In this document: piece by piece, positions 1-64,000 of the stretch | Layout of the letters: each line of letters begins with the position of its first letter | Position numbering within the stretch: position 1 is the stretch's first letter | From: Moniliella sp. 'wahieum' | Lineage: Eukaryota | Reading direction: 5' to 3' | Length of the DNA: 64,000 bases | Assembly (NCBI GenBank): GCA_003971905.1 | Contig: RSEE01000140.1 | Location: forward strand, 62,001 to 126,000 | The notes under the pieces: generated by a model | Databases searched by the model: none | What the model saw: the letters and a program-made list of their open reading frames with translations, nothing else | What the model was told of the DNA's origin: nothing | Translations under genes and position numbers: made by a program

Positions 1-158
1 TGTTTGTCTGGTACTTGGTTGCCCAAAGAGATCACGGGAGTGATACATGATGCATGATGAGGATCGCCACCTGGTGTTATCCCCGCCAGGGCCGCTGCAC
101 GGAGGCAGTGTGGGGACAGCGGAATTAAGCATGCTGCCTGCCTGCTGCGGGCTGGGGC

Positions 159-194
159 CCTGCTGCCTGCTGCCTGCTGCCTGCTGCCTGCTGC
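159..194 (+). repeat. (CCTGCTG)x5 heptamer tandem repeat upstream of ACL
   Basis: Read directly from the sequence: cctgctg repeated five times. Confidence 0.85.
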
Positions 195-405
195 TCCACC
201 CTCGGGCACCGGCGGCGGCGGCGGGTGCGGCGTGTGCGTATTATACGCAGTATAAGCGAGAGGACCGCATTCGGCCTTCCGTCCGGGCTACTGGCATGTG
301 CCGCACCAACCGTATAAATCCACCCGCCCACGTGGCGCCCAGCCCACCTGCCCCGCCCCCACACCCCTCCCGCACCCGCCTCGCCTTCCCCGCCACCGCA
401 CCGCC

Positions 406-3400
406 ATGTCGTCCAAGGGTACGTCCGCCCCCTCCCCCCCCTCCCGCATTCACACTCACACCCGCCTTCTGCGCCCCCCGCCACCAGCCATCCGCGAGTT
501 TGACGCCAAACTTCTCGTCAACTACTGGCTCCCGCGCGCCCCCATCTTCAGCGACCAGGTCGCTGTATCCCACTCCTTCCCTCGCCTCCGCCCAGGTCGC
601 CCAAGTCGCATGGGACCCGGCCACCGGCGCCCTCACCCCCGACAACCAGCTCCCGTCCTGGGTCTTCCACTCCAAGCTCGTCGCCAAGCCCGACCAGTTG
701 ATCAAACGCCGCGGCAAGGCAGGCTTACTCAAGCTCAATGTCGACTGGCCCGCCGCCAAGCAATGGATTGCCGACCGGGCTGGCAAGCCTCAAAAGGTGC
801 GTCTTCTTCTCTCTTTCTCTCTCGTATCTAATGCGAAGAGGGGTTCTGACACACACAATCCCCACCAACAGGTTGAATCGGTCGTCGGTACTCTCAACAA
901 CTTATCGTAGAGCCCCTTTCCCCCACAAGCCCGAGGAGGAATACTATGTCTGCATCAACTCCACTCGCGAGGGAGACCGCATCCTCTTTACTCACGAGGG
1001 GGGTGTGGATGTGGGCGATGTCGATGCTAAGGCGCTTCAACTCCTTATTCCCGCCGATCCTCAACTTCCTGTCCCCTCGCGGGAAGAATGGACATTGACC
1101 CTTCTCCCATTCGTGCCTGAAAGCAAGCAAGAGCTTCTTACCGACTTTCTCATTCGCCTTTACTCGGTCTATGTCCAGCTCCACTTTGCGTACCTCGAGA
1201 TCAACCCCCTGGTTTGCACTTCCGACGGAACCATCGCTTACCTTGACATGGCTGCCAAACTTGACCAGACGGCCGAGTTCCTTGTGGCCCCAGCTGGGCC
1301 ATCGCGCGTGACCCGGCCATCGTACTCGGAACGTCGACGGGCACCACCGCCAAGGGGGAGGAGCGAGGTCCACCCATGTTTTGGCCTGCTCCCTTTGGCC
1401 GTGACTTGACCAAGGAGGAGGCATACATTTCCAAGCTCGACTCGGGCACGGGAGCTTCGCTCAAGCTGACTGTGCTCAATGCCACCGGCCGCATCTGGAC
1501 CATGGTGGCCGGAGGGGGAGCGTCCGTGGTTTACGCGGATGCGATTGCCGCCCATGGCTTTGCTCATGAGTTGGCCAACTATGGCGAGTACTCGGGTGCA
1601 CCGACGGAGACGCAAACGTATGAGTATGCCAGCACCTTGCTTGACTTGATGACCCGTGGTGTCCCGCATCCCGATGGAAAGATTCTCATTATCGGGGGCG
1701 GGATTGCCAACTTTACCAATGTTGCGGCTACGTTCAAGGGCATTATTCGTGCCCTTAAGGAGTACCAGCCCAACCTAATTGACCACCAGGTTCAAATCTT
1801 TGTGCGTCGCGGTGGCTAATTACCAAGAGGGGCTAAAGAACATGCGCCTTTTGGGCGACAATTTGGGGGTGCCCATTGCCGTCTTTGGGCCTGAGACCCA
1901 CATCACCGATATTGTGCCTTGGCCCTTGGTCTAAAGTCACTGGAGCAAGTTCAGCTCGGAATTCAAGCCGTCGAGCTCCCCACCAGCAAGCCGGCCGGGG
2001 GAAAAACCGTATCGGAACCCAAGCCAACCTCTTCTTCGGATTCGTCGCAGAACACCTCGGCTACGCTATCGGTGCTGTCGCAAGCTGGTGGGCAGCGACG
2101 TCGCGGCCCAACCGGCCGTCGTACTGCCCTTTGACGAAACGACCCGCTCCTTTGTCTATGGCATGCAAGCCCCGTGCCATCCAGGGAATGCTCGACTTTG
2201 ACTTTAGCTGTGGCCGTGCTACCCCGTCGGTGGCTGCCATGATCTACCCCTTTGGCGGTCATCATCTCCAAAAGCTGTACTGGGGAACGAAGGAGACTGT
2301 GATTCCGGTCTACACTTCGTTGGCCGATGCCTGTGCCAAGCACCCAGATGTGGATGTGGTGGTGAATTTCGCGTCGTCGCGGTCGGTGTACAGCTCGTCG
2401 CTGGAGGTGTTTCAGTTCCCGCAGCTGCGAGCGTTGGCGCTGATTGCCGAGGGTGTGCCCGAGCGCTATGCACGTGAGATTCTCTGGCGCGCCAAAAAGT
2501 CGAACGTGCTGGTGATTGGTCCGGCCACCGTGGGCGGGATTAAGCCGGGGCTTCCGGATTGGCAACAGTGGCGGGATGATGGACAACATTCTTACTTCGA
2601 AACTGTACCGTCCGGGCTCGGTGGGCTATGTGTCCAAGTCGGGCGGCATGTCCAATGAGCTCAACAACATTCTTGCTCTCACCACCAATGGTACCTACGA
2701 GGGCATTGCCATTGGTGGCGATCGATACCCTTCCACCACGTTTATTGACCATCTGCTGCGGTACGAGCAAGACCCCAAGTGCAAACTTCTCCTTCTCCTC
2801 GGCGAGGTGGGAGGGGTGGAGGAGTACCGAGTGATTGAAGCGGTGAAGCGGGGGCTGATCAAGAAACCCATTGTGGCCTGGGCGATTGGAACGTGTGCAG
2901 ACATGTTTACGACCGAGGTGCAGTTTGGCCATGCAGGTTCGATGGCCAACTCAAAGTTGGAGACGGCCGCGTCCAAGAATGCAGCGATGAAGGCGGCCGG
3001 GTTTATTGTGCCCGACACGTTTGAGGATTTGCCCAAGGTGCTGCGGGCGACGTATGAGCGCCTGGTCGCCCAGGGCAGTATTGTGCCGGCCCCCGAGGCG
3101 CCGCCGCCCAACATCCCGCTCGACTACAACTGGGCGCGGGAGCTGGGCATGGTACGAAAGCCAGCCGCGTTCATCTCTACCCATCTCGGACGAGCGCGGG
3201 GCCGAGTTGCGTTACGGCGGGATGCCCATCTCGGAGGTGATCAATTCGGGCATGGGGGTGGGTGGGGTGATCAGTCTGCTGTGGTTCAAGCGCCAGTTGC
3301 CAGAGGAGTGCACCAAGTTGATTGAGATGGCGGTGATGTTGTGTGCGGACCATGGCCCGGCCGTGTCAGGGGCGATGAATACGATCATTACGACGCGTGC

Positions 3401-3942
3401 GGGCAAGGACTTGGTTTCGTCGCTGTGCTCCGGCCTGTTGACGATTGGCTCGCGGTTTGGCGGTGCGCTGGATGATGCGGCGATTGAGTTTTCCAAGGCG
3501 TTCGATGCCGACCTGACGCCGCGGGAGTTTGTGGACTCGATGCGCAAGCAGCAGCGTCTCATCCCGGGGATTGGGCACAAGATCAAGTCGTTGCGCAACC
3601 CGACCAACGGTGGTGCTGGTGGTGGACTATGTGCAGAAACACTTGCGCTCGCACCGGCTGTTGGACTATGCGCTTCGAGTGCAGGAGGTGACGACGGCCA
3701 AGAAGGACACGCTCATCCTCAATGTGGATGGGGCGATTGCGGTGGCGATGGTGGACATGTTGCGCGACTCGGGTGCGTTTACGGCGGACGAGGCGCAGGA
3801 GTACATTGATCTCAAGTTCCTCAATGGCCTGTTTATTGTGGCTCGGTCGATTGGGTTTGTGGGCCACCACTTGGACCAACGCCGGCTGCGCTCGGCGCTC
3901 TACTACCGCCACCCGGGCGAGGACATCTTCTACTTTTCCTAA
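406..3942 (+). CDS. ACL1: ATP-citrate lyase, single-chain (fused) form
   Basis: Spliced start [14 protein letters not shown] (introns 419-487 and 797-871). Motifs [81 protein letters not shown] and LNVDG lie in successive frameshifted ORFs. Stop TAA ends at 3942. Confidence 0.97.
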
Positions 3943-4692
3943 GCAGCGATGGGTGGTGCGGGGGCGGTCTGGGTATGGCTGGGCCCGCGTGGTGAGGGGG
4001 AGGAGCAGAATGGGATACGAAGCGTTCGCGTATGAGCTGTTGGCTATATAACTCTTCTCGATCTTGGCCTCGATGCTCGGTGTGGATGGGGGGGTGGCAT
4101 GAGGACAGACATAGTCACTCGTTGGTCATATCCTGTCACGTGGCCGCGTTGTGACTTTGGTTTTGTCGGCTGCCCCACCTGGCACCACTCGGGGGCTGCG
4201 ACGCGAAACGAGCGGCGGAGGCGGGGGATGGGGTGCTCCATATGGCCTGTGGAGGCGCCACAGTGGGCATGGCAATGGGCATGGCAATGGCCATGGCCAT
4301 GGAGCGCAGGATGGCATGTGGCATGTGGGGGCACACCCGCACACATGGTCCGCTGCTTCCAGTCACATGTCACGCATCAGAGTCACCGGCACCAGCCCAG
4401 GCGACATGTGACAGCCCCCATCACACGTCCATGTCACCCATCCCCTCGCCTTCTTCGCTCGTCTTGGGCAGCACCCAAATTGCAGCTGCCAAGCAAGCCG
4501 CATGCCACGCCCATCCGTTTGCCACACCCTGTCTTCTCTTGCGTCTTCTCCCCGTCGTTCGTCTTCTTCTCCGCCTCTGTCGGCTTCGCCTCCTTCTTGT
4601 TCTCCTTCTTCTTCTTCTTCTTGTTCTCCTCCTCCGCCTCGTTCTTGTTCGCCCTCCGCTTCTTCTCAAGCTCCTCCGCCCCTCTCCCCTCC

Positions 4693-7678
4693 ATGGACGC
4701 CCCCGCGTCCCCCCGCGCCGCCGCACCCATCGACGCACGTGCCCATCCCGGCGCCGCCTCGCCCCTCCTCGTCGCCCCGTCTTGCTCGCCCCCGCCTGTC
4801 CCCCTGTCCCCCACCCTCCTTGTCCCGCCCGACCTGCTCGCCCACCTGCCGCGCTCGCCCCTGCCCCCGCCGCGTGCTTCCCGCTCCTCTCGCGCCTCAG
4901 GCTCTCTGTCCTCGCCCCCACCCACCCCAAAACGCCGCACCAGCCGCTCCTTTTCCCATTGGACTCTGGGCACTGCCTGCGCACCAGCACCAGGCCCTGC
5001 CTCCACCTCTTCACGCGAGCATACCGCATCCCCCCCACCCGCCTCGGAGGACACTCCCGAGCCTGCGCCAGCCTCCACCTGCTCGACCTCCATCCCAGAC
5101 CAGCATAGCTCACATTCGCTTCCCTCCCTGGCTCCTACCCTCTCTGCCGATCATGGCAGTCAGTCCAACCGCGCTTCTCTCCCCTCCGCCCTTCCCACTT
5201 CCACTTCCGAACAGTGCCTCCCCCCAGCCTCGCCCCCGCCTCCGCCATCGTCGTCTTCGTCTCCCCCGCCCCACCCGCCCCCCCCTCTGACAAACCCCAC
5301 TGTACCAGACCTTGATCCGCTCGCGCGCGCCCGCACGAAGCCCAGCTGGCCTGGGACGAAGACCCGGGCTTTATGCCACGGGAAGACCTGGTCCTATGGC
5401 TCGGCCGACGTGCTACTGCGGCCCACTCTGCTGCCGAGGTGGCCGCCGCTCAAACTGCCTACATGGCCCATTTCGATTTCTCCCACGATCGGGTAGACGA
5501 AGCACTGCGAAAGCTCTGTGCCAAGCTGCTGCTCCGGCTGAGACACAGGTACTGGAACGAGTGCTGCAAGCGTTTGCCGTGCGCTTTCTCACTGCCCACC
5601 CTGCTTCGGACCTGTACCGTTCCGAAGAACAGGTCCACCACCTTGCGTTTAGCATTTTGCTTCTCAATACTGATCTTCATGTGGCCGACTTGGGGGAACG
5701 GATGACGCGTCCCCAGTTTGTGCGCAACACGCTCTTGGCGCTGGAAGGTGACCAGACCCCCTGTTCCTCCCACGCCGAGGTTCCCAGCGCCGCCACTGCC
5801 GATTCGCTCGACGGTACGGTTGTCGACAAGAAAAAGCGGGACGAGATGTAGCGTGGGCAACGAGGATGGAGCGACTACTGAGGGTGCGTAGTTAGTTGCC
5901 TGTCGCTCCTTCTTAACGTTTTGTATGGTGCTGACCTTGTGGTTGGATTGTGAACAGGATATCTACACGGCCTTGCGGTCCGAGCCCCCACCTACCTTCG
6001 TGGTGCGGCGATGTACTTGGTGCCCCTCCGTCCGACGCGAGCAAACACTTCGCCCGACGAAGCAGTATCCGCGGCCTGCCTTCACTTTTGACGCCCAACG
6101 CACCCAGTCGACGCTGGTCCGAGTCTGGGTTAGATGCGCGGTCGAGTGGGACACGAGCAATGGCTCCTGTTGGGTTCGTTTCCTCCTCTCCCACCAGACC
6201 TATTCCCGAAGAGCAGGATACCGAGCCGTCGACGGGCCACAAAACCGATCCCCGATTCGGAACTGGCGCTGGCGGGTGCGCCCTGGGCCAAGGAGGGCCG
6301 GCTGAGCCGCAAGTTGATGGTCCCGGGTAAACGAGGCAAAGACAAAGCGTGGACCGAAGTGTTTTCAGTTGTGCATGCTCCGGGTGTCCTGTCCTTTTTC
6401 ACCTTTGCATCTTCCCTGTCCCGCGCCACCACCGCTGTTGGCGGTGGCAACTGGGCGCTTAGTGCGGAACTGGTGGATGAGGTGGGGCTGCAACAGACTG
6501 TAGCCCAACCGGTACCGCCACCTGGGCTGGGCCGTGCTCGACCCCATGTCGTCGCCCTGCACGTGCCTGGCACCGGGAGCATGTACCTCCAAACCTCGCA
6601 TGAAGGTCTAGTGACGGAATTGTACGACCCTCAACTATTGGGCCCGCGCGTCCCAGTCGCCCCTTGCGGCCGGGGTGACGAGCGTCGATTACGGGTGGAA
6701 CGTGCTGGACCCCATTCCCCCCCCGGCTACCCCGGCCACCACTGCTACCACTGCTACCATTCCCCCCCCGGCTACCCCGGCACCACTGCTACCACTGCTA
6801 CCACTGCTACCACGGCTACCACGGCTACCCTGGCTAGTACGGCTACCACGGGGGAAGAAACGGAGAAGAAGATGCTCTGCCCCCCCAACTCCAGCAGTCC
6901 CGCCGAACCCAACGGCAGCGTGCCAATGTCTCTGTCGGTATCGACTCGAGCTCCTCTGCTTCGCTCCTCGGGCACCTCAAGCCCTCCACCACGCACACTT
7001 CGCTTACTCCCTCGGAGGAAGAGGCGCTGAGTGGGCCACCGGAGATGGTTCGATCCTTTTCCCTGTCGGTGCCCCCTCGCGCCGAGGGTTGATGACCCTG
7101 GGGTGGGGCAAGGCGTTGCGCGGGTTGGGTTCGCGCGTGGCCGGGACCGAAGCCGGCCCGGCTGCCGTGGAGTTTACTGCGTAGGGTCGAAACTGGCCCG
7201 GGGTCGCGTCCTCCTTCGCCCCTCTTCCCTACGCCTGTGCCGAGCACCGCTGCGCACGGCAAGGCGTATGCGTCGGAACACATTGCGTTGGGCACGTGGT
7301 CCCCTCCCCCTCCGCCGTTGGGACGATCGAGTTTATCGGAGCAAGAGCAGGAAAGGGCATTACGAGCGGTCGTGCTTAGCCTCGAAACGGAACTGGTTTC
7401 CCACCAGGGCTTGCGCGCCCCTTGGCCGCCCGCTTTCATCCGCGCGGACCGAATGCCTTGTTGGCCCGGACCAATTGGGAGCATAAGCTCGAGTACTTGC
7501 TAGATGAGCTGGCCAAGTACCGTACCTACGCTGCTTCCTGACCGAAGCGCGGAAGAAACGGGCGCGTCTGGTTTGGCGCGACGGAATGATCCTCGATCCA
7601 GTGGCGGAAGCCGAAGCCGAAGCGGAGGCGGGCAGTTTGGACGCACCCCATTCCGATGCGCCCGCGCTGGAACCGTAA
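4693..7678 (+). CDS. Sec7-domain plus PH-domain ARF guanine-nucleotide exchange factor (Syt1-like)
   Basis: Sec7 motifs FDFSHDRVDEALRKLC, ETQVLERVLQAFAVRF and LAFSILLLNTDLH. PH entry ELALAGAPWAKEG. C-terminal NWEHKLEYLLDELAKY. Pro/Ser-rich N-terminus, probable intron near 5885-5957. Both ends are approximate. Confidence 0.85.
6713..6850 (+). repeat. Coding tandem duplication (~45 nt) followed by 9-nt CCACTGCTA/CCACGGCTA repeats (Thr/Ala-rich linker)
   Basis: cattcccc..ggctaccccgg..caccactgctaccactgctac occurs twice, then (ccacggcta) units follow. Confidence 0.8.
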
Positions 7679-8154
7679 TGCCGTACCGCGTACCCGGTCC
7701 AGTGGACCGGCGGCGTAGCATAGGCGACCCCGTCCCTGTTCTCGCCTTCATTCAACTTTCCTTTATGGGCGTACTTGGCGAATGTCTTTCTTTTGCCCTC
7801 CCCTTTTCAACCGCAGTCGCTGCCGTCTCCCATCGTTTGAAGCTTGAAGCTTGACGCTTTCGCTATCTTCGCTGTACAATACCATACGTCTGTGTGTTCG
7901 TGTGTTTGTCACATCTGTAATCCTGTGTCGTCTCTTGTCGGTCTTTTGCCTGTAGAGATCCTGCTTGCCCCCCCCCCCCCCCGCCCCTGAAACTCCATGA
8001 CAACAGGCCTCAATGTCCCGGCCGTCAATATGATATTTGGTTCCAAACCCATCACAGGGATGAGTGAAGATAGTGGGCATGGATTGGTCGTACATGTGTT
8101 GCAAGGGGGAGGGAGGCGGGGGCGGGGGCGGGGACCAGGCGCTCCACACGGAAC

Positions 8155-9772
8155 TCAGACCGAGATGGTCTTGAAGAGGTGGAAGCCGGCGGCCGAGGTG
8201 GTCATGAGCATGCCCGGAATCTGCTTGTGCCAATGAACCTCTTTGATCTCCGACGCACCATAGTGGGAGAACAACAGTTGGTTGGGCACCTGTTGGCCTC
8301 CCTGGCCGACCAAGTCGGCCGTGTTGCTCTTGACGCCAGTTTCCTCCTCGTCGTCCGCCTCGACACTCAAGTCCCACAGGGTTACCTGGTCGTCCCGTCC
8401 ACTCGCAGCAAACACACTCTCCTCTGTGGGGTGCCACTCGACCGAGTCAATGGGCGCCGTGTGCCACTGGAACTCGGCCACGGCGTTTGACGTTTGGCCG
8501 CCTTGCCCCAGTTGCGCAAGTCCCATACCTTGAGCATTCCATCGTCGCCGCCAGACAGGATGAGGTAGTCGGTCAACTTGTTCCACGAAATCACATTCAC
8601 GTCGCTCTCGTGGGCATGGTCATTGGTCACAATGCTCTTGCGCGCTTGGGTGCGTACGTCCCAGATGCGGATCGTCGAGTCGGCGGAACAGGAGGCAAAG
8701 ATGGTCTGTTCCTTGGGCGACCACTGCAAGTCTTCGACACTGCTCGTGTGCGACGCAAACGGACGCTCGTTGGTCACCCACCCCGACTCCCGCTGCACGG
8801 TCAGGTAAATCTTCGAGTGCACATCGCCACTCAGCAAGCGTAATGGCAGCTTGCCCCCCTCGCCCAGAGGCGGGGCCCAATCCAACGCGTACCCCTCCAC
8901 GCGGTGCTGCCGGACCGTGTGCAGCGGGGTAGAGACCTTCTTCTTGTCAAACTGGAACGGTTCCTCCAAACTTTGAAGCATGGGCGCCACATCGTGGATT
9001 TGCACCCGGCCCACATCGTTCCACACTGCCACAGGGTAGGTTGTGCTGCTCGTCCGATCCGGGCGCTGCGCGCACCGCCACCCGGTTCACCCCGCCCTGG
9101 ATCTGGAACGAACGGTACTCTACCACCGCATCCTCGTCCAATCCGTCATCGTCGTCATCATCATCGTCGTTGTCCGAGTCATCTGCAACCGGTCAGGACA
9201 AAGAGAAAAACAAAAGAACAGAACAATAAAGGGTGAGGGGGGGGGGGGGATAAAGAACGTACTGCCATCTTTGATGGTGCGGTGCATGTTGGATGCCTTC
9301 ATCACCAGCACTTCGTTGTCCTCGGCGCGATCAGCCTGGGTCCCACTGACCCAGTATGCGGTGTGAGGGAATCCTCCTCCACCAGCACCACGCTCGTTGC
9401 CCAACTTGTCTTGCAGAATATCAAACGACAGCGCGGGCCAGGTCACGTTGAGCCGGTGCAGCATTCGTATGCGCCTTGGTCCGGTTCGAGCTCGGCCTTG
9501 GCCGGGCCATCTTGGTGGGCAGAGGGGATGTACACCTGTGTGGGGGACTCTTCTTCGTCGTCATCGTTGTCCTCGTCGTCCGGACGCTCGACATCGCCTT
9601 CAATTTCCATCTCGGCGTCCGACGCGACATTGTCTTCTTCAATGTCGTCGCCAAAGGGGTCTTCAAATTCGCCCATGCCTTCGTCATCGTGCTTGGGCGC
9701 GGGCACAGTGCCAGAGGCGACACGCTTAGCCTCGGCCGTGGCGCGTTCGGGAGAAGCAGCGCGCTTGGACAT
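8155..9772 (-). CDS. RRB1: WD40 ribosome assembly protein Rrb1/GRWD1
   Basis: MSKRAASPE start and acidic GMGEFEDPFGDD. MLHRLNVTWPALSFDIL, SHTSSVEDLQWSPKEQTIFASCSAD, DVNVISWN, WHTAPIDSVEWHP, QLLFSHYG and C-terminal GFHLFKTISV*. Intron 9183-9262. Confidence 0.93.
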
Positions 9773-10202
9773 GGCAGCAGAGCGGTGGGGGTGGTGGTTG
9801 CACAAGAGAAAGCGCTGGACGCGCAAGACGATCGTGGCGCTGCGGGCGTCCAAGCGCACTGGCTCGGCCTCCTGCGTGTGGGCCACTAAAAAAAAACCAG
9901 CGAGGAAAAAGAAAACGGAAAAGAAAGCCATATTAAAATCAAAAAGAAACTCCATCCGGGCCCGTTGCACCGATGCGAATCGAACAGCGCACGCCTCCAA
10001 ACAATGCACCGATCGGCTATGCGCGGTGCTAGGGTTTGCCCTCCATTTTTTTTCTTTTCGAGGGATTTAGCCTGTCTTCTCCGTCGGGGCCCAGCCTGGG
10101 CTCCCGATGGGACAGCCGCCGGGCACGGCACCGCCTCGAACGTGGGGCCCCTCCTGCCTGTTCACCACCATTGGTCGCGGCTGCTCCCCTTCTCCCATCC
10201 CC

Positions 10203-12723
10203 ATGTCCGACGCCTTTACCGCGCTGCTGCCCCCGCCGGTGCCTCTGCGCATCCTCATCCTCGGCTCCGGTGGCCGCGAGCACGCACTGGCCCACCACCT
10301 CGTCGCCAGCCCGCGCGTCGAGCACGTCTTTGTCGCCCCTGGCAACGGCGGCACCGCTTCGGCTGACGGTCGCTGCACCAACCTGCCTGAGCCCAAGGTC
10401 AGCGGCACCGACTTCTCTGCCATCACCGCCTGGGCCCAGCAGAACAAGATCAACCTTGCCATTGCCGGGCCCGAGCAACCGTTGGTGGACGGCGCCGAGG
10501 CTGCCTTCCGTCAGGGTACGTATCTCCTTCCCTCCTCCCTTGCGTTTTCTCTTGATGGCCATTGCGCAGGGAAGCAGTAGCTGACATGATGAGTAGCTGG
10601 TATCCCCATGTTTGGTCCTTCGCCCGTCGCGGCGCAGATGGAGGGCTCCAAGACCTTTTCCAAGCACTTTATGGCGCGTCACCAGATCCCCACGGCCGAG
10701 TACCAGTCCTTTACTCCCGCAGCAGGTGAACGAATGTCTGGCGTACATTGAGAAGTTGGGGGTGCGCAGAAAGTGGTGCTCAAGGCGAGTGGTCTTGCCG
10801 GCGGGAAGGGTGTGCTTTTGCCCGAGACGACGGCGGAAGCCAAGCAGGGTGTGGAGGACATTCTGGTCAAAAAGGTGTTTGGGGAGCACGCCGGCTCGTC
10901 GCTGGTCATTGAGGAGCGTCTCGATGGCCCTGAGCTGTCGGTGCTTGCGTTTAGCGACGGTTACACGATCAAGGCCCTGCCGGGCTGCCAGGACCACAAG
11001 CGCATTGGCGAGGGGGACACTGGGCTCAACACGGGTGGCATGGGCGCCTACTGCCCTGCCCCTGAGGGTGTGCCATTTGAGCAAGAGATCTACGACACGG
11101 TCCTTAAGCCTACGATCGATGGCATGCGCGCGGATGGGCTGCCATTTGTGGGGTCTCTTTGTTGGCCTGATGCTCACTTCGCGTGGGCCCAAGGTACTCG
11201 AGTACAATGTCCGCTTTGGTGATCCCGAAACGGAGGCGGTGCTGGAACTTCTGGAAACGCCTCTTGGGGAAATCATCTTTGCCTGTGTGGAGCGCCGCCT
11301 CGACACTGTCGACATCAAGATCAAGTCGGGCAGCGCGGTGAGCATCATTCTTGCCTCCAAGGGGTACCCCGGTAAGTACCCCACTGGCCTCCCGATCACC
11401 TTGCCGGCGGCTTCAGCTCTGCCCAAGGGCGTGCAGATCTACCACGCGGCACCAAGATTGTGGATGGCCAGGTGCTCACTGCTGGCGGCCGTGTGTTGGC
11501 GGTGAGCGGGGTGGGTGCGACTCTGCAAGAAGCGCTGAAGGCTGCGTATGCCGGTGTCGACCTGATCCAATTTGAAGGCAAGACGTTCCGTCGGGACATT
11601 GCCCACCGCGCGCTCACCGCAGCTTCTACGCAGAAGCAAGAGGCGCTCACCTATGCTTCGGCGGGCGTTTCGATCGATGCCGGGACGCGTTGGTGCAGGC
11701 GATCAAGCCTCTGGCCAAGTCGACCGTACGCCCTGGGTGTGATGCGGATCTGGGTGGGTTTGGCGGTGCGTTTGACCTCAAGCCGCTCGGGTTGAAGGAC
11801 CCCATCCTGGTTTCGGGTACCGACGGCGTGGGCACCAAGCTGCGTGTGGCGCTTGATGCCAACAAGCACGACACGGTCGGCATTGACCTGGTGGCCATGT
11901 CGGTCAATGATCTGTTGGTGCAGGGCGCGCTCCCGCTCTACTTTTTGGACTACTTTGCTTGCTCCAAGCTGGACGTCAAGGTGGCTGCGGCTGTGATTGG
12001 TGGTGTGGCCGAGGGCTGCCGACAGGCCAAGGCCGGCCTGATTGGCGGTGAACGGCGGAGATGCCCGGCATGTATGAGGGGGACGACTATGACCTGGCAG
12101 GCTTCGCCGTGGGCGCAGTGGAGCGGGCTCAGCTGCTGCCGCGTGTGTGCAGGAGATGCAAGCCGGGGATGTCTTGATTGGCCTGGCCTCGTCGGGGCTG
12201 CACTCGAACGGATACAGTCTGGCGCGCAAGGTGGTGGCTCGCTCGGGGCTGAGCTACGGGGCTCCGGTGCCTTGGAGCAAGAGCGCGAACGAGGCCCCGC
12301 TGCCGGCGACGCTGGGCGAGGCGCTTCTGGTCCGACGCAGATTATGTGCAGGCACTGGCGCCCCTGCTGCAGTCGCCCGAAGGTTTGCTAGGCATGTCCC
12401 ACATTACCGGCGGTGGCTTCACCGAAAACATCCCGCGTGCGCTCCCGGCACACCTGGGTGCGCACATTGACCTCACTGCGTGGGAGCGACCGGGTGTGTT
12501 TGGCTGGATGCAGAAGGTGGGTAACGTGGAGGCGCGGGAAATGGCCCGGACGTTCAACAACGGTATCGGGATGGTGCTGATTGTGCGCAAGGACCAAGCG
12601 GAGCGCATCTTGACGTTGCTCCGGACGGACCCGGCGGCTGCGGCCACGGCCCCTGTGGTGATGGGAGAGCTGGTGGCCGGCTCGGGCGTGTCGTACACCG
12701 GGCTGGACAAGTGGGCCAACTGA
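10203..12723 (+). CDS. ADE5,7: Bifunctional GAR synthetase / AIR synthetase
   Basis: GARS motifs [46 protein letters not shown] and [15 protein letters not shown] motifs [44 protein letters not shown] and RTFNNGIG. Intron 10516-10596. Confidence 0.97.
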
Positions 12724-13258
12724 GGTGTAGAAGAGGGCGTTGTGACATGTGGGAAGCAGCAAGCTGCATCCAATCCCTGATGCTTGAAGCGTGAAGCGTG
12801 AAGATGGGTCGATCGATGTATTGGAGTTACTAGTTAGGGCAAACACTTCCGAGTATCAATACGACTATAGTAGGGATATCAATTCTACGCCACACTTTCA
12901 CAGTTACGCCACAGGCCCTCAGGTGTTTACACCGAGAAATCCACGAATTTAGATTGTTCGCATTGTCAGCAGACCAATGCCTACTGGTGGTTCTTTTCAT
13001 TGTGCACCAATGTGTAACAGTGGCCACGGGCGAAGAGAAACCTAGTAGATTAGTTACAATGAAGATTGGGGGTGGGACTTGGATGAAGACATGACCCATT
13101 CTTTATCACCTTTTCGCCAGTTTCATTCAATGGATTGTGCTTTCTTTTTCTATAGTCCGAGATGAGCCTGAGCACTCACTAGCACAGAAGCGGATAAACA
13201 TCATACTGGTACAAGTGTATTTCTACAAGCAAAGCAGGAATCTAGATGAGCGACCAGC

Positions 13259-13761
13259 TTACTTGGTGCTGGAGAACTTGGTCACCGACTTGGTACCCTC
13301 CGAGATAGCGTGCTTGCTCAGTTCACCAGGCAGGATCAAACGCACAGCCGTCTGGATCTCGCGCGAAGAGATGGTAGACTTTTTGTTGTAGGATGCCAGC
13401 TTGGAGGCCGGTCGCAATGCGCTCTGGAAATGCACACAAAGAGAGCAGGGTCAGCTGCAGTTCCAACAGGCATGACGGAGCAGATGGTTGCAGGGGGGAT
13501 GAACGTACCAAAGATGTCCGAGACAAAAGAGTTGAGGATGGCCATGGCCTTGTTGGAGATACCCGTGTCGGGGTGGACTTGCTTCAGGACACGGTAAATG
13601 TAGGTGGAGTACGTCTCCTTGCGCACCGAGCGCGCCTTCTTCTTGCCACCTTCGGCAGGCGACTTGGACGTCTTCTTGGCTGCAGTCGTCTTGGACGCGC
13701 TGCTGGGGGCCTTGCCACCCGTGCTGGGGGGAGCCTTGGACGCAACGGACTTGGGAGGCAT
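13259..13761 (-). CDS. HTB1: Histone H2B
   Basis: [57 protein letters not shown] and [13 protein letters not shown]. Intron 13424-13508. Confidence 0.98.
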
Positions 13762-13953
13762 GGTAGACAAACGCGGACGAAGTAGAAGTAGAAGAGGTGG
13801 TGGAGCTGGGAGAGGGCAGGAAGACAAACAAGGGCTGTGTGTTATATATGGCGGGCCGAGGGGAGGGTGTTGAAGGAGGCGTGCTGGCGTGCTTTGCAAG
13901 GCTGGCGGGCACAGCAGCACACCTGCGTAACCCACCTATGGGCCTGCTGCTCC

Positions 13954-14015
13954 TGATGCATGAGCGCGACTAATCCCAGCACTGGGTGATGCGGTGATGC
14001 ATGATGCATGATGCC
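13954..14015. promoter_or_regulatory. (TGATGCN) heptamer array in the H2B/H2A bidirectional promoter
   Basis: tgatgca at 13954, then tgatgcg-g-tgatgca-tgatgca-tgatgcc at 13987-14015. TATA-like boxes near 13843 and 14229. A regulatory role is inferred. Confidence 0.6.
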
Positions 14016-14347
14016 AGGCACTCACTCGAGTGGCCGTTCGCATGGTTTTGGTGCGCACCAGAACCGGCAACCCAGGCCTCTCAGGTGCATAACTCTTCTC
14101 ATGGCTAGGGTTGGATGGTTTTGGTGCGCATTGAATCCGTTCGGCTGGTTATCGTTTGAGCGGCACATGTGGCGGGACTACTCCCGTTCCTCGTTGATCT
14201 CGATCATTGCGCGCGCCTGGGCTGACAGTATATAACCCACGTGCGACCGTGGCTCGGCATTGCGCTACCACATCCTCCGGCCCTCGACCGATCCACACTC
14301 CCAACCCACGTCCCCCCACCTTCTTCTTTACTCTTACCTCTATCAAA

Positions 14348-14850
14348 ATGTCTGGCGGCAAGTCTGGTGGCAAGTCTGGCGGCAAGGCGGGCGGTGCGTC
14401 CGGCTCCAAGGCTACTTCGCGCTCGGCCAAGGCCGGCCTGCAGTTCCCCGTCGGCCGTATCCACCGTCTTCTGCGCAAGGGCAACTACGCCCAGCGTGTC
14501 GGTGCTGGCGCCCCCGTCTACTTGGCGGCTGTGTTGGAGTACTTGACTGCCGAGATTCTCGAGCTTGCTGGCAACGCTGCCCGCGACAACAAGAAGAGCC
14601 GCGTGCGTTTTACCTCACCCCTGAGATATCTGAGATATCATCTCGTCCCCTGTTCCCTGTCACTGACTCGGCTCGTTTCCCTTTCAGATTGTGCCCCGTC
14701 ACCTCCAGCTTGCCATCCGCAACGACGAGGAGTTGAACAAACTTCTTGGTGGTGTGACCATCTCCCAAGGTGGTGTGCTTCCCCACATCAACCCCGAGCT
14801 GCTTCCCGCCAAGTCTGGCAAGAGCAAGAAGGCCTCGCAGGAGGGTGTAA
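14348..14850 (+). CDS. HTA1: Histone H2A with a C-terminal SQE motif
   Basis: [83 protein letters not shown]. Intron 14603-14687. Ends KKASQE(V)* if one extra G is removed. Confidence 0.98.
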
Positions 14851-15552
14851 AGGCGCCTTGACTTCGCTCCTGCCTGTATTGCACTTGTACACTAGGTTGT
14901 AATGCTACATCATCGAATCATCGTGTAACATGGCGAGCCTGCGTAGGGGTTTACTAGCTGTAGTGTTGGTTACTAGCATGAGCTTGAAGGGTCAGGCGTA
15001 TGCCCAACCACCCAGATCATTCTTGTCCTTCACCAGTGGAACATAGTATCAACAACTGTTGGACGCAAGTGCTATCATGCCACGAGTATCGGTGCACCAC
15101 TGCAGCAGGTTCCCCTCCAGCAGCCTCCACCTGTCAACGGCTTGTCCGTAACCCGGGCTGTATAACTCGGTGGGTGAGGGTTCATGCGATTCCCGTCCCC
15201 CGGTGTCAAAGGAAGACTGGTATACTATGCGCTCATACGGTGCAGATACTACTACTATGACAATGCCCAGAGTATCACGACAGGAGAAGTGGTACTTCTT
15301 CCCAGCCCAATCATTAAAACAATGGGACCGAATAGCGTCCTTTGACCGATGGCGCACGGGGAATGTCACGGGGCGACGTCTAAGCCACCTTGCACAGCCG
15401 CCTCCACTTCCTTATCGACTCTATCGCTTCTCGGCTTCTTTCCCCTTTACCCTTCTTCTAGACTCTCCGCTTCTAGAAGGAACACCTCTCGCTCAGCTCA
15501 CTCGCCCTCCCTCGCCCATCGGAGCACACCGCCTTCGCGTCAGCCCCTACAC

Positions 15553-15645
15553 ACGCAACCTCTGCTCGTGGACCGCTGCACCTCTCGCAACCTCTGCTTG
15601 CAGACCGCTGCACCTTTCGCAACCTCCGCTTGCAGACCGCTGCTC
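15553..15645 (+). repeat. 32-nt tandem repeat (two full copies plus partial copies) between H2A and H3
   Basis: gaccgctgcacctYtcgcaacctcYgcttgca starts at 15571 and 15603. Partial copies at 15553 and 15635. Confidence 0.8.
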
Positions 15646-16078
15646 AGGCTCTGCTCGACGCACCGCAAGGTACCACTCACGACCCTCCTTCGTTCACGCC
15701 AGTGAGCCTTGGACTTTGGATCTGACACGCGTTCAGTCCTCCGTGAGTACCCTCTCCGATGGGCAGGGAAGGTCTCCGCCTGGGAAGCCAGCCACCCCGT
15801 CACAGGAAAAGGTGATGTCTACCACGACTGCTTCCATTCCAATCCGAATCCATCTAGCGTCCACAAGTTCCAGTCCGTGATAACTGCCATGAACGTTGAA
15901 TGTTGAACCAGCATATGAGCATACCCTAGTTGCGCACCAGCAGTGGGTCTGATAGATGCACAATATGACTCGGCGATGCTCCGACTGGGATGAACTATGG
16001 ATGCATGGAAACAGGAGGCATAAATCTAGTGGTACAGAGGGGTACAGGGGGAGGATCAATGAGGGGAGGGGAAGGGGT

Positions 16079-16574
<496 letters not shown>

Positions 16575-16874
16575 ATTGAGATCACAAGTGAGAGAGTGAA
16601 GAGGAGGAAGAAAGGAACGGGGAAAGCTGGAAGATGTGGCGTTAAGATGAGGACCTGACCTCGGCCAGCTATAATAAGGGGGGCGGGGGCTGGACTCGCG
16701 TGGCGCAGAAACGATGGGCACATGCATGTCTTGTGCTGTTGGTTAAGCAGGCTGGGACGGATAGAAAAGGGACGAGCTACGCGCTTTGTGAACGCGTGAA
16801 CGTCATTGGGCAAAGCACCAGGGCAGCCACCCAATTCAACGAAATTTCAACCCCCACACACCGAGGGAGGATCG

Positions 16875-16902
16875 TGCATCATGCATCATTCATCATGCAT
16901 CG
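16875..16902. promoter_or_regulatory. (TGCATCA)x4 heptamer array in the H3/H4 bidirectional promoter
   Basis: tgcatca-tgcatca-ttcatca-tgcatcg, the reverse complement of the H2A/H2B array. A regulatory role is inferred. Confidence 0.6.
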
Positions 16903-17049
16903 GGGGCGTCCTGAGCACTGAGTGAGACTCGAGCAGGAAATTGAGACTGAGTGCTGGAGGCGGGTTGTGAACGCGTAGACTTGTGAACGTGTGAACGCCG
17001 GTACGAGAGAAAATATGCCCCGCCAGCACGCTCAACCAGGCGTATATAG

Positions 17050-17547
<498 letters not shown>

Positions 17548-17805
17548 ACGTCTTGCTGTACTTTGACTCTGTATTAGCACCCATACTGCACCACTACTAT
17601 GCACTGCGCCCCCCACGTGTCCCTTTCGTAGCCAGAAAGACGTGTTTTTCCCTGTATCCAGACAACTCGGGTACAGCATGCGTAGCATCAACACCCCGGT
17701 AGAGGTGGGGACGGCCCTCCCGAGCGCTAACTACCATCGCTGAGGCTCAGCGAGCTCAGCCCCATAATGAGGGAAGGGGGAAGGGAGTGGCTAACGTCAC
17801 ACGCT

Positions 17806-18584
17806 TCACGAAGCAAGGGGAAGTGAAGCCTGCATGGCAGCACAGATACCGAGGAAAACGAGGGTGGGCATGGCCCAGATGCCCAGAAAGAAAAAGGTGA
17901 CTGTCTCTCCGCCGCCTAAGGGGGTAGGGGAGGGCTGCCGATTGAGATGGCTGCACTGGGCTTGTCGTACAAGTCCCAGTCCAACCTGCCTCCCGGGAGC
18001 AAAGCGGATTGTACGCGTCCGGCTTGGAAGGCGGTCCACTGCCTGCGGCGTGCCGAAAGGGTATGAGCGGTCCAAAAGTGGGCGCTGACAGTCAAAGCGA
18101 ATGCAGCGTATGCCACCCATGATGGCAAAGGCGAATGCGAGGGCGAGTGCGAATGCGAGTGGGCGGACGTGCCCACGCCCGGTCCCGAGGGCCGGAGGTG
18201 CCGTTTGGTTCGCACCGCTCCCGAGGGCGCAAACGGCCACGTGGGATTGGACCGAACTAGGAGGAGGTGGATGAGCTGGGGAAAGGCATTGACTACCACC
18301 AGACTCCAGGGCAGTTGATCAGTCCAGTGCACGAGCAGAAGGAAGATGAGACTTGCCACGCCCAGTCTCGATGCCAGCCTGCGTGTCGCCTGGGCATGTG
18401 CCTCAATCAGCTCGCACAGCGCCTGGAGACTGTAAGCTGGATAAGAGAGAAGGGGTAGGAAGTGGGTCAGTCGTTGTGTGCACTACGATACGACAAGCGG
18501 GACAGGGGACGAACCAATGCATGCGATCGAAGATAGGCCAGCGGCGACGCCGGCAGGATAGCTTAAGACGGCGAGGAGGCCCAT
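17806..18584 (-). CDS. Erv26/Svp26 (TEX261)-family ER-exit membrane adaptor
   Basis: Spliced (intron 18437-18514) MGLLAVLSYPAGVAAGLSSIACIAYSLQALCELIEAHAQATRRL resembles the Svp26 pattern ..LYYISELVEEH..TRR. Further hydrophobic helices and a C-terminal FFFLGIWAMPTLVFLGICA..LP. Confidence 0.65.
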
Positions 18585-19112
18585 GCGCTCTCAGCGCTAC
18601 CAAGAAAGGGGAGGGAAGGTGGGGCAGAATGAGAAACAGGTGGTGAGGTGAATGTCGTAATAACCTGCTCAAATCATCGAAAGGACACGGACTGTCGTGG
18701 TGTGGATGGCAGGACCTGCGGTGGTGGTGGACCAACCTGCGAAAGCCCAAAGTAGATCCAACGTGGCAATTTCAAGCCGCCCGACTGCCTCTCCGCAATT
18801 CATTTTTCCACTTCCGCCGAACCAAAGTCGACATCGATATACCACGTCTCATCTCGATGCAGCCAGCAAAGACAAAAAAGAAGAGGGCTGTACGCAATGA
18901 GAGGCGTATGCCTAAACACCCTACGAACACGAGGGAATGGGATCCTCTCTTTCTGGGCAAACTGCCACGCTCTCCCCCTCCAAACGGACTTCGTCAGCGC
19001 TGGAACAACCAGTATAGCAAACGTGCAATAATAAGACTAAGCTTCTGATCTTCGCATAGAAGGACAGAATTGGGTTCCGCTGGCTGTGTTTCAGGGATCG
19101 AACGGTCTAGCA

Positions 19113-19140
19113 TCAAGCTTCAAGCTTCAAGCTTCAAGCG
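19113..19140 (+). repeat. (TCAAGCT)x4 heptamer array
   Basis: tcaagct-tcaagct-tcaagct-tcaagcg read directly from the sequence. Confidence 0.9.
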
Positions 19141-19355
19141 CCTGAGACCACCTGGATGGCGCTGTGGTTAGCATACATATTCACCATGACCGAGAGCCAA
19201 CGGTCAAAGACCGTTTGGACCTGCAGATGAGGAAGGGCGAATTGTCATGATAGGAATTCTAGGATTTAGCGCCCGTAGGAGAAGGTAAAGGGGGAAGAAA
19301 ATGAGCATTGGACATGTCCGCAGAAGGCGAAAATGGGGGAGGGAGGATGGAACGA

Positions 19356-21217
19356 TCATGAGTCCATGGGGGAGATGTCATCGACACTTGCGTTCCTCTC
19401 AGGTGCAGGAAGGGAATGCGCCAAAGACAGGGTCTTGATGGGAGATGCGTGCCTCTCGACGTTCATAGCTCCCGGCTTAGGGGCCGGGGAAGGAGACCTC
19501 ATCGCTGGGACATTGTCCTCCATAGTGTCGGCTCCAACCTGGGGCTGCTTCGAGAGCGTGGGAGACAACTTGGGCCGACTTGCGGGGACGGCGGGATCGG
19601 GACGAAGAAGACGGGGGCCGTCTACGCGCTAGGCTCACAGCCAGAGGGACATCATCGTCCTCACTGTCACTCTCCCTAATCTCTTGGGACGGATGTTGAA
19701 GTTCGTCCTCTTCGTCTTCCATCTGGTTCACGCCTCGGCGTGACCGGGACTTAGCCGATTTTGCTTTGGACGCCCGTTTGCCCGAGGTAGACGTAGACGT
19801 AGAAGCCCGCAAGCGTGCCCCTTGCTCCGCCGATTCGGTACCCTCCTGCTCCGAGCCGCGCCCAAAGGGAGTTCCTCGATGACGGAAGCTAAAGGCACGG
19901 AAGGTGCCTGTGGCGTACACCCGCCTCCCCTCCAAAGGGCGCTGGCGGCCACAGGTTTGAGCATGCTTCCGCAGCAACTCGGGGGAGACGTGGGAGTAGG
20001 TGCAGTCCATCATGGGACAGTGAAAATTGCCATCCTCAGCCCGCTCTACTACATTCTCCAACAAGTTTGTCCTTCGGGGCGCAGGGGGAAAACGAGTTGC
20101 CGAATATGGGTTTGGTGATGGAGCCTCCGATGAGCACGCAATTGTCCTTTCGTCGCAAATACTTGGGCGCAGGCCAGCACGGGGCACTGGCACCTTTCTC
20201 CAGCCCTTCGCCACATACGCTTTCGCTTAAGTGGCTGTGGGGGAGTTGTGCGGGCGCAGGAACCAACGTGGCTGGAGCTGTCACCTGCTTCGAAGGACGT
20301 GAAGCAGATGTCTTTCGTTTGCGATGGGAAGAAGGACGGGTAAGTCCCTCGTCGTCCGGGTCGAGCTCATCATCGTCCATCGCATCGCTGGCCTCGTCCG
20401 AAGACCCGCCCAACTCGTCCGCAGACGATTCGGGCTCAGCCTTGATCGACACTGGATTGTGCAAAGGCGAGGCGGGGAAGGAGACGTTGTGCAAACCATC
20501 TGCATGGTCCGATGCCATAGCACTGTGTCCAGGTGACAGAGGCAAGGCTGAGGCCATTGAGGCAGCTTGGGCCAGTTGATCCAACCCATCCGTGTGTGTA
20601 CCCGCCGAAGACGGCCGAACGCCAGCCCGGGAATGTGCGGCTTGAAAGGAATGGAGTAGGTTGTCTGATGCAGATGGGGTACCACTGGCGTGCCGACGTC
20701 GCTGGAGGCTGAGGCGGATGCACGGCGGTCACCCGACATGGCTGGATCTAGCGGGGGTGACGCTGGGTCTTGGAGAGGCGGGGCTTGGTCGTTAGGAGGG
20801 GGTTGGGTGCCAGGTATGGCGCCGTGGGCATTGGCTACAGGGTTGGTGGATGGGCGCATGGCAGGATGGAGCTTGCGTGGGTCGGAGGGGAGGAGAGGGT
20901 GTTGGGGTGCGGCGCTGGCAATGCAAGTCGCGGGCAGAAGGGGAGAAGGCGTAGCAGAGGCGGACGTGCGGGTGGAGGCTGGATATGTAGTTGGTGTGGT
21001 AGGTGCATCCGATCCAGGGGCAGAACCATGGGTCCTCCTCGCGGGTGCGGAGGATGGTGATGCTGGTGCCGCCCTGGGCGTCGCGGAGACGGAGGGTGGT
21101 CTGGAGCTGGTGGAGACGCATGTGGCCGCGGCGGCGGGAGACGTTGTCGAAGCGGAGGGAGCAGTGGTGGCACTTGAGTGCGAGTATGCCCGGGCGGGTG
21201 GGGGTGGGCGGATCCAT
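19356..21217 (-). CDS. C2H2/C2HC zinc-finger protein of unknown function
   Basis: Fingers CHHCSLRFDNVSRRRGHMRLH, CPWIGCTYHTNYISSLHPHVRLC and CPMMDCTYSHVSPELLRKHAQTC. Acidic and basic (HRKRK) linkers across frameshifted ORFs. Both ends are approximate. Confidence 0.7.
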
Positions 21218-21891
21218 GGTAGGGTACGTGTGAGGAGGAGGAGGAGGGGTGGTGGTGGTGGCAGTGGTGTCGGTGGTGTGGCGGTGGTGGTGGAGGCGGT
21301 GGCGATGGCGATGGCGATGGCAGGGGCAATGGCAGTGGCGCTGGCAATGGCTGCTGCGGCGGAGGGGCGGGTGGGCTCCGCCACTGGGCTCACATGCACA
21401 TGCAATCCAATCCAATATTCATGCAGTGCCGCGGCGAAAAAATCCAGACGCAAAGAGTGAAATTGCAAGCGCACTCAGCACGCGGGCGCTCTGGACGCAT
21501 GTCTGGTTGGGCCTCGCGTGCCTAGCGCCCAACCCTGCCTGACGTTGCAAACGTCCAGCTGCCGGTGGGGTCCCCGCCTGTCCCAACCCCAGCCTGTCCA
21601 CGCGCCGGCTCACCGACCATCGCGTCCTCTGGCGCACCCCACGGTGTGGTGACTGAACGCCATCGACATGCAATGGACGGTGAGTACGCTGCGTACGCTG
21701 CGTACGCTCTGCGCCTGACAGGCCGCCGACAGCTTGTCAACGCCAACAGTCCCTCCGCCATCCTCCCCCGCTGACTCACCTGTGCGTCAATCTCACGCGT
21801 CACGCGTCACACGTCAATAGTCAACCGCAGCATCACGTGATGCACCGTCCCCCCTCTTCTCCGCTGCGGCTCGCTTATATCCACGCCCACC

Positions 21892-24058
21892 ATGTCGCTC
21901 GGCCGCCAGCGCCTGCAAGCGCTCATCCTCGAGGTCCTCGGCTCCCAGCCGTCCCTGCGCGACAGCAAGCCCTACCTCAATGCCTTCGGGCCCAGGCCAG
22001 CCGGCGCCGCGCCGCCCGGCCCCGTCCCCATGGGCGATGCGTCGGGCATCGGCGGCGCACAGGAACACGTTGCGCTCGTCAAGATCCAGGGCCCCTTACC
22101 ACCCGCCAGCTCAGCAGCATTGCCGAGGGCATGGCCTACCTCAAGCGCCTCGGCCTCATCAGCATCATCGTCGTCGACAGCCAGGCCTGGGGCCATCCGC
22201 CCGTGCGCTTCCAGCAGGACGGCACCCCGCTCCTGTCCCCAGCCAGCATCGAGGACCACGAGTTCCGTGCCTGGCAGCGCGCTGCCGGCGGCGCCGCCAG
22301 CTCTTCCGCCCCCCTCCATGTGGCCATCCAAGAAAGCTTGCGGCGCCGCATGCTCGCCCAGACCTTCCGTGTGGCTCAGATGCTTTCCGAACAAGGCGCC
22401 CATGCCGCCCGTTTCCCTATGCCATCCTGCGCGTCAACCCCCAGGCTGCGCAGGCCAGCAGGGCAGCCCTGGCAGACATTGCGCCTGGGCACATGCCCTT
22501 CCTCCCGTGCCCTCCGTTTCACCGGACGAGGTGCACCTTCGCCCTTGGTAGCCGACGATGGGTTGCATTCCTTGCGCAATGCTTTGCTCAGTGACGCCAT
22601 CCCCGTCTTGCCGCCCCTCGCGCTCTATTCGGATGCCAACGGTGGGCCCCAAACGGTCGCAGTGTCTGCCAATGACTTTTTGCCCAACTTGGCTCGCGAG
22701 ATGAGTCTGGCCGGCTGGCGTGCCGCCTCGACAGAGCAAGGCCAGGCAGTCGGAACGGACGCAGCGACGGGGTTGCTGGACGATGTGGACATGACACCGG
22801 TGCGTTTGATGATGATCAATCGTCAAGGTGGCATTCCTTCGCATGCGCGTGGTGGCTTCCCTCACCTATCCATCAACTTGGCCTCCGAGTACGATTCGAT
22901 CCAGAGCAGCTTTGTCTGGCGCCAGTCCCATCCCACGTCGCTGGAAGAACTGCGGCTGGCACGGGACTGTTTGGCAGTAATGCCGCCTTCGAGCAGCGCG
23001 ATTGTGGTTTCCCACCGTTCGCCACGTAGTTTGATTGCCAACTTGATCACCAACAAAGCACCGCACTCTCCCTCGCTCCCGCACCGTCTCTTGGCCGCGC
23101 GTCAAGATGTTGCCCATACACCGACGATCATTCGCCGCGGCCTGGCAATCCGCGTGATCCAAGAGTTTGACCAAGTCGACTGGGACCGGATGCAAACGCT
23201 GCTCGAGGCGTCCTTTGGTCGCACCTTGCTCCGCGACGCCTACCTCGCCCGGCTCCGCGACTGTCTCGATTTTGTCCTGGTCACAGGGGATTATGAGGGA
23301 GGTGCGATTGTGACGCGCGAATGGGCACCGGGGAGAACAAGGCGGAAGTGAAACCGATTGCCTACTTGGACAAGTTTGCCGTCCTGCCCCGTCTGCAGGG
23401 GAGTGGTGTGGGGACTTTTTGTGGGGTGCGCTGCGGGACGAGGTGCACGGGGCCGGGCTGTTGGATGCGTTGAATCAAAACGGAGGCCTGAATGGGTTTG
23501 GAGTGGGACGGGACCTGGTGTGGAAGTCGAGAGCCAACAACCCTGTGAATCGGTGGTACTATGAGCGCAGCAACGGCTTTATCAAGATTGACACGCGTCC
23601 TGCTGCACTCAAGGCCGCCTCGCCCACGCCCAAGTTGGACTGGGCCATGTTCTGGTGCGACTCGGAACAACGCTTGGCCGCCATGGGAGAAGAGATGCGC
23701 GCCCTGCTGCCACGGCGGTCGATGCCATGCGAGATATGATGGATGCCGATGGGGTGACTGCGTTGGATCCTCCAGTTGGTCGAGATGACGACTATCTGTC
23801 ACCTTCGGCATCATTGGCTCACACTGCCGGCTCCACTCGGTTGGTCCACCGGCCCTCGCATGCGTATGCTCAGGACCGGGGTGAAGGCCCGGATCAGGGT
23901 CGCCATGCCAATCCGGCCGGCGGGTTGGACCGTCTGACTCCTGTGGATCCCCTGGCCGCGCGCCTGCTCTTTTGCCTGTCGTCGCGCTCAGCGAACAAGG
24001 CCGTCTGGAGCGCTGGGTGGCCGCCTTGTCCCAGATCCCATCAGCTTGGGCAGCTTGA
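21892..24058 (+). CDS. ARG2: Mitochondrial amino-acid (N-acetylglutamate) acetyltransferase
   Basis: LILEVLGSQPSLRDSKPYL, HVALVKIQGP, INRQGGIPSHARGGFPHLSINLASEY and SLIANLITNK. NAT domain IAYLDKFAVLP..LWGALRDE..LVWKSRANNPVNRWYYERSNG. Ends QIPSAWAA*. Confidence 0.9.
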
Positions 24059-24483
24059 TCGTCGAGCTCGCACATACCTACATTCTTTTTCACTTTATTG
24101 GGCCGTGTTCCTCCTAACCCATCCCCCCATTCTTTCCTCCTTCCCACTTTCCCTCCGTCACCCCTTCGCTGGTCTTATTGCATACATCTGTCTTTCCCCT
24201 CCATGTCAAATGAAACCAACCCCACGAAACGATGCAATTTCTCGTACTATACGCAAGGTCTATTCAGGGCTATCGACGAAATAGCGTCGATGGGAGAAAG
24301 GTCCATCCATCCACGTAGAAAAGGGAAAGGAAGAGCCCGATCCAACTGAACAAAGCACAAAGGGGAGCAATCGCAAAATGAGGGCAAGTACAGTGGGGGA
24401 GGGAGTGCTCGATGAACGTGGATGAGGCGCACATCACGTCCGAGCCGAAAGCTAGACCATCAAGGTTTCAGACGCGGAGACGA

Positions 24484-27039
24484 TCACAGAAAGTTGAGGG
24501 CGGCCAAGAGCTTGTCAGCAGGGTCGTCATCCAACCGAGCCATCTCAATTTCGGAGATGAGCTTCTTGATTCCAATTTGTAGCGGCTTCTGGGTGCCCAG
24601 TCCAGCCTGGTTGAGGAGCGCCATGCACCGCGCCTGTTCCTCCTCCGTTTCAAACAGCGAGGTAGCACGCAGCACATGGTCCACCTCGCGCAGCGACTCG
24701 ATTGACGGGACAGAGATGTCAGCGTAGAAGGATTGAGCAATCTCCATTTCCTCCAGCATGGGCTTGTTGCTAGAGGTGACAAGGACCAACAGGCGCTTGT
24801 CCTTGGGCGGACGACGGGTCAACAGGACCGACAATGCCTGCAGCACCGTATTTTGGAAACGAGGGCCAATGGGAACCCATTCAATCAGCTTCTCAAACCC
24901 ATCCACCACAATCACCGACAAGGGCGATTTGTAGGCATCGTTGAATACCTTATTGATGTGCTGCACCTTGGCCGGCTCGTTCATGCCAACCATGTGTTCC
25001 GGGGAGATGATCTGGATAAAGGGGAAATCACTTTGCAGCGCAATCGTTGCCGCCAGCGCGGTCTTACCACTACCGACAGGGCCGTGGAGTAAGGCGGCGG
25101 TGACCAGGGGAGTACGCGAACTCTGCCGCACTTGTGCCACACGTAGCGCACCATCCCGCAAAATGGCGTCCACGTGGGGAGCAAACTTCATGATGCCGTT
25201 GGCCACGACCGCCTGCAAGTCGTCCTCCGACACACCAAACGCAGGATGCACTTCATCGAGTGCATGGAAAAAGTCGTCACGGTTCACCCGCATGTTCTCT
25301 ACATCGTCCGAGATCCCCGCCGTGGTGCCGACCTTGACATGACGATTGAACGCAAACGAAGTGGCGCTCTTGACCAGCCCAGCAATTTCGGCACCAGAGA
25401 AATTCTTGGTGAGTGCGGCCAGTTCGCCTATATCCACATCGTCGTCCATCACGCCGTTTTAGTCATCTGGGCGGTTTGGATGTTGAGAATTTGAACGCGT
25501 CCGTGTTCGTCGGGCAGACTGATCTCCACCGGCACCTCCAGACGACCGGGACGCAGAAGAGCTTCATCAATCATGTCCAGACGGTTGGTCATACCAATGA
25601 TGAGGATGTTGTTGAGTTGATTCACACCGTCCATCTTGGACAGCAGCTGGTTCACCACCGAGTCACCCACGCCAGTGCGCCACCCGTCGTACCACGCTGC
25701 TTGCAAACAGCATCCAGTTCATCAAAGATGATGATGTGCAGCCCGAGTCATCTCCCTTTCCTTGTACTCCTTTTCAGCGTCGGCAAAGAGCTTGCGAATG
25801 TTCTCTTCACTTGCACCCACGTACTGTTGAGGATTTCGGGACCGTTAACGATTTTCGGCTCCCGTGCGTTGAGCATTTTGCCAATCTGGCGCGCAAGCAA
25901 CGTCTTGCCAGTACCCGGGGGACCGTACAGGATAATACCCTTGACATGTTGGATGCCCAGCTTCTCAACCAGAGCAGGCGGGAAAGATACGCGAGGCGAA
26001 TGCGCGACGGAAGATTTGAGAAAACTCCTCATCCAGACCACCGACGCCCATGTCCTCAAATTTGAAGTTGGGCTGCAAAATGGCATTGGGGGGCGCACGC
26101 TTGGAGTTGCCGCGCGCTTCAGAGGGCTGTTCTGGGCCTTGGCGTAGGAAAGCGACGTTTCTGGCACCAAGATGCCGCGGAACGAATTGGGCGAAGCAGC
26201 GGTGGCTGCTGCAGAAGGCTTCTCCAACATCGCCGCATCCACCACATGGACAGCTTTGACCACGAGCAACAACTGCTGGCCATGGAACTCTTGCACCAGC
26301 TCCTGGCCAACAGAGAAGACGTGACCGTAAACAGACGCAAAAAAAAAATGCTTGCCAACTCGTCAGTGCTGTATGGCTAACGTTCTCGACCCCGCGGGCA
26401 AGGAAACTGGCTTCAAAGTCAATTCCACCAAGGTAAATTTGACCGCCGTCAGAACGAGGGTCATACGGTGTGACCGAAACGGCTTGGCCAATGCTTAGAC
26501 GAGCCCAGCGACGCTGGAGCATGGCCACACCGATCGTACCTGGTGCAACAGTGCCGGTGCGGTCCATACTGCAAGTGCAAGCGAGGAGGTCAGTGTGGGG
26601 TCTGGCGCAAAAGGGCGGGGGGGGGGAGAGGAGTAGTACACAGCGGTGAGTGAAGGCGAAGTTGCGGTCGATGACAACATATTTCGTGTCGTGCCTCGTT
26701 GGGGTTGAGGACAATGCAGTTGGAAAGGGTGTAGTCTTGGGCGAAGTAGAGACGTGTAACCACCAACGCTAGAAGAGTGGTAGGAGCTCTTCTACGAGGG
26801 TAGTCCTGATAACGGCGCAGGAGCAGGTGCTCCCCGTGGAGGGAGAGACGGAGAGCAGAAGGCGCATAACCTGACGCGGGCGTACCCAGTAGGAGCGTAC
26901 CCGGCACCGCGGGGAGGCGGTGGGGGGCGCGGCCGGCTACGCATATGCGGACCGGTCGCTGGTGGGGGGGCACGGGGGCCGGCAGAGCGCCCGCCATATG
27001 CGGAGCGGTCGCCGCCACTCCACGAAGGAATCCAGCCAT
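24484..27039 (-). CDS. SEC18: Vesicle-fusing AAA+ ATPase NSF/Sec18
   Basis: [82 protein letters not shown] and [13 protein letters not shown]2 Walker [15 protein letters not shown]. Short introns in the N-domain. Confidence 0.97.
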
Positions 27040-28429
27040 GGTGTGAGAAGAAGGGAAAGGAGGACGGAGGAAGCAGTTGGTGGCGGGCGTGGCGGGGGTA
27101 GTAGTGGTGGTGGCGGGGGTGGATGCCAGTCAGCCAATGGCCGTCGTGCTGTTGCCACGTAATGCCACCAGCAAAGCGAGGGGCGTGGCGCATGCGTATT
27201 ACGTCACCACGAGCTGAGCAGCTGTGGTTATTAAACTTTCACCCACAGCGAGGCAGTCGAGGGCGGCATTACGTGGTTACGCGATTGCGTTCCCGTGCAA
27301 GCGTTGCGTCGCAGTCGCATTCACGATCGGTGATCGACACACCACGATCTTTTCCTCGATGCAATTTCTGCCCCAAAACGCCTCTCCAACTCTGTGCGCC
27401 AATGGAGCTTGGAGCGAGGGAAGCAGCCATTGCGAACCCCGCACCCGCAAAACGCCGAGAAAGCGGCTGGGCAGTGTTGAACGCGCCGAGTACTACGTTC
27501 TCGACGCTTGAAGCTTTGGAAGAGAGCGTTGATGGCAGCGTTGTTATAGCGGACTACACCTGCCCTCACGCGCTCAGGGAGCGAGCAGCCTCGAGTCTCA
27601 CGATTCATTGGTAGAACTGCGCCGCGTCTCTTGCTCCATGTACATCGCTGTTGCTCGCAGCCATCGATCATTCCCTCATCATCGTCATCGGCGCGTCATT
27701 CTGCGTCATCCCTCGCTCCTCCATACTCCACACTCGCCCCCGCAGTCTATAAGGTCCCAATAGCGGAGATCGATGACAGAGACACCCGGAGAGGCGGGGT
27801 GGGTATGTAGAGTGCATACCAGAAGCTGCCCAGGCCTCAGGCCTCGAGCTTCAAGGCCTCAGGCCTCAAAGTAAGGCGAGAAGAGCGTCTTGACGCCCAA
27901 TATGCCCCCGGGGGTTGGAGCCTGGGGAGGTCGTGCTTGTTGGAGAGAGGCTTGAGCCATGCACAGACAATTTTGATCCGGGGTGTGTGGCTGGGTACGG
28001 TAACCGATGGCAGTGATAGCCGTGAAGGGTGCCGGGGATGTCCGATGCACCTTGCACACCTGAGCACAACTCCACCCACACTGTACCCCAGTCTGTGGAA
28101 TCTGGCAACTAGTACTCCGAGCGATGTATATCAATATGCCGTCTCTCAACTGCATTCTAGTGTGCCCTTCTCTTCATTCCCCCGTACTTTCACCCACTCA
28201 TCTTCGTTTCCCATAGCATTCCCACTGTCACCACATGTCTCTTTCCAACGCCGCTCCGGACTTGATACAACAACACCGGATCCTCTTCGCGCCAGAGATC
28301 CTTCCATCCACTCTGTCCCGTCCGTCCCCTGGCTTACCTTCAATCCAGGACGAGACGGAGCCAGCTCAGAAAGAATGCCTTCCAAGAAGAATCCCACCAT
28401 CCTCCACCCCGGCCGGGCCGATATTGAGC

Positions 28430-29951
28430 ATGAGCCAAATGACCCTGTATTCTGTTATTCCCTCCGTGCCCAAGCGAGGCAGCGCCGGCATCACTGCCGC
28501 ACCCGCCTCAGACGGTTCTCCGCTTCGCTTTCCTCGTGGCCCTGGCCTTTGTCCTTCTGCGTACTGGATATCGCTTCCTCTTGCCACCGCTTGGCCTGCC
28601 CGAATGTGCTGCCTGGTCTTACTTCCCACATCCTCTCACGCCTCTTCGCTCCTGCAAACCAAACGCCCAACTACCACGATTCTTTTAGCTCTATCAATGT
28701 GAGCATGACCGACCAAACCTGCAATGCCTCTTCCCTCGTCTGGGTGAAGAGCTGGATAGGAGTGTTATCTATTACCGCAAACAGCGCCAACTGTATGTCC
28801 TTATCCTTTCTCTCTGTGTGCGTGCTCGCGCAAGCTATACTAACCCGTCAGCGTCACCTTGGTGCCTACGGTGGCCCGATAGCATCACCTCCACCTACCT
28901 TGACCAGGTCTGCAACAACACAGACTGGCGCCGACGCGCGCACATCCGTGCGGTAGTGTACCGCGAGCAGCTCTTTGTCCGCTCGTACATTGACCCTGGC
29001 TTTACGAGGGGACCCGCGACCCTCGCGCTGCTCCACCAGGCCATCACTGCAAGTCCCGAACCGGTGCCTGACATTGAGCTATGCTTTGGGCTAGAGGACC
29101 GACCAGCACGCGGCACGTTTGGACTGGACCGTCCCGCTACACCAAGGTGGTGGTGGAGTGCAGACAGAGCGACGTCGGTGGGGGAAGTCTGGTTGCAACC
29201 CGACTTTGGTTTCTGACCTGGCCCGAACATGTTGGTTCCTACACTGCGCTACGGTCCAAGATCGACGTGATTGAAGCCGAGACGCCATGGAGTAACAAGA
29301 CAGCTAGCCTGCTGTGGCGCGGGAGCACCAAAGTCGTGTGTACCGGAACGGAGATCGTTGTTACAGTGACGGATGCGTACCTCTCCACCTGGTCCGACGT
29401 GCGTGCATCGATTGGGACACGGGTGCCAACGTGATACGGATGGAAGACCACTGCCGTTGGCGGTACTCGTCGCACCCGAAGGCACAACCTATACGGGTCG
29501 TCTGCGCAACCTGGCCAACTGCCGCGCAGTCGTGGTAATGCACCCGCCCAACTGGGTCACTTTTTGGATGCACCTGCTCAACCCCAATCCCAACTCGGCC
29601 GGGCAAAACGTGGTACGTACCCCGTCTTTCTTGGTGGCGTGCTAGCTTTTCTACCATCCTCTCTCGTACACTGGCCTGGGCCCGGCTTCCTGAAGTAATG
29701 GAGAACCTCTTACAGCACGAGGAGCGGTCGCACCAGATTGCGCAAAATCAGTGGGACCTGTTACGAAACCGCTACCTGACCCCCGCAGCGGTGGCATGCT
29801 ACTGGCGTCGGCGCGACCAGAGCCTACGCTAGCGTTCAGACATTTCCGTTGGATTGCGAAGTTCGGATGTGCTGTTACTGACTGGCTGCGCACCCTTTCC
29901 TCCCACACCCACGAGCCTCCAAGAAGCGATGACTCTGTCCGACTAATTTAG
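28430..29951 (+). CDS. Glycosyltransferase family 90 (CAP10/KDELC-like) membrane protein
   Basis: N-terminal hydrophobic anchor. PDIELCFGLEDRP, WLQPDFGF-TWPE, LLWRGS, IRMEDHCRW and EGTTYTGRLRNLANCRAVVVMH match the GT90 pattern. Both ends are approximate. Confidence 0.75.
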
Positions 29952-30084
29952 CCTGAACAGGCCTCCCGACATTCTTCCTTTGTTTCCACTACATGGACAA
30001 ACGTATTGTATTACACGACCATCGATGTTGAAACAAGCACTAGTCATATATAAGCCATAGACCGAAAAGCAGAGATGAACCCCT

Positions 30085-31197
30085 TTAATCCCGTACGGGG
30101 AGGGCGTCAGAAGCAGCCGAAGGGGGGTAACGGGAGCCGGGGGGGTGGGGGGGGAGCATGCGACACCGCTGCTTGCACCTTGGAAGCTGATGCGGCAGAT
30201 TGGAAGCTTCAGATTCGACCGGTACACTGGGAGGTGCCCCCGCCACAGCAGATGCAGACGTAGGAGCCGAAATAGGGGCACAAGCGTGTCTCTGTGTGGT
30301 AGGCGTAAGCTCCATCTGACCGCTCCACCGATGGTAGGAGGTACTGAGGTGGAGGCATTCATCGAGCCCCCCTCAGTGCCAGCAGGGGTGTAGGTAACAG
30401 GTCGAGTATGAAAGTCGCCAGTTTCATTCGCCTTCATCGCCAGTAGCTCTTGTTCAGCAAGAAGCGCAAGTGCCGCCCCAGGGGTGGGGGGGTAAGTGCC
30501 ATAATATGCGGTCCGTGGCCGGCCTGGCCGTTTCCGGCCATTCTCCCCCGTTGGGGGGGCGGGGCAAAGTCCGGGCCTGGGGCAACGATGGGTTGGGGGT
30601 GAGAATTGCTGGCCGAAGGTGCGGTGAAGATCATCCTTATTGAGGAAATGTTTGGGGCACCCAGGTTGTGGACAGCCAAATCGCCGCGCACCAAACTCGT
30701 TCCTTCTTCCCCGGCTTCCGATCCTCACGCTCCTGCTCCTGTCCCATCTCTCCGCTTCCCTCGGATGTGGAGATCCTCGCAGCGAGGTGGGCGCCGACAT
30801 ACCCTCAGGAATGGGGATGCGCGGTGGGGAGGCAGAAGGCGCGCGCGAGTGTGGGACAGAGAAGGACACGGGGTATGGAGGGTCGCGTTGGAAGGCAGCT
30901 GCGGGTTTGCGTCCGCGCCGGCGACCAAGGCTGCCATTTTCATGGATGCGGCGTGGCGGACAAGCTCATCGCGGCGGCTGAAGCGCTTGCCGCACCCGAG
31001 GAACTCGCACATCCATGGTTTTTCGCCCGTGTGGGTTAAGATGTGACGACGTTGGTGTTCGTAGCGGTAAAAGGCGGGGGGCAGAGAGGGCATTTGTACG
31101 GCCGCTCAGGGGGTTTCTTGGCGGCTTCGAGCGCGGCAGCAGCAGCAGCGAGATGGGTGAAGCCGTCGGAACCGTCGCCGCGGACGTTTCCGGACAT
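30085..31197 (-). CDS. CreA/Mig1-like C2H2 transcription factor with an extra downstream finger
   Basis: [51 protein letters not shown] third finger, [18 protein letters not shown], lies near 30670-30620. The 3' end is uncertain. Confidence 0.8.
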
Positions 31198-31767
31198 AGC
31201 GGTGGAGGGGGGCAGGTGGTAGCCTGGGGAGCAGCGGCCAGGGCCAGCCAGCCCCACCTGACAAAAAAATTCCCCGCACTCGGACGGAGCGGAATCAGTA
31301 ATCAGCGTGTTTCTGCGGCAGCCTCCTCGCCCAGCGGACGAGGAATAACGGCAGCACTTATAACCCGCCCCGCAGGCACAGCGACAGTCTAGCCCAAGTG
31401 CCCAAGCGTCCGTGTCACATGTCCGGCGGGGGAGGTCGGACCATGCCATGCTGTACGTAAGCGCCACTCAATTCCGCGGGGCCCCACTGGGATCATTAAA
31501 AAAAGGCTACTATTAATAACCGATCAAATCAATGGCTTCTTCCAGCAGCCGACATACCTGCAGTGGCGTGTAATAGGACAAGCATCCATTGCCTCAGATC
31601 GTAATCTAGGCTAGGTCGCTTATCGGGAAAAACACGTCTGCATCGCCACCACCGCCACTAGCGTGTCTGCCTCTGCCTCTGCCGCCACCAACCCGCACGG
31701 CCCACGCGCATATATCCACACATTTCTGTCTCTCCAACACTACGCATCCCTCCCTTCCCTTGATATT

Positions 31768-33645
31768 ATGGCCGCAGCCGCGCATGCCCAAGGACCAGAT
31801 CCCATCGGCACCACCGTTACGCTCCGTCTGCACTGCAACAATACGCTGTCGTGCCGTCTTGCCAGATCATGGTATGCTTCCTTTCCACACTACTCTTCAC
31901 ATCGTGCCTTCTGTGGATCCTCAGCTATACAGTGAACATTCGTCCGCTTTTTTGGCTTTCTGACTGGAACTTTCCTTATCAATACAGAGCAGGGGTGGTG
32001 ACTGTATGCTCACGTATGTCCTGTCCTCCGACTTTTCCCTTATCAAAAGCGACGACAAACAAGCATATTTTCTCACACTAACCCCCTCCCCACTTCGTTT
32101 TATGCTATTCTTTTTTGCTGGGTGTGGGTGGTGGTTCTTCCTTACCAACACAGACATATTCTGTGGTGAGTTTCCTCGTTTCCTCTCTTTGTAGTGTGAT
32201 GAGGGTGTTGGGGTTGGAGTTTCCGCACGCTCACGCCATCAACAGTGTCGTGTGGGTCACTTGCTTGGTCTTACGAGGGGCGCACTTGCCCAGCGTGCGA
32301 CAGCCCATTGGAAGACAAGATGGACATGGCCTTGGCCACCCTCGATCCAAGCGAGCGGTTCAAACAAGTACGTTTCCCACCCTACCTCTTATGAATGCAC
32401 GGTGTCTAACAACCTTCTCTCCCACCCCCCTTCAGTCTGTTCTAGCTGGGCTTAACCCCAAGTAGCGCTGGAGATCGCAGCGCGGAGTGTTGCCTTTTGG
32501 CTGTACAGTCTTCCCAAGAGGTGCGTTGAGAACATTGGATATATATCCAGCTCTGTGTTCACTTCTGACTTATTTCGCGGTTGGTGGAATAGATGTCTTT
32601 ACAGCACATGCTGTTGAAGCATGCTAGGGACCGGACCCAGGTATGGAAGGACCGGTACGAAAACGAGATTTCCCAAGGTCCGCATCTCTCCCGATTCCAT
32701 TCATCAACTGCTCTATGGGCCTCACACTAACACTTTCCATATTTAGCCCACGCACTAGCAGCCCAACACGAAGCTACCGCGAGCAGTATAAGCGCAAACT
32801 CGACCAGGCAAACCAGACCATTACCACGCTTCAAGTATGTTCCCTTAATGACACTCTCGGCAAAGGTTTTTTTGAGACTAAAAATTAATGTGCCACCAGC
32901 TCATGCAACCGACCGCCATTCAAAAATACCATCGCCACAGGATGCAAGGTCCAAAGGCCTTGGCCCAGTCGGAGCCCTTACCGGATGGGGGGAGCACATG
33001 GCAGGGGATACGTGCCTCATTGTACAAACCTGGTCCAGGCATATCCGTACAGAGGAGAGCTTGTCTTTGGCGCTGAAACGATCGGGGGAAGAGGGAAGGA
33101 GAAGCGTTCCCTCCAACCTCCCCACACTCTTCGCCAATGGCTTCCCCGACGTCGATAGAAGCGCATCCAACCGTTTGCGCCCAACTCTCGGAATAGCTCT
33201 TCGTCCAAGTTGCGCGTCCCAATGACTGAGGTCAAATCGCACCAACCTGCGCGAAGGCTTTCAAGTGTTGGCAAGGAAGGGGCACTACATCTTCTTCCTT
33301 TCGTGCGTTCCCCACCAATGCCCCACGGGGAGCGCACACAAGCTACGTGTCACGATCCAGTCGCGGGTCGATAGCAACAAAGTCGTGAGTCCCCAAGGGC
33401 GACCTCCCTCATCTATCCTGGATTGGGCGAAACATCAGGAGGAATGCATCGGGCAGCGATGTCGCCTACAGAGGAAGCGCTCCGTCGTCGAAGGCAGCGG
33501 AGCAAGTCCTCCCGTCCTCTTTCGCGGGTACAAACACTACTGGTTCTCGCGTTGGCGTCAACGGAAACCGTCCACCGCCCAAGGGAGGAGGTATGAACCT
33601 ATCCCAGTTCTATGGGTTGGGACCATAACATTAGGATTAGTATAA
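31768..33645 (+). CDS. HEI10: Meiotic RING E3 ligase Hei10/CCNB1IP1 (many introns, micro-exons)
   Basis: Exons 31768-31871, 31933-31941, 31988-32013, 32154-32165 and from 32246 splice in frame to LHCNNTLSC..GVVTVCSHIFCVSC..RTCPACDSPL..LDPSERFKQ|SVLAGLNP..ALEIAARSVAFWLY, followed by a coiled coil. The 3' end is uncertain. Confidence 0.85.
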
Positions 33646-34300
33646 AAAGTGTTCAACACATTCCTCGTCTCCTGCATCCACACCTTTTTCTTCAATTATA
33701 GGGTGTGACGGACGGTCGATCGACAATACCATAAGATACAGGCCTCAACCTCAGCATCATGGCAACCCGATCCACATGCATAGAGTAGCTGAATCTCAAT
33801 TACATCTGGAGTGTGGTTCCTGCCTTGTGCCTAACGGGGCCGACAGATCGTGATCCTAAAAATATATACGGCTCGCCACAGGGGGGCCCTGATCCTGATA
33901 CGATGAGGGAACGGAGAGGCGCTACTTGTCTCATTGCGTGCAAACGAAGAACTATGTAGCGGTGGGTGACTTGCACGAGAAGGCGGACGGAGACAGCAGT
34001 CCTGAGGCAGTGGTGGTGTCGCGGAGGGAGCGACAACTCATGGGGGATGTGGCGGGTTGTGTTCGCTGGTCATGTGGCTGACCGACGCGGGGCGGAACTG
34101 GGATTCCGCGGATGGGACAGCATGCATCACGTCTGCACATGCACGGCAAACCAACAGAAAATACTTGAGCTTCCGCCGGCGTGGCGCTCTGCTCTAGAAC
34201 GGGCTTCACCACTCTGCCTGCACGCCAACCACGCCGGCAGTCTGCCCACCTGGCTGGCACTCCATCCGCCGCGGCGTCCATCCCTCGCCCGCCGCCCGCC

Positions 34301-37300
34301 ATGCCATCCCCGGCACCGCCCGCTCAGCTGGGCAACTTCGACCTCGTCACCCGCTTCTCCCTTCCGTACGCCACCACCATCACAATCGAGAAGTGGGTCT
34401 CGCGCCAGACCGGCCTCTCCATATTCTGGGCCGACTTCCCCAGCCCGCTCTCGAGTGCTCCATTGTGCTCGCCACCGAGATCTTTAACGACAGCGGCTGT
34501 CCCCACACCCTCGAGCATCTCGTCTTTCTCGGCAGTGAAAAATACCCTTACAAGGGCATCCTCGATACCCTCGCCAACCGTGCCTTTGCCAATGGCACCA
34601 ATGCTTGGACCGCTACCGACCACACCGCCTACAGCTTGACAACCGCCGGCTCGGACGGCTTCTTGCGCATGCTACCCATCTACTGTGACCATGTCTTTTT
34701 CCCGACGCTCACTACCCAGGGCTTCATCACCGAGGTTTACCATGTCGATGGCCGTGCCAAGGAAGCCGGGGTCGTCTTCTCTGAGATGCAGGGCAGGGAG
34801 AACTCTTCGGGGGATCGGATGGACTTGGAGCGGAACCGGGTATTGTTTGCTCCCAATTCGGCGTATCGATCCGAGACGGGAGGGCTGATGACCAATCTCC
34901 GCAAGCTAAACGTCGACACCATCCGTCAGTACCACAAGACATATTATGCTCCGCACAATGCTGCCATCGTTCTCGCCGGCCCACTGGACCGAGAGGCATT
35001 GTTTGATCAACTGCGTGCCATCGATCAAAGTTTTGTCGGGCACAATATTTATTTCGGTCCCAAGGGCCCGCCGGATGGAAGCGCCCGTTGTAGAGTCTGT
35101 CTCGGCCCACACCGGTCATCGTTCCTACGGCTGACATCGCAAGGTGGTCGAGGTGCCGTTCCCTGACGAGGATGAGTCGATGGGTGAGTGGACATTTCGT
35201 GGGTCACGCCTCGTGCGACGGATTGGTTGACAAACCAAGCGTTGGACTTGATTGGGACCTATTTGAGTGACTCGGCCATTGCCCCCTCTCACCAAGCATT
35301 TTGTTGAGAGACCCGATCCCAAGTTTTCCTCCGTCTCGTTTTATGACGAGGAATATGTGACCTGCACCTCTCCTGTTACTCAAGTCGGTGGCCACCAAGA
35401 TTTGGCTACGATTGATGTTGAGCTGGTCGGCTTCCTGGCGGATTTGGCCGAGAAGGCCGACATCTCCCTCGAACGCATGCATACTGAGATCAAGCGTGAA
35501 AAGCTGCGCACACTTGAGCAGCTCGAATCGGCTCCCCAGAATTATCTCAACGACATGATCGTGCCTGATTTCTTGTATGGCGACCGAGAGGGGAAGGACC
35601 TGGGCGAACTGGCCAATGTGGTCGCTCGCCTGGACATGTTGGATCGGTGGACAGCTCAACAGTGGGCGGACTTGATCAAAACCTACTTGGTTGACAACCC
35701 TCGACTGGTCGTGCTCGGCCGTCCCAGCGCCAAGATGGCGAGGGAGTTGCGAGCAGAGGGAAAGGCGGCTCTGGCCCAACGCAAACAAAAGTACGGCAAG
35801 GAGGGGCTGCATCGTCTGGGCAAAGAGCTGGACGCGGCGCGGCGAGCCAATGATGCTCCGATCCCAGACAAAGTAATTACAGACTTTAAAATTCCCAGTC
35901 CCTCGACGATCCATTGGATCCCAGTTGGCGTGGGACGTTCTCTTCGACGCCAACCGCGTCAATTCCGGACCTTGGGGAGGATGTGACGTCGCTGGACACG
36001 GAGGTGCAGAATCACATTACCCACGACACGACCGACTTGCCCTTCTTCGTTCAGTTTGATCATGTCCAATCTGCCTTCCTGACGATCACGCTCGTGTTTA
36101 ACATGCACGACGTGCACCAGAGCTGTACCCCGTTCTGACCCTATTCAAATCCACCCTGTTCTCTCTCCCTGTGGAGCGGCAGGATGGGACAGAGATTGTG
36201 ATGAGCAAGGAGGAGGTGATTGAGCGGCTGAACATTGACACACTCGAGTACGGTGCCATGGAAGGCTCGCATGGCTTCCCTCCAGAAACGCTGGGAATCG
36301 AGATGCGCGCTGAGGCGAGCAAGTACCGGATCATGATTGCTTGGCTTCGGGACCTTCTGGCGGGGGGACAATTTGTACCCGAAGAGCTGGAGATCTCGCT
36401 GCGGAAGCAGATCAAAGCTCTGCCCAGCGCCAAGCGCGACGGGTCTCGTGTGGAAGCTGCAGTGTTGAACGAGATGACCCTCGATCCGACGACTCGGTCG
36501 ACTGTGGCGCAAAATGCGCTTTTTGCTCGGATGGTCAACCTACCGGCCCAACTTGCGCTTCTTGCTCCGACTGAAGGTCAGGGTGCACCACAGCCAGAAA
36601 GCTGGTGGATCAGCTCCGCCAGTTACGCACACATTTACTCCAGCCGCGTAACTTGCGTGTCCATGTTGCGGGCAACATCTTGGCCCTGTCAGAGCCCAAG
36701 AAGGACTGGGCGGACGCACGGTTTGGCTTACCAGCATGGTGGGATACGCCCAGTACACTCGACTTGAGTACTGCACCCGTGGATTCGGTCAAGAATGTGC
36801 GGAGCGCCTGGGCGCTGCGCCTGCGCGCCACGTGGTCGTCTGCTCCGTCCCGTCGATCGAGAGTTCGTACGCAACATTTGTAGCCAAAGGACCTACTAGC
36901 TTCCACGACCCCGAGTACCCGCGTTGATGGTGGCGGTGGCGGTGTTGAACGCGCTCGAGGGTTTCTGTGGCGGTTCATCCGCGGTGCTGGCTTGCGTATG
37001 GTGCGTCGCTCGCGTTTGGTCCTAGCTCAGGGTACGTGCGTTTCACCCTTTCGCGCTCGCCAAATGCTGCGGATGCGTATCTGGAGGCGCGGCGATTGTT
37101 GCGCGCCCTGAGTGGTGATGCGTCGGCACTGCGTGAGGGGGAGCATCTGGCGATCGACGATAAGATGGTGCAATCAGCCAAGAGCAGTTTGGTGTGTGGG
37201 GTGGCAGAGGAGCAAGCCTCGGGGCCGCGACGGCCGACAAGACGTTTGTGGAGACGGTCCTTCAAGGGACTGGAAAGAACTACGGTCGTCGTCAGTTGGC

Positions 37301-37608
37301 CCGGATGGAGAGCGTGACGGTGGCGGAAGTACAGCAGGCGATTGCCAAGTACCTGGTGCCTCTCTTTGATCCAGCCCAGTCGTTGGCCTCGGTTGCTGCC
37401 GCACCGATGTAGCGCACAAGATTGAGACACAGTTGACCAAGGTGGGATACCAAGTATCTCGCCGTGAACTGGCTGCGGACGAGAAGACCGAGGCGGATGG
37501 GGAGGAAGAGGAGGAAGGGTCGAGCACCGACGAGAGCGAAGAGGAGAGGAGGAGGAGGAGGAGGACACGGACATGGACGAGTCGGACGAGTCGACGGAGT
37601 CGCACTGA
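34301..37608 (+). CDS. M16-family zinc metalloprotease (Sdd3/YOL098C-like)
   Basis: Inverted zinc motif HTLEH in DSGCPHTLEHLVFLGSEKYPYKG. Also NAWTATDHTAY, GVVFSEMQGRE, YRSETGG, YHKTYYAPHN and RFIRGAGLAYGA, with an acidic tail. Confidence 0.9.
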
Positions 37609-39480
37609 CGTCTTCTATTTACACATCAGCGCAGGAGGGGGCTCCTTATTCAGTCTCGCTACGAATCTATGCTTGAACTACTTCAGCGATATCATGATGA
37701 TGAAAATGGCAGGTATACTCAGGGGACACAATAGGGGACAGAGGTAGAGAGTCCATGCCAACCCGCCGTCGCGATGGTAAAAAGCAGGTGAGTTGGCAAG
37801 GCTGGAGTGCGCGCCCCCACAGATGAAAGTTCCTGAGGCACGGGGTGGATTAACTGTCAATTGACCTTACTTCCGAACATCTCTACTATAGTGTGTTTTG
37901 TTCAGTCTGTGCGCACGGGCGGTGACTGTAGCGGCATACTACGGCAGGCAGACGGCGCGGTCTGAGCTACCAGAAGCAGATCAGCGAAAACGACAACGAT
38001 CAAACTTGAGCGAAGAGGTGGGGGTGGCTAGTAGGAAGAACAGAGAGGAAAGCACCAGCGGTGTGTGCCTCTTACCCAACACGAGCACAGCTTAAAGCCT
38101 ATTCTTGGCAAAGCCATCTGAATTCGTCCATCACCAAGCAGAGGTGCAGTCAGCCAGCGTGATGGCAAGTCTTTCTGGCACCGTAACGACGATGGGCGCC
38201 CCATCACAGACACGACGCTCGGCAGGCTCAAAACAGATTCAAATGGGTCACCCCGCACGGGAGGAGAGGTAGTAGGAGGGGAATCCATCGGTAGTATATA
38301 GCCCAATCTTGGTGGCCACGCATCATAAGCACAGGAGTACGAATGAACAGCGAAGAAGAACGAACCATAAGCAGGAGTGTTCTGAAACCTTCACCACTGT
38401 CTATCCCACTTCGTGCGCAGAAGTGGCGTTTGGAACGACCCAAACAGTTGCCTGTTGGCACAGCAAAGTAAAAAGCATACTGCTTAATTGGTGCACCTAC
38501 ATCCTTCATCTATCCAGAGGTCCTTCTTCCATAACCCGTGGATTTTCGACGTGCCACCCAACTATATATTAGACGCCAGTGTCTCGACGGATGCCTTGCC
38601 TGGGGTGGTCTCGTTTTTTGTCCCGTCTAGATCTCATCCGGACTCTCGTGTCACCTGTCGGGCGTCGTTCGTCAAGGATCTGATGCCTTGGTGGGGTCTC
38701 CGTCTGGGGGGCACAGCGACCTTCTGACACTCTCGAAGAAGAGTGCCTGTGGTTGCGTCCAAACCAGCTATACCGGGGCAGTCCCGTCTCATCGGAGATT
38801 CTTCCCATTGAGAACACATCTTTATAGTAGTATTAATAGATCGTGAGATGCGCGGTGTGGATCGTGCATGCCGACGCACTGGCGGCCAGTTTCGGGACTG
38901 GAGTAGTACTATTAGGCTCAGACGTCCGACCAGACGATGGAGTGGGGCCACGAGCATGCGGCCGAGTGGTTGGAGGGAGGGCAGGTCACGCAAGGAAGGG
39001 GAGGCTGTCTGGTGTTGAGCTTCTTTCGGCGTCGGGGGGCCTCAGCTCGTGTCACGCGTCACGTGCAATTCGATGTGCTGCTGGCCCGAGCAGGGCGTGC
39101 GAGCTGTGAAGCGTGCCGCTTGCAGCACCGGACACAAGCGTCTGGCGGGGGGCACCCTACTGGCCAGGCCCACCCGCACACAGTAGCGCGCCCTGCACAC
39201 AAGCGTCGGCAGTAGTAGGTAGCCGGGTAACATGTGGCATGTGCCACACTTCCCTCACGCCCTAACCCACCCCCCTCGATGTGAGACAGACTGAAACAGG
39301 GTATTTTTTATTTTTGGGTGTTGATGCATGATGCATGATATGCTTTTCCCTACCTATGACGGGCTCCCGACCCAATCCAGTTAAATACTGCCGCCCGCAC
39401 CTCTTCTCGCCCTCCTCCTCACCACCACCATCCATCCATCCCCTCACCTACCCGCTACCCAGTCGCCTCATAACGAGATC

Positions 39481-41048
39481 ATGCCTGCATCCAGCAACGC
39501 AGCCCACGCCAGCGGCAGTGCGCCGTTCCATTCCAGCGCCAATAAGCGCGCCCGGGCCGATATGGAGGCCGATGATATCTTTGAATCCGACATCCTTGAC
39601 CGGCCGGCAAAGCGAGTATGTACCCTTCTTCCTTTCCCTCACACTGGGCCACACAGCCACCCTAACACGAAAGAACAGCTTCCGACGGTCCATTCACCCC
39701 CCTTACCAGCCCCCCCGCCGCGCCTGCTTCATCCAGCCCCAGGGCCAAGCGCCAGTTTTCGTTCCTGGGGGACGAGGATGAGGATGAGGACACAGGGCCT
39801 CGTACCCCCCGTTTTATCAAGAAGCTGCGATCAAACCCCATCCCCAAACCTGAGCCCAAGTGGAAGTCGAAGCTCAAGGCTACGTTGCGCGCGAGCGGGT
39901 GGAGGTGCCCGGCGAACGATTTCTGTTTCCGCCACATGCCCAACAGGAGCATGAGCAGAGGGATCGGAATCAGTGGGAGCGTACCGCCATTTTCAATGCC
40001 GACCTTGACGCGATCCTCGAACGGTTTGAAGAAAATCTCCAAAAGTTTGGAGCCACAGAGTGGGACGACAACACCGCCTCCTCCTCCGAATCTTCAGACG
40101 AGGAGTGGGACGGGGAGGTGAGTGAGGAATACTCTGAGCCCGATGAGTCCTCGGTGCAGGACCTGATCAACATGGGGGCGCCACGCCCGTTTGCACTGAA
40201 CGACGATTTCTTCTGTCCCACCGAGTCGGAGCAAGAGGACGAGGCGGACACAACCAACAGTGGACCCCAAGCCCACACCTTGAGTCCCATTTGTTTTTCT
40301 CACCCTCCCCCACATTGGCGGAAAGGATGAGGTGAACGAAGCTGCATCTGCAAGCAACGACGACCCTCCGAGTCCTACACTTCCGCCTATGGCTCCCAAC
40401 GACCGGGAGGGAAGTGGAGAAACTGATTCGTATGAAGAAGACGAAAGTGATGTGCGCCTCTTCCCTCACCCTGATCCCCTTCGCCCCTTCGCCCCAGGCT
40501 GTGCACGGACGAACGGCGACAGGTTCCGTCCCTTCTGGTACGGCACCCTTCTTTCTTCCCAATACACACTGCAGGAGTTTGCAGCGCAGCAAGTGGGAGG
40601 CCCATCGCTCCACCATCTGTCCAAGAAGCAGCAAAGCAAGTTTTTCAACGGCCGGGAATGGAACCGCCACCAATTGAAACCGAAGATTGCAGCTGCCTTG
40701 GAGAAGGACCCGCGGAGCGTGGTCGTGTGGCGCGTGGAGGCGAGGCCGCTCAAACAGCCATGCGAGCCAGCTCACCTTGTCGAGGCCAAGATGCTGACTG
40801 AGTTTGGCTGCAGTGTTACGTGGCCAATGCCCCATAACACGCAAGCCGGAGTGCTGGGCATCGAACTGATCCCGGTGGATAACACGGGCCGGCACTGGCC
40901 CCCTTGGCTGACCAAGGTGATGGGGATGGATGCACACTACTTGGCCAACCTGGAGCCTGGCCTCCACCTCTTTGTCGTGGCCCTGATCGACGTGCCTACT
41001 TTTTTCCCACCTGAACCAAAACGGCGGAAGAACACTCAATCTGCCTAG
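39481..41048 (+). CDS. Hypothetical protein (acidic/Pro-rich N-terminal half, globular-looking C-terminal domain)
   Basis: ATG after a pyrimidine tract, clear intron 39616-39678 (gtatgt..ctaac..cag), and chained ORFs 39860-40330 and 40332-41048 with protein-like composition. No family recognised. Confidence 0.55.
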
Positions 41049-43392
41049 TGGAAGTGCCTTGCTCTACTTTTCCCCTTTTGATGACCTCTCGATGACTCCA
41101 ATGTCTTTATCCTCCGTCTTCCCAATTGTGGTTGAGACCCCCCCCATCCCTTCCCCATCATATGGATGTACACCACCCTTCCGTGTCCCGTTCGAGAATC
41201 ATATCGCGGTTTGCCTTGTCCGATTGGTCCACAATTCTAAAGATATAGTACAGAGTATAGATATAGGAAAGAGACCGATGAGAACTCGCCGTCAGTAGAA
41301 AGCAGTAGCCCGGCTCCATCCCCCCTCCATTGGTTAACGTGCTGTCGTCCGCGACGCATCCAAGTTGAAAAAGGGCACGCCGATTAACATATCTTTTGGG
41401 GTATATGGCCACCAATTCTTGCTCACTTCCTCCTCAATCAATTACATCCGGCGACCTTTGATAGTATGCGGCATTACTTACACACAGCTCATCACTTTTG
41501 TCTGCATATTAGTAGAACGGGAATGTACATGTCGGATCACCTTTCGCCTCTCGCCACCCGCCCAACACCGATTCTGCGGGCAGCCCTAGAGATGCCCGGT
41601 GCCGGGCACCCTATCGCAGAAGCTCTTCCTCCACCTTTGACACCTGCCAGAGGACACCATTCAAATAGTAGGAAGTAGCACACCGGAAATATTACTCCCG
41701 TCGAGCCCACAGCTCGCCGGCCGTATGCTTATACCGGAGTCATATCATTTGCAACACTTAAGGCTGGGACAAGGAAATGCTGCACCTACATCGACCTGCT
41801 CATCCGGCGAGTGCTGCGGGTTGGCGCCGAACCAGTTTAAGAAAGCAGATGAGATGCCAGCAGATCAAGACCCTCTTGCGTCGGCCCTTCGCGTCCAAAT
41901 CGGAGGTAGCGCACGTGGATACGAAAGAGCATGGTACACCTCCAGGGTCAACCATCTCAACTCACCACTTTTCATTCTTGCCAGCACCCATCGTGCTCGC
42001 CGTATTATAGTGGCATAATATCCTCGTGTCGTCATAACTTGGCGCAGTCTCTTCGTTCCGACAGTCGAAGCAGTTCCCTCTACCGGCGTTCCAAAGGTGT
42101 TGCAGTTCGCTCGTGCACCGCCATCTAGGCTCGATGCGGAGGTGGATGCTAGGGATGGAGTGCACGGGCTGCAGGATGGGCTCCCACATCGACTCGTGCA
42201 ATGCACCACACTTGGACTGGGTGCGGATGCAAGCCATGATTTGCTCAGGAGAAGACATGGCACACCGCACTTGCACATGCTGCGCGTGGAAGGCTCAAGA
42301 TGCGGAGCTGGAGATCAATCTGAACCGTTGAGCATATTGGGCTGTTCCTTACGGCTCTTCTCCCACACATAATCCTCCCCTCCCACGCAAGTACCGGGCC
42401 GGTTGCCGTTCGACGCACTTGCGAAGGCTGAGTGCGAGGCCTGGCGCGTGTGCCACTCTCGCTCGAACGATGCAGGTGGCACACGGCACTGCAGGTAAGT
42501 CAGCACTTGTCACAGGCAATCATGAGGCAGATCACAACCTGAAGCAGGGCCGTGGCAGATGCACTTGGTGGGCAGGCCCGCCCCAATAACGCCAGATCTG
42601 CGAAGATCAAAGAGGGCAAAAGTCAAGTTGGTCCAACTCCACCTCGAAACGAGTATTGTCCGGCGGACCCTCTTGTTGTTAGTTGGAGGGGAGTGCTACA
42701 AGGAGTTCCCCTGCCCGGTCCTCGGGTGGCGACGCTCGTTGGCCAGGCAACCCCACTGGTGTGCTCTTTCCATCTCCCTCTGTCCCCTGTCTCCTCTTCC
42801 TTTCAGGCGTTTCTTGCAGACTTGTGATCTTGATGGGTCACGCCTGGTCTGGCGGCTGTTTTGCGGATGATCCGCAGGCCATAGGATCCCCGCGTGCTCC
42901 AGCAATACATTGCGGGGAGCGACACGTGAAGGGAAGCGGATAGATATTGATGCTAGTCAAGCGAGGCTGTGGTGTGAAAGCGGTTGTGAAATTTGAACGC
43001 CACTTGGCTAGTCGCGGTAATAGCAGCAGCACAGGGTCCGCATCATTCGTCGGTTCTCTCGACTACCGATCCCCGATAATAATCGATCGCTGATGGCCCC
43101 AATCGCTGTGGGGTTGGGGCACCAGGGCGCGCGAGCGGGGATACGCGGAGATGGGGGGTGCCGTGGAGCTGCGCAGCAAGATAGGACAGCCGCCAGCAGG
43201 CCACGCTGTGGCCACACGAAGCTTGCCAGACGGCCCGGGGGAAGCGGCGGAGGCAGACACATGCTCTACCCGTCTATCGGCCGAGGGGAGGCCGTGTGCT
43301 GTGGGGCGGAGGATCATCGATGCTGAATGACGGTGGCGGGCGGAGGCCGGACTGAGGAGGCAGGATGGGGCAGGAGGTGGCGAGGCAGGCCC

Positions 43393-43434
43393 TTCAAGCT
43401 TCAAGCTTCAAGCTTCAATATTCAATATGCAATG
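43393..43434 (+). repeat. (TTCAAGC)x3 plus degenerate heptamers
   Basis: ttcaagc-ttcaagc-ttcaagc-ttcaata-ttcaata-tgcaatg read directly from the sequence. Confidence 0.85.
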
Positions 43435-43983
43435 GCCATATAGCTGTGCTCCCTACACTCGCCTCCTGCCGGCCTCCGCAGCTGTGGGGACCCCTCCAGT
43501 GTCGCCGCCGTTTTCACAACGACGCCGTTGGCTGAGGCTGAGTGGAAAGGCCCTCGTGACGCGTGATGCCCACGGCCCAAGGCCTACGGCCTCCCTCGTA
43601 TCTTCGCCACCGGCCACTGGTAGCCACTGCCCATGACGTTACTGAGTGCACTGAGTGCCTAGGCTGAGCACTGGCCAGTCTGAAAGCCCACTCGGCTGTG
43701 AGTGTACTCAGTAATCCTGCCAGACGAACACACCCATCACGCATCACGCATCACACTCCACAGTGTGAGATGTGGGATTCCGCCCTGCCAACACTGCCCC
43801 CGCGCCCGCTGCGGTCTGTCAGGAAAACTCGAATTGCGGGGCGGCAGGTGCAGCAAGCCACAGCAGCCGATAGCCCAGTTCCCCACACGCCTCCGCCCTT
43901 TAGACGCACATCCCAGCCGGTCTTCCTCCCCCCCACCTCTCCCCCCACCCCCACCCCTCGCCCCGTTGCTGCCGCCTCCCGCC

Positions 43984-46900
43984 ATGTCTGCCACCGAGTC
44001 CCGATTGGCCCCGTGCCCATCGCCGACGGGTACGCGGGCAACCTCACCCCCGCCCAAACCCAGAAGCTGCGTGAATTCTGGGCGGGCTACTTCGACTGGG
44101 TAGCCAACGCCACTGGCACCGGCGCCAGTCAACCTGCCGCCTCCACAGCCGCCTCTTCCGATCCCTCAAGTGCCCCCAAGGGCGATGCCGCCAAGGATGC
44201 GGCCCACATCCAGCAGGAGCAGGCCAACCTGCGCGCCCTCCTCGACTCGTACGGCCCAGACTCGCTCAAGAGAGCCATGTGGGAGTTTATCAAGATGGAC
44301 AATCCAGACAGCATCTGCCTTCGTTTCCTCCGCGCCCGTAAATGGGACGTCGCTCGTGCGCTTGGCATGTTTGCCGGCTGCCTCAAATGGCGCCTTGACA
44401 ATGGCGTCCAAGACTTGGTCGAGGGAGGGGACTTGACCAACGGTGCTAGAATCGAAAAGTTCCTTGACCAGCAACGTTCGGGCAAGACGTATGCCAACGG
44501 TGCCACGGGCGGTGACAATGTTGCGCCGATCCCAGTCTGTTATATCCATGTTAAGAAGCACTTCACCAATGGTCAGCCCAGCTCCTCCATGGAAAAGTAC
44601 GTCATTTATGCCATGGAAAGTTTCCGATGCCTCATGGTGCCTCCGGGCGACAAGTCCATCATCTTTTTCGACTTGACGTCCTTTGGAGTCAAGAACATGG
44701 ACTGGTCTTGCATTTTGTTCATTGTCAAGTGTCTCGAGGCATACTACCCTGAATCCTTGTCGGTTCTCTATGTGCACAATGCACCCTGGGTCTTTTCTGG
44801 CATTTGGAAGGTACTCAGCCCCATGCTTGATCCTGTCGTACGCTCCAAGATTCAGTTCACCAAGTCGGCCAAGGATGTCACTGCCACCGTTCCCGCCGAC
44901 CACATGATCGCCCAACTCGGGGGCAACAACACCAACGAGTTCAAATTTATCGAACCTCGTCCGGACGAAAACGACAAGCAGAAGGACACGACGATCAAAC
45001 CTGCGCTCCTCCGGCGCTACCATGACCTGGCCGATGCGTATGAGGCTGCCACCAAACGTTGGATCGAGACCAACGGTAAAGAGTACGTTTATTTTTTACT
45101 AGCAATATCGCCCTCTCTGGGCTTACGCTTCTGACTGACTTTTCTTTTCCCCATCAGCCCTTCGATTGAGGAAGAACGTACCCTACTGTTCAAGAAGCTC
45201 CGGGTGGCCCAGTTTGACGTCGAACCCTACACCCGTGGCTTGACGGTCTACCATCGCTCGGGCATCATTGATGGTCAAGGTATTGCCCGATGGACGTACA
45301 CGGGCAATGGGCAGACCAAGCAGCATGTCATTGGCCGGACTTCGTGTGCTGCTGTGTTCCGTCGCGAGATTTACGAGATGGAGGTGATGGGAAAATCGTC
45401 CACGCAGGTTGGGGCCGAATCGGAGGCAGCAGCCGCGCGACGCGACTGGGTCGCCCTCTACGGTGATCCTCAAGTAGCTGCCCAAATCGAAGGGAATGCT
45501 GAGGTTCGCGGCTCAAAGGGTGTCCTGACGGGAGTCGACTATGACTTTACCGCTCCCCCCGGGGCGCCGCAGCAAGCTGCGCAGTCTCAACCCCAGAGCA
45601 AACCGCGCAAGTCGGGCCGCCACAAACATCGCACAGCTGAACAGGCCACTGCTGCGGCTGGATTGGCTGGGGTGGGTGCCGCAGCGGCTGTGTCTCAAAG
45701 TCATGAGGATCCCTACGCCCAAAATGGCCACGAGCAAGAAGAACAAGAGGTGCAAGAGCAACCCCCAGCTACTCGCAGGTTCGCCGTTGGCAACCAGGAA
45801 AGTACAAGTACATTGAGCTTGGTGGGCCCTCGGCGAGAGAAATCGAGTCCAAAGCGTTTGATTTGCCCGAAGGCACGGCCAAAACCCTTACTCCAGAACA
45901 ACAAGTGAAGCTACGTGAGATGTGGTCGGTCTACTTTTCGTGGTTGAACCAGGCCAGTGGGCACCAACAAGCAGGAGGTCATCATCATAAGCATATGATC
46001 GACCCTGCTTCTGAGCCGGATCCTTCAAAGAAGGCCAAGTCGGACGCTGACAAGGAGGCGCAGCGAATTGCCGAGGAGCAAGCTCAGTTGAACCAACTAT
46101 TGAGTATGTATGGTGGGGACACGCTGAAGAAGGCTCTCTGGCAGTTCTTCGACTTTGATGACCCGGACGGCTCTCTGCTGCGCTTCCTCCGAGCACGGAA
46201 GTGGGATGTATCCCGCGCCATGAACATGTGTGGCGCCACGCTTAACTGGCGGATGGAGAACAATGTTGAGCAATTGATCGCGGACGGAGAATTGGGCAAC
46301 GGAAAGACGATCCCCAAGTTCCTGGACCAGCAGCGAGAGACAAGACATTTGCATGCGGCACGCCCTAAACGAGCAGCCCATTTGCGCTATCCTTGTCAAG
46401 AAGCATCTCACCAACGGTCAGCCAGGCACATCGATGGAGAAGTTTGTCATCTTTGCCATGGAGTCGTTCCGGATGTTGATGCAGCCGCCGCAAGAGAAGG
46501 TCGTGATCATTTCTCGCTCGAGGGCTTTGGAATCAAAAAGTAAGTTGGTGCTCGATCCCTGTAAACCTGATGTTTCCCCCCCTTTCCACACCAGAGAAGA
46601 GAGACTAACCTATCGTTCCGCTTCCCAGCATGGATTGGAATTGTGTCCTGTTTCGTCAAGTGCCTCGAGGCTTTCTATCCTGAGTCGCTTGGTGTCATCT
46701 ACCTCTACGCTGCACCCTGGATTTTCTCCGGTATCTGGAAGGTACTCTCGCCGCTGCTGGATCCGGTGGTGCGCTCCAAGATTGTGTTTGTCAAAACCGC
46801 CCGCGACTTTGGCGACCGTATTCCTCCCGAGCGCCTGATTGAGGAGGTGGGTGGCCAGGCTGTCGACTCTTTCCGTTTCCTTGAGCCTGTCGAAGGAGAG

Positions 46901-48610
46901 AACGATGCGCAGCGCAACACGGAGGAGAAGAACAGTTTGTCAATGCCTACATGGAGTTGGCAGATGAGTTTGAGGATGTGACTCGCCGCTGGATTGCGTC
47001 GAATGGGCAAGATGCGGCGGTGACAACGGAGCGTGCGCTGCTCAAGCGCAAGTTGCGCGTGGCTGCGTTTGACAAGATGCCCTATGTGCGAGGAAAGACG
47101 ATCTACCACCGCCAAGGTACCCTCGACGGTATGGGACGGGTGACGTGGGTGTACAAGACCAAGGATGGCCAACTACTGCGCCATGTGATTGGTCGGCGCG
47201 ACCACTATGCTACTTTGTTGCGTGAGATCAACTTTGAGGCCGGTGCGTCGGTGGCCGCGGTGGAGGCCAAAACCGAGGATGCCATTGCTCGCCGTGATTG
47301 GCTGACGCTCTATGGCGATGCGTACGCTGCCCATGAGATTGAGGGTGTACCGCTGGACCGTGCCGCTGCCGCTGCCCAGCCGCCCGCAGCGGCGACTGCA
47401 ACGCACAAGAAGAAGCACCGCGCCGGCAAGCACCACCGCCATGGCACTGCAACAGGCGCCGCTGCCGCCGCAGGGGCTGCGGCCGGTGCTGGCTATGCAG
47501 CCGCCCACTCATACGAGACCGGCAATGGCCACGCCTATGCGGAGAAGCCGGAAGGATGGATGGACGATCTGGATGCTCGTTCGGGCTCCATTTCGTCTGT
47601 TGCCCGGCGATCGTCCGGCACGGCGCCCTCGGAGCCGGCTTGGACCGACCGTTCCTCCCCTCCCCCAAGGCCCGTTCAGCGCTGCCCAAGGCCCGTTCGA
47701 CCCCCGTCATGAATGCCAAACCCCTGTTCCTGCTGCAGGAGGCATGGGTCGCTTTTCCACGCACAATACCGAGGATGGTTACTCGTCGGCGGAAGATTTG
47801 TTCTTTGACACGACCGAGGCGCATGCCAAGGACTTGGCCAATGCACGTGTGTATGTGCCCCCCGGCCACCCTACCGTCTCGAGCCAAGACAAGGACAAGC
47901 CGGCCGGCGCAGCCACCGCGACCGTCGCAGCCGTCGTTCGTCTCGGGGCGTCGGGGCCTTTGCTGACGATGTGGCGGCCGCGCCACGGGATGAGCCAAGC
48001 CGCCGAGCTTCCGTCACTACTATGCCCTCTCGTGCTCGTTCGGGTTCAGCGGATGGGCGATCGGGCGATGCACGCTCAATTGGTGGTCGTTCGGGTCGTT
48101 CAGGTCGTTCAGGTCGCTCGGGTCGCTCTACGGGAGGTCGTTCAACGAGCGAAGCCCGTGCTGCCTCTGGTTATGCTGAGCGCCCCGCACCAGGTATGAC
48201 ATTCCCGGTGCCCCTTCGTATGGAGGGTACGAGGGGTACGACGATGGCTACGACACGAGACGTCGGTCCTACTCGGGCGCTCGCGCATGATGTCAGCGTC
48301 GACCAACTCGGCGGTGCAGCTGTACGGCGGATCGTACCACTATGCGCCCGGCTCTTATGGGCGTCGTCATTCGGAGGCAAGGGACGAAGATCTGGCGTTG
48401 CTCTACCCAGAGATCTGCCCAGCCGCAGTCCCAGCCGAGGCGCAAACGCAGCGGCTCGCTTCGCAAGGCAGCTTCCATCTTGATCCCGTCCACGTCGCGC
48501 AGCGCCTCCACTTTGGCTCTGGGAAGCTACGATGACTCGAACCCCGCCCCGGAGCGCCGCCAGAGGAAGCCGTCGCTGCGTCGGCGTCTGTCGGGGTGTT
48601 CAAGGCCTGA
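43984..48610 (+). CDS. Sec14/CRAL-TRIO lipid-transfer protein (Csr1-like) with two tandem CRAL-TRIO modules
   Basis: Module 1: DNPDSICLRFLRARKWDV..FDLTSFGVKNMDW..CLEAYYPESL..HNAPWVFSGIWKVLSPMLDPVVRSKI. Module 2: DDPDGSLLRFLRARKWDV..CLEAFYPESL..AAPWIFSGIWKVLSPLLDPVVRSKI. Introns 45083-45157 and 46540-46628. Low-complexity C-terminal tail, end approximate. Confidence 0.9.
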
Positions 48611-49359
48611 TGCGCCTCACGGTTCAGTTGCATGTCAACTGCATCTCGACAGATTTTGTGAATGTGCCTCAACATGCCCTGGCTTATGGCTGTATGGTTA
48701 AGACGTGACCATTTTTCTACCAACACACTATACTTTTCAACGCTAGTTCCACCTTGCTCCAGCTTATCCTTCATTTGCCCGCTACTTCCTTCGTCTCCTT
48801 TGGATCGTTTAAACTGCCTCCTACGTTTCCTCTTCCCGCCCCACCACCCTTTTAACACCAAAAACAAAGAATTTCCTCCCTGCACCGCTATATTCCCGTT
48901 TGACCGTTTCCCTCTCGCTCCTAAGATCCCCGCTTTTTCTCACCCAGTACCTATATACTGCTCCCCTGCTAAATTGTTATCAACCCCTATGATGATAATG
49001 CTCCAATCAATTTGCTCCCAAAGAACCAACGGACGTTGAAACGGGCTTCACAGATAGGCCTCGGTATAGAGCGTGCGCGGTGGAACTTGCTTCTTCTCGC
49101 CCTGGCGCCATAATAAGAAGGACCGTGTGAACATGAATATCTTGTGGCTCCTATACGAGATGGGTGTGGTTTTACAGTCAGGGAGTCTGACTGGCCGTGG
49201 GCAACTCGCATCCAATAGAGACTACGCTGCAAATGGTTTGTTCGTATGGCCGACCAACACCACAGCTAGCGTTCCACGTCCCATGTTCGCGTCCGACCAA
49301 GCTGGCGTGCTATCTCCTTCACACGAGACGGAAGCGAGAAAGATCACAGGTATCACCGG

Positions 49360-50464
49360 TCACCCTTGGAACGCAATGCCCTTTTTCATCACCGTCTTGT
49401 TTCCCGCCGCCGCGTACCCCGTACCCTCCCGCTGGAGTGGGATCAGATCCTTTGCCACGTCTTTTAGTCGAGCCTCGCAATGGGCGCACTGGGCCTTGAT
49501 GCGCTTGGCTTTGGTCGTTGGAAGGTTGTTTCGCTTTCACCACCACCCTCCGCCGTGTCCTTGCAGCCGGCGGGCTGGAGAACGAGCGTGTTGGTGCACT
49601 CACGACACAAAACGTGGCCACAGGCGCGCATCACATAAGCCTGAGTGGTCTGGCCAAAGGCAGATTGACACGTGGGACACGCGGCTCCAACCGGAGTTGC
49701 CTCGGTTGTGGCAGCACCTGCCTCGGTGGCCGCTTCGTTTGGCTGGGGGAGAGAGGCAGGTCGCCAAAAGTGAAGGTCGACAAGTTGTTTGATGGTCAGA
49801 GGGTGGGCCTTGCCCGCACGGCACATGGGTTTGGTCGGCACCCCGTCCTCGGTCCAGAGACCCAACTGGAGCGCATCTTGTTGCTCAAACGGTGTCAGCG
49901 ATGGCAGCCAGAAGGATGGGAGCTTGGATTTCTTAGCTTCGGCCTCTTCGGCCGCCAGCTCAGCGCGAACCCGGGCCTGTTCTGCGGCGTCCGCAGCGCT
50001 GGCCCGCGACTCGTCCGTCGTGGGTCCTACGGCAGAGACGGACGGGTTGGGAGCGTCGTCGTGGGCTTTACGTTTGCGCGAGCCGGACTCGGGTGCCTGC
50101 CCCGTCAGACGCTGCTGCTCCTCAAAGTCGCGCACACGGCGGTCGTACGCACGCTGTTGATCAAGCGCGTCTTTCTGTGCGCGGCGGTCGGCCAGGGCCT
50201 GGAGAGAACGCTGGATGCGGGCCAGCTCGTCTTTTTGAGCGACCAGGTCGGACAGGACGCACTCGCGGCAGAAGAGGTGGCCATGGGCATCGACAGTCGG
50301 CGGCGGCGGGCGGGCGCGAGGCAGAGGACGCAGGCGCTCCAGGGCCGCTGGGCGGTGCTTCCGAGCTCGGCGGTGGCGGTGCCGCCCCAGGCCTTGCGTG
50401 CGCGTGTGCGCTCGACGTAGGTGAACTGGGCAGAGGAGGTGTTGTTCTTCGAGTGGCGCGGCAT
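49360..50464 (-). CDS. NOSIP-family RING/U-box-like protein
   Basis: MPRHSKNNTSSAQFTYVER, CVLCL, LPSFWLPSLTP, CPTC..CGHVLCREC and C-terminal LQREGTGYAAAG..KKGIAFQG*. Confidence 0.88.
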
Positions 50465-50673
50465 GGGCGGGGCGAAGGGGCGGCGAAGAGGGACCGCGTC
50501 GCCGTATTTATACGAGCGAGCCTCATAAGCCAGCCCAGCCCGCCTCGATTTCAATTTCTGTTTCCGAGCCGCTGCCCGCCTGAACATTTCACTGCCCCTC
50601 GCTTTTTTTTTTTTGCCTCCCGCCCGCTCGCCTGCGCTCCACCCTGCCTTGCCCCGCGCTCAACACCACCACC

Positions 50674-52563
50674 ATGAAGCTCGACGCAACCGACCTGCGC
50701 TACGTCACGCCCGACGAGTTCCGCGTGCTGAAGGCGTTTGAGCTCGGCTCGCGCAACCACGAAGTCGTCCCCACCCAGCTCGCTGCCCATCTCTCGGGCC
50801 TGCGCACGAGCAATGTGGCCAAGCTCATTTCCGAGCTGGCCAAGCGCAAACTGGTGGCGCGCGTGCAGAACGCTCGGTACGACGGGTACCGTCTGACCTA
50901 TGGCGGATACGACTTTTTGGCGGTGCGTGCGCTGTCGAAGCAGGATGTGCTCGGTGCGGTCGGGTACCGCGTCGGGGTAGGCAAGAGAGCGACATTTACA
51001 TTACCGAAGACACCGATGCCCACAAGGTCATTCTCAAGATCCACCGTCTCGGACGCATCTCCTTCCGCAATGTCAAACACAAGCGCGACTATCTTGGTAA
51101 CCGACACACCAGCAGCTGGCAATACCTCAGCAAGCTCAGCGCCAGTAAAGAGTACCTGTTCATGACGCTGCTCAAGCAGCATGGCTTCCCCGTCCCCCAA
51201 CCCCTTGGCCACAGTCGCCACGCGATCGTGATGGAGCGGATCGACTATGCGTACCCATTGCGTCAGATTGTCTCGCTTCCCGAGCGTGAGGTGGCGTCGC
51301 TCTACGCCGAGCTGATGGCGCTGATTGTGCGCCTGGCCAAGTGCGGGTTGATCCATGGTGACTTCAACAACGAATTCAACCTAATGATTCGCGAGAAGCG
51401 ACCCAGCGATTATGACGATGAGGACGGCGCCGAGATGGCATTTGAAGCCAAGCAAAAACGCGAGACCAAGCAAAGTTTGCAAAAGGCACGGGACCCATTC
51501 GAAGAGCCGGAGAACCGAAGGCCAATCGAATTGAAGCCCGGGGAACGGATTGAACAAGGCAAGGGGTTCGAAAGAGTTGTTGTCGACCAATCGGACGAGG
51601 AGGCGCAAAACTCGGAAGAGGAGAGCTCGGAAGAGGACGACGGTGACTCGGAAGACAACGAGGAGGTTGATCAATTCCCCTCCAACGACGAGGACGATGA
51701 GGACGACGAGGAAGAGGAAGAGGCACGTGCAGAAGCTGCTGCGAAAATGGCCACTGAAGCGCCCACAGTGACGATCGCGGAGGGCACCAGTGTCGAGGCT
51801 ATCTTGATTGACTTCCCTCAGATGGTCAGTGTGGAGCATGAAAATGCAGCGTACTACTTTGATCGGGACGTGGAGTGCATCAAACGCTTCTTCCGAAAGC
51901 GTTTCCGTTTCGAAGCCCAAACCTGGCCCACCTTTGCCGACACAGTTCCCCGTGATCGGGAAGCTCAACGGGTCAAACGCGAGGCACAGTATGAGGCGGC
52001 GCCAAAGCTGCTCTGCGAGCTGGGCAACCAGTTCCTGAGCCACCTGCCCGGTCGATGAGGAGGGCAACATTCAGCTTGACAAGTTGGCCGAGGCTAGCGG
52101 GTTCGGAGCTGGGGGACGTCTGGAGAAGGAACTCCAAGAGAACTTCCGCTCCCTTCGTTTGGGTGGTGGTGAGGATGGAGTACGCGCTGCTGAGGTGGCC
52201 CAGCGTCTGCATGGAGGTGTGCCGGAGCATGATGCTCCCTCAGACGAGGAGGCGCAGGTACAGGAGGAGGAGGAGGAAGAAGAGGAAGAGGAGGAAGAAC
52301 ACCTCACCCGTGCTGAAAAGCGAGCGCGCGCAGCGGAGCGCAACGCCAAGGCAGGTGTGATCCCCTCCCGTGGCGCAGCAGAGAAGGCTGCGAAGGAAGG
52401 TGATCCCAGTTTGATTGCGCTCCGGGTCGCGGCCGAGCGGGCACGCCGGGAGGCCAAAGCTGCCAAGCATCACGGCAAGAAGGCGCAAGGGTCCAAAGTC
52501 GGGCGCCGCAACGCGGGAGGCAAAGGTCGGAACGATGCGATTGCGATCGACACACAGTTTTGA
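50674..52563 (+). CDS. RIO2: Atypical kinase Rio2 (40S subunit maturation)
   Basis: MKLDATDLRY..ELGSRNHEVVP..YDGYRLTYGGYDFLA..GVGK, ILKIHRLGRISFR, LIHGDFN..EFN and IDFPQMVS..YYFDRDVECIKRFF. Confidence 0.96.
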
Positions 52564-53621
52564 GAATGCTATGTTACTGTCAGTCCGATCGACATCAGCC
52601 CACCACGGTAGATCTCGTCTGGGGGTCCATGGCCCAGCACTGGGAGATGCACTTTGAGGCACAGGCTGCTATGAAGAGAGACAGTTGGCATGTTCGAGGC
52701 TGGCTTGGTGCCTGCTTTCAAGGCGAGCGAGCCCGCCGGGCTAATTATGGCGCAGAATGTAGGAAGTGCGAGATGCGATACCAATGGGTGGCCAGGAAAG
52801 AGGTGGTCGGGATGAAGGGGAAGGGTCATTGGTTGCTAGTATGTAAACTGGTGCCGTCGTTGACGGAGGCGGACAGCATGGTATGATGACTGAGCGAACG
52901 GCGGAGGCGGGAGTGGAAGTGGGAAGAAAGAGAATGTGAATCGCCGGGCAACATAACAGGCTGTGGGTCTTGATGGGCAAGGGATGTCGAGGGCAAGGGT
53001 ATTGGGGGAAATATCGGGGTGGACGCAGTGCTGCTGCTTGGCGACAGCCCCATTGGACATGGGAGAGGGCGTCAAGGCGGCAGATGGGGGCTAAATCCTT
53101 GGGGATGTGCCAAACTACAAAGTATAATGCTACTGTTACTCCTGCCCACTGTTACGCTCCTTGTCGGCAGCCGCTGGCTTCCCCTGGACCTTGGAGAGGC
53201 GCCACCTATCCAGTGGGGAATTCAGCATGCCAGCCACCTGCTTCAGCTTAACCTCAAAGCCATCGTCACCCACATCATCCTCGTTAACGTCAACGTTATC
53301 AAGTATCCCCGTCCCTCCCTCTCTTCCAGCTCATTGCATCAGCGAATACTATTGCTTCCATAGTGCATGCAAGTCCAGTAACCGTTGCCATTCCTTACAC
53401 CGGAGAAACCCCGCTTGGTCCAAGGCATTGGCAACAATCCAATCCTGTTCACAGATCCGTCTTGGCCTCCACCGCCCCAACCAGCTCCCGCACCTTGCTC
53501 GCTGCCAACTCCGTCACCTGGTACAGCTTGGCCTTGCCCAGTTGGTAGCCCTGAACAGCGAACAGCGAAACAGGATCCTGTTCGTCCATGTAATAGTACC
53601 ACTGTCATCCCAAACACCAGG

Positions 53622-55214
53622 TCAGTACCCCAGCCCAGAAACAACCTCCAACACGAAGACATTTCCACGCACCGTAATTTCCCACGCAACCAGCGTGACC
53701 AACAGCACAGCCACAAAAAGACTATCATGTAGCAGAACATGAACCAGTACAGTTCGCGGACATCCGCTTTCTGCCGTTCCTTCCGTTTATCCTCGTCCAC
53801 CATGGCCTTAATCGTAGCCTGAGAAGTGCCTTGTGCACTCACTGACGGGTCCAACGCCAGGGCCAACGCGGTGGCGCGGCGCTCCTCGCGCATCTGCTCG
53901 ACCGCCTTGCGTCGAGACAACGCGCCCGGTGGCGCACCCCCGGCGCCGTACCGCTGTTGACCCACCACCGTAGTAGGAGGACTGACAAAGGAAGGGTAGT
54001 GCGACTCGCACCACACTTCGATTCGCGACAGTTCAACCCCCCACTCGACAAAGTTCAAGTCGTCCGGGCGAAGGCGGGCATGGATTTTCCGAGCATAGTC
54101 GCGGAAGATGTAGGCCACGTCACGATTGTTCGTGGCCGAAAGAATGAGCTGAACGGCTTGGCCCTTGCGAATCTTGAGGTTGCGCTTAAACACTGCCGGG
54201 TTGTCAAACAACAAGTCCAGTGTCGCAATCGCCATCACTTGCGGGATTGCGGCAAAGTTGAACACACTTTGTTCGTGCAGCAACGTTAGGTAGTCCAACA
54301 CATATGTCACATGGCTCATTGCGTCCAGCAGCATCGTCGACAAGACGCCCATTGTCCGCTGGCCCAGTTCCCCTTCCACCGGGCGGTACTTGCCCGTTGC
54401 GTACTCCTCCACACCCTTCGCCACCTCAGTCTGCGACGTGAACGCGCACCCGGGGCGAGACCACGCCTCGGCGGGCCAGAAGAAACGGCCTTCGTCACAG
54501 TCCTCCGCATAGTCACGGATAATGTTGGTCTTTTGAAGGTAAAGACCCATGTGGTTGGACAACCCCATTTGCTGCCCCACCAATGGTGACTCCAGCCCTG
54601 AAGCCGAGAAAAGGCGGCTCAATCCTTCGCCAACAAGACCAGCGACAAAGTGACAGTACAGGTCATAGTCGGCCCATTTCTCCACCTTGAGTGTGCCCTT
54701 GGCACCGGCCAGCTCAATGTACGACGCCATCCCGCCGCCCATCTTGGCCGTCATGTCGGCAATCACCACCTGGTACTTCTCCTCCAGCAAGCCGAACTCG
54801 CCAATGACCTTGTCAAACTCGACCAGCAGTTGGCGGTCCTTTTCGTTCGGACCGGACTCGGTGAAGGTCCAGCCGGGCTGGTACAACTTCTTGTGGAAGG
54901 AGGTGAGGAGGGGAATCTTGACCTCGGGCGCGATGGTCATGTCGTCCTCGACAGTGTCGAGCCCGCGGAGAACGAGATAGTAGATGCAGATGACGCGCGC
55001 CAGCTCGCCCTTGAGTTCCTTGATGACGGCAGAAAAGGAGCGCGAGGTGAGATCGAGGAAGTGCCAGCATTCGCGCATCTGGTCGCGGTCCCAGCCGCTG
55101 GCTTCGGGGTTGGCGGTAATGTCGTTGAGGGGGTCATGCATGAGCTTGTACTGGAGCAGGAGCGCAGCTCCCGGGATGGGTGAAGAGCAGCGCGAGAAGC
55201 TGGGATGCGCCCAT
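53622..55214 (-). CDS. ERG9: Squalene synthase (farnesyl-diphosphate farnesyltransferase)
   Basis: TSRSFSAVI, YYLVLRGLDTVEDDM, YCHFVAGLVGEGL, MGLYLQKTNIIRDY, FAAIPQVMAIATL and KIRKG, with a C-terminal membrane anchor. The stop position is approximate because of indels. Confidence 0.97.
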
Positions 55215-55938
55215 GGCGAAGAAGATGCGCGGCGGATGCGATGGGGAGGAGGTGGGGGCGCGGCGGATGTTCTGAGAGCGGGGGGCGGCAGGGCACGGGT
55301 GAGCGCACGGGTGACGGGTCACCGCACAGGTGAGGCGCCCAAAGCCTGGCCCAACAACACCCCCCATGCGCGCCCCGCCCCGCTTAGCTAATGCGCCCTC
55401 TGCTCGTCTCATATTCCTGGGCCTTCAAACCCCCGCCGTTGTTGTGACACGTGAGGTCACGCCTCGGCCTGAGGCCTGCAGCCAAGCCAGACCCATTCTT
55501 CGTCGGCGCCCAGCTCGTGTCGTACGATTGCGCCCCCCCCCGAGATGTGGGGGAGGAGGATGCAGACGATGCAGTAGAACGGTGGTTGGCTGTTGCATGT
55601 TACCATCCCAGCTCACCGGTCGTCAGCACGGTCAGTACTCAGTAGATTCACCAAAATGTGCAGTCGTCGGAACACAGTGAGGATGCTCTCCGACGCCGTT
55701 CCGCCACCTCACCACCAGAACATGAGCACTTCTTTTGGCACACCCAAAGCTCTCGATTCCGCCTCTTTTCTCTTTCCTACCGCCCTTTCCCAAAGTTGTC
55801 TGCGCACGTTTCTGTCGTCCTTTCCTAGATGAGATCGATGGTGCCAACATCGTTTCGTTTACTGCTCTCAGTCTGTATCGAATCAGCCAGAAATATTGCA
55901 TGCAGTATTTTCCTGCTACTTTGCAGTAGTCCGATATA

Positions 55939-56045
55939 GGAGGCATAGCCTAGTGGTCTATGGCATCGTATTCAAGTCATTAAGCACTTCCGCTTAAGAG
56001 TGGATGGAACTGCGACATTCGTGGGTTCGAGTCCCACTGCCTTCA
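55939..56045 (+). tRNA. Intron-containing tRNA, anticodon CAA (nominally Leu), with a short variable loop
   Basis: Acceptor GGAGGCA/TGCCTTC plus A73, D arm GCC..GGC, anticodon stem TCGTA/TGCGA with TT-CAA-G (anticodon 55973-55975), inferred intron 55977-56009, T arm GTGGG-TTCGAGT-CCCAC, and a downstream T-run Pol III terminator. Confidence 0.88.
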
Positions 56046-57982
56046 CTTTTTTGCCTTTTTTTGCTCGCCAAGTATTTTTAGCCCTGTCGTTTTTGCAGCC
56101 ACTTCGTTCGTTCACGCATGAGCTGCATGAGCGTAATTGCCGGGGGCGAGGCTGGAATGCCACATTTTGGCCTCTCCGGAACTTCCAGAGGGACGAGCCG
56201 ACGATAAAGCACAGGTGTGCGGACCTATATGGTTGTGTAATGACCCGTACATCTCGCTCCCGGGGGCGAGGCCAAGAAACGCTGAAGCGGCATCACGCAT
56301 TGTGTGATGTGCGCGTGATGTTTTTCTGACGGGGTGCCCCCGACTCCATGGGGACCACCATTGACCACCATTTCCACTTGCTGCTCTCGTGAGTTCTTCT
56401 AGGGCATCAATAGCAGGTTGGAGACCGAGGCCGAAGCTGGGCGTTTCATGTTATCTGTGACATGGTCAGCATCAGGATGCATAAACGGCTGTGGTGTTTG
56501 ATCGATAATTATCAGCGCGGGGGCACACAGATAAAGATACACGTACGTCCGGAGTCACCGCCTCTTTAGGGGTTTATTTTCGCAGTGGCCACAAGGAGCT
56601 GTTTGGGGTATTTGGGTGCGCGGGCTCTGCTGCCTACGTGCACCGATGCTGAGGGGGTTAGGGGGGCTGGGCTGGGGTGGGCCAGGCCTGGTCGTTACGC
56701 GTTAGGGGCATGGGGCTACCGAACTTCTGCCCCGTCGCAAAACGCCGATGGCAACAGTCGTTGGACGAGTGACGTTTGACACACGTCTCTTTGACAACGA
56801 TCGGCGGCCCGTCTCGTTTTAATGTTGTGGTTTTGTCGGGAGTGGGACGGTGCCAAGTAACGTTCACAGCGTGGCTCAGCGGCTCAGTGGCTCAGCACTC
56901 AGATACTACTCAACGCTCAGGCATCAAGCACAACGCTGCTCGAGGTTCAACCGACCAATGCGCTCAGGCTGCCGAACATGATTGACGTCCGACGTACGTT
57001 GTGGGGGCTAAGAGCGTCTATAAAAACCTGCCTCTCTCAGCTTTCAAGAATCGGCGCGCATCCCTTCCCCACCCACTACCCGCTATACCTTTCCCAGCAG
57101 CCTACCGCCCTCACTGTCTCCCGCTACTCATCTATTGACCCCCCACGCGATGCACTCGACTTCCCGTTGCTCCCTGTTAACGTACGCCCATCGCCCTCTG
57201 CTTCGCTCTAGGCGCGGCATGTGCGGTTGAACAAGTACTAAAATCCCTCGTTCTGGCCAGATGGCTGCCCCACTGGCCTGCCACGGCTGCAGCTTCACCA
57301 ACTTGGCTTCAAACTGGAGCGGAAAATGTGGCAATGCATGCGGTGCGGTCCTTCACTACGACCAATAAGCCCTTGTGGCTTTGTACCGCATTCGTTGCAG
57401 TCGTCTTTGTGCGCGTATGGGTATTCCGCATGAGGCTCATTGACTCATCAACGCCCGCCTTGGTCAAGCTGCACCTGCCCCTGGTCGGGGACGTGCGGTT
57501 TGCCGGCCAGCGTAGGACGCCGTTTTGTGCTGTGCGCAACTGCCACCCCATGTCCCAAAAACCTCCCGATGTACTTTGGTTGGCTCTGAAGGTTCCACCA
57601 CTAATCGTACCTCGTTATGAGGGTCTGGAGTCATCGTAGTTCGCTTTGTTCCCCATCATATTTCCCATCAGTGGCAGAGGCAAACGGTCGGTAGCCTCAG
57701 ATCCGTGCAGGATACGGTCCATGGGAGTATGCAGAGATGAATTGCATGGCTTGAGCCCCTGCCTCGCCCATACAGAGCGGGCATGGACGGTATCAGCAAA
57801 ATGGAGCAGACAAAAGGGAGCTTGTACGAAGAGCAATGATGACGGCCGCCCAGGAGGCGAGGCGCAATAGAACAGAACGTTGCGCACCTAGGTTTACCGG
57901 CCCGATCCATTCGCCTTGGTCATACGAATACTGGGCGCGACCAAGGGTGTCATCGTCGCCGCAATTCGACCTGGGTTGGGAC

Positions 57983-60900
57983 TTACATGGCCCGGGTGGG
58001 TGCAGCGGAAGCAGGGGCGGAGCGATTGTGAGCCATGTGGGCCTTGATCAGATGTCCGGCCGCGAGGGCGGACATTAGCGATAGTTCTCCTGCCATCACC
58101 GCGGAGGCAATGATGGCGGCGAGCCGTTGAGCGTTGGCGCCTGGCGTGGAAGGGTGCGGCCCAGCAATGCCCAGCAGCTCGAGCATCGACCGCTGTGGGT
58201 CCAGCACCGTCCCCCCGCCACCGTTCCCACTTCGATGGAGGGCATGGAAACCGAGATGCGCAAGCCCTCGGGCGTGGCCTCCATCAAGGTCATGCAGTTG
58301 CTCGCTCGACGTTCTGCGCAGGATCTTGCCCCGTGGCAAGGTAGATGGCAGTAAGAATGTTGGCGGCATGGGCATTGAAGCCGCCAATGGAGCCGGCCAT
58401 GGCCGAGCCAATCAAGTTCTTCTTCAGGTTCAAATCCACCAAAGCGGCGACCGAGGTCTTGAGCACCGAGCTCACCACTTTGTTGGGTACCACCGCTTCG
58501 GCCACCACCGATTTGCCCCGACCTTCAATCCAATTGATCGCAGCGGGCTTCTTGTCGGTACAGTAGTTACCCGATAGAGCCAGAACCTTCATGGAGGGGA
58601 AGTGCTCGGCGGCCATCAATGTCAGCGCACGCTCAACCCCCTTGGAAATCATGTTCATGCCCATCGCATCCCCCGTCGAGGTAGCAAAGCGAATAAACAG
58701 GGTTCGACCCGCTAGCGCGGTGCGCAAACTGGTCAGTCGGGCAAAGCGGGAAGTCGAGTCAAAGGCAGCCTTGATCGTCGCCGCACCAGTGGTGGAATCG
58801 ATCCATCGCTTAGCCTGCGCCGCTTCGGCCGCAGTGGGGAAATCGACGGCGGGGCCGCGTCATGGCGTCTTGCGTCAAAACGGTTGTCACACCCCCACCC
58901 GCATTCAGCGCCTTGCACCCACGCGAAGTGGATGCAACCAGCGTACCTTCCGTCGTGGCCATCGGGATTGGCGTAAGTTGGCCGTCAATGGTGAGAGGAC
59001 CCGCAATGCCGAGCGGCAAAGGAAGGTAGCCCACAACATTCTCACAGCATGCACCCATGACTTGCGCATAGTTGTAGTTCTTAAATGGCAACTTGCCCGT
59101 CTCCAACGTTTTGGTCAAGCTGGCACGCGAAACAAGCGCGGCGGACACGAACAGCACGCTCGGGGTCTTGAAGTACCTTCTCCAACGCGTAAGCAGGAAT
59201 CTTTCCCCGCTGCGCAAGCAACACTACTTCCTCGTCCGCAAGATAGAGCACACCGGCGCCATTGTCATACACCTCCAACACTTCCTCGAACGAACGGATC
59301 TGCGAAGCGTCCACGCCCGCCGTGGGAGGTGTAGGATCTTCTGCCTCTGGCACAATCAGCGCAGGGGGAGGCGGCATAAATGCCACGTGGGAGCGGAGGG
59401 CGCGGAAGGTTGGCATTGGATGAGTCGGAACGGGTCGATTTGGCGATGCGGGACTCGGCTTCGTCCAAATGAGCGCCCAGCATCCGAGCAGCGGCAAAAG
59501 CAGCGGCACCCATAGCGTTACCTCGGGCAATAGCTGCGTTGCCTTGAGCAATGCCTCGGAGCAGGTAGGCGTTAAGAAAGATGCTCACTGCCATCGCGAT
59601 CGAGCCACTTGGAAATAAGAGGGTCACCAACAATTGAGGTCCATTCCGTCATCAGGCTGCCCAAGACCTCTAGCGACTGGTGGCGCGAAAGCAAGCCTGT
59701 CGATCCGCGCGAGCTGTTAGTCGAGAAGGAAGGATGAAACTGAATGAGTTGCCGAGGACGATGAGGCGGTCGACACCAATGTCATGGAGGGGAATTGCTG
59801 CTCATATGCCTGCGCCAATGTCTTGGCAAGTTCAGCTTTCTCGCCCGACACCTGGTTGGTGGGTAATCGATCACCGAAAGGAAAACCGGGTCATGGATCT
59901 GCAAGCGGGCGCCCGTGGGATGGGAACGAGCAAAGCGCTCGAGCGCTGGCGCAAGTGCCGGCGAGGAAGGGGTTAAGGACAAGTTGAACTGTGTCGCTGA
60001 CAGAAGTAGCTGGTACGGATCGTTCACGGAAGCGCTCGGGGACGTAAAGGTAGAGGCAACTTCGGACGTGGCAGCACGCAAGTAGCGAGTGCGAGAAGCC
60101 TGTGTTGTCAGGTACCAAGCAGGTTGAGGCTGTGTAGCGTGATGAAGGAAGCAATCAACAAGATTTTGAGCCGGCCGACTGGGTTATTTTTAGAGTTGGA
60201 GCCAACCAAGCGGTGCCAGAGCCCACGGACCCGACGGGACCGAGAATGCTGCCGGTGACGCAGCTGGGCCGACATCCCAGCCAAAGGGGGGCAGACATAG
60301 TTGAAGGAGTGATCGAGATGGAAGATACACGACTGCTTGCTGCGCTATCAGCACCCTGATTGTAGGGGTAACCGAGCCGGTCGTCGCGTAGCGCTTGCTA
60401 CGCCGCCGCTGGTCGGCGCGGCTTCCTTGTTAACGGCCGATGCGGCTGGGAGGGAAGCGTGGCGGCGCTTACGCAAGATCCGGATCCGCAGTACCTCGAC
60501 AATAACGGTCAGGATGCCAGTGTAAAACGTGTGGAGAAGAATGGCATCGAAAAACAGGATCAGTGCCGCGAGCTGGCAAAACTCATGCAGGCCACTAGGA
60601 GCAATGCATGAGCCCGCAAGCAGCAAGGCCAACTCGATCGCATAGTCCGAACGATTTCTTGGCCAACACTGTCATATGCACCCACCAACACGTCACGGGC
60701 AGCCAGTGGACGGGGAAGCTCCCATTCGAGATCGGGATTTTCGCGCAAGCGGGCAGTCAGGGCCCGAACAAAGGCATCCTCATTCGACTTGGGTATATCG
60801 GAGGAGGTTCCCATTGAGGCCGGCTTTCCCTCGCTAGCTCCTACCGAACGCGAAGGTGGCTTCAGAACATCAGAAGAACGTTGGGACCTTCGTGCAGGTG

Positions 60901-61934
60901 GGACGAAGGAGCGAAAGCGGGGTGAGTGAAGACAGCCTTGGTCAATTTATAGTGTTTGTCAAACCCGACAGTCACGACCAAAAATGGGAGAGCTCGCTCA
61001 GTGGGACTGGGTCGATGTGCACACCAAGGTAGTGGGCCGAGACGAGAGCAAAAATAAACGCACAAGTGCACGAAATCAAAACCGATGCACCTGAACAATA
61101 CCGAAACGTTAGCAGCTCGCCGACGAGGCGGAGACAGAGAAGAGGGCAACGTACCAAGCCAGAAGTGGAAGCCAAAGCGGCGCATCGATAGAAAAGATTG
61201 ACAAAGGTGCGTGCATAAAGATGTAACACAAAGCATGAGAAAGATATCGGCAGAATCGGCGGCTCGGATCAGGTGGCCAAAGCGAGCGAAGAGAGCGCGA
61301 GAAGCGTAAGCACCAAGCGAATCGAGTCAGCCTGGACTGTTACGGCGGATGAGCGAAGCTGCTGCAGGGGCGCCCTGCGCGTGTCCATGTAGTAGGGGAC
61401 ATTGCAGGGACAATACGCCAGGTGTCGAAGGGAAGTGATACGTTGGACGGGGTAGCGAGCTGCTGCAGAAGCTCCGTCTCTTGAGCAGAGTCGGCCGAGG
61501 CAAACGAGGGGTCCAAGCCACCACAGGGGGGCTACCCGGCAGGACATAGGGCGTAGACAGGGAAGGCACGGAAGGATGTTGGGCAGCGAACGACTGGGCG
61601 AGTTGAAGAAGGCTGGGTGCTGGAGCCTGCTGGGGCAGGGTGCCGATCGTGTCGACCCAGAAGACAGGACGCACCGCAGCGTCCGCAGCGGCGCTGGCGC
61701 CAGCACGTGACCAGCCAGAGGCCGAGTGTGTCCACACAGTGGGTGGCGCGAAGGAGGGGGCGGGCAGGCCGGCGGAGGCAGCCACGGCGTCGATCCAATG
61801 GGAGCGCGACAAGGCGAAGAGGAGGGAGAAGTAGCGAGTGTTGCGACGATGGCAACGACGACGATGCTCTCGATGGGCGTGCGGGTGGCCTGCCGGAGCA
61901 GGGCACGTGTCACACGCACCACAGGCGACAGCAT
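57983..61934 (-). CDS. HMG1: Class I HMG-CoA reductase with membrane/sterol-sensing domain
   Basis: N-terminal PIESIVV (HPIH-like), sterol-sensing domain [15 protein letters not shown] and [15 protein letters not shown]. Catalytic motifs [65 protein letters not shown] and [16 protein letters not shown]. Intron 61091-61154. Confidence 0.97.
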
Positions 61935-63207
61935 GAGAGACGAAGGCGCTCGAGGGGACGGTGGAGCGGAGGCGAGACCGCGACGAAGACGACGATGAAG
62001 ACGCAAACGAAGACGAAGGAGATGGGCGATGGAGGGGCCTGTGGGCTGCGTTGGAGCAGATGGGCAGCGGTAGCTAGCTAGTGCACCCTGCCTGCCGATC
62101 ACCAGGCCGCTCGGGGGCAGTGTAAGGCGGAGGGGCTGCAGTGCTGCGTCACGCGTCACATGTCACAGCAGCCTGCAGCCGGCGCTTCCGCTCCGGTGGC
62201 GCCGTGGCCGGTGGCAACCGGGCGCAGCCGGTGCACGCCAGCACATGCCACGTCTGCGCTCCGCCGCAGCAGAGCGGCGCCACGCGGCCGTGTCTGCGCG
62301 GCTCCCCCACCTCGCCTATGCTACCCCGCCGGTGCCTGCCGGACGCTCCACATGCTGCACCAGAGCAGCGCCACCCTTCAGCTAAACCACGCTATATAGA
62401 CTGCCATCCATGTCCAGGCCATGCCATGCTCCACCAGGCGACAATCCACCCGCAACACCGTCTCTTTCTCGCGGTGCGTCCCGCAGTGCTGCCGACGGCG
62501 AAATGATGCATCACGGGCTTTGAACCAACATCGCCTTGCTAGCCAACAGCTCCTCCGCGTCCGGTCCACGATCCGTCGTGACGCAGCAGTGCTCACCAAA
62601 AAGATAAGAATGAGGTCCTGACAGGCGAAATAGATGAGCCAGTGCATGCGACGCTTGTTGGGTAGGAGCTTTTCGGAACCTCCACTGCTACATCAGGCAC
62701 AACACTATCTACCGCATCCGTCCGTTACAGCCACGGTAAAAGAGCCAGAAGGAGCGTTGGGAGCAGGGACGGCTGGCTGCATCATCCAACTGGAGGATTC
62801 GGGAATGGGAGCAGCGAGCTGGTTCCCTCCGCCTCGTCCACAGGTGCCAGGCTACACAATCATACGCCACCTATGGAACGAAAGTTGAGCGAAGCAGGCT
62901 GAGGTGCCCATGCGGGGAAGCCAACCATGTGGAGGTTGTGACATGTGATTGAGCGCCAATGGCACATCACCGTGCGCGTAATCACCGAGCCAGCATGGTC
63001 CCGGAGGGACATCAATATTCACTAGGGTTGTTCCCGGGGCGCAATGAGATTTCCGCAGCGCCAGCACTGCCGCAGTTGCACTTTCGCAGTGTAGGCACTG
63101 CGCCCTGGTCTGTGACGCTGCCCCGCCGAACGGCCGCTGTGGCCGGGGGGTGGCAGCTGGCAGCGTCGGTGACGGCCTCGCCACCAAGCAGCACCTTCTC
63201 CAACATC

Positions 63208-64000
63208 ATGGCCTCGCGTGCGACTGTCAGTGTCCGCGCTGCTGACGGCAGTGCCAGCGGCGCAAGCTGCCGCTGCCGCCGTTCTCACCGCTCCGATCCG
63301 CTCCGACGTGGTGCAGATTACTTAACCCAGGTGGCCGAACAAGCGCCAACCCTACGCCGTTTCCACCAGGCTGGCCACCAGACCTCGGCCGAGTCGTGGG
63401 GACCGGCCGTGCTCTGGCCCGTATCCCTCGTGTGGGCGGCTCGGGCACCCACCGTGCTGGCCAGCTGCGTTCGGTAAACATGGCCCGTGCGGTCACATGT
63501 TTGCTCCCACCAAGGTGTGGCGCCGCTGGTGGGTGAGACGAACCAGAACCAGAAAGCGTGTTGCGACTGCTTCGGCTCTGGCTGCGACCGCCGTGCCGTC
63601 CCTCGTTCTCGCCCGCGGCCACCGCGTTGAGCAGGTTGCCGAGGTTCCCCTCGTTCCCCACCGAGGTCGAGTCCTACTCGAAGACCAAGGAGCGGTTGCC
63701 CTCCTCAAGGCGCTCAACGCCTACGACGATGTGCTCAAGGTGTCCAACTCGCGCAAGATCCGTGCTGGCCAGGGCAAGCTGCGCAACCGTCGTCACGTGC
63801 AGCGCCGCGGCCCCCTCGTTGTGTACAACGAGGACAAGGGCATCTACCGCGCTTTCCGCAACCTGCCCGGTGTGGAGCTCGTGTCGGTTCACCGCCTTAA
63901 CCTCCTCCAGCTCGCGCCCGGTGGTCACCTTGGCCGCTTTGTGATCTGGACCGAGGCTGCCTTCAAGCAGCTCGACTCGATCTTTGGCACCTACGATGCT
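63208..64000 (+). CDS. RPL4: 60S ribosomal protein L4 (5' part, runs off the end of the window)
   Basis: MASRATVSV.., AGHQTSAESWG, KIRAGQGKLRNRRHVQRRGPLVVYNED and LNLLQLAPGGHLGRFVIWTE. Confidence 0.96.

Follow-up and report, generated by a model that had tools for sequence, protein, structure and literature searches.

The described genes closest to the one analysed here are the canonical tRNA-Leu(CAA) genes, among them LeuCAA1-7 of C. elegans (as printed in PMC4536317) and the human tRNA-Leu-CAA-2-1 (as printed in PMC10359600), which combine the anticodon CAA with G37 and the discriminator A73. In the printed genes the worm intron measures 32-38 nt and follows G37 (PMC4536317), the variable region is 15 nt long with a 4-bp stem, positions 13 and 22 are G and A, and position 26 is G. 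Leucine tRNAs without a long variable arm have been described as well. Type I tRNA-Leu in eukaryotes is given as limited to mitochondria (PMC6614811, PMC9976931), and the animal mitochondrial tRNA-Leu(UUR), which is encoded in mtDNA and served by a separate mitochondrial leucyl-tRNA synthetase (LeuRS), is reported to be recognised mainly via A73 and A14 (PMC9976931). The type I tRNA-Leu(CAA) of the bacterium Streptomyces coelicolor (Fan et al. 2019, PMC6614811) is intron-less, and its charging was shown experimentally; according to that paper, at least 5 nt including nt 48 are needed in the variable loop for good charging, A73 is not an identity element, the leucine-specific domain of LeuRS is required, and type I and long-arm leucine tRNAs share one compartment and a single LeuRS. 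A nuclear human gene, Leu-CAA-5-1, also has CAA without a long variable arm; it is a tRNA-Met body with U36A that differs from Met-CAT-3-1 by 7 changes, and it is presumed silent.

Within the window (the whole 64-kb stretch of DNA that was analysed), the tRNA gene at 55939-56045 resembles each of these in part. With the canonical genes it shares CAA, G37 and A73, and its intron of 33 nt falls within the range of the worm introns, but its variable region has 5 nt instead of 15, it has U.U at 13/22 and A at 26, and its acceptor and anticodon stems are unrelated in sequence to those of the genes printed in the two sources. Since the defining long arm of the family is missing, we do not file the gene as an ordinary tRNA-Leu(CAA) member. 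With the S. coelicolor tRNA it has in common CAA on a class I body and a 5-nt loop ending in C48 (A44 C45 A46 G47 C48 in S. coelicolor, PMC6614811; C44 A45 U46 U47 C48 in the window), whereas the window gene is intron-bearing and its charging is a prediction. Because its body resembles eukaryotic type II tRNA-Leu, the likeness to S. coelicolor is more likely convergent and of independent origin. Nuclear RNA polymerase III signals and a nuclear-type intron set the gene apart from mitochondrial tRNA-Leu(UUR), and a leucine-type body sets it apart from human Leu-CAA-5-1.

Gene anatomy and the intron hairpin

The locus is a genuine tRNA gene, far beyond chance. Rfam RF00005 matches 55939-56045 with 48.6 bits (gathering score 29, E = 2.4e-07) over the whole model (positions 1-71 of 71) and places an insert of 36 nt in the anticodon loop; this is the sole Rfam match within the window. 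ARAGORN in its default mode reports zero tRNAs at 55939-56045, because introns are switched off by default. The gene had been pointed out in a preliminary description, and on re-reading the sequence we found the coordinates and letters given there to be correct throughout. Its features are the following:

55939-56045, + strand: tRNA gene (Rfam RF00005 match and RNA polymerase III signals)
55939-55945, + strand: acceptor stem 5' strand, nt 1-7; 7/7 pairs with 56038-56044, G2.U71 included (Rfam, ARAGORN, folds)
55946-55956, + strand: RNA polymerase III A box, nt 8-18, TAGCCTAGTGG; agrees throughout with the consensus TRGYNNARNNG
55948-55964, + strand: D arm, with a 3-bp stem GCC/GGC and a U13.U22 mismatch
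55966-55970, + strand: anticodon stem 5' strand TCGTA, nt 27-31 (Rfam, partner listing, folds)
55971-55976, + strand: anticodon loop nt 32-37, U32 U33 C34 A35 A36 G37 (Rfam, ARAGORN)
55973-55975, + strand: anticodon CAA (Rfam, ARAGORN), with G37 at 55976
55977-56009, + strand: intron of 33 nt at the canonical 37/38 position, with predicted splice junctions (precursor MFE, Rfam insert)
55989-56004, + strand: hairpin TCCGC-TTAAGA-GTGGA inside the intron (sequence), unused in the best precursor fold
56010-56015, + strand: C38, then the anticodon stem 3' strand TGCGA, nt 39-43; 5/5 pairs with TCGTA, one of them G.U
56016-56020, + strand: variable loop CATTC (C44 A45 U46 U47 C48), 5 nt (Rfam, spliced-product fold)
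56021-56037, + strand: T arm GTGGG-TTCGAGT-CCCAC (sequence, Rfam)
56024-56034, + strand: B box inside the T arm; agrees throughout with the consensus RGTTCRANTCC
56038-56045, + strand: acceptor stem 3' strand, then the discriminator A73 at 56045 (sequence, Rfam)
56047-56052, + strand: RNA polymerase III terminator T6, starting two bases past the discriminator (sequence)
56056-56062, + strand: second T run, T7 (sequence)

The consensus sequences of the two boxes, TRGYNNARNNG and RGTTCRANTCC, are those given in PMC11028032. With its A box, B box and T-run terminator, 55939-56045 resembles a complete RNA polymerase III gene. In the precursor MFE structure, the final intron bases GAA pair with U32 U33 C34, which is the usual type of anticodon-intron helix. 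The D loop holds G18 G19 U20 C20a U20b, and C48 of the variable loop is able to pair with G15. We place the intron after nt 37 because this is the eukaryotic rule and the position seen in the ten worm genes printed in PMC4536317.

With respect to the intron, the preliminary description had pointed to a hairpin resembling a second anticodon arm (UAA). The hairpin exists at 55989-56004, but its reading as an anticodon arm is not supported, the fold being at the level of chance: the intron folds at -7.1 kcal/mol (z = -1.5), with 15 of 200 shuffles equal or better. Forcing the hairpin onto the precursor costs 2.6 kcal/mol, and its pair probability in the precursor ensemble is about 0.04. A true (UAA) arm at this place would imply that 23 nt are inserted between nt 26 and 27, that the loop has 6 nt and that one more T belongs in the sequence; this T is missing from the independent contig described below, and we have rejected this candidate. 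A small hairpin (cctc-aagttc-gagg, with cttc/gaag in LeuCAA2) can be found by eye in all seven worm Leu(CAA) introns printed in PMC4536317, so that a hairpin in such an intron is ordinary.

Class I and class II folds

Folded without constraints, the 107-nt precursor has an MFE structure that agrees with Rfam on a TCGTA/TGCGA stem, a 33-nt intron, a 5-nt CATTC loop and the anticodon CAA. When introns are allowed, ARAGORN instead pairs TCGTA with TAAGA (55995-55999), accepting a G.A mismatch, and draws a 17-nt intron and a 21-nt, weakly paired arm, again with CAA; when forced to long introns, it returns the class I stem and the 5-nt loop with the 33-nt intron slid to 34/35, and names the product 'Ser(cga)'. 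We reject 'Ser(cga)' because the printed eukaryotic genes have their intron after nt 37 and because A73 is not the serine discriminator according to PMC9976931.

From a listing of all possible partners of TCGTA, we observe that only one is perfect (5/5), namely TGCGA at 56011-56015, while three pair at 4/5 (at 55995, 55999 and 56003, corresponding to variable regions of 21, 17 and 13 nt). TGCGA had been presented earlier as the sole partner, which is true of perfect pairing but overlooks these three. We shuffled the 44 nt that separate G37 from the T stem 20,000 times, preserving dinucleotides: TCGTA meets a perfect partner at the class I position in 1.5% of the shuffles, and one of at least 4/5 at some class II position in 76%. 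Given a real class I fold, chance would thus be enough to produce the class II drawings, whereas the converse does not hold.

The gene could still be an ordinary class II tRNA-Leu(CAA) that has been misdrawn, either with a 17-nt intron (55977-55993) and a 21-nt arm or with a 25-nt intron (55977-56001) and a 13-nt arm, AACTGCGACATTC. The prior for a long arm in a leucine tRNA is very high (PMC9976931), and the first version is the one that ARAGORN reports with introns allowed, whereas in the second the 13 nt ahead of the T stem can form a stem of three out of four pairs with a 3-nt loop, its first strand ACTG resembling, by eye, ACTC of the worm arm. Each version, however, comes with a defective anticodon stem (a G.A mismatch in one, two G.U pairs and an A.G mismatch in the other), the 4/5 partner on which it depends is expected by chance at the frequency given above, and an arm of 21 nt exceeds the 15 nt of the Leu genes printed in PMC10359600 and PMC4536317. 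The energies point the same way. The class I precursor reaches -36.3 kcal/mol as the unconstrained MFE (-34.5 kcal/mol once a 3-nt bulge is imposed on the 3' splice site), against -30.5 kcal/mol when constrained to the 13-nt-arm version and -26.8 kcal/mol when constrained to the 21-nt-arm version of ARAGORN, which puts these two 5.8 and 9.5 kcal/mol above it. Pair probabilities over the precursor ensemble are just 0.39-0.47 for the class I stem and 0 for the ARAGORN stem. After splicing, the 74-nt class I product shows anticodon-stem pair probabilities of 0.78-0.94 and has the cloverleaf as its MFE structure (a gap of 2.2 kcal/mol comes only from a variant of the D stem), whereas the anticodon stem has a probability of 0 in the 13-nt-arm product, with the cloverleaf lying 14.2 kcal/mol above the MFE, and of 0.03-0.07 in the 21-nt-arm product, with the cloverleaf 4.4 kcal/mol above the MFE. 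The stems that the class II versions require stay at 0 and at most 0.07 because, in both spliced products, TGCGA captures the 5' strand TCGTA. We consider a misdrawn class II tRNA improbable.

As modelled, the only self-consistent and stable fold of 55939-56045 is class I, with CAA and a 5-nt variable loop, and it lacks the arm expected of a type II tRNA-Leu, which has a stem and is longer than 10 nt. The 33-nt intron, the CATTC loop and the 74-nt product that had been proposed from the sequence are all confirmed, as predictions, by Rfam and the folds, and we hold the class I shape to be highly probable.

Leucine-type body, UUG codons and a possible second copy

Sequences for comparison were found with a 9-nt D-loop motif from the window and compared by eye. 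In this by-eye comparison, 15 of the 17 D-arm positions agree with worm and human Leu(CAA), the exceptions being 13 and 22, and 16 of the 17 T-arm positions agree with worm and human Leu, the exception being 59; for the T arm of human Ser-AGA, as printed in PMC10359600, the figure is 12 of 17. The sequence GCC-GAGTGGTCTAA-GGC is given as the D arm for the seven C. elegans Leu(CAA) genes (PMC4536317) and for human tRNA-Leu-CAA-2-1, -AAG and -CAG (PMC10359600), and likewise in a human pre-tRNA-Leu primer in PMC9212997; the same worm and human Leu genes have the T arm GTGGG-TTCGAAT-CCCAC (PMC4536317, PMC10359600). A73 and the CAAG of the anticodon loop are common to the window gene and the printed Leu(CAA) genes, while at U13.U22 and A26 the window gene differs from the Leu genes in print. 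The marks of a tRNA-Leu, namely the leucine anticodon CAA, G37 and A73, are all present, as is the 3-bp D stem, and the leucine-type character that had been ascribed to the D arm and A73 holds by eye. Scoring the D arm against 108 mostly prokaryotic tRNAs gave Cys on top (11), followed by Lys, Leu and Glu (9), a ranking that is uninformative for a eukaryote. Judged by these comparisons, the body of 55939-56045 is leucine-type and not that of another isotype with a mutated anticodon. The gene probably descends from an ordinary intron-bearing tRNA-Leu(CAA) and has lost the long variable arm.

We furthermore looked at what UUG encodes in this fungus. TTG makes up 59 of the 257 Leu codons in six ORFs. 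Residues 54-445 of a squalene synthase ORF (53339-55318, minus strand) were aligned with 120 basidiomycete homologues, and 8 of the 11 TTG columns have a leucine majority (mean leucine fraction 0.61), as have 27 of the 35 columns with other Leu codons (mean 0.73; Mann-Whitney, p = 0.27), a comparison of homologue columns that is blind to low-level mistranslation by a minor tRNA. Leucines encoded by TTG include L341 (leucine in 119/119 homologues), L253 (116) and L233 (108), and the three TTG columns without a leucine majority have W, C/M and P majorities, with no common substitute. In a RIO2 kinase ORF, the leucine of the catalytic-loop motif GLIHGDFN is also encoded by TTG. These columns and motifs indicate that UUG means leucine in this fungus.

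The squalene synthase gene adjoins the tRNA gene. Its nearest named homologue is that of Tilletiaria anomala (72% identity), with Pseudozyma, Sporisorium and Ustilago at 70-71% and four further proteins at 79-86%; these homologues fit a smut-related basidiomycete. A stop-to-stop ORF map of the window contains many overlapping, broken frames.

The only public run sharing words with the locus is an insect-gut metagenome run, X1 (0.04 of 50 sampled words), whose reads on the window give one 164-nt contig at depth 3. This contig starts 3' of most of the 5' exon and spans the intron, C38, TGCGA, CATTC, the T arm and the acceptor 3' strand, aligning to 55976-56051 with 2 substitutions and 0 gaps; past this stretch, it continues with 88 nt that are unlike the downstream flank in the window. 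Since no indel separates the two sequences, the short variable loop is not an assembly error, and the different flank means that the arm-less 3' half belongs to a second copy or to the gene of a related fungus. The idea that the TTAAGA loop of the intron hairpin is one T short in a deletion-prone assembly finds no support in the same contig, in which the 6-nt loop recurs without a gap. tRNA-derived repeats of the Serpula Ser(UGA) kind are told by many identical copies whose flanks are identical too; here, the sole other copy diverges right after the terminator, and one flank of one copy is what can be seen.

Searches for further relatives returned little. A metagenome scan for the exact D arm together with CAA found 0 loci, and a pattern running from the anticodon to the T arm found at least 117; among the matches listed, none shares more than 17-19 nt with the gene by BLAST, in the T arm only, and ARAGORN recognised 108 tRNAs at those loci, 3 of which are intron-less class II Leu(caa). 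The class I junction had 0 matches in genome contigs and 0 in viral contigs, and the D-arm and 3'-end strings of the gene had no match in published literature texts. In the literature we found no account of an arm-less tRNA-Leu that has a Leu body and is encoded in a eukaryotic nucleus, though supplementary files may list such genes.

Charging, rival readings and significance

In the mechanism that we propose, RNA polymerase III would transcribe 55939-56045, and the splicing endonuclease would cut at 55976/55977 and 56009/56010, after which the halves would be ligated into a 74-nt class I tRNA (77 nt after CCA addition) with a mature loop of U32 U33 C34 A35 A36 G37 followed by C38. The cytoplasmic LeuRS would charge this tRNA via A73, G37 and the D/T-loop elbow, with the arm unneeded, and UUG would be read as leucine, with this tRNA either joining conventional long-arm ones or replacing them. 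For yeast tRNA-Leu, A73, G37, G18 and nt 55 are reported as the strong determinants in vivo (PMC3488233, PMC9976931); all of them are found in the window gene, and so are C20a and G5:C68, listed among the elements for human LeuRS (PMC6614811). Both the E. coli and the human enzyme accept arm-less minimal substrates for leucylation (PMC9976931). Taken with the S. coelicolor type I precedent, these observations make leucylation the likeliest fate of the tRNA. On the other side, the long arm is described as a major recognition element for human LeuRS (PMC11028032), and for yeast it is termed 'crucial', in a structural sense (PMC3488233). Among the three readings put forward in the preliminary description, an arm-less tRNA-Leu is the best supported, through the class I fold, the leucine-type D and T arms, A73 and G37, whereas the UAA arm is rejected; we give a leucine-accepting UUG decoder without the long arm, as predicted from sequence and folds, roughly an even chance of being correct.

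Of the rival explanations, a decaying or crippled copy weighs most, and we regard it as rather unlikely. It would have arisen through a deletion of about 10 nt in the variable arm and would perhaps be transcribed, but poorly charged or cleared by quality control, with conventional genes decoding UUG. In line with this, a long arm is reported for tRNA-Leu in all eukaryotic cytoplasms (PMC6614811, PMC9976931), earlier class I-shaped 'Leu' or 'Ser' predictions in eukaryotes proved silent or repeat-derived, and U13.U22 and A26 set the gene apart from the printed Leu genes. Everything but the arm is nevertheless intact (acceptor stem 7/7, anticodon stem 5/5, T stem 5/5, both promoter boxes and the terminator), and the 5-nt loop with C48 has the exact length of a working class I core as described in PMC6614811. 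Furthermore, the arm-less 3' half recurs together with the intron beside a different flank, a pattern that the tRNAscan-SE authors assign to real genes as opposed to repeats.

An altered identity, under which the tRNA would have lost the arm as a shield, be partly charged with another amino acid and cause low-level mistranslation of UUG, had also been suggested. The long arm is indeed described as an anti-determinant against non-cognate synthetases (PMC11028032), and anticodon and charging are reported to disagree in human Leu-CAA-5-1 and the nematode nev-tRNAs. The acceptor stem carries G2.U71 with A73. This is one step from the identity mark of alanine, which is G3.U70. The TTG columns, however, hold leucine as often as the columns of other Leu codons and show no common substitute, invariant leucines are written with TTG (L341 in 119/119 homologues and the leucine of GLIHGDFN in RIO2), the D and T arms are Leu-type, and we know of no synthetase outside the leucine system for which CAA is an anticodon mark. 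With TTG columns that are ordinary for leucine and a body that is not another isotype's, this reading is conceivable for a minor tRNA species, and as a whole we judge it improbable. Least probable of all, and by our estimate very improbable, is a tRNA-like RNA employed for something other than translation, for example as a source of fragments, a retroelement primer or an RNA polymerase III boundary element: no retroelement feature is seen beside the gene, and U33, G37, the T loop, A73 and a 7-nt loop after splicing have been kept, though they are needless for such roles.

If the gene is instead a leucine-accepting tRNA, the arm was possibly lost when a new anticodon-stem 3' strand arose within the old arm. 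As a consequence, the 3' splice site would have shifted downstream, and the old strand and half of the arm would have become part of the intron. The evidence consists of one gene and the 3' part of a second copy, and on this basis we put forward, tentatively and at less than even chances, that an arm-less tRNA-Leu(CAA) is a working, perhaps the main, cytoplasmic UUG decoder in a smut-related fungal lineage.

Were the gene a relic, it would be a clean example for annotators of a Leu(CAA) call that looks intact and for which programs give three different drawings. If the proposed reading is true, it would be the first eukaryotic cytoplasmic leucine tRNA without a long arm, and a eukaryotic LeuRS would accept both tRNA shapes, like the Streptomyces enzyme. 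PMC6614811 and PMC9976931 take the long arm of tRNA-Leu to be universal except in animal mitochondria, and PMC11028032 describes it as helping eukaryotic LeuRS and other enzymes to discriminate class II tRNAs. A working gene would mean that the arm is dispensable in vivo for a eukaryotic cytoplasmic LeuRS, would offer a natural test case for the role of the arm in charging, editing, modification and protection from mischarging, and would reveal one route by which a tRNA can change class.

Open reading frames surrounding the tRNA gene and lineage of the fungus

Across the whole window we observe 71 ORFs that span 200 codons or more from stop to stop, and many of them overlap one another in different frames of the same strand (e.g., 4036-5496, 4155-5108, and 4412-5290), a pattern that fits frequent 1-nt indel errors in the assembly. 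Two of the protein-coding ORFs were characterized by homology:

50742-52058, + strand, RIO2 kinase ORF (alignment to solved Rio2 structures)
53339-55318, - strand, squalene synthase ORF (intact, 659 codons stop to stop)

When the RIO2 kinase ORF is aligned with solved Rio2 structures, two separate stretches match, residues 81-223 and 351-400, and their counterparts in homologues are almost adjoining (107-245 and 252-302 of 4gyg), indicating that approximately 125 extra in-frame residues, part of which form a run of acidic residues (275-323), interrupt the kinase domain. Either these residues have been inserted into the protein, or they result from reading in frame through an unspliced intron. 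The squalene synthase ORF starts approximately 620 bp away from the tRNA gene. Because its top named homologue, from Tilletiaria anomala, shows only 72% identity, versus 79 to 86% for four proteins from public read assemblies, sequence comparison places the source fungus in a Ustilaginomycotina lineage that lacks a named genome in the collection searched.

Edge of the matching metagenomic contig

The sole matching public contig, from an insect-gut metagenome run (X1), ends exactly on G37, the final base of the 5' exon of the tRNA gene (window position 55976; record position 164/164). At a depth of 3, this stop may be a coverage dead end. Alternatively, it could reflect a branch in the assembly graph, with gene copies that have the intron in common and diverge immediately 5' of it, within or next to the anticodon.

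Possible remnant of the variable arm and conflicting software calls

Directly 5' of the T stem lies a segment for which a small stem-loop can be proposed:

56008-56020, + strand, 13 nt, AACTGCGACATTC, drawable as ACTG-CGA-CATT

When compared by eye, its first strand, ACTG, is similar to the ACTC of the variable arm in tRNA-Leu genes of Caenorhabditis elegans. The segment may be the remainder of the lost arm, reused as C38, the 3' strand of the anticodon stem, and the variable loop.

At 55939-56046, ARAGORN reported no tRNA with default settings; the -i option yielded Leu(caa), drawn with a long arm and a 17-nt intron, and -i25,60 yielded Ser(cga), drawn with a 33-nt intron, whereas Rfam gave a class I fold (short variable loop). 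Annotators should be aware that ARAGORN settings and Rfam disagree on one and the same tRNA gene.
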